Shown: positions 1 to 63,973, counted from the whole stretch's first letter. The stretch: DNA of 63,973 bases, filler included, from Stramenopiles sp. TOSAG23-2 (GCA_900128395.1; 15 parts of 15 records of this genome joined end to end with filler, not necessarily neighbours in it); one strand, 5' to 3'. Notes: generated by a model not told the origin, from the sequence alone. Numbers and translations are program-made.

Positions 1-535
1 ATTATCCTTATTTATATTATTGACTATACTATTATTATTATTATTATCACCACCACAAACAAAAAAAAAACATTTTATGTTACAATAGCACAATACACTT
101 ATCATGTATATGTATGATATATATTTTTCTTTTCTCACGCGTTGTTCCATTTATAAAAATACAAAAAAAGAGCAGCTCACCCGATATGACTGTACTTTGT
201 AGACGACTACTATACGAGGACTAATAGGAGGATGCTAGTCTATCCATAACTAGCCTGTGCCAATGGTATTTCCATAGTAGAATAGCTGAAAAAAGAAGGG
301 GGGGCGGGTGGCATTTCAATTATTCTTAGATGTTTTACGATTTTGAGTGAAAATATATATTTGCATACATACATCAGATATAGATATAGTAAGACAATTA
401 TATAGATACAAGTATATCTACAAGTATATCTAGTTTGCACGATTGTGTATCTTGGGATAGAATATATAATCTTGTTGTAATAATAAATTATATATATATA
501 TTATATATATATACGATTGTTGTGTATATATTACA

Positions 536-1414
536 ATGAGCCAAGTAGTTGATTCTTCATCCTCACACCCTTTGCAAAAGGACGTAGGAAAAAAAATACA
601 GGATGAGATTGAGGATGATGATAATAATAATAATAATACAACCAATGATAGCGAGAAGAATAATACGGATATATCTATTGACGTAAATATTGATAATGAG
701 AATGATAATTGTCTTGATAATGTGCATAATGGTGGTGATAATAATAATAATAATAGTATAGTCAATAATATAAATAAGGATAATAATAATAACAAAAAAG
801 ACACCATCACTATTATTAACAACGAAGTAGAAGAGGGTGAGGAGGAGGATGATGATAATATAGTTAAAGAATGTCGAATATGTACAGGAACGGAAGGTAA
901 ATTTATTGCCCCATGTAAATGCAACGGCACTACGAAATATGTCCATTTAGACTGTTTAAGTAAATGGATAAGAACACGGCCAGGCGTCCGACATCCAACA
1001 GAGAACCTTGTTATTCCAAATCTTAAATGTGAGATATGTCATGATGAATATAAAGTTCAACTCACACGAAAGTTTACATGTAGTTGTAAAATTATTCGCA
1101 CCTGGCATACTTGTTTTCACATTTCCGAAGCAGTTATCTTGTTAATGTCCTTAGTTGCTATGTTATCGTTAATTGTCAGTGTAGGAACCGATGTCAATGA
1201 TGCAGAAGAATCCGAGAAAGTATTATTGATGATTTTATTTAGTATGACTGGATTGATGACATTATTAGCTATATTTAAAATTTATAAACGATGGAAGTTT
1301 GATGTGGAAGAGATTACTATTGAAAGCATTGAACCAAACCAACAACGTAGGCCAATTGAAGAAGTATTAATTGGTGAGACTGTTTTAGGTGGACATAGAC
1401 CAACCTTTCCATGA
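536..1414 (+). CDS. RING-CH (MARCH-type) E3 ubiquitin ligase with two transmembrane helices
   Basis: CRIC...PCKCNGTTKYVHLDCLSKW...CEIC is the C4HC3 RING-CH pattern; two hydrophobic segments follow; Asn/Asp-rich N-terminus. Confidence 0.9.
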   Translation: MSQVVDSSSSHPLQKDVGKKIQDEIEDDDNNNNNTTNDSEKNNTDISIDVNIDNENDNCLDNVHNGGDNNNNNSIVNNINKDNNNNKKDTITIINNEVEEGEEEDDDNIVKECRICTGTEGKFIAPCKCNGTTKYVHLDCLSKWIRTRPGVRHPTENLVIPNLKCEICHDEYKVQLTRKFTCSCKIIRTWHTCFHISEAVILLMSLVAMLSLIVSVGTDVNDAEESEKVLLMILFSMTGLMTLLAIFKIYKRWKFDVEEITIESIEPNQQRRPIEEVLIGETVLGGHRPTFP

Positions 1415-1733
1415 TACGAAACGATGGGTGCAGGCATGCGACGACGACAATACTGTCTAGAGGCAAAATAATAATTCACTCTGTTGTCCAGGCTGTAAGA
1501 GCTTTATTTTTTTTTTTTATATTAATTTTATTATATATTAGGTCTATTATATTATATATATATTATATTTTATTATAAATTGAGGAGTCTTTACTCAAAA
1601 TTCCACACCGTACTAGTACGTCTTTCATGAATACAAAGATCTTGCTTTTCTAGACACCTAAAAATCCACACACCACAGTACATAAAGATACACAAGGTAG
1701 GGAGGGCTTCAAATTCAAAAACATTTTTTAATA

Positions 1734-4166
1734 ATGTATTGCATTTTGCGCGTAACCTTTACAGTTATAATACTTTTCACCACGAACGTTGTGGGGGCAA
1801 GTTTTTCTAACTCCCCGCTCAAATCTGATGCAACTGGTACGATTTTTTCAGGCAAGAAAGTACAGAAGTTTATAGGAGCTTTACATTTTCAAAACGACAA
1901 AAGGGCTAGAAAAAATGTCAACCCTAATAGTATTTTTCCAATATTTTCAAAAGATTGTAAGAATTGGGCAGTTGTAACAACGATTAACCACGCGACAAAT
2001 TCAGTAAAAAGAGTAGCCAGCTTGGTAAGCTGGTGTCTTGTGATAGTGGGGGACAAACAAACGCCACCTGCATTCATGAACGCTAGTGGTTTGTTAGGTA
2101 ACGACAATGTAGTTTTCTTGTCGTCAGAGGATCAGCAATCTATCCGCAATAGTTTTGTTCAGTCTATTCCATATCGAAGCTTTGCGCGCAAGAATATTGG
2201 GTATCTATTTGCTATTAAACATGGAGCCAAAACAATATTTGATTTTGATGACGACAACTTATTGCTTCCCAAAAACGGGAGAGCGGGTGGATTTTCCTCT
2301 CCGATCGGATCGATGGTCTCAAAAAGGGCGTCTCAAAAGATAATGGTCAGGTATCTAAGCAGTACAGAGAAATCCATCAAAGTGTTTAATCCTCACCCAC
2401 TTATGAATACTTCAGTAGAAAACACTTGGCCTCGTGGGTTTCCATTGTCTCAAGTTCTCAATAGAAGTAGTAGTGGGTCTGGTAGAAACGTATTTGTGGG
2501 TGCAGTTCCGCGTTCATCAGTAGCGGTTCTTCAATATGTAAGCGATGGAGACCCTGATGTGGATGCTATATTTCGTTTAACAAGACAATTGCCTTTCACG
2601 TTTAATAGTCAAACCAGGGCACAAAAGCTGCTTATTCCTAAGCAAGCATATACACCATACAACGCACAATCCACAGTGCATTTCTATAATGCTTTTTGGG
2701 GAATGTTGCTTCCCCATTCGGTACCTGGGCGTGTTTCAGACATTTGGCGAGCTTACATTGCTCAAAGAATATTTAAAGACCTACATTTGGAAGTGATATA
2801 CGCACCACCTTTAGTGTTTCATGACAGAGCCCCCCATAATTACATGGCCGACTATCAAGCAGAAAACTATTTGTACACAAAAACTGATGCCCTACTAACT
2901 TTTTTACATAACTGGGACCATTCTTCTGATAATTTATTATCAAGAATCGAAATGTTGTGGGTTACACTGTATGAACACGACTTTATTGGATACAAAGATG
3001 TCCTTAGTTTACAATCATGGCTTCTCGCTCTGATAGAGGTGAAATACACTTTTCCTAAACTCCCCACTGTGCCATGGCAAGACCCTGTGCCCCAGGGTGA
3101 ACTCCACAGCCAACCCTATATGACAACTCCTGCGTTCAATTTTGGAGGTCCTTTTGGTAATGCCACTTACTTAGAGTTTGCAAAAACAGATTATGGGTTG
3201 AAATCGATGCTAGAAGTGTGGGAAATGTGGATGTCCAGCAAAATAACGACAAACGAAAGACCGAAAGAGACTATTATTAAAATAATTTTGATAACAAAGA
3301 ACGAGTGGCCTTTGCTACGACAATGGACTATATACCATGGCGAATTAATTGGTTTCGAGCACTTGTATATATTAGACGGGAGTACCGATTCCCGTTGCAC
3401 TTCCTTTCTCGTTAATGTTAGGGATCACCTTGGTGTAAATGTAATCTTTACACCAACAAATCTAAATGGTCTCAACACAGAAATTACCAAAATTGCAAGA
3501 AATATTTCCGTAGCATCGGATGCTATACTTAAGCTAGATACAGATGAATTTTTGGGTATAATAACAAAAGATAGTAAGTGCAAAGTTAGAAATCATACGA
3601 GTTGTCCTCTATCTCCTTATGGGGTAAGAGAGTTACTCCAAAAGTCTGTTGACCTCGAAGGACATATAAAGGGGCATTTAATGAATGTTTCCTTTTTATG
3701 TTTGCCATCCGAGGTAAAAAAAGTGTGCCAAGCACATGGTAAAGACGATATTTCTCTGTTTTCGCTGGTATGTGGAAAAGTAGGTAGTAGGTATGCAGAA
3801 AATTTCCCCCATGCTGCCTATAAAGCGGTATATGATTCACGGACTTTATGGTCTATTCAGATTGGGGGCCATGTCGAAATACTACCAACCCCAAATGGGA
3901 ATTACTTAAAAGGAGTAATTGCGCCGTTTGATTCTCTTCCTACAGAAAGGCCTTTTCCTTTAGGAATATTTCATTTCCATGTGCGTTGTGTAAAAGAAAT
4001 GGTATCAAAAGCTCGGGATATCTTAGTTAATCATGGGTACATAGATAACTCGGACACAGAGACGAAAGTGCTAGAAACATATAAAGCCTTGTTTCCAGGG
4101 AAAAATCTTTGTTCCTTGAGTTGGGACGACCTCTCTTCCATAAACGTTAAAGTATGCCCTCCTTAA
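1734..4166 (+). CDS. STELLO/DUF288-like glycosyltransferase fused to a GT2-like domain (3' end possibly spliced/incomplete)
   Basis: N-terminal hydrophobic signal; WAVVTTIN, VIVGDKQTP, RKNIGYLFAI, DFDDDN, WPRGFPL, DPDVDAIFRL, RVSDIWR motifs typical of STELLO; second module TKNE..LRQW..YH..GFEHLYILD..LDTDEF typical of GT2-like domains. Confidence 0.8.
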   Translation: MYCILRVTFTVIILFTTNVVGASFSNSPLKSDATGTIFSGKKVQKFIGALHFQNDKRARKNVNPNSIFPIFSKDCKNWAVVTTINHATNSVKRVASLVSWCLVIVGDKQTPPAFMNASGLLGNDNVVFLSSEDQQSIRNSFVQSIPYRSFARKNIGYLFAIKHGAKTIFDFDDDNLLLPKNGRAGGFSSPIGSMVSKRASQKIMVRYLSSTEKSIKVFNPHPLMNTSVENTWPRGFPLSQVLNRSSSGSGRNVFVGAVPRSSVAVLQYVSDGDPDVDAIFRLTRQLPFTFNSQTRAQKLLIPKQAYTPYNAQSTVHFYNAFWGMLLPHSVPGRVSDIWRAYIAQRIFKDLHLEVIYAPPLVFHDRAPHNYMADYQAENYLYTKTDALLTFLHNWDHSSDNLLSRIEMLWVTLYEHDFIGYKDVLSLQSWLLALIEVKYTFPKLPTVPWQDPVPQGELHSQPYMTTPAFNFGGPFGNATYLEFAKTDYGLKSMLEVWEMWMSSKITTNERPKETIIKIILITKNEWPLLRQWTIYHGELIGFEHLYILDGSTDSRCTSFLVNVRDHLGVNVIFTPTNLNGLNTEITKIARNISVASDAILKLDTDEFLGIITKDSKCKVRNHTSCPLSPYGVRELLQKSVDLEGHIKGHLMNVSFLCLPSEVKKVCQAHGKDDISLFSLVCGKVGSRYAENFPHAAYKAVYDSRTLWSIQIGGHVEILPTPNGNYLKGVIAPFDSLPTERPFPLGIFHFHVRCVKEMVSKARDILVNHGYIDNSDTETKVLETYKALFPGKNLCSLSWDDLSSINVKVCPP

Positions 4167-4193
4167 GTTTCTCCTTGTTTATATTTATTATAA

Positions 4194-4293
4194 NNNNNNN
4201 NNNNNNNNNNNNNNNNNNNNNNNNNNNNNNNNNNNNNTTAATTAATTAANNNNNNNNNNNNNNNNNNNNNNNNNNNNNNNNNNNNNNNNNNNN
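4194..4293. other. Artificial contig spacer (44N + TTAATTAATTAA + 44N); first of 14
   Basis: Identical 100-bp spacers start at 4194, 8487, 12779, 17066, 21341, 25615, 29889, 34162, 38427, 42691, 46955, 51217, 55476 and 59725; the linker has stops in all six frames; contig lengths never increase along the window. Confidence 0.99.
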
Positions 4294-4350
<57 letters not shown>

Positions 4351-4800
4351 AAAAAAAGGAGGGCATGCCAGCAGCCCTGGGCCAGCATGCAAGAGCACAA
4401 GAGAGTGCGCAACAAAAAATAACACCACACCTTTGCCAGGTGTTATTTTTTTCGAGTTTGAGTACGGTCACAGCAGTTTTCTCCTCGCTGCACAAACTTA
4501 TAGACTTAGTAAATTATAACCATAATCCAGATATCTAGAATAAATCAGTTATTTAATACGTAATGCTATTTTATGTAATTATAATAGTGCTAGCCAGGCT
4601 AGCAACAAAAAACTCTTCATAACTGGTACAGTTTCTGGTCGGTAGTCTATTATATATCAGATATGCATACATTTATAAGAAATAATAGAATAAACATATT
4701 AATACTATACAAACACAATATTATATACATATATTATATATTATATAAAATATATTATATATTATATATATATATAGTAAATAGAGAATTAGATAAAACA

Positions 4801-7800
4801 ATGACATCATTAATAGCAGAGGAAATCGGGGATAATAACAAGAACGGAATGACAAATACATTATCACCTGGTATAATTAATAATACTAATAATATGGAAT
4901 TAATAGAATATGATGTAAATAACGACGAAGAGTTAAAAAGGATAAGAAATAGTATCCAGAATATGGATATTAATGGTGGCGTATATACTGGTGAACCACC
5001 AATAGATATGACACCGTCAAAAATCAAATCAATACCCAATTTAGTAGTTGAATTAGAAAAAAGAGCGGGTTCCAAAGATGTATGGGAAATGCGTGCGGAA
5101 CAAGTTTATAATGCGTTTACATCTCCAAAACCACCCTCAAAAGAAGAATTTTTTGAGCTTATGGAGAATTTAATGCCTTTAACAACAGAGCAAACAGAAG
5201 ATGCAGTTTCACTGCTGAGTCAACGATCAAAAGTGTCGAAAAGAATAGCATTTGGTGGCCTGTCTAGTCGAAGGGGAATCTCTAGCTTCTCTCCATCATC
5301 TTCGCCAAGTAAGAGTTATAATAGAAGTAATAATAAATATAATAGTAACGACGATTTTTTTGATAAAATGTTAAACGAAGCAAGTAATTTATCATCAGGA
5401 AGAAAAAGAACTACAAAAACGGATGCCATCGGCAATACAATAGTTAAAAACAATAAACGAACCAATGTTAAGTCCTTTTTAAATAATAACAACAAGAAAA
5501 ACTATAATAATAACAATATTGCAATAGAACAATATAAATCAAAGACACCATCACTTCATGAGCTTGCAACTGGCAATTCAGCTGTTTATTTGAATAGAAA
5601 TAATAGAGATAATAATATGAATGATATCAATAATAATAAACAAAATAATGAGGGTAGTACAAAAATAGAAATAAAAACACCGTCAGCAGATATGATGAAA
5701 AAAAGCAATAACAGTAACAAAAAAAATAGTTTACAACCACAATCATTTAATAGTCCAAATACTCGTCTATCTCTTGTAGATTTACTGACAAGTAGTCCTA
5801 GAAACGTTAAAGATGAAAATCTACCAAACCATTTATTAAGTGCATTGAGAAGGCATATTCGCAGAAGAGCATTAACAATCCCATCACTTTTTGCAATGTG
5901 GGATAAGACGAGAGATGGTTTATTAACGAAACGAAATTTAAAAAATGGACTCTTAAATTTGGGAATTGAAACTACTACTGAAGAGATAAATAGATTTTTT
6001 GATTATTTAGATGATGAAGGTACTGGCCGTATTACACTGAAACGTTTTATGAGGGTATTAAAATATAAAACACGCTTTGGATCTCCAAATCCATATATTT
6101 TAACTGGCAAGCCTGGGACGAAAGATGATGGTAGCAACAATAAAGAGAAATCATCTGAAGTTGAACGAAAAAATAATGATGTGAGTGGAAAAGGTTCTAA
6201 GTTACTAGACGCAGAAGAGGCCAGAGTTGCAAGCATATATAGGAGACTATCAATGACAGAGACGAAATCATCAAAAGAATGGCTTCAATTGAAAGCGGAG
6301 GATAGGTTATTAGGTGATGGAGGTAGAGATCACCGTGGTGCAGAGGATCCAACACCTCGTGCATTATTGGCAAAGATACGTGCAAGAATGAAGCGTAGAA
6401 CGTTGCAAACTTCTCAATTTTTTTCATATTGTGATAAGGATAGAGGTGGTGAAATTTCAGAAATGGAATTGGCTAATGGTATGAAATATTTAGGTATGGA
6501 ATTAACGTCAAAACAATTAAAAACACTTTGGAAAGTAATGGATATTGATGGCGATGGACGTATATCGTTCATGGAATTTAAATTAGCAATAGACGTTGCT
6601 GGTTCTGGACCGACAATGGCTTTAATTAATCATGAAGAAGAAGGTGGCGATACATCCGGTACGTTTGCCCCAATTTTGCGAGCTTGTGTGATGCCATTAA
6701 GATTAGAGAAATTAAGGCAGAAATTACGTGCTGCTGCATATGTATGGGAAGGAGAGAATTTGCAACAGTTGTTTGAGAAGTTGGATATACACAAAGAAGG
6801 TTATTTACCAGCACAACGTTTTAAACAAATCGTTAAAAGTATTTACCCGATGAAAACAGAGGAATTAAATGCAGTTTACAAATTAACTGATAAAAAAAGT
6901 AAAGGTAAAGTTAGCTATGAAGATTTTGAAAACTTTATTCATGGTGAAGGTGGTGTAGCACCAAATGGTCTTGTTATAAAACAAAAAGCAAAACCAAAGC
7001 CAAAGGAAAAAAGTTTAGGAGAGATATTAATATCCATGCAGAAGCAACAACAACGTACGATTTTATTAAATCCACCATTATTTTCGGGCATTTATGTATC
7101 TGAGAATTCTGATAAAGGTGTTAAGCAATTGTTACTACAATTTCGACTTATCGGTTTCGATATTACAGCAAAAGATGCAAAGAAAATTTTGGATACGTTT
7201 GGAACTGAAAAATCTAGTTTTAAATTGTTGCATAGTATTTTAGTTGCGAAAAAAATTATCGCCTCCTCATATATTTCAAATTTAGATGAATTAATACGCA
7301 GATTTGAAAAATACGATCATAGTAATAATGGCATTGTATCCATTAAAAATTTTGAGAAAGTGTTAAATCAAGTTATAGAATTAAACGCTGTAGAATCGAA
7401 ATTATTGTTGCGAATTTTAGATTATAATGATTCAAATTCAGTTGCGTATAAACATTTGTTTGAGTTTTCAAGGGATGAAATTGATTCATTAGAAATCCCA
7501 CCGCCAGAAATGAAAACAGTTGAACTACTAAAACCAAGAAATGACTCAATTGCATCTAATTTAACTATGAAATTAATGCGTTTGAAACATTTGGTAAGTC
7601 GCAGTGATGCAGCTGGTGGTCAATTAAATCTAAAATTTTTAAGAAAAATGGATAGAAATATGGATGGTATATTAACGAGGGAAGAGTTATACAAAGGTGT
7701 TGACCATGAAGCTAAATTAGATGGTGTTTATATGACAAATAAACAGGTTGAAGAAGTTCTAGAAATATTAGATGCAAAAAAGTCAGGAATAATTAAGTTA

Positions 7801-8082
7801 TCGAAGTTGGAAATATTTGAAAAATTAGATCTTATTCGATGTAAATTAAAAGCAAATACATATTCGCACGATGGTAAAGATCCAAGCTCAATTTTTCGCC
7901 TTATATCTCGTGGTGAAGAAGAAATCGATTTAGACGATTTTATTGAGACATTAAATCGCATATGTCATTTATCTGGCGGTGAGCTTGGAATGTTGTTGCA
8001 CCAAGTTGATATAAATGACGACGGAACTATTAATAAAGATGAATTTGCTACATTTCTTAAAGACATTAGAGTTTTAGAGTAA
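4801..8082 (+). CDS. Large multi-EF-hand calcium-binding protein
   Basis: Many EF loops (DKTRDGLL, DDEGTGRI, DKDRGGEISEME, DIDGDGRISFMEF, DRNMDGILTREE, DINDDGTINKDEF); ATG 4801 preferred over 4663 because the upstream stretch is AT-repeat, intergenic-like sequence. Confidence 0.85.
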   Translation: MTSLIAEEIGDNNKNGMTNTLSPGIINNTNNMELIEYDVNNDEELKRIRNSIQNMDINGGVYTGEPPIDMTPSKIKSIPNLVVELEKRAGSKDVWEMRAEQVYNAFTSPKPPSKEEFFELMENLMPLTTEQTEDAVSLLSQRSKVSKRIAFGGLSSRRGISSFSPSSSPSKSYNRSNNKYNSNDDFFDKMLNEASNLSSGRKRTTKTDAIGNTIVKNNKRTNVKSFLNNNNKKNYNNNNIAIEQYKSKTPSLHELATGNSAVYLNRNNRDNNMNDINNNKQNNEGSTKIEIKTPSADMMKKSNNSNKKNSLQPQSFNSPNTRLSLVDLLTSSPRNVKDENLPNHLLSALRRHIRRRALTIPSLFAMWDKTRDGLLTKRNLKNGLLNLGIETTTEEINRFFDYLDDEGTGRITLKRFMRVLKYKTRFGSPNPYILTGKPGTKDDGSNNKEKSSEVERKNNDVSGKGSKLLDAEEARVASIYRRLSMTETKSSKEWLQLKAEDRLLGDGGRDHRGAEDPTPRALLAKIRARMKRRTLQTSQFFSYCDKDRGGEISEMELANGMKYLGMELTSKQLKTLWKVMDIDGDGRISFMEFKLAIDVAGSGPTMALINHEEEGGDTSGTFAPILRACVMPLRLEKLRQKLRAAAYVWEGENLQQLFEKLDIHKEGYLPAQRFKQIVKSIYPMKTEELNAVYKLTDKKSKGKVSYEDFENFIHGEGGVAPNGLVIKQKAKPKPKEKSLGEILISMQKQQQRTILLNPPLFSGIYVSENSDKGVKQLLLQFRLIGFDITAKDAKKILDTFGTEKSSFKLLHSILVAKKIIASSYISNLDELIRRFEKYDHSNNGIVSIKNFEKVLNQVIELNAVESKLLLRILDYNDSNSVAYKHLFEFSRDEIDSLEIPPPEMKTVELLKPRNDSIASNLTMKLMRLKHLVSRSDAAGGQLNLKFLRKMDRNMDGILTREELYKGVDHEAKLDGVYMTNKQVEEVLEILDAKKSGIIKLSKLEIFEKLDLIRCKLKANTYSHDGKDPSSIFRLISRGEEEIDLDDFIETLNRICHLSGGELGMLLHQVDINDDGTINKDEFATFLKDIRVLE

Positions 8083-8173
8083 AAATGTTTGTGTTGTGTG
8101 TAATATCCAAAATATGACTATATATATGTCTACATATATTAATGGTTAAAATCTGAGTTAATAATAATTTTAC

Positions 8174-8392
8174 ACTTCTCGTGTTAAGTAGTATATATGC
8201 TCAATACTCAATCGCAAGAATAATATTCTATCCTACTATTAGTAAAGCTCTAATGCACCTCTGCAAACTAATACTCTAAAAGCACGAGTAGGATTCTATC
8301 CTTCCGTGCGCAGTAGTTGAACGCGCTGGACGTCGGGTTCATTCGAAAACGGTGAGGTTGTCGATGTGAAAGATCCTGTTGTGAACAACAAC
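8174..8392 (-). ncRNA. Candidate structured non-coding element, copy A (homolog of 21662-21892)
   Basis: Reverse-complement homolog (roughly 80% identical by eye) of 21662-21892 on another contig; no conserved reading frame; conserved stems; strand inferred from G-U wobbles. Confidence 0.45.
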
Positions 8393-8411
8393 CGGTGACT
8401 TTATATAGTAT

Positions 8412-8486
8412 AATTAATGCGCAATAACTTATTTTTTAATTTACTCATGATAATTCCTACTCTCCAGAAAGAATACAATAACTGAG
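8412..8486 (+). repeat. Dispersed ~60-80-bp repeat, copy 1
   Basis: Core TTTAATTTACTCATGATAATTCCTACTCTYCARAAAGAATA recurs at 25556, 33795(-), 37663 and 38600(-). Confidence 0.9.
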
Positions 8487-8587
8487 NNNNNNNNNNNNNN
8501 NNNNNNNNNNNNNNNNNNNNNNNNNNNNNNTTAATTAATTAANNNNNNNNNNNNNNNNNNNNNNNNNNNNNNNNNNNNNNNNNNNNA

Positions 8588-10270
8588 TCCAAAGCACGTG
8601 GTGTAGTATTTAAAACAAATAATAGTTATGCAAACAAAACAGTTTCATCACCAAGGTTTTTAAGTGTTGCCACGGAAAAAATTGGTTTAGATAAATTAGG
8701 TATCAATGGCCCAGAAACAATTTACCACAATTTATCATACGATGATTTGTTTGAACATGAAGTGAAAAACAATGAAGGTGAAGTTGCAAAGGCTGAATAT
8801 GGTAATACTTTCACTGTTGATACTGGTAAATTTACTGGACGTTCTCCTTCAGATAAATGGATTGTTTTAAATAAAGGAAGTGACTCGGAAAAAAATATTT
8901 GGTGGGGTGCTGTAAATCAACCAACTACACCAGAAGTTTTCGATGATTTGTACGAGCAAGCAAAAGCATTGTTCAATCGCCAAGAGGAATGTTACGTGTT
9001 TGATGGATATTGTGGCGCAAACCCAAAAAGTCAAAAAAAAGTACGTTTCGTACATCAACTTGCATGGCAACAACATTTCGTAACAAATATGTTTATCCGG
9101 CCAGAAACACGCGAGGAGTTAGAAGGTTTTGAACCAGATTTTACCATCATCAACGCATGTGCAGAAACAAACGCGAAATGGAAAGAGCACAATTTAAATT
9201 CCGAAGTTGCTATTGCATTCAATTTAGAAGAACGTGTTGCTGTTATTTTCGGCACATGGTATGGTGGTGAAAATAAAAAAGGTATTTTCAGTTTAATGAA
9301 CTATTGGTTACCATTAGAAGGTATCATGCCAATGCATTGCAGTGCGAATGTTGGTAAAGATGGCGATTCCGCATTGTTTTTCGGCCTTAGTGGTACTGGG
9401 AAAACAACGTTAAGTGCAGACCCTGCAAGATATTTAATTGGCGACGATGAGCATGGTTGGGATGAAGATGGCGTATTTAATTTTGAAGGTGGATGCTATG
9501 CAAAAACGATTAATTTATCGGAAGATACAGAACCAGAAATTTACCGTGCAATTAAACGTGATGCTATGTTGGAAAATGTACATTTAGGGGATGACAATGT
9601 ACCAGATTATTTCAATGTCGAAAAGACACAAAATGGACGTGTTAGTTACCCAATCTTTCACATTCCAAATTACCACGAACCGCAAATGGCAGGCCATCCA
9701 GATAATATTATCTTCTTAACGTGTGATGCATTTGGTGTATTACCACCAGTCTCTAAATTAAGTTCTGGACAAGCTATGTACCATTTCCTTTCTGGATATA
9801 CCGCAAAAGTTGCAGGTACAGAACGTGGTGTAACGGAGCCAGAAGCAACTTTTTCTGCATGTTTCGGTGCTGCATTTTTAACGTTGCATCCAACAAAATA
9901 TGCTGATTTATTGCAAACCAAATTGGAAAATCATGGCGGTACTGCATATCTAGTAAATACTGGATGGACTGGTGGTGCATATGGTACGGGTGAACGTATG
10001 TCCATCAAAGCAACACGTGCATGTATTGATGCAATTCTTGATGGTAGTATTAAAAATGCAAATTTCAATGAGGATCCAAACTTTGGTTTTGAAGTACCAA
10101 CTGAATTACCAGGTGTTCCAGCAAATGTATGTAACCCACGCGATGCATGGAGTGATAAAGATGCATATGATGCACAAGCAAGTAAATTAGCTGGTATGTT
10201 TAAAGAAAATTTCGTTAAATATACTGGACCAGGTGTTACTGATTACACTGAATTTGGACCAAAAGTTTAA
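8588..10270 (+). CDS. pckA: Phosphoenolpyruvate carboxykinase (ATP), 5'-truncated
   Basis: [38 protein letters not shown] (P-loop), [18 protein letters not shown]; frame open back to the contig start at 8588. Confidence 0.97.
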
Positions 10271-11033
10271 ATATGTAATATGGTAAATATATATGGTACA
10301 GATATATATATCTATATATAGTATGATATATGATAGGATGTATAATAGTATATACATACATTCGATAGGAAATTTTAATTATATAATGTTCATTTTTAAA
10401 AAGGAACATAGGAATTTCAGTTTTTAATATGTTCATATATATATAAGAAATAAATATATTTATATATATATAATATACATAATATATAGACGTTAGGAGG
10501 AGGGAAAACAGATATGATGATATTCAATAGTCAAGTTAGTATTAATAGGAATCAAAACCAAGAATAAAAAATAAAAAGAGGAAAAAAAAAAAGAAAAGAA
10601 AAAGATGACCCCTTTAAATGTAAATTATATGTGTGGTGCGTGTTTGAACAAAGTATTTATTTACTTTTCAAGTTGTTTTTAGTATGTGATTACGTTCGTT
10701 ATCCCATGAAGCAGAGGGTTGCAATTTTTTTGGATATATATATATATATATTATAGATCGTAATATGACAAAGTTAAAAAAAAAAAGTTTTTTGTAATAA
10801 ATAAAATGAAAAAACACCTGCACTATATTATTATTTTGTGTGTATTAATACACCCATTTGGAGCTGTATTACACATTACCCCAATTTTCAAATATATATA
10901 TAAAAAAGTATTTTAATATAAAATATAATATTCGTACGAATAATTAAAAATATAAAAAATGTTTTTTTAAAATACAGATGTGCACATATCACATACTTCG
11001 TAATCGTAATAATATTGTTCTCGCACCGAGAAG

Positions 11034-11260
11034 TATTTCCCTCTCTGACCCAAACAAAGACCAACAAATGTAAATTTATAAAACACCAAATCAACAAGTG
11101 CGAGAGAGACAAAAATAATATTGAATCATTAAAAATATAAAAAAAATGTTTTTATAACATACATTTGCAAATATATATATATTTCCCTCTCTGACCGAAA
11201 GACCAAAACAAATGTAAATATAACACACCAAAATCAAGAAGTGCGAGAGAGACAAAAATA
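11034..11260. repeat. Degenerate direct repeat, two ~80-bp copies (11034-11117, 11180-11260)
   Basis: TATTTCCCTCTCTGACC...AAGACCAA..CAAATGTAAAT...AAGTGCGAGAGAGACAAAAATA present twice with indels. Confidence 0.8.
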
Positions 11261-11314
11261 CCTCCTTGATTTGTTCTTTTTTTTATATGATGAATGTACT
11301 TTTGTGTACATTTA

Positions 11315-11905
11315 TTATCGAGTATTATGTTTACTTCGACTTGCAATTTTTATTGTTGCTACTGTCATTAACATAGTTCCAACTAATAATCCAACTAAAC
11401 TACCACCACGACCACCAGAATTTGCTTTTATATTTGGACGCCTTTGTACTGGTTGTTTTTTTAATTTTTTTTCAAAATGTCTTTGATGTGCAGTTTGCTC
11501 TCTATTTTTTTTTCTATTTTGTATTATATGTATTCCACTAATATCTTGATAATGGTCGGACTCGAACCCTCCAGCACCATATTTTATATTATATTTATTA
11601 TAATCTGTTTGTGATTGTGCTTGATGAAAATTACCACGTGCACCATAGCCTTGATTTCTATATACAGCTCTTCTGGCATTGGCCCCTCGATTCATTGCCG
11701 TTACACCAGACTTACGATTATATTCCGCTCGTTGTTGAGGGTCCGATAATACTTCATATGCATTATTTACAGTTTGAAATAATTCTGCACTACCATGTTC
11801 TTTATCTGGATGTGTCTCCTTTGCTTTTTTCAAAAACGATGATTTAATTTCATCAAACGAAGCAGTGGTAGGCACATCCAATACTTTATACAAATCATCT
11901 GCCAT
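11315..11905 (-). CDS. DnaJ (J-domain) protein with C-terminal transmembrane anchor
   Basis: DLYKVLDV...HPDK...AYEVLSDPQQRAEY J-domain with HPD; C-terminal hydrophobic helix; ATG at 11905. Confidence 0.9.
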   Translation of the reverse strand: MADDLYKVLDVPTTASFDEIKSSFLKKAKETHPDKEHGSAELFQTVNNAYEVLSDPQQRAEYNRKSGVTAMNRGANARRAVYRNQGYGARGNFHQAQSQTDYNKYNIKYGAGGFESDHYQDISGIHIIQNRKKNREQTAHQRHFEKKLKKQPVQRRPNIKANSGGRGGSLVGLLVGTMLMTVATIKIASRSKHNTR

Positions 11906-11952
11906 TTTCACAACTCTTTTATATATATATATTATTATTATTATCTATACAT

Positions 11953-11985
<33 letters not shown>

Positions 11986-12261
11986 AATGGAAGTTTGTTT
12001 ACGAGTGTGCTATGATATACAAATGCACACTGTCAATATATATATATTTTAAAAAAATAATTATCATCAAAAAAAAATGATGAAAAAAAATTAAAAAAAT
12101 GCGATCTCATTCGTGAAGCATAAAAAACAGTACAAATATTCTGTATACTATACTGTGTTCATATAGGGCGATACATTTTTCTAGGTTCGGTATAATTAGA
12201 AAATAGAGTTTTTTACAACATGCAAGCGATACACAAAAGAAGACTCACACATGTTTAACAA

Positions 12262-12700
12262 CTGTTGTTCCTCTCACTTAAACTCACAATGGTTCCACTA
12301 CGAACATTTATCGAGTCCGTAATATTATTATATATATATACACACTGCATTCCATTTTAAAAACGAAATATCTGTTGTTCCTCTCACTTTAAACTCACAA
12401 TGGTTGCAATGGTTCCACTACGAACATTTATCGAGTTCGTAATATTATTATATATAAATATATACACACTGCATTCCATTTTAAAAACGAAATATCTGTT
12501 GTTCCTCTCACTTTAAACTCACAATGGTTGCAATGGTTCCACTACGAACATTTATCGAGTTCGTAATATTATTATATATAAATATATACACACTGCATTC
12601 CATTTTAAAAACGAAATATCTGTTGTTCCTCTCACTTTAAACTCACAATGGTTCCACTACGAACATTTTATCGAGTTCGTAATTATTATTATATATATAT
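12262..12700. repeat. Tandem array of 110-124-bp units (~3.7 copies)
   Basis: Units start CTGTTGTTCCTCTCAC at 12262, 12372, 12496 and 12620; near-identical throughout with no unique spacers. Confidence 0.92.
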
Positions 12701-13764
12701 CGGGCGACTTCTTACAACAAAAACAGGCTTTATGCCAAGGCTAGGAAAGAAAATTACGACAACGGAGATTGTTCACCANNNNNNNNNNNNNNNNNNNNNN
12801 NNNNNNNNNNNNNNNNNNNNNNTTAATTAATTAANNNNNNNNNNNNNNNNNNNNNNNNNNNNNNNNNNNNNNNNNNNNTGTTAGAGTACTTAAAACTATA
12901 GTATGGAGATTTTTTGTTATTTTCTATAGTATGGTAATTCTCCCTATGAAGTGTTTTTAATATATGGAAATAGCATGTAGAAATTAGCATGGAGATAGTT
13001 CTTTCAACATTTTACTTGTGAAAATGGTGTTTTTCTGACATGTTTTCTGTTTTTCATTTCCTATCATATTTATACTTAATATAGTCCTTTTCATATACTC
13101 ACTAGATTTGTAGTGTTTGATATATTTGATAGGCCAAATTAGGCATTTTTTGTACTTGAGGCAAAATGTACATTTTCCATACTATTCTTCAGACCTTTTT
13201 TTTTTATTTTTATTATTCTAGCCTGGCTAGAATTGCAACTGCAATTATTATGAATCTTTTCTTTTTTTTCTTTATCTTTTTTGCTAAGAATTACTATATT
13301 ATCCTCGAACACACACACACACACATACACACACACACACACGCTACATACAAGTGATTATAAATTATTCTTTTCTATTATTATTTTTTTTAAATTCTTC
13401 CGGAGACACGATATTATACCTTAAAATACGAAAACCCGAAAACCCTTAACCCTTAACAGATCCCAGGGATCTCGATCTAGGTCATCCTGGGCTGGTATTA
13501 TCCTTATGGTATTAATCCATGTAAATATGTAAATACGAGATTGCCAGAGGATCAACGCACCAACATTATTATTGGCCATTTTAGATCTATTATTATTATT
13601 CTAGTAGAATTATTATCAGGGAACTCTGAATGTAGTATTGTACATACTGATTATCATGTAGAATTAAATCGATACACGGTCGATTATATACATACATTAA
13701 ATTATATCAAATTATAGTATATTAATTAGATTAAAATTAGCAAGACAATAAAACAAAAGGAATC

Positions 13765-13797
<33 letters not shown>

Positions 13798-13816
13798 CAC
13801 ACATTTACTTATAATC

Positions 13817-15148
13817 ATGGCTAGTTTTAACACGGTTTGGACGAAAAATACAAATGGTGAATCTTCACAAAAAAAGTGGTCAACAGCAGACAAAGTAAAA
13901 ATGTCAAATAAAACAGCTGGTTTTAAAAATGCAAAAGATACTCGAAATGCTAAGAAGAGCAAAGGGAAAGCTGGTACGTCCGTCAAAGGTAAAACGAAGA
14001 AAGGTGGCGCTGGTAGTGGTGTCCGCTGGGGTAGACCTGGAGATGAAATGGATTATAAAACAATTTTAGATAAAGATGATCCAAATTATGATAGTCAAGG
14101 GGATGATGATACTGCTTTTTTTGTTGGTTCTGGTGATACGGGGACGCATGGATATGGTAGGACATATGAACGCGCAATGTCACCAAAACGCAATAGCTAC
14201 AAAAGTGAGCGAGGCATTACAGCTTCAGCAGCAATAACATTAAAAGAGTTTAAAAAGGAAATTATAAAAGTTTTAGAAGAATATTTTGTTAGTTTTGATA
14301 TGGAAGAAGTTGAACGTAATATGTTTGAAATTAATTGTCCAGAATATCATTACGAATTTGTCAAACGTAGCATTACAATGGCAATGGATAGGAATGAAAA
14401 TGGATGTGAAGTTGCATCTAAATTATTATCATACTTATACCCAAAAGTTCTTACGACGGATCAAATTGGTAAAGGTTTCGAACGTTTATTTGAAGTATGC
14501 GATGATTTATTAATTGATGTGCCAAATGCTGAGAAAATTGTAGCACGTTTCATTGCAAGAGCAGTTGTTGATGAAATTATCCCACCCAAATTTTTGATGG
14601 ATAAAGATGTAATGAAATTAGGCGGTCCAATTATAAAACAAGCGCGTGTTTTACTTAGTATCAAACATGCATCTGCACGCATGACGAAAAGCTGGGGACC
14701 AGGTGATGGACGTTCCGCGCAAGAATTAAAAAGTGAAATTAAAATGATCTTATCAGAATATTTCGTAGCACGTGATTTAAAGGAAACTACTAATTGCATT
14801 ATTTCTTTAAATGCTTCACGTTTTTATCATGAACTTGTGAAACGTGCAGTGATATTTGCAATGTCAAAAAAAGAAGAGGATCAAAAATCAATATCAATCT
14901 TATTTAAACATTTATTTTCATTTGGTGGAATTTCATCTGATCAATACATTATAGGTTTTGCACGGTTATTTGATGAAATCGATGATATTAATTTAGATAC
15001 ACCAAATGCAGGTAAAATATTTGAAGGTTTTGTTTTCCGTGGTATGGCAGATGGTTATTTACCTGATAATTTCATGCTATTAGTTGCTGCAAGTGGTGGT
15101 GATGGAGAACAAATACGTAGATTATATCAAGAATTTGAAGTTTTATAA
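13817..15148 (+). CDS. MA3 (MI) domain translation regulator, PDCD4-like
   Basis: KKGGAG..WGRPGDE...DKDDPNYDS N-terminal motif and two MA3 repeats (EEYFVSFDMEE...YEFVKR; SEYF...HELVKR; LDTPNA). Confidence 0.9.
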   Translation: MASFNTVWTKNTNGESSQKKWSTADKVKMSNKTAGFKNAKDTRNAKKSKGKAGTSVKGKTKKGGAGSGVRWGRPGDEMDYKTILDKDDPNYDSQGDDDTAFFVGSGDTGTHGYGRTYERAMSPKRNSYKSERGITASAAITLKEFKKEIIKVLEEYFVSFDMEEVERNMFEINCPEYHYEFVKRSITMAMDRNENGCEVASKLLSYLYPKVLTTDQIGKGFERLFEVCDDLLIDVPNAEKIVARFIARAVVDEIIPPKFLMDKDVMKLGGPIIKQARVLLSIKHASARMTKSWGPGDGRSAQELKSEIKMILSEYFVARDLKETTNCIISLNASRFYHELVKRAVIFAMSKKEEDQKSISILFKHLFSFGGISSDQYIIGFARLFDEIDDINLDTPNAGKIFEGFVFRGMADGYLPDNFMLLVAASGGDGEQIRRLYQEFEVL

Positions 15149-15933
15149 TCTAAAAAAAATAAAAAAGGAAGAGAAAATGTTTAAAAGCAGGGAAAGTTTT
15201 ATTACGGCGTAATAAAGAAGATTAAATATGTGGCTTTGTGGTTGTCTTGCGCATACTATAATTTTAAACGATAGGGACTGTGTGTCTTTGTGTATTTGTT
15301 TTAATAAAAAATTAATATTCCTTTGTAATACACTGTATTTTAGATATATTAATATATATTGACACCATTCCCCATTCCCCATTATGCCTTGCCTGGGCTT
15401 GCCAGCTTGCCTGGCTTGCCTGGCTTGCCAGCTTGCATGATGCAAGCAAAAAGAATTCTTTTTGATGCAAGTAGTTTTTGTGATCCAGGATTTTTACCTT
15501 AAAAATAACAGGTACAACAAACCCCAAATAGGCCGTGCACAGCATTACGGATTTCTGTTTTGATAGGTTTGGTTAGACTATAAAAGTACAAATAAAAATT
15601 AACGTAATGCTGTGACGCCCTAAAATAAAATGACACTTTAATTTTCCTATCAAATAATTTTCTATCAACTATTAAATATTGAATTATTTATCTCATTTCA
15701 ATTCTTCATTTAGTAGTCTAATAACTATACTTTAAATCCTGGATCGGATCCCATCCATAATTTGCAAAAAAGCTGCCGCCTGGAAAAAAAAAACAAAAAC
15801 AACACACAAAAAAATAAAAAAAAAATAATAGATTCACCACCACTTACACTTGTACATATATGTTTCAACAAAAAAGATATAAATGAAACAAAGAAACATA
15901 TATCACACAATACCCTGCTTGAAAAAATAAATA

Positions 15934-16386
15934 ATGGCATCCATATGGTATAGAAAAACCGCCATCAATCTCATTAAATATCAATATCTCAACTATGTAC
16001 ATATTAGTAATAATAATAATAAAATCATAATACCATTTCAACAACATGTAAAATATTTTTCATTAGACAGAGCAATGGGACATTTATTAAGTGAGTCCAT
16101 GAAAGGTAGTAATAATAAAGAACAACGAAGAAATAAAGAAGATATTGATAAAACTCCATTAGGAAAATTAAGTGCAAAAGTTGATGCACATATGAAAGAT
16201 TTAAATGAATTTTATAATAGAATAAATACAGATGAAGATGTTAAAAAATATACAAAAATGCGCGAACATGCCATAAGTTTAAGAAAAGATGTTGTATTAA
16301 CCCGGGAAGCAATGGGATGGAGAGGAGACCATCATCAATTAGTATCTGAAACATGGCCTTTACCTCCAAAAAAAAATGTAAAATAA
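15934..16386 (+). CDS. Hypothetical protein, possibly mitochondrion-targeted
   Basis: 150-aa ORF; N-terminus lacks acidic residues and ends ...VKYFS like a presequence; no family recognised. Confidence 0.6.
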   Translation: MASIWYRKTAINLIKYQYLNYVHISNNNNKIIIPFQQHVKYFSLDRAMGHLLSESMKGSNNKEQRRNKEDIDKTPLGKLSAKVDAHMKDLNEFYNRINTDEDVKKYTKMREHAISLRKDVVLTREAMGWRGDHHQLVSETWPLPPKKNVK

Positions 16387-16603
16387 ATGCTGTATGTACA
16401 AATGCAGTTTCATATTTTTTTCAAAGTTATATAATATAAATACGATATACGCTCTCGTATCTTTTTGTGATTTTTCTTTTTTTTTTATTTTTAATTTAAT
16501 TTTTAAAACACTCTTGCTCTGTATATGTGTGATTTTTTATGTATGCATATCATAAAATATATATGCATATAAGCTTAATGCACCCAACGAATCAAAAACA
16601 ATT

Positions 16604-17065
16604 TTACACTTTTACTGCAGTAATTAATGCATTTTTCAATCCAGCCAAATCCAATCCACCAACTTTAATATTTTCACGTTTACATAATAATTTCAATGTA
16701 TAAAACATTTTAATTTTATTAATATTTTCAATATATTTATTAACATATGCATCCATTGAACCATTGTAATCAGATAATAAAAGTTCACATTGTTCATTTA
16801 ATGTTTTTTCTTTCAATTGTTCATGATCTTTATTATTGAAAAATTCTTTAACGCGTAATATTGTACTACATGTTAAAGGTACTAAACGTCTTAATTGTAA
16901 CAACGCTCGTAATTTTAAAACAGGTTTTTGCAATTTAGATGCTACATCGTATGCTAAATAATGAGTCTCTGGTAACTTCACATTGGTTTTCAATAACATC
17001 TCTACATATGACCATGCCTTCTTCAATGGATCTTTTTCTTTATACAATGTTAATCCTTTTGGATC
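16604..17065 (-). CDS. NAA15: NatA auxiliary subunit NAA15/Nat1-like, C-terminal fragment
   Basis: Frame open from the contig edge: DPKGLTLYKEKDPLKKAWSYVEML...ETHYLAYDV...K.VLKLRAL resembles the conserved DPxG..L....DPL..A....L...ETHL..F.V C-terminal NAA15 segment. Confidence 0.7.
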   Translation of the reverse strand, partial: DPKGLTLYKEKDPLKKAWSYVEMLLKTNVKLPETHYLAYDVASKLQKPVLKLRALLQLRRLVPLTCSTILRVKEFFNNKDHEQLKEKTLNEQCELLLSDYNGSMDAYVNKYIENINKIKMFYTLKLLCKRENIKVGGLDLAGLKNALITAVKV

Positions 17066-17165
17066 NNNNNNNNNNNNNNNNNNNNNNNNNNNNNNNNNNN
17101 NNNNNNNNNTTAATTAATTAANNNNNNNNNNNNNNNNNNNNNNNNNNNNNNNNNNNNNNNNNNNN

Positions 17166-19272
17166 CTTCCTCCACTATTTGCAGATGATTTTTCATTAGG
17201 TCCACTTGCCCCACTTGGTCCACTACTTGTTTCTTGGTCATGCGAATGATCTTCCGGATGGCTTTTCCCAATAGTTCCACTTCCCCCAAGTTTCTTTCCA
17301 TCTTGGTTATCATCCGTGTTACGATTTGGTACTCCAAAAGGCATATGCCCTTCACGATGCGTTGGTACAATAATATGTCCTTCACGATGAGGATGTGGCA
17401 TGAGAGGTGGCGTACGATGGTGACTACCATCCCCACCACTAGCACCAGGTGGTTGCATTTTCTCTCCTGGACTTTCTTTCTTTGCATCATCTTCTTTCTT
17501 TGGCGCGTCTTTCTTTGCCTTTTCTTCTTTTTCTTTTTCTTCTTTTTCTTTTTCCACTTGTTCCGGTTTCACAACTGGGCCATGATGTTTTGGATGCAAT
17601 GGTTCTGTCTTTTTTTTGATTGTATCTTTGTCTCCATTCTCATTTGTACCACTCGCACCACTCGCACCACGAAGTTTTTTCCCTTGCACTTTATCATTTT
17701 GATCTCCATCTTTCATATTTTGCTGCTGCTGCTGCGGCGGCGGCTTAATATTCTTCTTCTCATCGTCATTATCCTTGTTATTCTCTTTATTGGCATTGTT
17801 ATTATTCTCATTATCACTATTGCCATTTTTGCTACCGTCCTGTCCATCATTATCTTTATTAGGTAACGGTGGTGGTGGTGGTGGTGGTGGCTGCGGAGAC
17901 GATTTTTCACTTGGCGGAATACGTCGGAGATGCATTGGCATCGTTGGCTTCATATTTTGCCCTTTTTGTTGATCTTCATTTGGTCTTCTTTGTTGTTGAT
18001 CAGCATTATCACCATCACCATCACTACCAACGTTTTTTTTTTGGTTTAACATTGTTTTATCATTATTTTGTTGTTGACGATCAGAATTACTTGGATCGTC
18101 GCCAATCTTTCGAACAATAGATGGCGATTGTTGTTGTTGTTGTTGTGGTCTATTATTACTTCCTCCAAAAATTCCACCACCACTACCTGCTGCACCATCA
18201 CGAGTACTTGGATCAGGACCAGGAGGTATTTGCTGCTGCTGTTGTTGTTGTTGTGGTTGTGTACGTTGCATTGCTCCTATACTGCTTCTAGCACTTGGTG
18301 GTGGTGCTACTCGATTCATTTTACTAATTACACCAGCATTGCCAGTACTACTACCTCTTACACCAGCTACCATTTTTCCTTCTTGCTCATTATCTTTTGG
18401 CAATTTACTACCAATTTCACTTGGATTTCCTAAACTAACAACACCTTCTGCTAAAAATTCACCACTATTACCAATTGGTTGTGAGATACAATCATCTTTA
18501 TGTTGATGAATAACTACGCTGCGTCCAACAATATCAGCAATTGTAGCACCAACCATTTTCGAATCGTACATTGCTACACCTAATGCATTTGCCTTTATAT
18601 TTCCTAAATCGCCCATTCTAAATTCAGCTGATATCCCTGGACAACCATGAGGTTTCCTTTTAGGATTTAATATTTCACCAATGTCATTATCAACAGGGTC
18701 AGTATATTGATATACATGAAAACCATATTCATTATTTTTTTTCAAAGATGTCAACTCAGCAACAACTCGAACATTATTTTCTTCCGCGTAGAACCTAACA
18801 ACACCGATAGAAGTTCGTTTCGAATCCCTTAAAAACATGAATGCTTCTGCTGCACCGCCAGATTTCGTGTCTAAAAACATATCTCTACTATGTGCTTGTA
18901 TTTTTGCTTCATATGATTGATATAATAAACCACCTAACGCAGTTGCTAATAATAATGTAATAGAAATAAATACACATGCTATTGTTGCCCATGACGTAAC
19001 ACCGGCGTTACCACCACGTCCAGCAACATTCATTTTCCCTGCAATATCACCACGCCTACTGTTATATTCATAGTAATCTCGCTCCTTTCTGGTACGCGAG
19101 CGTCTATTTGTTCAGCAACATTCATTTTCCCTGCAATATCACCACGCCTACTGTTATATTCATAGTAATCTCGCTCCTTTCTGGTACGCGAGCGTCTATT
19201 TGATGTATTGTCTTTACCACCACCAACACGACGTTTTCGGTTGATACTTGCATGGTCTGATGCACTTGACAT
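17166..19272 (-). CDS. Membrane-anchored Cu/Zn-SOD-like domain protein with long low-complexity tail (3'-truncated; frame interrupted by a 92-bp duplication)
   Basis: YGFHVYQ, NPKRKPHGCP, GDLGNI, GRSVVIHQ..DD, GNSG SOD-fold motifs after a TM helix; removing one copy of the 19021-19202 duplication joins ORF 19030-19272 in frame with ORF 17114-19033. Confidence 0.75.
19021..19202. repeat. Exact tandem duplication, 90 bp x2 (period 92)
   Basis: 19021-19110 is identical to 19113-19202. Confidence 0.95.
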
Positions 19273-20386
19273 ATTTTTTTTGTTTAATTTTCTCTATGAC
19301 TTTCGTCTATATTTAATTATCGTTTTGCACAACAACAAAATAATTTTCTTCCAACTGTGATTGTTTTCTTTTTCTTTTTAATCTATCGTTGTATACTACA
19401 ACAAAACACACACAGAGAGAGAGAGAGAGAGAGACAAATGATTAATATATAACTGAATCTATACTTTAACAGATATATATATGTGTATATACATCTATCA
19501 AACAAACATATAAATTGTATTTTTTACATATTTTTACCAAACTCGGCCATTTATTCACTTATTCACCCCACTATGTGCCTGTTATTATTGCCAGGATTGC
19601 CCAGATTGCTCACCTCAAAAAATTAATAAAATTGGGATGGAGTTAAGTTGCTTAAGTTGATACACAGAGTACAAAATTGCCACAGATTAGCATATAAATA
19701 ATATTAAGTACTATTAATATACTAAATAGGTACAAAAATCACACAAATCGATGAAAAACCTTAATTTTAGCGTACTGTACTTGATTTTTGACCTATTTAG
19801 CATATAAATAAGACTTAATGATATTGATATCCTAATCTGTGGCAGATCATCCTCAGTCAACTTTTCTAATAGTCTAGTTGTATTCTTAGAGTAGTTATAT
19901 GTTCCTAGTTAATATTATTTCTATGGATTATTATATGTGGTATTATGTACATATTATGTGTTATCTGTACCTTAATATTTATATTGTATTGTGTTATGAT
20001 TATTTATAAATGTTTTCTATTTTTAAGTTATTTCTCTGTTTTTTAGTAAGAACCTATTCGTAAGAATGTTTAGGACTTTAATTATAAATGTGTAGGAAAC
20101 AGAATAATAAATAAAGAAAGGAATTATATATCGAATACGAGAGAGTAAAACAATAGAAAGAGGCAGAGAGTGTGTGGGACTTCGTATCACTTTTACAAAA
20201 GATAACTTTTTGGAACACTATATTTTTATTTTATCTGAATATACACACAAAATACGTCTCTACATGTACAACACATATACATCTACTTTTTTCCATTTTC
20301 CCCGCCGCACAAAATTTTAAAATGTGAAATATAAATTATACATCCAAATGCGTTTTTTAAATTATGTTTGTTAGAAAACACACACA

Positions 20387-20616
20387 AAAAATTTACTTGA
20401 CATAAATTTCTACATCATCAACACCCCATGATTGTTTACATGCATCATTTTCAGACATAAAAGCGCCGAAATTAATTTTAACTGTATTACTATTATGTGT
20501 TAAAAATTTACTTGACATAAATTTCTACATCATCAACACCCCATGATTGTTTACATGCATCATTTTCAGACATAAAAGCGCCGAAATTAATTTTAACTGT
20601 ATTACTATTATGTGTT
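20387..20616. repeat. Exact tandem duplication, 115 bp x2, covering a gene 3' end
   Basis: 20387-20501 is identical to 20502-20616. Confidence 0.95.
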
Positions 20617-21320
20617 TGTACAACATCCAACAATTGGCTTAAGCCAGCTTCTGGATGTTTATCACCGCATACATTGATTTTACCAGCATTTGCACCTGGG
20701 GTATCAATCCATGCATATTCATCATTAATTTTTGCATATGCCGTATCACCATCAACCCATTTATCTAGGAAATGAAAACGTGCTTTTAAACGAATTTCAC
20801 TATGAGTTGGTAAATTAGTATATATTTTCTCTGCACCTTTTTTCGCAATGGTTTGCTGACAGTTGCCGCCAAGGAATACGTTGGAGGTACCACATGTCGA
20901 TGTCTCCGCTACGTTCCATCCTTTGGTATCTTGGTTAAAGGTATCGTGTGCAACAATACGCCATTGTTTAGTACCACCTAATACAAGTTCTTGAGCTTCT
21001 AAGAAGCTAACACCTTGTGATGCTTTGTCCGATGAACCAGATAATTCTAAATCTCCTTCAATGATGATCGTGTCACCAGCTTTTGGCGACAATGTACCCG
21101 TTTCTACCACGTCAGCAGTCAACATAGCTGCTTTTACACGCGATGCGGTGACTTCACCTTCAACGCTTAATGTACCAGACACGTTCATAGAACTAGCTTT
21201 AAAACTTTCTGCCGTGAAACTTTTTGTTAATTTCACATCCCTATTCAATACAACATTTTGTGTTGTAGCAGCATATGCTGCGTTAACTATTAATAACAAT
21301 GCTATTGATGCACGAATCAT
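20508..21320 (-). CDS. Secreted protein with a Trp/Cys-containing beta-rich domain of a protist family
   Basis: Signal peptide; QWRIV.HD.F...GW...STCG...FLGG...LPTH..IR...FHFLDKW...NVCG...SWGVDD motif series. Confidence 0.75.
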   Translation of the reverse strand: MIRASIALLLIVNAAYAATTQNVVLNRDVKLTKSFTAESFKASSMNVSGTLSVEGEVTASRVKAAMLTADVVETGTLSPKAGDTIIIEGDLELSGSSDKASQGVSFLEAQELVLGGTKQWRIVAHDTFNQDTKGWNVAETSTCGTSNVFLGGNCQQTIAKKGAEKIYTNLPTHSEIRLKARFHFLDKWVDGDTAYAKINDEYAWIDTPGANAGKINVCGDKHPEAGLSQLLDVVQTHNSNTVKINFGAFMSENDACKQSWGVDDVEIYVK

Positions 21321-21661
21321 GGTGTGTGTTTTATATATAANNNNNNNNNNNNNNNNNNNNNNNNNNNNNNNNNNNNNNNNNNNNTTAATTAATTAANNNN
21401 NNNNNNNNNNNNNNNNNNNNNNNNNNNNNNNNNNNNNNNNATGAAAGTTCGTACGTACGAGAGAGTGGGGATATTTTTTCTGCGTTTTAAATCATCAAAT
21501 CATACGAAGTAACTATGTCCAGGGGAGCAAATATATAAATGTATATATATGTACATGTACGTACGAAGTATATACGGAGATTCGTATTATATTTAGTATG
21601 ATAGTAAAAATAAGAAAAAGAAAAATCATATTTTTAAATATGATAAAATTAAATATTCGTA

Positions 21662-21892
21662 GTTGTTGTTCACAGCAGGATCTTTCACTTTGACAGCCTC
21701 ACCACTTCCCGAGTGAATCCGACGTCCAGCGCGTTCAACGACCGAATACATGGAAGGATAGAAACCTACTCATGCTTGTATTATAGATAGTATTAGTTTG
21801 CACACGTGCATTAGAGCTTTACTATATCATAGTAGGATTGAATATTATTCCTGAGATAGAGTATTGAGCAATTAGTATTTACCATGGGAAGT
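21662..21892 (+). ncRNA. Candidate structured non-coding element, copy B (homolog of 8174-8392)
   Basis: Homologous to the reverse complement of 8174-8392; long-range stem ACTTCCC (21704-21710) / GGGAAGT (21886-21892); inner CCTACT/AGTAGG stem. Confidence 0.45.
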
Positions 21893-22109
21893 ATGATACG
21901 GTTCGTAAAAATTATTTTTAAATATTTTTACGAGCGTACATAATTCGTATATTTGAATATATGATGCACTATCAGTAGATTATATATTTATCATATATAT
22001 AATATATATATGATAAATATATATTGTAGTTAATATATATAATACGTCGTACTCGTATAACTTAGATTTTAACCAAATCTTACGGCTTCGTATATTATAT
22101 TCGTTAAAA

Positions 22110-23870
22110 CTACAACTCTTCCTTTCTCTTCCCATTATTATTTTTCAATTGTTTTTTCAATTTTTTACCAATTTTCTTCTCCTTATTTAACCAATCTGGT
22201 ACTTTTAATTTCATTCCCTTGAAATTTTTTGCTAAACGGTTGATACATTTTGGATATACTAATCCACATAAATTTTGATTTGCTAATTCAATAGATACAA
22301 CACCTTTGCATACTAATATAGCTTGAAATATCAGCCCATTCATTGCTTTATGTGTACTTAATTGTTTATTAAATGCTCTTACTAAATCACCTGGGGATAT
22401 CATTTGACTATATCGATCCATATCTGGGAGCTTTTGTATATCTTTCTCTTTTAAACATACAGCGGCGGTCCATACTTGACTTTGTGGCTGCCATAACGCT
22501 GCTTTTACCCATTCGTTTACATGCCCCACATGCATCAATAAATCTTGTGCATAGGAAATACTATCTTGCAAACTTAACGATGTGCGATAATAACCAACTG
22601 GTACATATACAATTTCTCCAGCTTCTTGTGAACATTCCCATATTTTATTCTTTGCATTGATTTCCAATCCTTCATCATCTTTCAATTCAGACATTTTATC
22701 TTCGAAAAAATTAAATGCAGTACCATATCCATCTTCCAACTTGAATTTGCTGTGTTGTTTTTGCCCCATAACAAATATACGTCTCGCACCATGCACTAAT
22801 CCATCTAAATTTGGTACTCCCGTATAAACCATGGATGTACCACTACCAGCTGGACCAAACCGGATCTTTCGACTATCTTTTGCTTGATATTGGGCTTTAA
22901 AATTAGCGACATTTTCCACTAAATCTGACATTCCATTTGCAGTTGTAGAATTAATAGCTTTTAATAATTTACGTGTCGCCACATCCATTACTGATTTTAA
23001 CGCAATACCACCAACTGCTTCAATAGATACACCATCAATAATTTCATCGTCACCAAAATGCAATGCTGGTACTACTTGCTCACAATACTCCGTATCTGTA
23101 CCAGTTTTTTTAGTATTGCCAAAACATTTTGCAAAATATTCTGCTGGTGGTACCATTTGGGGTTGCAACATTTCTACTGTTTGACCAGCTTCAGGATCAC
23201 GTTGACCTTGCATTTGCATTTTTGCCATCATAGGACTTAAATATTTAATAGTACTATTTTCTTTTTTTCTTAAACGTGATAACTGCCACAATTCACGCAA
23301 TCGTTTAAAATCTCCATCTGCGCCAACAATTTTAAACGGTGAATGGATACTTACTTCACCTTTTTCCCATTTTCCTTGAAAATCATTGTAGTTGTACGTA
23401 GGAAAATTGCATTTTTGTGCTTGCATCGATGATTTTAATGGTCTTGTCCTTCGTCTTCCAGCTGAAAAACTAATTGCATCTTCGCTTTCCTCGTGGTCTG
23501 GTGTTGCGCCACCTTCATCTGACGTCGGTGTATTTTTCGATTTTGATGGTGTTTTATTAGCTTCTTTTTTTTTCATATTACGATGATGACCTTCCAATTT
23601 CTGTACCGCAGCACGTAGTGAAATCAATAATGGTTCAGCAATTTTTTCTTTTTTACCATACTCTAATAATTTTTTTGCACCATTTAATGTATCTTCAATC
23701 TGTGTTGATTTTACTTTTAATTGTAATGAAAAATGATTTAATGCATTTTTCTTTTTTTTACTTCTTTTTTTTGCATGAACTATTAGATTGTTATTATTAT
23801 TAGGTAATATTGTACATACTATTACGATTATAGTTAGTAGTATTGATTGAAAAAAGATCGAACGTTTCAT
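22110..23870 (-). CDS. Secretory-pathway JmjC-like (JMJD8-like) protein with C-terminal KEEL
   Basis: Signal peptide; FGPAGSGT, LVHGARR, WECSQEAGEIVYVPVGYY...LQDSIS cupin/JmjC motifs; KEEL ER-retrieval-like end. Confidence 0.7.
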   Translation of the reverse strand: MKRSIFFQSILLTIIVIVCTILPNNNNNLIVHAKKRSKKKKNALNHFSLQLKVKSTQIEDTLNGAKKLLEYGKKEKIAEPLLISLRAAVQKLEGHHRNMKKKEANKTPSKSKNTPTSDEGGATPDHEESEDAISFSAGRRRTRPLKSSMQAQKCNFPTYNYNDFQGKWEKGEVSIHSPFKIVGADGDFKRLRELWQLSRLRKKENSTIKYLSPMMAKMQMQGQRDPEAGQTVEMLQPQMVPPAEYFAKCFGNTKKTGTDTEYCEQVVPALHFGDDEIIDGVSIEAVGGIALKSVMDVATRKLLKAINSTTANGMSDLVENVANFKAQYQAKDSRKIRFGPAGSGTSMVYTGVPNLDGLVHGARRIFVMGQKQHSKFKLEDGYGTAFNFFEDKMSELKDDEGLEINAKNKIWECSQEAGEIVYVPVGYYRTSLSLQDSISYAQDLLMHVGHVNEWVKAALWQPQSQVWTAAVCLKEKDIQKLPDMDRYSQMISPGDLVRAFNKQLSTHKAMNGLIFQAILVCKGVVSIELANQNLCGLVYPKCINRLAKNFKGMKLKVPDWLNKEKKIGKKLKKQLKNNNGKRKEEL

Positions 23871-24655
23871 TATTGCAACGATACTTTCTTTCTTTTTTAA
23901 TAATTTATTTGAATAGTGAAATTTTATGTTCTGTTGAAATTTGAAGTTGCTATATATCGTAATTGCGTTTCGATGGTATGCTGGTATGCATCTATCTAAT
24001 ATATCTAATGTATATATATTTATGTATGATATAATATTTATTCATATATTTTATATATATATTGTAATAAAATAAGGCCACGTGTTTTTTGTATCTTTTT
24101 ATCTTTTTGTGCTGCGTTACCTCACTAGGTAGCAAAGCTATATAGGAGTAACAGTACACTTTTTATAGAGAAGTATACTGGATTACTCTGGACACCAGAG
24201 ATTTTCTTTGCCACTTGCCAGTACCCTGACAAGGAAAACTAGTGTACCTGGTAGTATAGCGATACTGGTATAGAGGATCCGGATCTAGAGATCCCTCTAT
24301 ACTTTTTATTTTGGGTGATGATGATGGTGGCCTCAGGGTGGCATTTTTTTAATTTTTTAATTATTTGAAGTGTTGGCCCCAAATTGTTCTGTCATATTAC
24401 AATAGGGATAGCATTGTCGGAGCAATTTATTTGAGTGAAACGGTCTTGAAAATAGATTTTACACCTCACAAAACATATATATCATATTTAATATTGTAAC
24501 TGTACATAAAAAGAAATTCATAAACAAAACAAAGCAGAAACGATTTATACAAAAAAGAATCAAATTATACAATACTTAATAATAATCCAGAATTTATATT
24601 ATTATTACCAAATACAAACAAAATTCTACTGTATAAAAAACAGAAATAAGAAAAG

Positions 24656-25393
24656 ATGAGTACATCAACAGAAATGAAACCACAAATGCCAAGCGAAATG
24701 ATGAAAAACGCTGCACGTGTTTATACCAGTCAATATAAATTGTTAGGATATAAGAAAATAGCAAATCTTATCAAAACTCAGCATCCAGAATATTCCCTAT
24801 CCACGAAACAATTAAAAGAGTTTTTTGCAGTGAAAGAAAATATTCTACCTGCACACGTCTTAGCAGCAGATTCACCTGTTGCTAAAAAGAATATTCTTCG
24901 AAATAAACTACGTTCAAGAAAATTTTCGACCTTGAAACCACGTAAAACACCAAGAAAAACTCCATTGAAACAAAGAACTAATATCACCTCTTTTGATGAT
25001 AACGAGGGGGAGGAGGATGACGAATACAACCCAGAAGAAGAAGTCGAGGAATTATCAGAGGTAGATACAGACGCTGAAATCGACGATAATGTAGAAGAAG
25101 AAATTGTTTCAGATACTGAATTTAATTTCAATATTGATATTACTGAAGTCCAAGAAGTGAAAAAAGTAATAACTAAAAAAAAGAAAAAACGACGTGGTAA
25201 ATCTGCAAAAAAAAAATCATCAAATAAAAAAAAGAAAATGAAAGCTAGACTGAAAAAATTAGAAAATACTAATGCAAAAAAAAGTTTGAACATGAATACT
25301 GTTACCCCATCATTTTATAATATCAACGATGAACGTTTGTATGACGATATTGTAGAAGAAGTTGATTTGACAGCTGCATTTTTAGGATTTTAA
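24656..25393 (+). CDS. Hypothetical protein with acidic and Lys-rich tracts
   Basis: 245-aa ORF with coding-like composition; NLS-like KKKKKRRGK; no family recognised. Confidence 0.7.
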   Translation: MSTSTEMKPQMPSEMMKNAARVYTSQYKLLGYKKIANLIKTQHPEYSLSTKQLKEFFAVKENILPAHVLAADSPVAKKNILRNKLRSRKFSTLKPRKTPRKTPLKQRTNITSFDDNEGEEDDEYNPEEEVEELSEVDTDAEIDDNVEEEIVSDTEFNFNIDITEVQEVKKVITKKKKKRRGKSAKKKSSNKKKKMKARLKKLENTNAKKSLNMNTVTPSFYNINDERLYDDIVEEVDLTAAFLGF

Positions 25394-25555
25394 AAAGCAT
25401 TTTACACATATCACATTTTTTAAAAATGTGCTCCTTTCAAAACGGAACGCACGCAAAAAAATGGATTTTGACATTTTATAGAAGTGACGCTGTGTGAACA
25501 CATTTTAAGTCCGGCTGAAGACATATGGCTATTAAGAGTAAAACATAATTTAGTC

Positions 25556-25614
25556 TACGCATAATTTATTTTTAATTTACTCATGATAATTCCTACTCTT
25601 CAAAAGAATAAAAT
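25556..25614 (+). repeat. Dispersed ~60-80-bp repeat, copy 2 (cut by contig end)
   Basis: TACGCATAATTTATTTTTAATTTACTCATGATAATTCCTACTCTTCAAAAGAATA. Confidence 0.9.
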
Positions 25615-26180
25615 NNNNNNNNNNNNNNNNNNNNNNNNNNNNNNNNNNNNNNNNNNNNTTAATTAATTAANNNNNNNNNNNNNNNNNNNNNNNNNNNNNN
25701 NNNNNNNNNNNNNNAATCTCACCAGATCACATCATCAGGTCACCATAGACTAACCTGCAGCCTTACGTAGTAGGCAGACCATGTGACATAGAATCTAATA
25801 ATTCGCACATACCACAGGGAAATACTGTACCTGTATCTGTACCTGGTACAATACATTAACATAATACTGCACTATACGTAGAGCTACCAGAGGTACAGTA
25901 CAGTATAATCGAATGTGTGAAATGTGTGGTGTGTAGCTGTGGAAATAATGTATACTATTATAATGTGATGACATCAGAAATTAAAATACACAATAATGCC
26001 ACCGAAGTTTGTTTGTATTGTCTGTTTGTCTTTAATTATATTATTAATAATAGAAATTAGAAATTAGAAATGAAATTATATTTATATATACCATATAATA
26101 TGTATTGATGGAATGTACAGAGAAGTACAAGGAGTTATCCAGAACAAGTAGTTACTTGAACAACAACAAATATATAATAT

Positions 26181-27809
26181 ATGTATAACATGAAAAAGTT
26201 TGCCATATTCAATGCAATACAACAACAATTGAAAAAACAAATTATTAAAAGTAATAGTACACATCACCATATACCATCTCCTTTTTTATTTTTACAAAGA
26301 CGACATTTTAGTAACCCGAATATATTAGCATCAAATGAAATAGATACACCCGAAGAAGGTGCGGAAAAAATCAAATTAAGCAATTCATTAGAAGGAAAGT
26401 CGCAAAAATTACCAACGCTGGATATACCGTTAGATGGAATCCCGGAACTTGTACCGGCATCTAATTTAGATGCACCAAAGACAAATATAACCACTTTGGA
26501 AAATGGCCTACGTGTTGTTACGGAAGAAACATATGGTCAATGTAGTACAATAGGGTTTTTAATTACGGCTGGTAGTCGTTTCGAGACACCAGGCCACAAT
26601 GATGGTGTATCCCATGTCTTGGAACAACTAGCATTTAAAAGTACAGAGAAACGTACACATGCAGAAATTGTACGCGAAATTGAAGATCTTGGTATACACC
26701 CTAGTTTAGTAGTAGGACGCGAGGAATTTTTATATCAAATGGATGTGATGAGAGAAAATGTTGAGGATACGTTGGAATTATTGTCAGATGTGGTACAAAA
26801 TCCAGTATTCGATGAAGAGGAAATGAACGAGGCGAAGGAAATAACTGGGCTAATATTAGGAGAAATGGATATGCCACAATTTATAGTGCATGAAGAGTTG
26901 GTCACCACAGCATTTGGCAAAGATACACCGATTGGACAACCATTATTATGCGATATGAATGCATTGCCAAATATTTCATCTAAAACCGTAAAAGATTTTG
27001 TTAATGGTCATTTTTGTGCTGAAAATATGATTTTAGGCATTGCAGGGATGGAACATGATGAAGCTGTTGCATTAGCAAAGAAATATTTTAGTAACATACC
27101 AGAAAAATCTTCCATATCGAATATGGATGAATTTCGTAAACTACAAACGAAACCTAGCAAGTATAAAGGAGGTTTGAAATTGATAAATGTACCGGATTTA
27201 CCATATACACATGTTTCTGTCGCATTCGATAGTGGACATGGCTGGCATGGTGACGATGTTATCCCAGCATGTGTTTTACATTCATTGTTAGGTGGTGGCG
27301 ATTCATTCAGTGCAGGTGGTCCTGGAAAAGGGATGTATTCAAGGTTGTACAGGGAAGTATTAAATCGATATTATTGGGTTGAAAGTATACAAGGCATATC
27401 GATCTTCAATTCTGATTGCGGTGTTACTGGTATCATGGGAAGTTGCGAGCCAAGTTACATCAATAACTTATTAGCTTGTATGTGTTATCAAATTAAAAAT
27501 TTAGTAAAAGAACCAGTCTCAGAAATAGAATTAACACGAGCACGTAATCGATTAAAATCAACTATAATGATGAGTTTAGAATCACGACAATTATTATGTG
27601 AAGATCTTGTTCGACAAGTTGCTACCTATGGCAAACGTGAAAGCGCAGATGAAATGTGTGCCAAAATTGATAAAGTGACAGAAGAAGATTTAATGCGAGT
27701 AGCAAGAAATGCTATTGCATCTCCACCAACGGTGGTTGTATATGGGGAGACATCGAATATACCAGCGAATGTATTAGAATTGGTGGAAAAAACTGTGAGA
27801 TCTGATTGA
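26181..27809 (+). CDS. PMPCA: Mitochondrial processing peptidase alpha subunit
   Basis: TTLENGLRV, AGSRFE, GVSHVLEQLAFKST and the diagnostic glycine loop GGGDSFSAGGPGKGMYSRLY; presequence ending RRHFS; start may be 26190. Confidence 0.95.
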   Translation: MYNMKKFAIFNAIQQQLKKQIIKSNSTHHHIPSPFLFLQRRHFSNPNILASNEIDTPEEGAEKIKLSNSLEGKSQKLPTLDIPLDGIPELVPASNLDAPKTNITTLENGLRVVTEETYGQCSTIGFLITAGSRFETPGHNDGVSHVLEQLAFKSTEKRTHAEIVREIEDLGIHPSLVVGREEFLYQMDVMRENVEDTLELLSDVVQNPVFDEEEMNEAKEITGLILGEMDMPQFIVHEELVTTAFGKDTPIGQPLLCDMNALPNISSKTVKDFVNGHFCAENMILGIAGMEHDEAVALAKKYFSNIPEKSSISNMDEFRKLQTKPSKYKGGLKLINVPDLPYTHVSVAFDSGHGWHGDDVIPACVLHSLLGGGDSFSAGGPGKGMYSRLYREVLNRYYWVESIQGISIFNSDCGVTGIMGSCEPSYINNLLACMCYQIKNLVKEPVSEIELTRARNRLKSTIMMSLESRQLLCEDLVRQVATYGKRESADEMCAKIDKVTEEDLMRVARNAIASPPTVVVYGETSNIPANVLELVEKTVRSD

Positions 27810-28014
27810 AGAAAAAAGAGTGTTGTGTACGAGTATATAATAAAACTAAACAAAAGAATATATATATATATACGAAGCGCACATACGAAACGTACCATCA
27901 AATATGTGAGAAAAAGTATATTCAAAATATTATACATGTACCAAAAGTATATCATACATAGAATTTTTTATATCATACATGTATGATATGATATATATGT
28001 GTTTTCAAGGCTCT

Positions 28015-28584
28015 TCACAACTGTTCACTTAACCATTTAAAAGCTTCTTCAATACCCATACCTTTTAACACGCTGGTTTCAAAAATTTTAATAGGAGCCT
28101 CCCTAGATTTAGTATCTATTTCATCTAACCCAATGGCTTTGACAACATCGTCCAAATGAGTTGCATCTTTTCGATCAACTTTATTCGATAAAATAACAAT
28201 TGGTTTATCATTAATTGGTTCATATTCTAAAATTTCTTCCAATTCTTCCTGTGCTTCTTCAAAACGTCTGATGTCTGTACAATCAACCATAAATATAATT
28301 GCATCTGTCTCAAGATAATACTCTTCCCACAAATGCCTGACTGCATCATGTCCCCCAAGGTCGAATCCTTGAAATTTAATTCCGGCAATTTGAAAATTTT
28401 GTTCCTTCACACGTTCCGTAGGTGTGAATTGCCTTACAGTTCCAGTACGTAAACGGTGTAATAATGTTGTTTTACCAGCATTGTCCAAACCAATGACTAC
28501 TAAAGATGCTTCTTTATCTTGAAAACCAACAAACATGGACAAAAAATAATCAAACCATGATGAAAAGTATGATAAGAAATCCAT
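28015..28584 (-). CDS. Sar1-like small GTPase (ARF family), divergent
   Basis: GLDNAGKTT, FDLGGH (the Sar-type His), NKVD, hydrophobic non-myristoylated N-terminus, F.WL C-terminus. Confidence 0.9.
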   Translation of the reverse strand: MDFLSYFSSWFDYFLSMFVGFQDKEASLVVIGLDNAGKTTLLHRLRTGTVRQFTPTERVKEQNFQIAGIKFQGFDLGGHDAVRHLWEEYYLETDAIIFMVDCTDIRRFEEAQEELEEILEYEPINDKPIVILSNKVDRKDATHLDDVVKAIGLDEIDTKSREAPIKIFETSVLKGMGIEEAFKWLSEQL

Positions 28585-28857
28585 GGTGATTCAACTACGT
28601 TAGAAATTTATTCGTCGAGATGATCTATAATATATTTTATCACTATATATATATTTATGTATGAGATATATTGTTTGTTATGGAGTTTTCTTCTAATATA
28701 AATAGTAACATTTATCATTTATAGCTTTATTATTAATATTATTTATATAGGAGCAAAAGCGGAAATTAGTAGCTCTAGCTATAGGATATAATATTATAGG
28801 CCAATATTTAATACAAAGTATTATAAAAAATATATAGATTTATTACATGAATAATTT

Positions 28858-29886
28858 TTACATCCCATGGAGCATTTCTAAATTAGGTGCAATTAATTGA
28901 CTAGTTTTCTCTAAATATACGTTTTTATGCATCAACAAAACCAAATCTATACGATTGTTTATCCGTAAGAAATATTCAACATAGTTTTCAAAGGCCTTAC
29001 TTGGTGGGAAACATTCAAGGCATTTAAAAAAAGCATTCCAACCTAAAGTAAACCCAGTTGAGCTTGTATTATCAGTCAATTGCTTGCACAGTTGGCAATA
29101 TATTTCATCTCTTGAACTTGGAAATGCATAACCCAATTTAACTAATTCATTTAGACACCCTAATGGATATGGGTAATACCGATCATGCATATAGCCTAAT
29201 ATATACTTGGATATTTTAATTCCAAGCGCATAATTATCAAAGGATAATTTAGTCAATGGTTTTTCCAAAATGTTTTTCGTCCATTTCAATTTATATGGCG
29301 CCTTGTCATCCATTTTATTAATATCATCATCTTTCTTGGAATCTCCTATCGCATCGTATTGAAATTCTTTTGCTTGGTAAGATGCTGGTTGTAATGTTAA
29401 ACCAGGATAATTGTCCAATCGAAACTGCTCCCATAAACCTTCCATTTGTTTAGATTTAATATCAACTGTTACTTCCGCCACCATTCCAGCATCATTTTTT
29501 TCCAATGCTTTCTTCAATTTAACTTCCATAAAAGCATTTTCCGGCAACGCAGTTAAAATTCGTATGTTTTCATCGTTATCTAGTCTGATACCTAGTCTAT
29601 CAGCAGCAGCCAAGGTTTGAATAAGTAATTTCCTATCTAAAAACTCGAATGCATGACTTCCATCCCCTACTAAGGCCTTTGCATATTTACGAATTTCAGG
29701 TACACTGCCGTGATCGTCTAATGCGGTTCTGCCCCTAGCACTTGAAATATTTAATTCTTTCAGCATTAATCTAAATTCACACTCTTTTGAAGCTGCTTTT
29801 AGCTCATCAATACTTGTTTGGGGGATCCCAACACCATTTAACAATGCTCTCTTTACGCCATCGAGGCAAAGATATGTGTTGCATGT
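28858..29886 (-). CDS. MyTH4-domain protein (myosin-tail-like), C-terminal fragment
   Basis: LKWTK..L..PLTKL, ILGYMHDR, RDEIYCQLCKQLTDN, GW......FPPS..FENY MyTH4 motifs; frame open to the contig edge. Confidence 0.85.
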   Translation of the reverse strand, partial: TCNTYLCLDGVKRALLNGVGIPQTSIDELKAASKECEFRLMLKELNISSARGRTALDDHGSVPEIRKYAKALVGDGSHAFEFLDRKLLIQTLAAADRLGIRLDNDENIRILTALPENAFMEVKLKKALEKNDAGMVAEVTVDIKSKQMEGLWEQFRLDNYPGLTLQPASYQAKEFQYDAIGDSKKDDDINKMDDKAPYKLKWTKNILEKPLTKLSFDNYALGIKISKYILGYMHDRYYPYPLGCLNELVKLGYAFPSSRDEIYCQLCKQLTDNTSSTGFTLGWNAFFKCLECFPPSKAFENYVEYFLRINNRIDLVLLMHKNVYLEKTSQLIAPNLEMLHGM

Positions 29887-30889
29887 CGNNNNNNNNNNNN
29901 NNNNNNNNNNNNNNNNNNNNNNNNNNNNNNNNTTAATTAATTAANNNNNNNNNNNNNNNNNNNNNNNNNNNNNNNNNNNNNNNNNNNNCGTCGTTGTGTC
30001 CTTTTTATGTAATTATTTGTATATGCATGCAGAGAGAGAGAGAGAGAGACCAGTTACATTTAATTTTTTATATTTACATTCTAATTCATTTAACTAATAA
30101 CTACTACTTAAATAAACTGTAGTACTACTATTAGTAACTATTTACTTTAACTTGTGTATATAATAATAAGCTGTATGCTGGCATGCCAGCATGCACCTAC
30201 TCAGGAAACCCGCTATGCTATAATACTCCAGCTGCCCTATAATAATTATGCACGATGCATCACCATGGCCAGGCAAGCAAGCCTAGCTAGGCACACGCAC
30301 CCAGCACAAAGCACAAGGAAAACATTATAAATTATTTATAATTGTATTTTGGTTTGAAAAAAGGTTGTTTTCCTTACAAGGAAATAACAAACCGTGTGAG
30401 GAAAGGATTTTTTAGGCTGGCTATAAAATATAATTGAAATAAATGGGGGCGAGATCCGGAGTAGGGAATTTAAAATATTATATAGTGCAGATAGGGAAGA
30501 GAGTAAAATTTTTAAATTATCCTAATGACATACTACTGAAAAAAAAAAAAAAATTATAAATTATTTATTAAAAATATTTGATTTTTTCGTTCGATTTTAA
30601 AAAATTATAAAATTTTAGTAAATTTTAGGTGATATATTAGCTTAAATCATGATAAAATCTGAGTTGTAAATATCAGCTCCGATTTCGAAGTGTAAAATAC
30701 ACCTTGAGCTGTCTTTTTTAACTTAAACTTATATATATATATTTCATTTACGTCTTTTTTTTGATTTTTTCTTTTTTGATTTTTTTTTGGAAAACGTTTT
30801 TTTATGGCAACTGTGAAAGTGTTTTTAACATCAACATCATATATGATAGCATATTTTATTTTTCAATGATATATTATATCTTCTTCTCA

Positions 30890-31612
30890 TTATTCAAATA
30901 AATTGATGAAAAGAAAGATACAAATAAGCAACATTGCAGTAACAAAACCAGAATTCGATGTAGCTTTTGAAACAACTGGACCAGCTTTTGAAACAACTGG
31001 ACCAGCATTTGATGTACTATACTTACTCGAATAGTCGCCTTGGTTGCTGTGGCTGTTGTAGCATTTTCCCATATCATATGTATTTGTTGCCGGGTCACCA
31101 GAACAGTCCGCATTTGAATATACTGTTGAATATACTTTTGTAGAATCCCACTCCATCACATGATTTCTTATGCATTTTCCATTTAGAGATGCGTTATAAC
31201 ATCTATCAGGGTCACTTATAATCTTTCCACATGTAACACCACTGTAAGATGAATATATCAATTTACCTTCCCCAGTACAATATGCATCCTTCTCGCTGGC
31301 TGACATTATAGCTTCATTCATTGAAAAAGGGGGATTCTTGTAACAATCTGTCGATTTGTTGTATGATTTTGTAGCAGTACCAGTGCAATTTTTATTGGTA
31401 AAATATTCCTGTTTAAAATCGCTGCTTGTAACTTGTCTTATTCTTATAAATGCGGGACTTGAACCAATGTAAGTGCAAACCCCAATTTTAATGAACCCAC
31501 CTACCAAAACTGCATCGCCTGAGCAATCTTCAGATAAATAGGCTTTAGTGGCAAGATAATCTGTAGCTACTGTTGTACATAACAATAGAGATATAAATAC
31601 AAGAAATTTCAT
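30890..31612 (-). CDS. Secreted Cys-rich surface protein, possibly GPI-anchored
   Basis: Signal peptide; repeated Y/F-x-x-x-x-C-S/T-G modules; short AGPVVSK x2 stalk; hydrophobic C-terminus. Confidence 0.75.
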   Translation of the reverse strand: MKFLVFISLLLCTTVATDYLATKAYLSEDCSGDAVLVGGFIKIGVCTYIGSSPAFIRIRQVTSSDFKQEYFTNKNCTGTATKSYNKSTDCYKNPPFSMNEAIMSASEKDAYCTGEGKLIYSSYSGVTCGKIISDPDRCYNASLNGKCIRNHVMEWDSTKVYSTVYSNADCSGDPATNTYDMGKCYNSHSNQGDYSSKYSTSNAGPVVSKAGPVVSKATSNSGFVTAMLLICIFLFINLFE

Positions 31613-32060
31613 TTCTTTTACATGTTGGTATTAATATATTTTTATTTTTTTGGTTCGATGCATGTTTTGCTTGTGTGTGTGTGTGTGTGTGTGTAGTTAG
31701 GTTGTGTATTTAATACCTGCTATACAAAAACAACTACAACTATTAAAAAAAAAAGTAAAAGGCTGATGTAATTAATGGAAATGTGCAAATGTCCGATATC
31801 AACCACCAACCACCAACCATCAGCACGCAAGATCCCTATCAACATGTCTTATAAGAATACTTTTTATTTTTTTTAAGTACACATTATTATATTTTTTTTA
31901 GGTAATTCTGAGGCATTATTTTATTATTCAATTATTATAAATTTATACCAGGTACTATAGAAGAAATATATATATGTACTTTATGTATGGCTGTAGTCTG
32001 TAGTAAGAAAAATGAAAAAGAGAGAAGAAGAGATTAACAAAATTGTTTGTTATTATTATC

Positions 32061-33422
32061 ATGAAATTTACATCAGTATTATTAGCGACTCTTATGGTGC
32101 TTGCCGTTGGGAACGGGAAAAGGACATGGATGTCACCAAAATTAAATGAAAAAGTCAAAGGAGAAATCACAGAAAATGATCCAACTGGATTGTGCGATAC
32201 GGTAAAGTCAAAAGCTGGTTATTTTAAAATAACTGGCAGCAAAAATAAAAATTACTTTTATTGGTATTTTGAAGCAAGAAATAATCCAGAAACAGCGCCA
32301 ACTATATTATGGATGACGGGTGGACCAGGGTGTAGTAGTGGTATTGCGTTATTCAAAGAGAATGGGCCTTGTAAAATTGATCCAAATCATGATGACCAAA
32401 CATTGAAAAATACATATGGATGGAATACTAACGCAAATATTGTTTACATTGATCAACCAGCTGGCGTTGGTTTCAGTTATGGAGATACATCTGATGCAGA
32501 CCATGACGAAGCTGAAGTTGCTGAAGATATGTATAATTTCTTACACGAATTTTCCGAAGCGAATAATAATCTGTTGAAAACAAATGATTTCTTTATTTTT
32601 GGAGAGAGTTACGGAGGTCACTACGCCCCTGCAACAGCAAATCGTGTTGGTAATTCTCTCAATTTAAAAGGTCTTGGTGTTGGAAATGGTTTAACCGCAC
32701 CAGAAGTTCAATATACTTCATACCCAACAATGGCATACAATTATTCCATTGAGGTTACTGGCAAGCCATCAGTTACTTTGGAACAATACGAAGCAATGAC
32801 TGAAGCCCTTCCTGGATGCCTTGATAGCATTAAATTATGTCAAAAACATGGTGGTGATTCATGTGCAAAATCACAAGCAATGTGTAATGGTGCTTTACTC
32901 AATCCATATTACGAAACAGGATTAAATCCATATGATATCCGTGAAAAATGCAAAGTGAAGCCTTTATGTTATAATTTCACAGACGTTGAATTCTTTTTGG
33001 ATATGCCATCTACACAAGCAAAATTAGGCATTCCAAATCATATTGAATGGCAATCTTGTAATTTTACAGTCAATGCTGCATTTGCAAATGATTGGATGGA
33101 AAGCTTTTCATATACAGTACCAAATTTATTGAAATTAGGTGTTCGTGTATTGATTTATGATGGCGATATGGATTTCGTTGTAAATTGGATTGGTGATAAA
33201 GCATGGACATTAGCTTTGGATTGGCCAGGAAAAGATTCGTTCAATAATTTGACAGATGTTCCATACAAAGGAGCAGATGGAAATATTGCATGGTATTCAA
33301 GAACTTTTCAAGGTTTTACCTTCATGCGTGTTCATGATGCTGGGCATATGGTACCATTGGATCAACCATTAAATGCACTTGATATGTTGGATAAATTTTT
33401 AAATAATCAACCTTTTGTTTAA
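32061..33422 (+). CDS. Serine carboxypeptidase (peptidase S10, CPY-like)
   Basis: WMTGGPGCSS, DQPAGVGFSY, GESYGGHY (catalytic Ser), GDMD (Asp), AGHMVP (His); signal peptide from ATG 32061. Confidence 0.96.
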   Translation: MKFTSVLLATLMVLAVGNGKRTWMSPKLNEKVKGEITENDPTGLCDTVKSKAGYFKITGSKNKNYFYWYFEARNNPETAPTILWMTGGPGCSSGIALFKENGPCKIDPNHDDQTLKNTYGWNTNANIVYIDQPAGVGFSYGDTSDADHDEAEVAEDMYNFLHEFSEANNNLLKTNDFFIFGESYGGHYAPATANRVGNSLNLKGLGVGNGLTAPEVQYTSYPTMAYNYSIEVTGKPSVTLEQYEAMTEALPGCLDSIKLCQKHGGDSCAKSQAMCNGALLNPYYETGLNPYDIREKCKVKPLCYNFTDVEFFLDMPSTQAKLGIPNHIEWQSCNFTVNAAFANDWMESFSYTVPNLLKLGVRVLIYDGDMDFVVNWIGDKAWTLALDWPGKDSFNNLTDVPYKGADGNIAWYSRTFQGFTFMRVHDAGHMVPLDQPLNALDMLDKFLNNQPFV

Positions 33423-33573
33423 AAAAAGAGTATATAATACTGTAGTATACTAGTGAACGAAAGAAGAAAGGTAATGCACTTGATATGTTGGATAAATTTT
33501 TAAATAATCAACCTTTTGTTTAAAAAAAGAGTATATAATACTGTAGTATACTAGTGAACGAAAGAAGAAAGGT
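33372..33573. repeat. Exact tandem duplication, 101 bp x2, covering a gene 3' end
   Basis: 33372-33472 is identical to 33473-33573. Confidence 0.95.
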
Positions 33574-33794
33574 ATTTTCTTTTAGTTGCTTCACGAAGAA
33601 AAAGAAACCGCATATATGATATAGTGCTCTTTATAATATTAAAAAGAAGAATTAAAAATTAAGAGTGCGTTTTAATAAAATACGAACCGCGTATGTATTT
33701 TTTAAAAAAGTAAACACACATCATACGAATCCCGTAAAATCTTTTAAAATATTATTATGGGAATATCAACACATTAGTGTGAGATTAGATTATT

Positions 33795-33877
33795 TCAGTT
33801 ATTGTATTCTTTTGAAGAGTACGCTTCGTAGGAATTATCATTGAGTAAATTAAAACAATAAATTATGCGTAAATTAA
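33795..33877 (-). repeat. Dispersed ~60-80-bp repeat, copy 3 (with a small insertion)
   Basis: Reverse complement of the core with an inserted TACGCTTCGTA mini-palindrome. Confidence 0.85.
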
Positions 33878-34262
33878 ATTTATTAAACATACGTCTCTTC
33901 TCTCTCGTACGAATGATATCTCACATATATATATATAATCTTTTTGTGTAATCTTTTTTGATCTTTTGTGTACACGGGGATATAAAAATATGAAATATAC
34001 ACGAACCGGCATATACGCAATTGTCTCGTCGCTTGTATGATATATATATAAAAACTTTTAAGTCAAATGCTCACCTCTTTTTTTTGCTAAATGTAATTTT
34101 TCCTCCTCTGTTAAATTGCTTTTTAACCATGCACGTCTTTCATCATATTCTTTACGTTTATNNNNNNNNNNNNNNNNNNNNNNNNNNNNNNNNNNNNNNN
34201 NNNNNTTAATTAATTAANNNNNNNNNNNNNNNNNNNNNNNNNNNNNNNNNNNNNNNNNNNNT

Positions 34263-37200
34263 TTGACGTCTCTGCCTCAGTCAGTTTGTTTCTTGCGTAA
34301 ATATATCTATTGTCTTGTTGTTAGTATGTTTGCCAGCTTTATCGAGCGGCTGGGGAAGAAGAAAAAAGGAAAGAAAATGAAAAAGAAGAAAAAAAAAGTA
34401 AAGAAAACGAAAACAACGAAAGTAAATAAGAAAAAAAGACCATCAAAGAAACCATCAAGTTCAAGTGGGACCATACAACTTCCAACGAATTTTAACTGCG
34501 AGTGTTACCTGACGCGATACCGAGACCTACGAAATGCATTTAAAAACGACTGTCAAAAAGCGCAACAACACTACGTTATGAACGGTATAAAAGAAGGTCG
34601 AGACCCGACTTGCTCCGGACCAAACGCAGCTAAGAGGAACGAGCAAATATCTAGAACAGAAGAGAAAGAAAAGAAGGAGGCCAAGCGTGAGCAGAAAGAA
34701 AAGAAAGAGGCCAAGCGTGAGCAGAAAGAAAAGAAAGAGGCCAAGCGGGAGAAGGGGAAAAAGGGTGACCAGCGCGAGGTCAAACGTGAGGAAAAGGAAA
34801 AGAAGGCTGAGAAAGGAGAGGAAAAGAAGAAGGCAAAGAAGTCAATACGTCAAATACTGAAAGGCGAAGGCATTGAGGTTTCAAAGAAGAGTGCAAGGAA
34901 GGTGCTCAAAGGCAATAAAATCCAGACATCCAAAAAAGCAGTCAAACACATCAAAAAGTCGCTGAGGAGCAATGGCATTGACGCCAAAGGGAAGGAGATA
35001 AAGAACATGCTGAAAGTACGAGGTGAATCTGGAGGAACAGATGTGTCCAAGGTTGCACGATCCATGGAACAGAAACAACAACTAGGCAATGGCATAGCTG
35101 CCGAAAATCCGAAGGGGGGGGGGCAACAACATGACAATGCTGTAGCTGCCGAAAATCCAAAGGATGGGAATATAGGAAAGCCAACCGGGGAAAGAACCCT
35201 CGGAAACATGCTAAAGCATAAGAAGAAAGCTTCTCAAAAGGCAGAACCAAGTGACACTTTTGCTGCGTCTGCTACCGAAATGATGAAAACCGGTATTGAT
35301 TCAACACTAAACGAACCCGTGCCCAGTGTTCAACCGGATATTCAAGTTGACAGCGAACCTTTTGCTGAGACTGCCACTGAAGGTGAATTTGCCAGATGCC
35401 AAGTTTTGAAAGGCAAGAAAGGTAAATTACATACAAAGGAAAGTGTAAGCAGAAGCCAGTGTGATGCAAAATGTGACCAGAAAGAAGATCACCAATGCAA
35501 GTTTGGAAACGACATTTTTTTCCAGTCAGAGCGTGCAAAATCGATTCTAAAGTCGGTAAAACGGAAATACATAGCGCCAGATCTTTCAAAGGCGGAGAAA
35601 AGACAAAAAAAACATGCTGAGAGCGTCGAAAAAGAAGTAAATCATTTGTATGGTCAAAGTTATTGCCTCGACTTACAGCTTTATCTTGCAGGTAAAATTC
35701 CAAAGGGAGATTCCCGGATGACTCGAGATGACCGTAGGTTGTTTACAAGACGGGCGACGTTTAATGTAGAGAAGGCCGAAGAAGACATAGACGAACTTGA
35801 AAAAAAAGTGAGAATAGGGGTGGGTACCGCCGTCGCCATGGCAGATTGCCATTGGATACATCGAAGTGATAAAAAAGTAAAAAGTAAATGCAAAAAAGAT
35901 GTATCCAAGTATAGTGATTATAAACTTGGCAAATATAAAATTGGCAAACATACAACTGCTCTTAAAATGGTTGGTAAAAAGAAGCTTCAAAAGGAACTAA
36001 AAGAAGCAGAGAAGCAGCCGGAAAAAGCAAGAAAGTGGCTACAGGACACAAAAAAAGAGTTAGCGTTAGATTTTGGAGTGTGGGAACATGATATGAAAGA
36101 ATTAAAGACAAGATGGAACCGCCTTGGTTGTAACACGCGAAAGGGGAGAATACAAATTGGTGCCAAACTTGATCCAGGTAGGCGGAAATATTACGGTTCT
36201 TCTGAAGTACTTGGTAAAAAGGCTTATAAAAATTTTACCCTTTTTCGTTCCGGGCCCGATAAAGTAAAGCAAGAATTGGCTGAAGTTAAACAGGCCTTAG
36301 GGCAGTTTGAAAAGGATATCAACGATTCGCCATTTAAATCTGTGCGTACTTTTATTGAAGATTTCTTAACCGATTCAGAATATTTGCAACTTTCAGAGGA
36401 CTTTAATATCATTATGAAGCCCGAGTCGGCTCAGTGGACATTTGATACCAAGAATAGTAAACGACGGTTGAATCGCAGGAGGCGCAGAATATTATCGGGT
36501 GGTCAACCAGTTATGACTGGAACATTCAACAACGTGAAGTTTAATTTAAAAGGGGTACACGATACGATTACGGGACTCACAGGAGCGATTTGCGCTTCAA
36601 TTTCTTGCAAGAGTATAATGCCAAGGTTGAATGAATATAATGAATATATGGGTAAAGAAATGGATCTTATGATGGAGCTTATGATTGAAGAACAGCAGAT
36701 AAAAGATACAGAAAAATATGGCACAGACAAATCTCTTTATGATAATTTAGCAGCATTCAGTAATAGATTAAGAAGAGCGAATGATGAACTGGGATCGATC
36801 CCTTCGCCAATGGGAGCGGGGCAGAGCAAGATCAGTTATTTAGCTGGATTCGCGATTGATGCAGGGCTTAACTTTTTGGTAAATTCGGTGGGCGACGCAT
36901 TACATGACAAGTTCTTGTCTCCGAAGTTTGATTTACAGCTGGGAAATTATGTTGGGCAAAATATTCAATGGAACAGCCTGCAGACTGGTTTTAACTGGGA
37001 TACTTCATTTAACTTGGGTACTTCACTTAACTTGGGTACTTCATTTAACTTGGGTACTTCATTTGATATTCCCAATGGAGTTTTCGGTAATAATTTTGGT
37101 GATTCATTCAATATCCCTTTGGGTACTTCATTTCCAAGTTTTGCCTCGCTTTTAGAACAGGATTCGAATTTGAATACAAATGAAATAAATCTGGAAGTAG

Positions 37201-37583
37201 GAGTTGGCAAAATGTTAGTTGCAAGAGCTACGTCATGCGCGTTTGATGCGTTGGAGGAAAAAGGTGATTTGAAAGCCCGAGAAAGCAACGAACAAAGTTT
37301 TATCGAAAAAACATCGGAGAAAAAAGAGAACGACAAAACTTATTCATTTGACTGGTCCTTCCCCCCCATAGCACTTGGTTGGAGGGATCAGGGGATGTAT
37401 AAAAGGGCAATAAAAGCGAAGAAGGACATGGACAACATGGCGGCACAGATAGGGTTCTCCCCCAGCCAGCTGACTTGGGAATCTTCGGGCATTCCTTTCC
37501 CTTGGTTTCCAGGATGGCGGGAAGAAGTTGGTTACGATTACTCTTGCTGCCGTCCTGTGTATGATTGTTGTAATGATGACTGA
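34263..37583 (+). CDS. Large hypothetical protein (start uncertain; frame open to the contig edge)
   Basis: 1106-codon open frame; Lys-rich N-terminus; YLTRYRDLRNAF...HY...G.KEGR module; 10-aa KEAKREQKEK and 6-aa TSFNLG repeats; Cys-rich C-terminus. Confidence 0.75.
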   Translation: MTSLPQSVCFLRKYIYCLVVSMFASFIERLGKKKKGKKMKKKKKKVKKTKTTKVNKKKRPSKKPSSSSGTIQLPTNFNCECYLTRYRDLRNAFKNDCQKAQQHYVMNGIKEGRDPTCSGPNAAKRNEQISRTEEKEKKEAKREQKEKKEAKREQKEKKEAKREKGKKGDQREVKREEKEKKAEKGEEKKKAKKSIRQILKGEGIEVSKKSARKVLKGNKIQTSKKAVKHIKKSLRSNGIDAKGKEIKNMLKVRGESGGTDVSKVARSMEQKQQLGNGIAAENPKGGGQQHDNAVAAENPKDGNIGKPTGERTLGNMLKHKKKASQKAEPSDTFAASATEMMKTGIDSTLNEPVPSVQPDIQVDSEPFAETATEGEFARCQVLKGKKGKLHTKESVSRSQCDAKCDQKEDHQCKFGNDIFFQSERAKSILKSVKRKYIAPDLSKAEKRQKKHAESVEKEVNHLYGQSYCLDLQLYLAGKIPKGDSRMTRDDRRLFTRRATFNVEKAEEDIDELEKKVRIGVGTAVAMADCHWIHRSDKKVKSKCKKDVSKYSDYKLGKYKIGKHTTALKMVGKKKLQKELKEAEKQPEKARKWLQDTKKELALDFGVWEHDMKELKTRWNRLGCNTRKGRIQIGAKLDPGRRKYYGSSEVLGKKAYKNFTLFRSGPDKVKQELAEVKQALGQFEKDINDSPFKSVRTFIEDFLTDSEYLQLSEDFNIIMKPESAQWTFDTKNSKRRLNRRRRRILSGGQPVMTGTFNNVKFNLKGVHDTITGLTGAICASISCKSIMPRLNEYNEYMGKEMDLMMELMIEEQQIKDTEKYGTDKSLYDNLAAFSNRLRRANDELGSIPSPMGAGQSKISYLAGFAIDAGLNFLVNSVGDALHDKFLSPKFDLQLGNYVGQNIQWNSLQTGFNWDTSFNLGTSLNLGTSFNLGTSFDIPNGVFGNNFGDSFNIPLGTSFPSFASLLEQDSNLNTNEINLEVGVGKMLVARATSCAFDALEEKGDLKARESNEQSFIEKTSEKKENDKTYSFDWSFPPIALGWRDQGMYKRAIKAKKDMDNMAAQIGFSPSQLTWESSGIPFPWFPGWREEVGYDYSCCRPVYDCCNDD

Positions 37584-37662
37584 TGATTGAATTATTTGAA
37601 ACATCCAAATAGTTTAATTCTGATAATTGCGCTAAACTTGTTGGTAATCCATATATATATTT

Positions 37663-37733
37663 AATTAATGCATAACTTATTTTTTAATTTACTCATGATA
37701 ATTCCTACTCTCCAGAAAGAATACGATAACTTG
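37663..37733 (+). repeat. Dispersed ~60-80-bp repeat, copy 4
   Basis: Nearly identical to copy 1 (ATAACTTATTTTTTAATTTACTCATGATAATTCCTACTCTCCAGAAAGAATAC). Confidence 0.9.
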
Positions 37734-37972
37734 ATACACAATAATATCTATTTCACTAAACTGAAAGATGGACAATGAATCGTAACATTGCGATAGAGTT
37801 CATTGAAATCCACAGATGTGCCAATATTTTTAAGATATAAAAACATTGTAGTTACCTCTAGGTTCACTTGATAGTGCAGTCGGCCACTTAGTAACCTTAA
37901 AATTATTTTAAATTATTGTTAAGTTAATAATTTCAATAATATTATAAAAACATTGGTGGAGGTTATGCATAT

Positions 37973-38338
37973 ATGTATATTTTAAATACGCAAGTTCGTA
38001 AAAAATTAAAATACGAAAATACGCGCGTAATATTTTTTGTGAATGAAAGCATCGACACATTTACGCAACAAATTAACGGCAATTTAAAACAAGCCTATAC
38101 CGTTATCAAAAGTGAAAATGCGTCTTTTACTCACATTGATGTTCATTTTGCGAAAGGTGGGGCTAACTACGCCGCCAAACTTGAAAGTGCAGCAGCGACC
38201 AAGAGAAAGGAGTATCGGGTAGCTCATGAATCTTTCCTAAAAATAGTCCAGGAAATACGGGAGGGGCCGGAGCCTAGATCGCCGCCGGCAGCCATGCTGT
38301 GTGAAATCGCAAGCTGGCAAGCCTTGGTCGATCCATAA
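37973..38338 (+). CDS. Possible hypothetical protein or exon
   Basis: 121-aa ORF with coding-like composition in its 3' two-thirds; no family recognised. Confidence 0.3.
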   Translation: MYILNTQVRKKLKYENTRVIFFVNESIDTFTQQINGNLKQAYTVIKSENASFTHIDVHFAKGGANYAAKLESAAATKRKEYRVAHESFLKIVQEIREGPEPRSPPAAMLCEIASWQALVDP

Positions 38339-38599
38339 GCGCAAAACCAAATGTGGTAACCTGGACGGGCTCGTTTAAGCTAAAAGGGGTTTTTTCCCGA
38401 TGCTGTGTCCATGGACGAATGTGCCCNNNNNNNNNNNNNNNNNNNNNNNNNNNNNNNNNNNNNNNNNNNNTTAATTAATTAANNNNNNNNNNNNNNNNNN
38501 NNNNNNNNNNNNNNNNNNNNNNNNNNCGGTAATTTCTGTTACAGAAATTATTGACACATTTTGTGAGATAGATAATTTATTTATTGGCTTAAGTCAAAA

Positions 38600-38666
38600 T
38601 GTATTCTTTTGAAGAGTAGGAATTATCATGAGTAAATTAAAAAATAAATTATTATGCGTAAATTAA
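38600..38666 (-). repeat. Dispersed ~60-80-bp repeat, copy 5
   Basis: GTATTCTTTTGAAGAGTAGGAATTATCATGAGTAAATTAAAAAATAA is the reverse complement of the core. Confidence 0.9.
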
Positions 38667-38784
38667 TATTAAAAATATTATTTTTAAATAAATATCAAAA
38701 TTAAAAATATCAAAATTATTATTAAAAATATATATATTTTTAAATATATATATTATATCAAAATTCAGAGGTGTACTTTTTGTT

Positions 38785-40896
38785 TTAGAAGCAATAGTGA
38801 TCAATGACGGTTGCAAGTTCCGCTACTTCCCATGTATCTGAAGCAGATAAATATGAATATATATACATACCAGCACACCCTCGTTGCCCATCGTAAAATT
38901 TACCCCACTTCGTTTCACCAAAACCATAAGATAATATACTATTTTGAATGATAACGGTTTGCCCAGCAGCTTTTTCAAATATATGTCGACCATCCTCCAT
39001 TCCTTTCCAGCCATATTGCGTCAATATACTATTAATTACATGAAGGGTTCCTGAAGTTATTTGAATACCTCCTGGGCTTGTATATGTTCCAATTAAAATT
39101 GCAATTTCATAATCAGTTAAGGGTCTATCCCATACACCGACCTGATGTACAGTTGCATTAAGATTGTTACTGATACTGGTTCCTGCTTGTGGAACACGAT
39201 CACCGATTACTATACCCCATTCACCCGGAGGAAATTCATTTTTGACTAGCCAGGCATCATCTTTATTTTTTCTATACGGAATACCATATTTTACACCATT
39301 TCGATACATTTGTATCACTCCCCTATTAGTTGATTTCCAAATAGCATATGTAGCTGCAATACAGACTTTTACATCAGCAACAGTCTCTTCGCTAGGTGCA
39401 ACGTCTTCTGTGTTACGAAAACTATTACTTCCAACCATCCATTTCTTAGTTTCACGTTCAGCATATACCAACGCATCAAATTCATTTCCACCCTTAACAA
39501 TCGAAATAGCAGCACCACCTGCTTCATTTAAATTATGTAAGGTAATGCAAGCAAAAATAGTTTTAGTAAATGGCAACTTCACGGATGCTAAGAACTTTGT
39601 TCTAACTTTATCATGTGGTGAATGGATACGTAGACCATGACCATCTGCTCCTCCGTCACCAATTGATGCCGACCCTCTAATAAAACGCATATCTCCAACT
39701 TTTCCAACTGTGTCTTTCATAGAAACCGTGAAATCATAAAATGCAATCGCATTGGTAATCAAATTTTGTTTAGCAATAGTACCAGAACCGCCTTTTATTT
39801 TTACTTGTTTCAAGGTCAATGTCGCGCCATTGGTAACTTCAAATAAACGTTTAGATGCTTTTTGATGCAAGGTTGTAAGTTCCTGTGTTGTAGAACTCGG
39901 CTTGCCTTGTAAAGTTAAACTGGAAGAGACTACAATATGATTATAAAATATATAATCGCGTTGAAGATTAAACGACCCAGAGTATGGAATTAAATTATCA
40001 TTCGCACCAACCGGTACTTGTTCAAAAAATAAGCGTCTTATATGATTGACAGTAGTGTTATCCAAGTAGGAATCGTAAACTGCTATTTGTCTGATGTAAC
40101 CATACATCCGTTCATTAGGTTGTGTAGTTGCCGCCCATCCAACGCAAATTTTAGCATTCCCCGTAGGCATGTCATTATTGTAGTCATGTGTTTCAGTATT
40201 TTTGAAGCTTTTATCCCAAAAATTATGTATTGTATTATGTACTTCCTGAGTATCTTTATCAAATCGAAATACCCCAACAAAATCTTCATTCCATTCTATA
40301 TCAACCCGATCAGTCCATGTTTCTGGCGATGACCCAACTCCTAATCCAATATTATTATTACTGTGACCCTGTCGAATTTGCCATTTATTATTTACACCAC
40401 CACCTTGTCCTATAAAATGTGCCCAAACATGATCTTCCTCGTCACTTATATGATCTTGAAATCCTGTGAGACGAAACGACATAATAACTGTCAAAGATCC
40501 AGACGACGGGGGACTAACTGCTGAATTTGTACAAAGGTGTGAACCATGAACTCTTATTGATGGCAAACCTGCAACACCATTTTCAGTAAAAAACATTTGC
40601 TGCGTGGAGGTTCTGTCAGACGGTTTTTTTAAGTTATGATCTGCCCATACATAATTTGATAAATCTGACATTGCTGTTACTTCATCCCCATTTTCATGTG
40701 TTGATATTAATTCTTCGGCATCATACAATGCCCATATTGAATCTTTCGATGGACTATAGCTATTTAAAGCATCGGACAAAGATGATGATCTATTAAACGA
40801 AAATTTACAAAATAGTAATAATAATACTAAAACAATCGAAGACGCTTTCTTTTTTTGAAATTGGAAAAATAAAATAAAAAACGACATCTTCGACAT
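38785..40896 (-). CDS. Secreted protein with two LamG/concanavalin-A-like domains
   Basis: Hydrophobic N-terminus; GYIRQIAVYDSYL and IQMYRNG...IG...VHQVGVWDRPLT..EI are LamG-like C-terminal motifs. Confidence 0.7.
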   Translation of the reverse strand: MSKMSFFILFFQFQKKKASSIVLVLLLLFCKFSFNRSSSLSDALNSYSPSKDSIWALYDAEELISTHENGDEVTAMSDLSNYVWADHNLKKPSDRTSTQQMFFTENGVAGLPSIRVHGSHLCTNSAVSPPSSGSLTVIMSFRLTGFQDHISDEEDHVWAHFIGQGGGVNNKWQIRQGHSNNNIGLGVGSSPETWTDRVDIEWNEDFVGVFRFDKDTQEVHNTIHNFWDKSFKNTETHDYNNDMPTGNAKICVGWAATTQPNERMYGYIRQIAVYDSYLDNTTVNHIRRLFFEQVPVGANDNLIPYSGSFNLQRDYIFYNHIVVSSSLTLQGKPSSTTQELTTLHQKASKRLFEVTNGATLTLKQVKIKGGSGTIAKQNLITNAIAFYDFTVSMKDTVGKVGDMRFIRGSASIGDGGADGHGLRIHSPHDKVRTKFLASVKLPFTKTIFACITLHNLNEAGGAAISIVKGGNEFDALVYAERETKKWMVGSNSFRNTEDVAPSEETVADVKVCIAATYAIWKSTNRGVIQMYRNGVKYGIPYRKNKDDAWLVKNEFPPGEWGIVIGDRVPQAGTSISNNLNATVHQVGVWDRPLTDYEIAILIGTYTSPGGIQITSGTLHVINSILTQYGWKGMEDGRHIFEKAAGQTVIIQNSILSYGFGETKWGKFYDGQRGCAGMYIYSYLSASDTWEVAELATVIDHYCF

Positions 40897-41536
40897 ATAT
40901 GTACAACAGTATTTATCAAAGTAAGCAAAAAACTTTAATTACAAAAATAAATAAATAAACAGGTATATCAATAGTTTATCAAGTTGATAGCGAAATGGCA
41001 ACGGGTATTTTATAAACTCTTTTATCATTTGTTGGGTATTAATACGTTTTCCATTCATCATAATAATATTTTTCATGTAATAAATAATAGTAGTATGCTG
41101 GTATTATGTGAAAGAAGAGCTATTATAAAATTGTATGTGACATTAACATGTTGTGACTAATAAGTGCAATATTATAGGCAGAATATAACTATAGCCCTGC
41201 TGGCCTGCCCAGCCTGCCCTAAAAGCCTGCAACATGCATAAAAAAGCTGCTGCAACTATTGCTAAAACAGAAAGAACAACGAAAGAACTGAAAAAAAATC
41301 AATTAAAAATTTAAAAAAAACTAAAACTGCTGAGATTGATAGACGATAAAATTAGAATACTAAAAGATGTAGTTAAAAAAAGAAGTGAAGGTGGTTTTTT
41401 TTCTCGAAAAAAAAAGCAGGGGAAAATATAATAAAGATCGAAAAAAATAATATATGATAAATTATAAATGAAGTAGAAAGGGATATGTCAAAGAGATAAC
41501 ATAAAAGTTATACAACTAAATATATAAGACAAAAAG

Positions 41537-42337
41537 ATGTATAAAAATATAATAGTATTGATAGTCTTAGTATGCTGCGCGAATGCGTTGGAGGATGGTA
41601 TGGCATTACGGTTGCGTAGTAGTAGTACAGGGACAACAGGTAGTGCAGGTACTCCTAGTCAAATTGGAGAAGAAAAACCAATAATTGTAAACAATGTTAG
41701 TGAAGCTATGGGTAGTTCGAAACCGGTTGTTAATACATTAAATAGTTCAAATAAAAAGTGTTGCAAGGAAGATACAAAAAAATGTATGGCATGTAAAAAT
41801 GGAATGACAATTGAGGAATTTTGTGAGAGATTACCGGGCAAGTTTGGTTGTGAAGGGACTAAAACTAGTAATGATGGTAAGGTAGTTGTAGCAGAAGCAG
41901 TTGCTTCAGCTTTATCGATAAAAGCAAAAGAAAGAGTGAAAACGGCACAGTCCGAAGGACGTTTATATGTAGCAAATGTGAATGATACCGTAATAGATCC
42001 AGTAGAAGATACAAATTGTTGCCATTCTGAACATATTCGTTTAGCATGTTGTCCAGTAGTTGGTGAAGGTTCACCTGCTTTGCAAGGTTTAATTAGTGCA
42101 TACAAAGCGTCAAAAGCTCGCTCAGATAGTTTACGCAAAAGACTTGATAGTGCAAGCGACGAGACAAAGAAATTAGAGAAAATGGTCATAGATCAAAGGC
42201 AAAGCGATGAAGATGCAATTACGAAAAAAGCTGAAGAGAAAGAAAAATATAGTCAAGGTTTGGATATTAAAATACCAAGTACCTTGCGTAGTAATAATCC
42301 CAAAGGTGCTTTTTCAGTTGATGAACTAGCCGCATAA
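41537..42337 (+). CDS. Secreted hypothetical protein with a six-Cys module and coiled coil
   Basis: Signal peptide; CCKEDTKKCMACKNGMTIEEFCERLPGKFGC; heptad-like C-terminus. Confidence 0.75.
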   Translation: MYKNIIVLIVLVCCANALEDGMALRLRSSSTGTTGSAGTPSQIGEEKPIIVNNVSEAMGSSKPVVNTLNSSNKKCCKEDTKKCMACKNGMTIEEFCERLPGKFGCEGTKTSNDGKVVVAEAVASALSIKAKERVKTAQSEGRLYVANVNDTVIDPVEDTNCCHSEHIRLACCPVVGEGSPALQGLISAYKASKARSDSLRKRLDSASDETKKLEKMVIDQRQSDEDAITKKAEEKEKYSQGLDIKIPSTLRSNNPKGAFSVDELAA

Positions 42338-43101
42338 TTTTTATCTTGCTAATTATACATTTAATGAGGGTTGCATTTTTTAGTTTGGAAAAGGAAGAGA
42401 GAGAGAGAGAGATTGTCACACAACTAAAACGCACCAAGAGGACTTAATTTCTTGGTGGTATTTACCAGTAACACTTACATATATGTGTATTTTTCGTGTA
42501 ATAATTTTTTTACCCCAGTAATATTTTTAATTAATACGAATATAATACCGTTTGTAAAAAAAATAAAAAATTGATATATATATGACCCCATGTATCTGAG
42601 AGAGGACTTTTCTGGCCGATATTGATAAATAACATATTATATAGGTAAATATCTCTAGTATACAACTACTCCGTACTTAGACCAGAGATTNNNNNNNNNN
42701 NNNNNNNNNNNNNNNNNNNNNNNNNNNNNNNNNNTTAATTAATTAANNNNNNNNNNNNNNNNNNNNNNNNNNNNNNNNNNNNNNNNNNNNATGCAACGTG
42801 CTCCAATTGGTCTAACTGCTGTGGTCTTTCCTTCTTCATCCGTTTATGTACACTATATAAAATATATGATGATATTTAAAATGATGGTTAAAATCTATGA
42901 CGCGTAATATGATATTTTTTAAAAATGCATTTATTATCAAAATTTATATTTTTATATATCATACTTCGTATAAATTAATTAAATATCATAACGTTTTAAA
43001 TATATACTCGTATATAAAAAATATAAATACACACACTATGTTCTATGTTGTCGTCTTTATAAAGCTTTCGATCCTCCTCTCTCTCCCATTTTTTCTGTCT
43101 T

Positions 43102-44841
43102 TTATTCGACGATCACATCGACATCTAAATCATCTAAAGTGCCGTTATTTCTATTTTTGACTTGATTTACACTCTTACGTTTTCTTTCCAATGTATTTTT
43201 TAGAAAACTATTCATCCTATCAAATGATGCTTTTGAAAATGGTTGTGTTTCTAATTTCAATAATAAATCAAATGCACGATCTTGTATTCGAGGATTATCA
43301 TGCAATAAACATGTACCAACTGAATCTAAATTTCCAAGATAATATAAAAATTGTTTAAAATCTTCACCACCTTTCAATACTCTTAAAATTTCATCAAACG
43401 CACGTAGCATATCCTTTTCATCCATTTGACTTAATGTAGTTAATTTTCGTATATGCTGCCTTATATCTACACCAACATCACTACCAGGTGTTTTAATCAC
43501 ACGACGTTGATGTTCTTTATACATAGATGTTGCTTTCCATATCATTACACGTTGTCTATTTTCCGTCAAAGCAGATTTTTTCGCATTCACATCATAATAT
43601 TCCGCTTTACTGGATGCAATATCAGAAAGACGATTGCAATGAAAACGAAATTGTTCATGAAGCCAAAGTTCTGACATATGTGCTTCCATACCAGATATTA
43701 CACGTGCTATGAATTTACTATCCATACTAATTTTTAATGTTGGTAAAAGACCTTTTTTCACTTTTCCTTTATCAATAGAACCTCGAACTTTTGTATATAA
43801 TTTCTTCACTTTACTTTCCGGCTTTTGTTTTTCTTTATACATATTGACATCTATTACGGTTCCAGTTTCAATATCACATAAAATATCCCACCAATCTGGT
43901 TTAGATGCAAACATAGGATTTGTTACACCAGCTATGAAACCATCTACTTCTAAAAAAGATAAATCAGTTAAATTTGCATATGGAAACGTACGTTCTGGTA
44001 TTAATGGAAATGGTGGGCTTAGCAATGAACATGCTGCTAATACCATTCCACATACATCACCAGCAGGGATATCTTTATTTCCCACAAACATAATTCGTTT
44101 TTCTAATAAAATGCCAGTAAAGATAATCATTACATTTTCACGAAATTTACGCAATAATGGTGTGATCGGCACATTACCAACCATATCATATTGCAAATAT
44201 AACGGAACGTGAATTTTCATAGTAAATCCAGGTAAACTATTTAACTTTGGCCATTGCAATGGAAACTCTTTAAATTTCGATTTTCGATCACTTCCTCTTT
44301 CTAAAAGTGTCCTATCGAACATATTTAACTCTTCCACAGTGGACATATCAATATTTGAATTAATAGCATTATAAATCTGTTCTAACACTTTGGTAGACGG
44401 GTTTGCAATGTAAGCATCTAAACCTAATACCGCTGCAGGTTTTAGAATGTTTACAAAATTATATCGAGAACAAAATGCTATTGCAGTAACAGCTGCACCA
44501 CGTTTAATATTTGTATCATGAACACTTTTTACAGCATTTAAACAATTTAAAAAGTATTTATTATTATCTGCCTTTCCTTTACTATCATTTTGCGTTTCCA
44601 AGACGGGCTTGCACGTCCTACGAAACTCTTTTCTATTCAAAAAGAAATACGTCCAATCTTCCTTGCGATTATGCGCACCTTCTGGTAACATTAGTTCTGC
44701 TATTGTATTATCTTCATATCCACCAATTTTTGTTGGATATGCTTCTGTTAATGTACTACCTTTATCAATGTCAAACGTTGCAATGAGAATATAGGATACT
44801 GTTGGTGCAGGTACCGTAGGATTGTTGTTATTTTTTGACAT
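43102..44841 (-). CDS. DENN-like protein of the Afi1/MesA type
   Basis: YILIATFDIDKGS...LMLPEGAHNRKEDWTYFFL (Afi1 N-terminal), IKRGA, FPYANLTDL, GFIAGVTNPMF, WWDILCDIETG. Confidence 0.85.
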   Translation of the reverse strand: MSKNNNNPTVPAPTVSYILIATFDIDKGSTLTEAYPTKIGGYEDNTIAELMLPEGAHNRKEDWTYFFLNRKEFRRTCKPVLETQNDSKGKADNNKYFLNCLNAVKSVHDTNIKRGAAVTAIAFCSRYNFVNILKPAAVLGLDAYIANPSTKVLEQIYNAINSNIDMSTVEELNMFDRTLLERGSDRKSKFKEFPLQWPKLNSLPGFTMKIHVPLYLQYDMVGNVPITPLLRKFRENVMIIFTGILLEKRIMFVGNKDIPAGDVCGMVLAACSLLSPPFPLIPERTFPYANLTDLSFLEVDGFIAGVTNPMFASKPDWWDILCDIETGTVIDVNMYKEKQKPESKVKKLYTKVRGSIDKGKVKKGLLPTLKISMDSKFIARVISGMEAHMSELWLHEQFRFHCNRLSDIASSKAEYYDVNAKKSALTENRQRVMIWKATSMYKEHQRRVIKTPGSDVGVDIRQHIRKLTTLSQMDEKDMLRAFDEILRVLKGGEDFKQFLYYLGNLDSVGTCLLHDNPRIQDRAFDLLLKLETQPFSKASFDRMNSFLKNTLERKRKSVNQVKNRNNGTLDDLDVDVIVE

Positions 44842-45212
44842 GCTACTGCTAGTATTAATATGAATATGAGATGGAATTGTATGGTATAACTATTTGTTTC
44901 TTTCTATCTGTATATATATATATATAACCACTGGTATTTCTAATATATAAATAATTATTAATAAATATTGCACAATTCTATGTTTTTTTAAATTGCACTT
45001 AGCACCTTATAGCACCTTAACCTTACACTAATAATTTATCATCAGGTATTTTAAGTTAAAGTGGTGTGCCGGTGTGCCCCTGCAGTAGTGGTGTGGTTGG
45101 TCAGTGGATTTACAAAAAAAAGAATAAATGGCACACTTTAACTTTTCTCAAAGAAAAGATTCCACATCTTCTTATAATAATTGAAATTAAAATAATAATA
45201 AATATATATAAA

Positions 45213-45781
45213 ATGAATTTAAATTATACTGTACTGTATGTATTAAGATACAAAAATATTGGTGGAGGTAAATAGATGCAATTAACGCATTATATGCATC
45301 AATTGAAAACTGTGTATTGTTCAAAGTATGATATATCATATACATCAGACTCATATCATAAGATATATATTATATGATATGATATGTTATGATAATTACA
45401 GTTGTTGATGAAAGATATGGATATACACCATTGCATTATGCTGTGAAATACAACAGGAAAGAACATATACCGTTTTTGTTATCTCAATATCCTAATGCGA
45501 TAAATGTTAAAGCGAAAAAATTTGATGAAGATGGTAATTTAGTTATAGTTAAAAATAATAATACAGCAGCAGCAGTGATAAATGGTACAAATACAACAAC
45601 AAATATAATTACATCATCGTCTATAAATGTACAAAAATTAAAATTTCATGAAGGTGATTTACCAATTGATATTGCAAAAAAAGATTATCAATTGTCTGAA
45701 ATTTATGAAATGTTGTATAATTATAGAAGGACGATTGAGATGTATAAAGGCGAGAAAGATGGTGATAGGGTAGATTTGTGA
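45213..45781 (+). CDS. Small ankyrin-repeat protein (probably two exons: 45213-45267, 45402-45781)
   Basis: GYTPLHYAV ankyrin motif and GDLPIDIA; a GTAAAT...ACAG intron at 45268-45401 joins the upstream ATG in frame. Confidence 0.5.
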
Positions 45782-46154
45782 GAGAGAAGTGTCGAGAAAA
45801 ATTTGTTTTTGTGGGAGCTTCAAAATTTAATAAAAATATTTTAATGGGAGGGAGTGGCGAAGCTCGGTATGATACATTATACATTTTATGATTAAAATTT
45901 GAGAAATTAGATTTGATTAGAACACACTATATTTTCACAACTTCTAACTTCTTGCTTCTCGCATATATATCACATATTATAATATATATATATATTAGTA
46001 TATCTCATACGCCTTCATGATTTTTTTATACAAGTACTTCGTACAAATTTTACACTTTACACACTCTCTGGACTCTGGAACACCTGTCACAACACCTCTC
46101 TAACAACTAACAACATATTCATTATTGTTTTATATAATATTTATATTAAAAAAT

Positions 46155-46721
46155 TCAAAGTTTACTTTTTTGATAAGTTAATTGATCTTTAAATTCTTGT
46201 ATAGCTTCTGGCGTATCATTGACAACAGGGTGGTCTTGACTAGCAAAATGTTTAGGATTCTTGCCTTTTGGCAAAGTTGTTATGTCAATTGGGTGTGTTC
46301 TATCAACTAACTCGCCTACCCTTATATATTTAAAGTCAAAATATGCAACCCAATCTGCTAGTGTTTGACTATCACCAAATTTTTCATCCAGTTCATATTC
46401 AAATTTATCAACTGCGCTATTTGTTAAATCCATTGTTGCTAACGCATATGTACAGTCACAGCCAGCATAAACATCATACGGGCCACCGTAACCAAAGAAA
46501 TCCCTGCCGGTAGTCACATCATATACAATTCCCATTATTGATAATAAAATTCTGTTAGAGAGTGAGTCATATTGATGGATTTCATCCAATGTAAATTTTG
46601 TTTTTACCATTGCTGATGTATAACCATATTGACGTTGAATAATTTGTTGTTCGAGTTTTTTAACTCTTTTGCTCATTGCATTTGAGACTTCTTTTTTTAA
46701 ACTTCTTGTCAATGTATTCAT
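46155..46721 (-). CDS. Cytochrome b5-like heme/steroid-binding (MAPR family) protein
   Basis: FTLDEIHQYD...ILLSIMGIVYDVT.G..FFG.GGPY..YAG.D.T.ALA...W..YF..KY..VG.L. Confidence 0.9.
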   Translation of the reverse strand: MNTLTRSLKKEVSNAMSKRVKKLEQQIIQRQYGYTSAMVKTKFTLDEIHQYDSLSNRILLSIMGIVYDVTTGRDFFGYGGPYDVYAGCDCTYALATMDLTNSAVDKFEYELDEKFGDSQTLADWVAYFDFKYIRVGELVDRTHPIDITTLPKGKNPKHFASQDHPVVNDTPEAIQEFKDQLTYQKSKL

Positions 46722-47167
46722 CGTTTTTCTTTTTTGTTGTTGTTTATTGTGCTAAAAATGTACAATAATGTAATGTTCACACACAACACGATGTTTTTTT
46801 AACAGGCATATCTTATCACATGTTCCATTTACTATGTAGGTATATATTTTACCTGCTACTACATACTATTTTTGTTGCAACAATTTTATTTGCAACGTGT
46901 TAAAGTGCGTCCCTTTCATTGTTATTAGTGTTAAATGAATCGAATTTTCACTCANNNNNNNNNNNNNNNNNNNNNNNNNNNNNNNNNNNNNNNNNNNNTT
47001 AATTAATTAANNNNNNNNNNNNNNNNNNNNNNNNNNNNNNNNNNNNNNNNNNNNACGACAGTAAAGAGGTACATGTAGTGAAGATAGTGAACATAGTGAA
47101 GGTAGTGAAGATATAAAAGTAGTGAAGTAGGAAAGATACAAAAGTAGTGAAGGTTGATAAGGAAAAG

Positions 47168-47857
47168 ATGAAAGGTGTATTATTTTTGATTAGCGTATTG
47201 CTATTGAGTGTAGCAATCGATGCGAAAAATTTAGTTAGTAATTTTCTGAAGATTAAAGAAAGTATGAAGATTAAAGAAAGTATGAAGAGTAAAGAAAGTA
47301 TTAAATCTTTGAGGTTCAACGGGCATTATATATACAGAGTTATTAAACACTTCTCGGATGCATCATTGGAACGTTGCCATAAATATGGGAGAAAAGGGTA
47401 CTACACTTGGCCTGTTGCATATTACCAAAGTAAATCGAACCCTAATGTTGAAGGTAATTATTTAAATCTCGATGAAAAGGTCGGTGCATTAAAAAATGAT
47501 CCAGACCTAACTAAAACGATCTATAATTTTGATTGCAACAAACCAGAATTTTCAAGTACTGGATTATGCCAAGATATAGCAAAAGATAATGATCCTTCGG
47601 GGTGTACAAAGTGTTTTGGTACAAACAAGAGACAGATGGAAAAAGAAGTACAAATGATGTATGGGGGTATTTTGAGTCAGAATGATGATAAGAAAGATGG
47701 AAATATGAAAATCACACTTACCATCAAGTGTCAAATAATGCCGAAATCGGGTTATGCAAAGTATACCTTCGTGGTTGAAGACCAGGAAGACTTCCCCACA
47801 TCAAAACGCAGACGTTTATTAACAAAAACTCGGAGCCGTGGGGAGTGTAGATTATAA
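47168..47857 (+). CDS. Secreted hypothetical protein
   Basis: Signal peptide from ATG 47168; KIKESM-type repeats; C-terminal KRRRLL. Confidence 0.7.
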   Translation: MKGVLFLISVLLLSVAIDAKNLVSNFLKIKESMKIKESMKSKESIKSLRFNGHYIYRVIKHFSDASLERCHKYGRKGYYTWPVAYYQSKSNPNVEGNYLNLDEKVGALKNDPDLTKTIYNFDCNKPEFSSTGLCQDIAKDNDPSGCTKCFGTNKRQMEKEVQMMYGGILSQNDDKKDGNMKITLTIKCQIMPKSGYAKYTFVVEDQEDFPTSKRRRLLTKTRSRGECRL

Positions 47858-47920
47858 AAGTTTTGACTAAAAAAGAGAAAATATAATAAAACGCTCCTGT
47901 ACATTTTTACATGCGCAACA

Positions 47921-50119
47921 TTAAGCAATACAATCACCTCCATCATATTCACATGCTTCCTGATCACATTCAATATCACAATACCCATTACTTGTTGCTT
48001 TTCTACTCGAACAGTATTTACTACATAATGGTTTGCAATCTAATGATTTATCAGATTCGCAAAGCCTCTCATTGCCTGAGAAATATGATTCTATTCCATT
48101 TTGATTAATTAAAACTTTTAAATCCGCATCGACTTTTGTAATATTATTATCTCTTGCATCCAAGTAAAGTAACTTGGTAAACTCCGATAAATACAACGGC
48201 AGCGAGTTTAGCTGACACCGAGAAATCCCTAAAAATACTAAATTCGATTTCAAACCTTGATCTGGGAATTTTATCAAAGTGTTACCATTTAAATATAAAT
48301 CCATTAGAGCTGGAAATTGCTCTTGGCCAAAAATTAAGTCAAGGCTTATCTCATTGTTGCTTAATTGGAGATAAGATAATAGTGGCAAACGTATTTCTCT
48401 AGGCACATTTATTCCAACATTATTCCCCAAGTCTAATGAAATAAGATTTGGATGGGTCCAAACAGCTTCCTCATCATACTGCTTAATATTATTATACATA
48501 AGATATAATTTAACAAGTTTCGTCCACTGTTTTACATCTACACGAAATTCCGTCAAATTGTTAAACGAAACTTCAAAAGAAATCATTTCTATTAAATTTT
48601 CCATATTTGAAGGCAACTCTATCAAACTACAATTACGAACAAACACATGCCTCAATCCATCCATTTCAGTTACCATATTTTGGGGTAACTTCGTTAAGTT
48701 TTTTTCATTTTCAATATGTAAATATGCGCAGTTACATTTTGGATTAAAGGTACGCTTGCAAAGTGGAATCTTTATTTTGCACCCATTTTCCCATACGTAT
48801 TTGTTATCGAAAGTGCTTTCGCAACTCTTCTGAAAAGATTGTGAACTTAATTGAATGCTTATCAAACTAATAAAAAATATGACAAAACCAATGTTCAGCA
48901 CGGAGAAAAAATACCGAAGCCACTTGGGAAAATATTTCAATTGCATTTCAAGTGTATCACGGTGATGGGATAACCTGAGAATGCTTTTCCGCTTACGAGA
49001 TCGAGTGGAATCTTGCGTTTTATTCTGCCGCTCAATCCGCTCTATGTCCATTTTAAAATAATCCTCCCAAATATCATTTAACTTTGAATACAATGACAGG
49101 GTTGGGTAAAGTACAATTAAAAGCATTGTCCTTACTTGAACAGGTAACTTGAAAGATAAGTAAGAATATAGAAGTGGAAACACCATACAAAATATATCTG
49201 TCAAAATATCAAGAAATATCAACCTATCCCGTATTTCTTGTGAACGAATATGAAAACTACCCCAAATATTAATTAGTAATTCAATGATCAAAAACGTGCA
49301 AATAATAATCGATGCACTTAAGTTCATTGTACAGAGGTAAATAGTTGTTAAAGCGTACACTTGATTAACATGCTCAAATGTTTCTGCTGCATACATTTTG
49401 ATCAAGTAATATTTGCCATTGACATCTGTTATATCATTATAACGATTTTTGATATTGGTAAATAGAGCATTAAGTCTTGATTTGTTTTCCGTTTCTTCTT
49501 TCTTATCACCATCTTCATCTTGTTCCCTCTCTTCATTTTCCTTCTCATCTTTCTTTTCTTTTTCGTCCATCTCTTTTGTCTCCTTTTCCTTGGTTGAGTG
49601 AATGACTATACAGGTTCGAACTATAAACCACATCATTAGTAAAAATGAAAAGATTCCTAGGACAAAAAATACCCAAATGCCTTCTTGTTGGAATTGAAAT
49701 TGAAACTTACTGTATATCAAAAATGTGAGCAAATGTCCGACACCTAAAGCAAGTACGACTGACATAACTGCTATATTTTCGCAACTGAATAATATGCAAC
49801 ATTTTTGACAACGTGTAATTTCTGGAACATCATCACTTTCTTTGATTACCAATTCAACGTTATTTGTATTTGCTACATCCATTTTCTTTTCTTTGATTAC
49901 CGATTCAACATTATTAGTATCCGCTACATCTTTTTTTTCTTTGATTACCGATTCAACATTATTACTACCCGCTACATCCATTTTGTTTCCTTTGGTTTTA
50001 ACGTAGTTTGTATCCACTACATCCATTTTGTTTCCTTTGTATACCAATTCAACATTATCCATTTTGTTTCCTTTTGTTACTATTTCAACATTATTTGCAT
50101 TAATTGTTTTCTTTTCCAT
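47921..50119 (-). CDS. Multi-pass membrane protein with LRRs and a C-terminal LNR (Lin-12/Notch-like) repeat
   Basis: N-terminal NNVESVIKEKK.DVA repeats; about 7 hydrophobic segments; LxxLxLxxNxL repeats; terminal NGYCDIECDQEACEYDGGDC. Confidence 0.85.
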   Translation of the reverse strand: MEKKTINANNVEIVTKGNKMDNVELVYKGNKMDVVDTNYVKTKGNKMDVAGSNNVESVIKEKKDVADTNNVESVIKEKKMDVANTNNVELVIKESDDVPEITRCQKCCILFSCENIAVMSVVLALGVGHLLTFLIYSKFQFQFQQEGIWVFFVLGIFSFLLMMWFIVRTCIVIHSTKEKETKEMDEKEKKDEKENEEREQDEDGDKKEETENKSRLNALFTNIKNRYNDITDVNGKYYLIKMYAAETFEHVNQVYALTTIYLCTMNLSASIIICTFLIIELLINIWGSFHIRSQEIRDRLIFLDILTDIFCMVFPLLYSYLSFKLPVQVRTMLLIVLYPTLSLYSKLNDIWEDYFKMDIERIERQNKTQDSTRSRKRKSILRLSHHRDTLEMQLKYFPKWLRYFFSVLNIGFVIFFISLISIQLSSQSFQKSCESTFDNKYVWENGCKIKIPLCKRTFNPKCNCAYLHIENEKNLTKLPQNMVTEMDGLRHVFVRNCSLIELPSNMENLIEMISFEVSFNNLTEFRVDVKQWTKLVKLYLMYNNIKQYDEEAVWTHPNLISLDLGNNVGINVPREIRLPLLSYLQLSNNEISLDLIFGQEQFPALMDLYLNGNTLIKFPDQGLKSNLVFLGISRCQLNSLPLYLSEFTKLLYLDARDNNITKVDADLKVLINQNGIESYFSGNERLCESDKSLDCKPLCSKYCSSRKATSNGYCDIECDQEACEYDGGDCIA

Positions 50120-50337
50120 TGTTTACAATATTTTCAAGTTTAGATATCTTCGATGTACATATGCATTTCCATTGCATGTACGTAACGATAATACATTGAA
50201 TACGAGAAAACTTTCATATATAGCGATGTGCAGATGTGTGTGTTTATCATTCATATTTTTTTAGAAAAAATTGGATTTTAGAAATAGATTTTTTTATTTT
50301 ATTAATACTTTTTTCATGATATTCAGCCTGGACAGCA

Positions 50338-50379
<42 letters not shown>

Positions 50380-50929
50380 TAATAATAATAATAATAATAA
50401 AATGATGAGAATTGTTGTTGATGATGATGATAGAGGCCGTTTTCTATTGTCTATGTATATAATATAGCAGGTGAATACGATGGACCAGATAGGTTAAGGT
50501 GACAATGATGTGACATAATTTTCAAGACCGTTGTAAAAAAAATCCTTTTTTTTATTTGCATTATGACACATATATCTATATATATATATATGAGATATGC
50601 ATGATTGATGATGGAAATGGAGATGTGAACATATATAATGTACACTATACAACTTGTGTGTATATATATAAATACATTGTATACGCTATAATATACTGAA
50701 TGTTTATAAACAAATAAATATTGATAATATTAGTTATAGGATATATACGCGTCATCATTATTTTTATATATAATACATGGTGAGTGAGATTGTAAAAACT
50801 AAAAAATTGATATTTTGATAATTTTTCGTGTCTCGTATAAATCAGAGTGTATTAATATTTTTTATTTTTTACGTTCGTCCAAGAGTGTAAAAATGTTCTA
50901 TTTTTACACCACAAGACCCCCACACACAC

Positions 50930-51215
50930 CTACAATTTAGAATTCAATACAGTACCATCATCATCAGTACTTCCAACAAGTGCTGGAGGCCAAACATCTA
51001 GCACTTTCCGCAATTTACCTTTGTAATGAACTGTTCGCGATTTTGATGCAATTAAATCACTTCTTTTTGGATTTGGATGATGTGGAATAGGATCCAATGT
51101 ATTTACAAATGTTTTCATTAAATTTTTCATCATTACAACTGCATCAGGCCTTGCTAATGATAGATCCCTTCGCTCATTTGGATCATCAGTAATGTTAAAA
51201 AGCCATAAACGTTTT
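50930..51215 (-). CDS. Arylsulfatase-like protein, C-terminal fragment
   Basis: Frame from the contig edge reads KRLWLFNITDDPNERRDLSLARPDAV, the sulfatase LFxLxxDPxExxDL motif. Confidence 0.75.
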
Positions 51216-51317
51216 ANNNNNNNNNNNNNNNNNNNNNNNNNNNNNNNNNNNNNNNNNNNNTTAATTAATTAANNNNNNNNNNNNNNNNNNNNNNNNNNNN
51301 NNNNNNNNNNNNNNNNG

Positions 51318-51578
51318 GTGCCCAATTTGACCAGAGTCTTTCCTTGGGAAGACTCTGCGCTTGCCAGAGTAGTTCAGGATGCTGCATTTACTAGTAATCC
51401 TAACCACAAGACAGAGGTTACAGTAAGGATATACAGTAACCACAACATCAGCAGTTACGTTGCTTACCCACAGGTTAAGGATATTGGCCACACAGTTAAA
51501 AAATATGATAAAGCCAGGAAAGCCTTAAAAAATAGATGTGGGAGGAGAGGAAAAAATAATAATGATGAGCTGAAATGA
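51318..51578 (+). CDS. C-terminal fragment of an unknown protein
   Basis: Frame open from the contig edge with coding-like composition; no family recognised. Confidence 0.4.
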   Translation: MPNLTRVFPWEDSALARVVQDAAFTSNPNHKTEVTVRIYSNHNISSYVAYPQVKDIGHTVKKYDKARKALKNRCGRRGKNNNDELK

Positions 51579-51748
51579 TGATAGATATACTATATATATA
51601 CTGTATCAATCATATTCTAACAAAATACATATACTATACATACATCTGGAAAATCAAAGTAAAACATAATATAAAGGAAAATATCTTACAACAATATTGC
51701 CACTATTTACACAAACATATATATATAAAAAAATAAATAGAAGAGTAA

Positions 51749-53113
51749 ATGGATACACCAGATGTACCACGATATTGGTTAAATTTATTTACACAAGAAT
51801 TATTTCAACATAATTTACCATGGTGGTTAAATAATTCATTGGATAAAGAAGATGGTGGATATTTCAATTGTATCAACGAGGATGGGACTTTATTTGATAC
51901 GAATAAATACGTTTGGTTGCAAGGTAGGCAAGTTTGGATGCTTGCAAAATTATATGGTGATCCAAAATTTGATGATCGATTTTTTCAAGATAAAGGTTTA
52001 ACAGAAATAAATAATAATGTTTTACTAAATGCAGCATTACATGGCGCAAAATTTTTAATGAAAAATGCAATTAAAGAAGAAGATGGACAAGTATGGTTTA
52101 GTTTAAATAAAAAAGGAGAGCCGGTACAATTTCAACGTAAACCGTGGGGTGCATGCTTTCTATTTATGGGTTTTATTGAATTAGCGCGCGTTATGCCAGA
52201 AAGTAGAGCAAAGGAGGCAGCAGAGTATTATAAGCAAGGTGTGGATACATTTCGCTTAATTTTACAATGGTTTGAAACACCATGGTTATTAGGTTCTAAA
52301 TATGGCAAAGGTCAACCAGCAACTTCATCACTTGCAGTTCCAATGATATTATTAAATATTTGTTATGAATTGCGACAATGCATTGGTGATCCAGATGAAA
52401 ACGATGCAACAGCATTGCGTTTATTAGAAGGTGATGAAGATGTAGTTTTATTAGATATATGTGAACAAAAAGAACGATGGTGTATTTTGGAAATTAAGAA
52501 ACATATTAAATATACTAATGATGATGATGATAAAAAGCAAATTAGTAAAGTACTGGAAACAGTTGGTGCGAATGGGGAAGAATTAGAAGGTTCTGCTGGG
52601 CGTTTAATCAATCCTGGCCATGTGATTGAAGCTGGGTGGTTTTTAATGCAACATGGAAATAAATTTAAAGATGATGAAACGTTTGAATTGGGGAAGCAAG
52701 TTGCAACATGGGCATTTGATTATGGCTGGGATAACAATGAAGAGAAAGCTCCAAATGGTGGCATTTTATATTTTCTTGATTCAAGCAAGAAATTTTCACC
52801 GATGGAATTGGAATGGGATATGAAATTGTGGTGGCCACATACAGAAGCAATGATTGCGTTTGCCATGGCATATGAGAAAACTGGAGATGAAGAAATGTGG
52901 AATCGATTTAAAAAAGTCGCCGAATATTCCATGAAAACATTTAAAGACCAAGAAAACAATGGTGAATGGTTTGGTTATTGTAATCGTCGAGGGGAAATAT
53001 CACATCGTTTTAAAGGTGGACCATATAAAGGTATGTTCCATGTTCCACGTTCATTATGGATGTGTGTATTGATATTGGATAAAATATGTCAAAAAGAATT
53101 AGATCACGAGTGA
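51749..53113 (+). CDS. RENBP: N-acylglucosamine 2-epimerase (AGE/RENBP family)
   Basis: SLDKEDGGYF, KYVWLQGRQVW, LAVPMILL, GRLINPGHVIEAGWF, LEWDMKLWWPHTEA, GEWFGY, KGGPYKG.FHVPR. Confidence 0.95.
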   Translation: MDTPDVPRYWLNLFTQELFQHNLPWWLNNSLDKEDGGYFNCINEDGTLFDTNKYVWLQGRQVWMLAKLYGDPKFDDRFFQDKGLTEINNNVLLNAALHGAKFLMKNAIKEEDGQVWFSLNKKGEPVQFQRKPWGACFLFMGFIELARVMPESRAKEAAEYYKQGVDTFRLILQWFETPWLLGSKYGKGQPATSSLAVPMILLNICYELRQCIGDPDENDATALRLLEGDEDVVLLDICEQKERWCILEIKKHIKYTNDDDDKKQISKVLETVGANGEELEGSAGRLINPGHVIEAGWFLMQHGNKFKDDETFELGKQVATWAFDYGWDNNEEKAPNGGILYFLDSSKKFSPMELEWDMKLWWPHTEAMIAFAMAYEKTGDEEMWNRFKKVAEYSMKTFKDQENNGEWFGYCNRRGEISHRFKGGPYKGMFHVPRSLWMCVLILDKICQKELDHE

Positions 53114-53407
53114 AAAGTGAGAGAGAGGAAGAGAGAGCGAGAGAAAAAAAAAAGAAAAGATATAAATATAAGGCTTATTATATACGTACAAGAAGTCTCG
53201 TACGAAACTTTCCATATTATAATTTAATTTTTTTACACCCTTGTGCCCTTCTCTCCTTAAAAATACGAAAAAATACGCGAATTTATACGAACGGACTTCA
53301 TAGTAATAATCATACGAACGTTCGTATGATACGTAAGTATATGATATTATTTTAATAAATTTCATATTATATAAATCATATCTATATTACACGCACACAC
53401 AATGTTT

Positions 53408-55159
53408 TTACACAAATGTGGTGTTCCTTTTCAAAGTTTCTGCTACGCGAGATGCACCAGCTCTTGCACCCATTAAATTGACGCTTCCTGGGCCTAATGT
53501 CAAACCAGCATGTTGGCCTAAAATAAAAGCATTGATATTTTTATTGATACGTAAATCCTCTGTTAATTTTGGCAATCGTCCACATACCGTTTCTATATGC
53601 TTGCTTAAACTTTTAAACACACCAGCTGTCATATCAATTTTTGTACCTGTTGCGCACCAAATCGCATCATAAAAACATGGTCCATCTACTTCAGCATTTT
53701 CATCAAATTGCACTTCCCATTTCATGGTTGTATCATCAAAATACGCATATTCAATATTTGTATCTTCAAAACATGTATAATATCCTGTCGCCTCGCCTTT
53801 TTCTAATTCCTCTAAGACTTCAGGTGTCATGCTACCACCATTTTTTGCATTTACAAGTTGCTCCATACGCTGTTCATAATCATCAATTGCCCAAAAAGAT
53901 GCTAAACGACTTGTACGTTCCCGACCCATCCATGGTAAATCAAGATCAAACTGGCGGGATTGGAGTGGAGCACGAGAACACAATGTTACATGCCGTTTTA
54001 CATTATTATTATTATTATCATCATTTTTCATCATACATGTACGAATTGCACGAGTTGCTAAATGTCCAGCTGTCAAGCCACCACCTATTATTAATAAATT
54101 TTCAAAATTATCTATATGTTTTATATTTTTATCTTTTTCATGTGCCCACATAATATTGCAACTATGATATAGATGTCCTTCAGGAATAGCTTGTCGTTCC
54201 TCTTCATTTAAATCATTATAAAATTCTGGGTATATAGGTATATTTAATGGTCCTAAAATTGAAAAGTAAGTGGATTGTGATTTATTATAATATATATATA
54301 TATATGTTAGCTATCATCATCTATAATATATATGTTATATAGATTGATGTATTATGTATATATATATATATATATACTTACCAGTTGCAAATACTACATT
54401 ACGTGTAGCTATTTTCTTGTTTACACCTTTATCGTCTTTATAGATTACATTAAAATAATGATTAGTTGCCATGATTTTCTGTTCATCCTTTCCATTATTA
54501 TTATTATTAATATCATTTATTATTACTAATTCTACATCCTCAACATTACCTTTAGTTATTGAATTTTCTAAATGATATCTTTCAACAATTGTATCTGAAA
54601 ATTTATTGTATATATGTGTTTTCGGTACTTCATATGGACCATGGTATGCCACACTACGATCTAACTTTAAATTTATTACTGAGCTATCTCGATCGCCATT
54701 TCCTTCAATAAATATTCTCATGCACTGGGGATCGATTGGATCACAGTGTGCACCTAATGCCGATCGTAAATTTGGTATTTCTAGCATATGAAATTGATGC
54801 TTCCATTGCTCCAACCACTTCTCATTTCTGTCAATTACACAAACTTTCTTCAAAAACATTTCATGTGATTTTTTATCACGCGAAGATTTGCTCCACTTGC
54901 CTCTAATAGTACAATCTTTTTGAGTAAATATGTGATCAGGCAACAATTTATACTTTGCGCCGATTCGTTTTGTATTGGAAGATATTTTAAATAATGTTTT
55001 ATTTGTTGGATTTTCTTCTAAATCATCTTGTGATGGTTCCATCAGTTTTGTAATTAAACTTAATGCATGGGGGCCTGCACCTACAATTATTAATGGAACA
55101 TCGACGGGAATCATTTGCGTACCCGTGTTTTGTTTTTTGTTTGTGACTAATGATGACAT
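53408..55159 (-). CDS. FAD/NAD(P)-binding oxidoreductase (two exons: 55159-54382, 54252-53408)
   Basis: IVGAGPHAL and IIGGGLTAGHL Rossmann motifs, W..QF..L.IP.LRS, WCATG, GP...NL.GAR; splicing gives VVFATG|PLNIP in frame with ORF 53408-54151. Confidence 0.85.
54253..54381 (-). other. Spliceosomal intron (129 bp, GTAAGT...TTTTAG)
   Basis: Canonical donor and acceptor, AT-repeat interior; removal restores one continuous oxidoreductase frame. Confidence 0.85.
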
Positions 55160-55575
55160 CTTGCTAATTACAATGTTCGGTTAGGTACATGTTATATATT
55201 TCATGTGTGTGTGTGTGTGTGTGTATTATATCATTGTCACTATAATAATTTAATAATTATATACCAGTAATATATATGTTTATTATAGTTTAGCGATAGA
55301 AGAGAAGAAGAGGTGTGTGAGGCCAAATATTAATATAAAGTGGAGAGAGTATTGCCAATCTCAAAAATCATGCCGAAAACCTTATTAATATATCATACCA
55401 GTTCATATGTTCATATATTAATACACCACGCAGAAAAATACATATGATATTATTAATAATATATTCGTACCATTANNNNNNNNNNNNNNNNNNNNNNNNN
55501 NNNNNNNNNNNNNNNNNNNTTAATTAATTAANNNNNNNNNNNNNNNNNNNNNNNNNNNNNNNNNNNNNNNNNNNN

Positions 55576-55630
55576 CCATTGTTATTAGTTTTAAAATGAA
55601 TATGTTGTACAAAATTCCGGAATTATTCAT
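55576..55630 (+). repeat. Left inverted repeat (inner part)
   Basis: CCATTGTTATTAGTTTTAAAATGAATATGTTGTACAAAATTCCGGAATTATTCAT is the exact reverse complement of 59390-59444. Confidence 0.95.
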
Positions 55631-55737
55631 TTTATAAATATATATGTTATGAAATATATTACTATATAAGTTATGGAGTAAAGATACAGTAATTTATGTA
55701 AATATTTCTATCTATATACTGTAACATTATATAGACA

Positions 55738-56937
55738 ATGAGTTCAACAACAAAGAATAATTCACGGACTAACTATCGTCGTTATCAACGACAAAGACCG
55801 CATGAAGTGCAAATAGGGAATGATTCGTTACCAATACATGTGAAACGTATGCCATTAACCGACTTGAAAATCCAAGCAGAAATGTTAATATTTTACTTTG
55901 AGAACAGACCGAAGCCAATTCGTTGGTGCTCCGACAAACGTGGTTTAAGGAATGGGGCACCACATAGAGTTAGCAAAAGCACGTTGCAACGATGGAAAGA
56001 CCATTATTTGTTATATGGTGAACCCCCAGCAATAACGAAAAGGTATAAACGAAAATCTGGTCGATTAGGGTTGACAAGCCAACAGCAAAAGCTTTTAAAA
56101 AAATTAGCATTGCAAAATCCAGAAAGTTATTTAGATGAATTGCAACAAAAAATGATAGCACATGGAATGCCTAAAATACACCCCACTACAATCTATCGAT
56201 ATCTCAAACGAGAAGGATTATCATTAAATAAGCTAAAAGAAATCGCTAGAGAACGCAGCGAACTTGAACGAGCAAATTATTATAAGAGATTGGAAGGGTT
56301 GGACTACAAGATGTTCATATATATGGACGAAACTGCGAAGGATAAACACGCAGGAAGAAGAAGAAGAGGTTGGGTACGAACTGGATCAGATAGTAGTATT
56401 TTAAAAAGGTTTAAGCGCGTTGAAGACCGTTTTACATTATTAGCTGCATTAAATTACAAAGGATTTGTTCCAAATGCGTGTTTGAAAGTAGATAGGACTA
56501 AAGACAATATAGATACAGATATGTTTAATTATTATTTAACAAACTTTTTGATTCCTGCAATGGGAAATTTTTCACGTGGGGAAGAAAATTCGATATTAAT
56601 TATCGATAATGCTCCAATACATGATCGATTAGAAATTATACGCCTTGTTGAGGAAGCAGGGGGAATTGTGATATTCACAGCTAGATATAGCCCTGACATA
56701 AATCCAATAGAGTATGCATTTAACTTATATAAAAAATTATTGAAACGGTTTCATATGTTTGATTCTGAACTTGCGCATCAATTGGCATTAGGTGGAATAA
56801 CAGAAGATGATTTGGGTAAAACATTTAAACATTGTTTACCTTTTCATAATATTGATTTGCCATTGGAATCTGATGATGATGATGAACTTATTGAAGATAT
56901 TATTATTCGCAAAGTCGTAAATAAATACATTGTATGA
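55738..56937 (+). CDS. IS630/Tc1-like DD34E transposase
   Basis: HTH-like segments (VSKSTLQRW; YLDELQ..IHPTTIYRYLKREG); catalytic FIYMDET, IIDNAPIH, YSPDINPIE with 34 residues between the second D and E; intact frame. Confidence 0.93.
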   Translation: MSSTTKNNSRTNYRRYQRQRPHEVQIGNDSLPIHVKRMPLTDLKIQAEMLIFYFENRPKPIRWCSDKRGLRNGAPHRVSKSTLQRWKDHYLLYGEPPAITKRYKRKSGRLGLTSQQQKLLKKLALQNPESYLDELQQKMIAHGMPKIHPTTIYRYLKREGLSLNKLKEIARERSELERANYYKRLEGLDYKMFIYMDETAKDKHAGRRRRGWVRTGSDSSILKRFKRVEDRFTLLAALNYKGFVPNACLKVDRTKDNIDTDMFNYYLTNFLIPAMGNFSRGEENSILIIDNAPIHDRLEIIRLVEEAGGIVIFTARYSPDINPIEYAFNLYKKLLKRFHMFDSELAHQLALGGITEDDLGKTFKHCLPFHNIDLPLESDDDDELIEDIIIRKVVNKYIV

Positions 56938-57190
56938 GTGAGATAATATGTAAAAATAAAATATGTGGTGTGTCAAAAAAAATTATATTGTGGTGTTGTT
57001 ATTAAAATGTTTTTATTATTAATTTTAAAAATATACTCTTGTATGATATGCCATATACTCGTATCATATCATACGACGTAATAATATATTAAAATACAAA
57101 CAATAAATTATGCGTAAAATAATTATATAAATACACATATATGACATATACATGTAATATATATATTATATATATATACAAATTGTATGA

Positions 57191-59161
57191 TTAACAGTTG
57201 TCCATGAGGTTTTCAAATTTGGCAATTTTAGCAATAACTTCCGCCAATTCATCTTTGGCTTCGTCGAGATCATATGCTTCGTCCTCATTAAGTTCTGTGC
57301 CTGTTTTTGCCTTCTTTTTTAATTGAAAGATTTTTCTGCTTAATTCTCTTTTCCTTTTACCATACGCACTTTGCCTTGCTTCTAGATCTAACATTTGTTT
57401 TACTTTACTTTCTTGAATGTTATGTGTAACTGTCCTCGAATTAGAAGATGACGAACCATTGTTATCTTTATTTTTGAATTCATTACAACTCGGAATAGTA
57501 TTAGGGTTTTTTGGTATATATTGATCAGTACCTGCAGGACCACAAGGCGCGAGTGATCTATATCGTTGACTTAATCCCCAAGGTATGGCAGTATTCAAAT
57601 TTGTAAAATTACCTGTTTGTATTTCACCCAATAAATGTTTATAACGTGATTGATTAATAACATTCAGTGCTACTGGTATCATTTCACTTGTCATAGCTTT
57701 ATATTTTATAACGGCAGCTTCAATTGCTAATCTGGTCTCAGTGAACTTTTGTTGTGTTGCTGCAGTAGAGGTATCAATAGGATCTTTTGTCGATGCTAAA
57801 GCAATGTGCATATGTTTTGTATATTTTAAACCCGTTACAACATTTTCCCCCAAAATGAGTGGTGTGCATTTTTTAGTATTTGCTGCCGCTGTTTTTAATA
57901 CCGTAAAATCTACATCTGGTAATAATGCTTCAAAATTTGCATCTTTATGTGCATCATCATCTGTAATATTTGCATAATAATATTGAAGATATCTTCTCAA
58001 TTTTGGTACACTAACATCTTTTTTCATCAATGTAAAAGTATGTACATGATCCACATTAGCTTCAAGAACCGTAGTATTTCCATTACCATCTACTCTGTTT
58101 TTTTTTCTTATGACTTGTCTAGCTAATGGACGTACGTAAAATGTAATTAATTTTTCTTCGGCTTCTTTTCGGCGCTTATCTGCTAATTGTTCTTTCTTAA
58201 AATCAGAGAATTTTACAATGCCGCCCCTTGCATCACGATGAGCAAAACCAACAATACATTTAACAGGTAATTCCTCTCCTGTTTCGTTTTGGTAATATAT
58301 CTCAACTTCTTTTTGCAATTTATCTGGCGTTAATATTTCTGGTTTATTAGTAGCGTTGTCATATTGTTTTTTTCTTGTAGTATAATATACTGTTCGGTAT
58401 TTTGCCGGTGGAGCTCTTCCTTGATTGTTGGTTGACGTGTTTGACGTGTTTGACGTGGTTGTCGTGGTTGTCGTGGTCGTTGTAGTACTTGCATTTTGTT
58501 GTTGTTGTACATTGGACGCATTTTGTTGTTGTTGTACATTGGACGCCTCGATAAAGTAGCCAGCAACCTCTTCACCAAAATCATACGGACTATTATCTAC
58601 ATCACTATGTTTTAACAAAGATTGATATAGATCATCAAAAATTTCAGGGACATTATCTTCGTTTAACGAATGTACATATACTTTTCCTTCTGATAAATAT
58701 TTCACAGGTTTAATATCATTATCCTTCTGTTTCATAAAAACGGCAGGTTCGATTTCAAATTGTACTCCATTCGCAATAGAAAGTTCAGAACTAGGAATTT
58801 CATCACTTGTATATTCAGGGGAAGAAGATCCATTTGATCTATTACTTGCACCATCGGGGTTAGAAGGGGAATTATTTCTTTGCATACCACTATTATCAAT
58901 ACTATTCATCTGCAATAACAATTTGATCATACCTATTGCGATTCTTACACCTGCTATATCCAAATCATCAAATATGTCGTTTAGAATGTTCTCTGGATTC
59001 CTCTTTTTTGTTGAAGAACCCTTTAGACTTGCATGTAAAGATTTAATGTTCGGTACCGTAAGTTGAGTATTACAAAGTGTAATGAAGTCGTCTTTACCAA
59101 ATTCAGTTGTAAAAACAAACGATTCTTGGTTCAAATTACTAAAAGATGAAACAGTCGTCAT
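57191..59161 (-). CDS. Transposon-borne hypothetical protein (ORF2, 656 aa)
   Basis: Intact long ORF lying between the transposase and the right inverted repeat; Q/T/N-rich linker; C-terminal coiled coil with basic NLS-like stretch. Confidence 0.8.
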   Translation of the reverse strand: MTTVSSFSNLNQESFVFTTEFGKDDFITLCNTQLTVPNIKSLHASLKGSSTKKRNPENILNDIFDDLDIAGVRIAIGMIKLLLQMNSIDNSGMQRNNSPSNPDGASNRSNGSSSPEYTSDEIPSSELSIANGVQFEIEPAVFMKQKDNDIKPVKYLSEGKVYVHSLNEDNVPEIFDDLYQSLLKHSDVDNSPYDFGEEVAGYFIEASNVQQQQNASNVQQQQNASTTTTTTTTTTTSNTSNTSTNNQGRAPPAKYRTVYYTTRKKQYDNATNKPEILTPDKLQKEVEIYYQNETGEELPVKCIVGFAHRDARGGIVKFSDFKKEQLADKRRKEAEEKLITFYVRPLARQVIRKKNRVDGNGNTTVLEANVDHVHTFTLMKKDVSVPKLRRYLQYYYANITDDDAHKDANFEALLPDVDFTVLKTAAANTKKCTPLILGENVVTGLKYTKHMHIALASTKDPIDTSTAATQQKFTETRLAIEAAVIKYKAMTSEMIPVALNVINQSRYKHLLGEIQTGNFTNLNTAIPWGLSQRYRSLAPCGPAGTDQYIPKNPNTIPSCNEFKNKDNNGSSSSNSRTVTHNIQESKVKQMLDLEARQSAYGKRKRELSRKIFQLKKKAKTGTELNEDEAYDLDEAKDELAEVIAKIAKFENLMDNC

Positions 59162-59389
59162 GATGATTTTTCACAGTACGATGGATAGTGCGACAATATA
59201 CTGTATGTAAATTTGTGGAATCTTATGTAAGTGTATATGTATGTACAAGTATCTATAACGATATGATTTCAATATATAAACAAATACATTACTGTGGTGG
59301 TAAATATCAAGTCGACTATTCGTAAGAACAGTATGTTTTGATACTGTATATATATAAAAAAAATTATAAAAATTGATTGAAATTTGTTG

Positions 59390-59444
59390 ATGAATAATTC
59401 CGGAATTTTGTACAACATATTCATTTTAAAACTAATAACAATGG
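59390..59444 (-). repeat. Right inverted repeat (part matching the left copy)
   Basis: Exact reverse complement of 55576-55630. Confidence 0.95.
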
Positions 59445-59825
59445 TATTTAATGTTATTTCTATAGTATTGAAATGAGTCGACACACTACACACACACACA
59501 CCCCCATGCACGCTCTCTCTCTCACTGTCCCACGTTCGGTGCAAATATCTGTATGTGTGCTACTGCTGTCATAATAGTCGTCTACTGTAGTTTACACACG
59601 CACACGGAACGTTACCTGTATCAAAAATCAACACAACAACAACACAACTTTTTTTTCAGCAGCAGCTTTATTATACAGTAAACCATTATATTACTTTATA
59701 AAACCAAAACAAAAACATAACATANNNNNNNNNNNNNNNNNNNNNNNNNNNNNNNNNNNNNNNNNNNNTTAATTAATTAANNNNNNNNNNNNNNNNNNNN
59801 NNNNNNNNNNNNNNNNNNNNNNNNA

Positions 59826-62800
59826 TCATGCCTTGCTGGGACGTATTTAGAAGATGATGCTACGGATAATACTTTTCATGATGAATCAATTGATTGTAAA
59901 GTGTGCGGAAGCGGTACCTATCTAGATGGCAATTTATTGTTTGAATTGCATGATTCGATATCAGATTGCAAAAGGTGTGTTGCTGGTAAATATCTTACTG
60001 ACAATGTAACAGTAGATGAGCATGATAATGAAGATGATTGTGAAATATGTGATGCAGGGATGTGGAGTCCGGAAAAATCTAAATTTTGCAAAATATGTCC
60101 AGCAGGGCGTTATTTAGAAGATGTAAAAACGAATGAAACATTGCACAATACGAAGGAAAGTTGCACTATCTGTGGCTCTGGGAAATATTTAGACGATGCA
60201 GGATTGGCCCAATCTTTGCATGATGATGAAGAAGATTGTAAATTGTGTGTAATTGGTAAATATTTACAGGATGATGGTATAACTGTAAGCGAACACATAG
60301 TTGAATTGAACTGTTTAAATTGTACATCCGGCATGTATGTAGATCAAACAGGCCAGCAATTTTGCAAAATTTGTGCAGCCGGGAAATACCTTGATGATAG
60401 TGGCACACGTGCATCATTGCACGATAATGCATTGGATTGCAAGCTATGTGGCATAGCAAAATATTTAAACGATGATGCTGAAACTGCTTTTTTGCATAGT
60501 AGCAGTGATAGTTGCAAAATCTGTCCATCTGGATCATGGAATGATCAGCAAGGTCAACAAATTTGCAAAGCATGTCTATCTGGTACATATTTGCCTACTT
60601 CAACAACAGTCGACGATCATGACAGTGCGGATGATTGCAAAATTTGCCCTATTGGGCGTTATTTACAAGACAATAGCAACATTACGAAACATAATGAGTT
60701 GAGTGATTGTACAGTATGCCCAGGTGGTTCCTATTTAGAAGACAATGCGACGGCTAGAGAATACCACGACCATTTAGGTGATTGCCAAGTATGCGAAGCG
60801 GGTAAAGTTAATGTCGATTTAGGATTAAGTCAAGATAATCATGACAATATAAAGGATTGTTCCGAATGTAGCGCTGGTAAATATCTTTCCGACGACTCGA
60901 CGGATAAAAATACAGAAGAGGATGATGATAAAGATAAAAATTTAATACCAAATTTTCATCTACATGATTCCGACCATGATGCAGCTTCAAGCGATTGTAT
61001 CAAATGCCCCACAGGCAAAGTTTCTGCAAACTCTGGCCTCATAAGTGAATGTGAATGTATAAAATGTGAACCTGGTATGTATTCGGAGATAAAGGGAGGA
61101 ACAGAATGCAAAGGGTGCTTATCTATGACATATCAAGATCGATCTGGCCAGAAAGATTGCAAAAATTGCCCCGAAGGCGAGGAATCAGGACCTATGGCAG
61201 TAGCCTGCGCCACATGGTCATCGTTTAATCAATTGCCTTTTTTACCGCAAATATCAGAGGATAATCTGTACACATATCAATTAAGTTTAACAAAAGCGCC
61301 ACTTGGTGTACCAGTATACGTATCACTGACATCAAACAATCCAATATGTTCAGTACCCGAAGTGTCAAACTTTGTATTTGATGACTCGAATTGGAATATA
61401 CCGAAAGAAATTGTAATAAAAGTTGGCATTGGTGAAATATCGACTGCAAAAGGAAGTGAATTAGATCCTTGCGACATAGATCATACAATAAATACTACCA
61501 GTTTCATCTACGACGGGCGTTTTAATCAAGAATTTCAAATTCGTATATTTTCAAAAGGTTGTGGTATAGGTGAATATCGTGGTAAATGGCCTAGAAAATA
61601 CAATGAAACAGAATGCATATGCAGCGTTCGATTTTATAAACCACCAAGTATAGATTGTGCAGATTGCAAAGAAGGAATGGTATGCAACGACCCTGCTGTG
61701 GAAACACCAGAAGTTGCTCCAGGATATTGGCGTTTTGATCCAAAATCTCCAGATTTTGAAAATGTTAAACTATATGAATGCATACGCAAAGAATCATGTA
61801 CTGGTGGGAATTCAACAAAACATCGATGTGCAATTGGGTATGATAACGACGGGCCACTTTGTGCCGTTTGCGCCGATAAATATGTAATGCAACAGGATGT
61901 ATGTAGTCATTGCCCAGAATATAAACCAAGTTCTCCAACAATGCCGACTGGAGATTTGCTATATGCTGGCTTAATCACTTTATTCATATTTGCTTGTGGA
62001 TTGTATTATTATTTGACAAACGATGCATTGACGGAAGAAGATGAATTCTTACTTCGGGAGAGATTGCACCATCTTGATTTAGATAGATTATTTCCAACAA
62101 CGGAAAAAAATCCATGTTTAACGCTAGTGCGCTTTGTTGAATTGGTAGATGAATCCGATGCTGGATTCACGGAAGCAGAATCAAAGCATATCTTTCACAT
62201 TATCGATTCTGATGATTCGAATTCCATAACAAGGCCAGAACTTGAGCTGTACATAACAAAAGATGGAGCTATTGACCCAGGAAATTTCTCAAAAATGGCC
62301 CAACAAAAGCAAGTGCAAAAACAAAACAAAGGCGATAGTGGAAGACAGGTTGGAAGTACCGTAATGAAATTAAAAATATTTTTTGGCTTTACGCAATGTA
62401 TGTCAGGCGCTGCTGTAGTATTTGATGTTCCATGGCCACCGTTTTTACGACAAATGATGAAATTGATGGAGCTAACTTCCTTTGACATATATGCTGTTTT
62501 TGGCGAAGTTTCATGTACGATGCAAACCGGATTCACGCAAAAATTTATTTTTCACATGTTGTTAGGGCCAATGCTTGGTATATGCATCTTTCTCGTATGG
62601 AAGATTATATTATGTCGAAAAAAACATTGTTTATGTAAAAAACGTTGTGTTTGTTTGCAAACTAGATGCAGACCAAGATTCACATTAGAAAGTATGCAAA
62701 CGAATTTATATACATTGATGCAATTGATGGCATTTGGTTTGTATACCGGTTTAGCAACTAGAATCTTTCGCCTTTTTAAATGCCAAAAAGTACATCAACG

Positions 62801-63973
62801 GTATTTCCTGGTTGGTGATATGAGCGTTGCATGTTTTGAAGATGCATGGTGGAATTACGGTTACATTGCAGTTGGATGCATTTTCCTATATATTGTCGGT
62901 ATACCATTAATACAATTTATAGCGTTGTATACCAATCGACATTATTTGCATGAGTTAACTGCACTTAACTTGAAACGCCATCGAAAGGTAGTGAAACAAT
63001 TTGGATCTATCTATAAAAATTACACGGAAGAATGCTATTATTATGATTTAGTCGATTTGATCAGACGCCTATTATTAACGGGTGGTTTGATATTAGTTGG
63101 AGAGGAAAGCACGGCACAAGTGTTTCTTGGAACCATTATTTGCGTTGTATGGTTGCTTTTAATTGCATTTAAAAGACCATACAAAGCATATTATGACAAT
63201 TTGCTTGGTACCATGCTATCCGCTAATCTATTGCTAACGATGGTGAGCGGATTATGTTTAAAAATGTACGAGTTAGAAAGAAGTGACGATGCATATGAGC
63301 AGATTATATTTGATTATTTATTAGGTGCAGTGGCAATCGGTTCTATCGTTATTGGAATATCTGCCATCATTGTCACGATTCCCCAGTTTCGAGAAGCAAT
63401 CATGTCTCAAGTCGCAAAATCAAAAACTTCTAATATTAGAAAATATTTTGATGAATGGAGACTTCATCAGGAAGTTAATATCAAATGGCTAAAGCTTCCA
63501 GCTTTAAACAGAATACTTAAAATGGCTAGCAAAGAGATAGAAAAAGAATTAGAAGCCGCGGCGAAGCATAGACGTTTATCTCATGTACTTGGAGATGAGG
63601 AGATAGCAAATAAATATGAAAAATTGCAGACAGGTGCTATAAAACATAATAATGTAATGGATTATACAGATCCAGAGCATAACCTATTTCACACTATAAT
63701 AAAGAACCCTACAATAATTCTGAAAAATGCAGCAGATGTAGATGTATTAGATGATACGGGGGTTATAAAGGAAAAAAGTAAAACAATAAAAAAGAAAAAA
63801 AGAAATTGCTTTTGTTGCTGCTTTAAAAAGAAGGAAAAATCTTTCTTATTGCCGAATTTAAGTACAACAACATCTGGGAAAGGTTCTGGTGCTATATTAA
63901 CGTTGGAAGTGACCGGGGTTGATGATCATTCATTTGCTGTTACTGGCGTTATAGTGATGAATTCGGGTAGCGG
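59826..63973 (+). CDS. Large Cys-rich-repeat (GCC2/GCC3, ephrin-receptor-like) multi-pass membrane protein with an EF-hand; partial at both ends
   Basis: Absent from the ORF track; the frame starting at 59826 reads SCLAGTYLEDD...DCKVCGSGTYLD with many CxxCxxGxYL repeats, then GPLCAVC, a TM helix, IDSDDSNSITRPELE, several further TM helices; same frame at both ends, no stop seen where checked. Confidence 0.85.

Follow-up and report, generated by a model that had tools for sequence, protein, structure and literature searches.

What are the two similar stretches that lie on separate contigs of this genome? The window, by which we mean the whole 63,973-nt stretch of DNA that was analysed, consists of 15 contigs, each of about 4.2 kb and with a G+C content of 30 to 40%, with runs of N between them. 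Positions 8174 to 8392 on the minus strand of contig 2 (copy A) and 21662 to 21892 on the plus strand of contig 6 (copy B) had been read in a first-pass annotation as a novel structured multicopy RNA, a ribozyme or SINE-like element, or a transposon-associated guide-RNA scaffold, shared by two unlinked contigs. The reported reverse-complement likeness of about 80% is real and far above chance: blastn aligns the two stretches at 80.7% identity over 233 nt (E 4.8e-54), and the sequences that flank them do not align with each other. We believe, however, that copies A and B are very probably dead-on-arrival, 5'-truncated copies of a very abundant non-LTR (LINE-type) retrotransposon. Each consists of about 33 C-terminal codons of that element, a stop codon, and a 3' untranslated region (UTR) of about 155 nt, and the host is an AT-rich, intron-poor marine eukaryote.

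The core stretches of the two copies coincide with those initially reported, but their true spans are larger. An nhmmer model of 575 positions, built from the longest copy with one iteration, was run over a set of metagenome loci and the window. Copy A occupies 8141 to 8401 (minus strand) and corresponds to model positions 320 to 574 (E 1.2e-105), thus lacking the 5' part and reaching the common 3' end of the family; it is 90% identical over 259 nt to the metagenome locus L052. Within it, positions 8296 to 8397 (minus strand) hold the last 33 codons and the TAG stop (8298 to 8296) of the family's long open reading frame (ORF), in frame, and the translation ends in the residues RTEG before the stop, matching the C termini of the family proteins P0001, P0002, and P0109. 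The remaining 155 nt or so (8141 to 8295, minus strand), delimited by the position of the stop and by the terminus that the family shares, form the 3' UTR, in which most positions are at least 90% conserved across copies and which contains the CCUACU/AGUAGG and UGCA-N4-UGCA pairings proposed earlier.

Copy B is the older or more diverged of the two, and its coding remnant is frameshifted by indels. The statement that indels break any reading frame thus holds for copy B and for the comparison of the two copies, between which indels do occur, but not for copy A, which remains in frame for its last 33 codons and stop. The 5'-truncated body of copy B (21662 to 21916, plus strand; model positions 329 to 553, E 3e-76 by nhmmer) is split from its terminus by an AT-rich insertion or expansion at 21917 to 22055 (plus strand), within which a 26-nt palindrome is found at 21976 to 22028. 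The displaced 3' terminus follows at 22056 to 22075 (plus strand) and is identical to that of L052 at 20 of 20 nt. At several positions, judged from the letters read in other copies, copy B is closer to the family majority than copy A. A tentative target site duplication (TSD) of copy B is an 8-mer at 21653 to 21660 (plus strand) that recurs at 22097 to 22104 and occurs only these two times in 21441 to 22300; its 3' copy lies 21 nt beyond the terminus rather than adjoining it. Copy A has no unambiguous TSD.

Both copies lie tail to tail with a gene. The 3' end of copy A is 58 nt past the stop of a gene on the opposite strand that encodes an EF-hand protein of 1139 amino acids, and the terminus of copy B is about 30 nt past the stop of an opposite-strand ORF of 586 amino acids that has no assigned family, which points to tail-to-tail insertions into short intergenic spacers. 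These neighbors offer nothing to the proposed TnpB/Fanzor guide-RNA scaffold, and the element's own ORF models as R2-like (see below). The window also holds a third fragment of the family, at 12692 to 12778 (plus strand), which derives from a more 5' portion of the coding sequence (88.5% identity to L052 over 87 nt; 81% to residues 297 to 322 of P0002 by tblastn) and ends at the edge of contig 3. Directly 5' of it is a tandem array (12287 to 12697) of a 124-nt unit in 3.4 copies with 94% match. Copies A and B, the third fragment, and several copies of an unrelated repeat discussed below all lie near contig ends, probably reflecting assembly breaks at repeats.

Outside the window, copies are very numerous. 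The region from 7000 to 8486 is represented in runs of 14 studies, mostly labelled as marine or seawater metagenomes, and at least 121 metagenome loci carry one exact 19-mer of the element. Four public runs, two of DNA and two of RNA, were compared with 7300 to 8486 at 80% likeness; the depths summed over 8140 to 8486 in this comparison represent many distinct repeat-bearing contigs and are not copy numbers, and contigs from the RNA runs are no proof of transcription; neither depth ratios nor gaps in RNA-contig cover are taken here as measures of expression level or copy number. In DNA run X1, the flanking gene had a depth of 81 and the element a summed depth of 11,125 to 104,903 per bin (215 records); in the second DNA run, X2, the corresponding values were 3.36 and 1.88 to 18.8 (11 records). 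The RNA runs gave 8.9 to 15.4 for the flanking gene and 139 to 1,441 for the element in X16 (152 records), and 0 to 3.1 and 609 to 9,263, respectively, in X20 (160 records). Copies A and B therefore belong to a high-copy dispersed repeat and are not a two-copy element. Insertion density can be very high locally: at L071 (about 2150 to 2230) and L090, copies lie within about 50 nt of each other or are nested.

The anatomy of these copies is that of a retroposon. The nhmmer model gave 146 matches, 109 of which extend to model position 565 or beyond, that is, to a common 3' end; of the 37 that fall short of it, 15 are cut by the end of the locus, and the other 22 are internal. In the 94 copies with both flanks available, a count that includes near-duplicate loci (one place represented in different assemblies), 5' starts are scattered over model positions 7 to 522, with two starts at 7 and 22 and a gap between 27 and 187. 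Beyond either end, the flanks of different copies are unrelated. After removal of near-duplicate loci, 28 of 87 copies shared a word of at least 9 nt between the 5' and the 3' flank, compared with 12.3% of mismatched flank pairs (n = 7,482), and none of 1000 permutations attained the observed mean or count. These TSDs vary in length from 9 to 15 nt and mostly adjoin the junctions. Of 63 copies, 21 had a (TA)4 tract no more than 20 nt from the 5' junction and 13 had one equally close to the 3' junction, as opposed to 23 of 882 control stretches located 60 to 200 nt away (Fisher p 4e-15 and 1e-7, respectively). A clear TSD or (TA)n tract is seen in only about a third of the copies.

Two loci, L055 (60 to 460) and L098, have an inverted 5' segment (model positions 26 to 314) head to head with a direct 3' segment that starts at about model position 373 to 377, the layout given by twin priming. 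Copies carry a specific conserved terminus in place of a poly(A) tail. Likewise, the varied 5' ends leave no repeated terminus, i.e., no long terminal repeats, and a search of 8090 to 8486 around copy A for inverted repeats of at least 12 nt found none and thus no terminal inverted repeats. Taken together, the fixed 3' end, the scattered 5' starts, the TSDs, the twin-priming layout, and the (TA)n tracts at the junctions form the signature of target-primed reverse transcription. This anatomy also identifies the strand that runs minus through copy A and plus through copy B as the RNA-sense strand, in agreement with the strand chosen in the first-pass annotation. Two interpretations of the ends were abandoned on the way: that the element is only about 570 nt long with its true 5' end near model position 7 to 26, in view of longer forms of the ORF, and that a loose end in the comparison with public runs is a polypurine tract, in view of the variable 5' starts.

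On this sense strand, one frame is open from the start of the model to a conserved TAG. At L052 (1286 to 1960), it forms an ORF of 225 amino acids; the two longest proteins of the family in the database, of 414 and 437 amino acids, share 90% and 82% identity with it, respectively, and are encoded on contigs of only 1617 and 1649 nt. P0111 overlaps the N termini of these two proteins, adds about 225 amino acids upstream, and agrees with P0008, implying that the family ORF spans at least about 650 amino acids. Among 1.8 billion representative sequences, 106 relatives were found at E of 0.001 or below, all of them fragments of 46 to 243 amino acids and most covering the C terminus, as expected of truncated repeats; no relatives of 766 to 2185 amino acids were found, nor any protein longer than 437 amino acids that includes the C-terminal part. 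In 22 of 28 copies, the last 26 to 35 codons are free of stops, and length differences between subfamilies are in frame. Hence, the conserved G+C-rich core of the original finding, as read on the sense strand, is coding sequence. For copies A and B, it is the decayed coding remnant of a retrotransposon ORF.

Searches for known protein families gave little. Pfam searches with the ORF parts P0001, P0002, P0109, P0111, and P0008, outside which the N-terminal part of the ORF lies, gave nothing above threshold and no reverse transcriptase; the best row for P0111 was DUF4745 (E 0.007), which is below the cut-off of that family. NCBIfam returned nothing relevant for the family protein, and scans of genome and viral contigs with P0002 yielded no relative. 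Weak leads from the ESM Atlas, which agree with the structural comparison below, were zf-RVT (0.88 and 0.80) and the thumb/linker of Prp8 (0.84). A YLDD sequence in P0065 was considered as a reverse transcriptase motif and rejected, being not conserved in the family. At L025 (963 to 1631, minus strand), a second family matches the main one in layout and, at 27% identity (tblastn E 6e-15), in its C-terminal domain; its ORF is separated by about 250 nt from a main-family copy. This paralogue shows that two or more diverged lineages of the element exist in the organism.

What kind of protein the ORF encodes was approached through structure prediction. Neither sequence nor profile comparison with PDB chains gave anything significant, the chance rows being a match to the expression tag in 4ghj and an ACP synthase (E 0.09). 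A first AlphaFold model, of P0002 with a fragment-rich alignment (A4; pLDDT 57.6), was set aside, having only generic helical matches and no R2 match with either aligner. A second model was made of P0109 with a cleaner alignment (A5) of 19 relatives, including families of 20 to 34% identity. It has a mean pLDDT of 50.6 with a moderately confident core, and its predicted topology comprises a helix (residues 116 to 141), three strands (146 to 150, 165 to 169, and 172 to 185), a second helix (221 to 243), and a further strand (252 to 259). Among 48,161 PDB chains compared by VIA-align, the first and second ranks were taken by R2 proteins: R2Tg (9dou_A, residues 1045 to 1390; Z 9.4, rmsd 3.4 Å, 159 aligned residues) and R2Bm (8ibw_C, residues 794 to 1107; Z 9.3, rmsd 4.2 Å, 182 aligned residues). 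Other PD-(D/E)XK nucleases and the endonuclease-like region of Prp8 came next, at Z 7.1 and below. Foldseek placed R2 entries at ranks 1, 2, 5, 6, 12, and 13, with E of 0.18 or worse, which is not significant, and sequence identity to the R2 proteins within the structural alignments is only 10 to 11%.

In the sections of PMC4838377 that deal with the R2 protein, its endonuclease is described as having a PD-(D/E)XK-type fold and as lying C-terminal to the reverse transcriptase and a CCHC motif in one protein, with the motif series CCHC, RH, PD...D/E, K..KY, and RG.W. By eye, alignment A5 has, in the same order, a Cys/His cluster, a helix with H[ND]xV, two strands with one conserved D each, then a helix with KLRKY or KNRLY, and, beyond the strand that comes next, G-x-F; the P before the first D is not conserved. 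The C-terminal part of the ORF is predicted to fold like the linker and restriction-like endonuclease (RLE) of R2, a link that we regard as moderate only. Judged from the model, the element is probably of the RLE type and among the R2-like groups.

How does the family compare with these groups? The portion of PMC4640811 devoted to RLE clades names CRE, R2, R4, NeSL (including Utopia and Togen), and HERO, of which the first four are mostly target specific; HERO contains many nonspecific families and some that are microsatellite specific, and Togen families specific for (TG)n are also described there, their position relative to HERO and NeSL being left unresolved by that source. Precise 3' but varied 5' boundaries are noted in the same portion for such elements. 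Copies of our family likewise end precisely on the 3' side but start at varied 5' positions and, as in RLE clades, lack a poly(A) tail, and the apparent preference for simple-repeat DNA, here (TA)n, recalls the microsatellite-specific families of HERO and Togen. As in R2, the C-terminal part of the ORF models as a linker followed by a PD-(D/E)XK endonuclease. In contrast to RLE clades, the family reaches a very high copy number and is dispersed in gene-dense DNA, beyond the genes for rRNA, spliced leader, or snRNA, and, in contrast to RLE targets, a (TA)n tract is found at only about a third of its junctions; the Cys/His motif before the nuclease is, by eye, spaced otherwise than in R2.

Resemblances to other retroposons are also apparent. 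Like L1-type (APE) LINEs, the family shows 5' truncation, TSDs of variable length, AT-rich targets, and inverted 5' segments of the twin-priming type, all of which are typical of L1. It differs from them in its lack of poly(A) and in a C-terminal domain whose model resembles a restriction-like endonuclease and not one of the apurinic type. Like SINEs, the copies are short, very numerous, retroposed, flanked by TSDs, and often located in the 3' flanks of genes. A SINE typically has its 3' tail in common with a partner LINE. Unlike SINEs, however, the family has no tRNA-, 7SL-, or 5S-like head, and its copies form a nested series, each derived from a protein-coding element by 5' truncation. The label "SINE-like" was therefore apt inasmuch as this is a retroposed, multicopy, transposon-derived repeat, but not for an element that is coding and without a Pol III-type head. 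A full-text literature search found no paper describing the family.

The assessment of RNA structure was complicated by the relatedness of the copies. The absence of likeness to known RNAs was borne out: no Rfam model matched anywhere in the 63,973 nt at gathering score, a relaxed Rfam search of the window region and of L052 (1450 to 2150) gave chance-level rows only (E 0.17 to 9.5), and ARAGORN found no tRNA in the window or in the six loci with the longest copies or 5' fragments. Folding energies of both strands of both copies, each set against 200 shuffles, were ordinary (z of -0.88, +0.55, -0.55, and +0.54). The pairings listed in the first-pass annotation can indeed be read as written in both copies, and over an alignment (A3) of 28 copies that span the counterpart of 8174 to 8392, 93.7% of the cells in these helices are paired. 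Their covariation did not exceed that of shuffled alignments, as 144 and 89 of 500 shuffles attained the observed values; for the enclosing stem alone, 476 of 500 did. In the long-range stem, two of six pairs are unpaired, one in 7 and the other in 12 of the 28 copies, and the U-A to C-G double change that had been taken as compensatory occurs in copy B alone (1 of 28). The proposal that these helices are kept by compensatory changes was thus not upheld when many copies were considered.

RNAalifold predicts different, local hairpins, with 57 pairs and a covariation term of -0.72 kcal/mol. By three of five measures, namely, percent paired, covariation score, and the number of cells with a double change (9), this structure surpasses every one of 500 shuffles, but related sequences, or structures derived from the same alignment, can exceed shuffles without any constraint. 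The number of pairs with a double change was attained by 178 of 500 shuffles, and the nine cells fall in only two of the 57 pairs. One of these (A-U in 15 copies, G-C in 7, and G-U in 6) belongs to a hairpin within the coding part, where both changes are amino acid changes of one subfamily; the other lies in the 3' UTR. We believe that the sequence conservation that resembled RNA structure stems from recent common descent and from constraint on the protein encoded by the source elements. As dispersed dead copies decay neutrally, a covariation test on them has little power, and by analogy with R2 the 3' UTR may possibly be structured and bind protein.

Would a multicopy structured RNA gene or ribozyme, with helices under selection, nevertheless account for these observations? 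Such a gene could explain that the listed helices can be drawn in both copies and pair in most cells of the larger alignment, that two pairs of the RNAalifold hairpins change on both sides, and that contigs from RNA runs cover the repeat at high summed depth. Yet Rfam and the folding energies (z between -0.88 and +0.55 on both strands) lend no support to it, the helices do not surpass shuffles, and the long-range stem is broken in 7 to 12 of the 28 copies; moreover, one third of the element consists of the last codons of a protein ORF, in frame, and truncation at many 5' positions would not be tolerated by a functional RNA gene. We consider this reading highly improbable, and the claim of a novel structured RNA or ribozyme is accordingly not retained. 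Hardly credible at all, and the least probable of the explanations considered, is an origin as solo LTRs or as termini of either an LTR retrotransposon or a DNA transposon. The size of about 230 to 260 nt, the multicopy nature, the location near contig ends, and a TGTTG...CAACA motif near the start of the sense strand of copy A would fit such termini, but 5' starts that vary over 500 nt opposite a fixed 3' end led us to reject the solo-LTR reading, against which also speak the variable length of the TSDs, the absence of terminal inverted repeats from copy A, and an ORF that reads right through the supposed LTR.

Two further alternatives accept the coding sequence but assign it differently. The copies might have arisen from a cellular PD-(D/E)XK nuclease gene present in many copies, as processed pseudogenes or by duplication of its 3' end, given that such pseudogenes show 5' truncation and TSDs as well and that the ORF has no Pfam family. 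However, there are hundreds of copies with subfamilies, a second family of 27% identity has the same layout, a specific conserved terminus takes the place of a poly(A) tail, and the best structural matches are proteins of retrotransposons, so that we deem this origin very unlikely. Somewhat easier to entertain, yet still unlikely, is a non-autonomous retroposon, SINE-like or devoid of reverse transcriptase, that contains only a linker-endonuclease ORF with its 3' UTR and is mobilized in trans by an unseen LINE that encodes the reverse transcriptase and has the same 3' end. This would account for the lack of a reverse transcriptase domain in about 650 amino acids of ORF, for the absence of longer proteins with the C-terminal part, the two longest being encoded on such short contigs, and for the gap in the 5' starts that sets apart the two starts near the beginning of the model. 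Against it, P0111 extends the ORF upstream of the 437-amino-acid form, so that the apparent start is not the true start, and no Pol III-type head is present. Following the arrangement of R2 in the cited sections of PMC4838377, a reverse transcriptase would be expected upstream in the same protein, and severe 5' truncation together with assembly breaks at repeats explains why long forms are missing.

The interpretation that we favor remains that of 5'-truncated copies of a LINE-type element, for which a life cycle can be outlined. The element protein would nick AT-rich target DNA, bind the 3' UTR of its own RNA, and reverse transcribe from the 3' end; copies A and B would be examples of the 5'-truncated products left when reverse transcription stops early. 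A genuine RNA structure, if there is one, would correspond to the part of the 3' UTR that binds the protein. This would parallel R2, in which, according to a figure legend in PMC4838377 and the title of PDB entry 8ibw, reverse transcription is initiated through binding of the 3' UTR RNA to the protein. More speculatively, and with the balance of probability against it, this may be an undescribed RLE LINE lineage that has been freed from confinement to rDNA and snRNA genes, seeds at intergenic (TA)n, and has multiplied to very high numbers within the compact genome of a widespread, uncultured marine protist. Conceivably, the reverse transcriptase would then use the conserved hairpins of the 3' UTR, among them the two helices that show double changes, as an RNA handle.

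The window contains other repeats as well. Abutting the 5' truncation point of copy A, at 8402 to 8483 (plus strand) and outside the retrotransposon model, is a copy of a repeat of about 70 to 150 nt that we call R. It has five copies in the window, the others being at 25546 to 25614 and 37654 to 37731 (plus strand) and at 38600 to 38665 and 33795 to 33880 (minus strand); two of the five sit at the ends of contigs, and a third is located about 70 nt from where a contig starts. In run X1, R reaches a very high summed depth (64,586 to 93,064). That R is part of the element was considered and rejected, as it occurs in both orientations and at varying distances beside retrotransposon copies in the metagenomes; it may be a MITE, the end of another retroposon, or a shared intergenic signal. 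Perfect 55-nt inverted repeats (55576 to 55630 and 59390 to 59444) enclose an ORF for a DDE_3/HTH_32 transposase (55735 to 56934, plus strand) and a 659-amino-acid ORF of no family, and a similar 55-nt inverted pair is found at 1 to 55 and 730 to 784. This inverted-repeat unit may be a Tc1/mariner-like DNA transposon; possibly, the 55-nt pairs are an assembly artefact of k-mer length, as one arm of each pair starts a contig. Self-matches by blastn further revealed 100% identical tandem duplications of 115 nt at 20387 to 20616 (contig 5) and of 102 nt at 33372 to 33574 (contig 8).

In summary, our analysis removes a candidate for a new structured RNA, whose conservation and apparent compensatory changes are accounted for by retrotransposon copies and coding sequence. 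It documents in its place that a LINE-like family with an apparent preference for (TA)n-rich intergenic DNA is very abundant in a marine eukaryote that is small and gene dense. Together with repeat R, this element fragments the assembly into short contigs, which matters for the annotation and binning of the organism.
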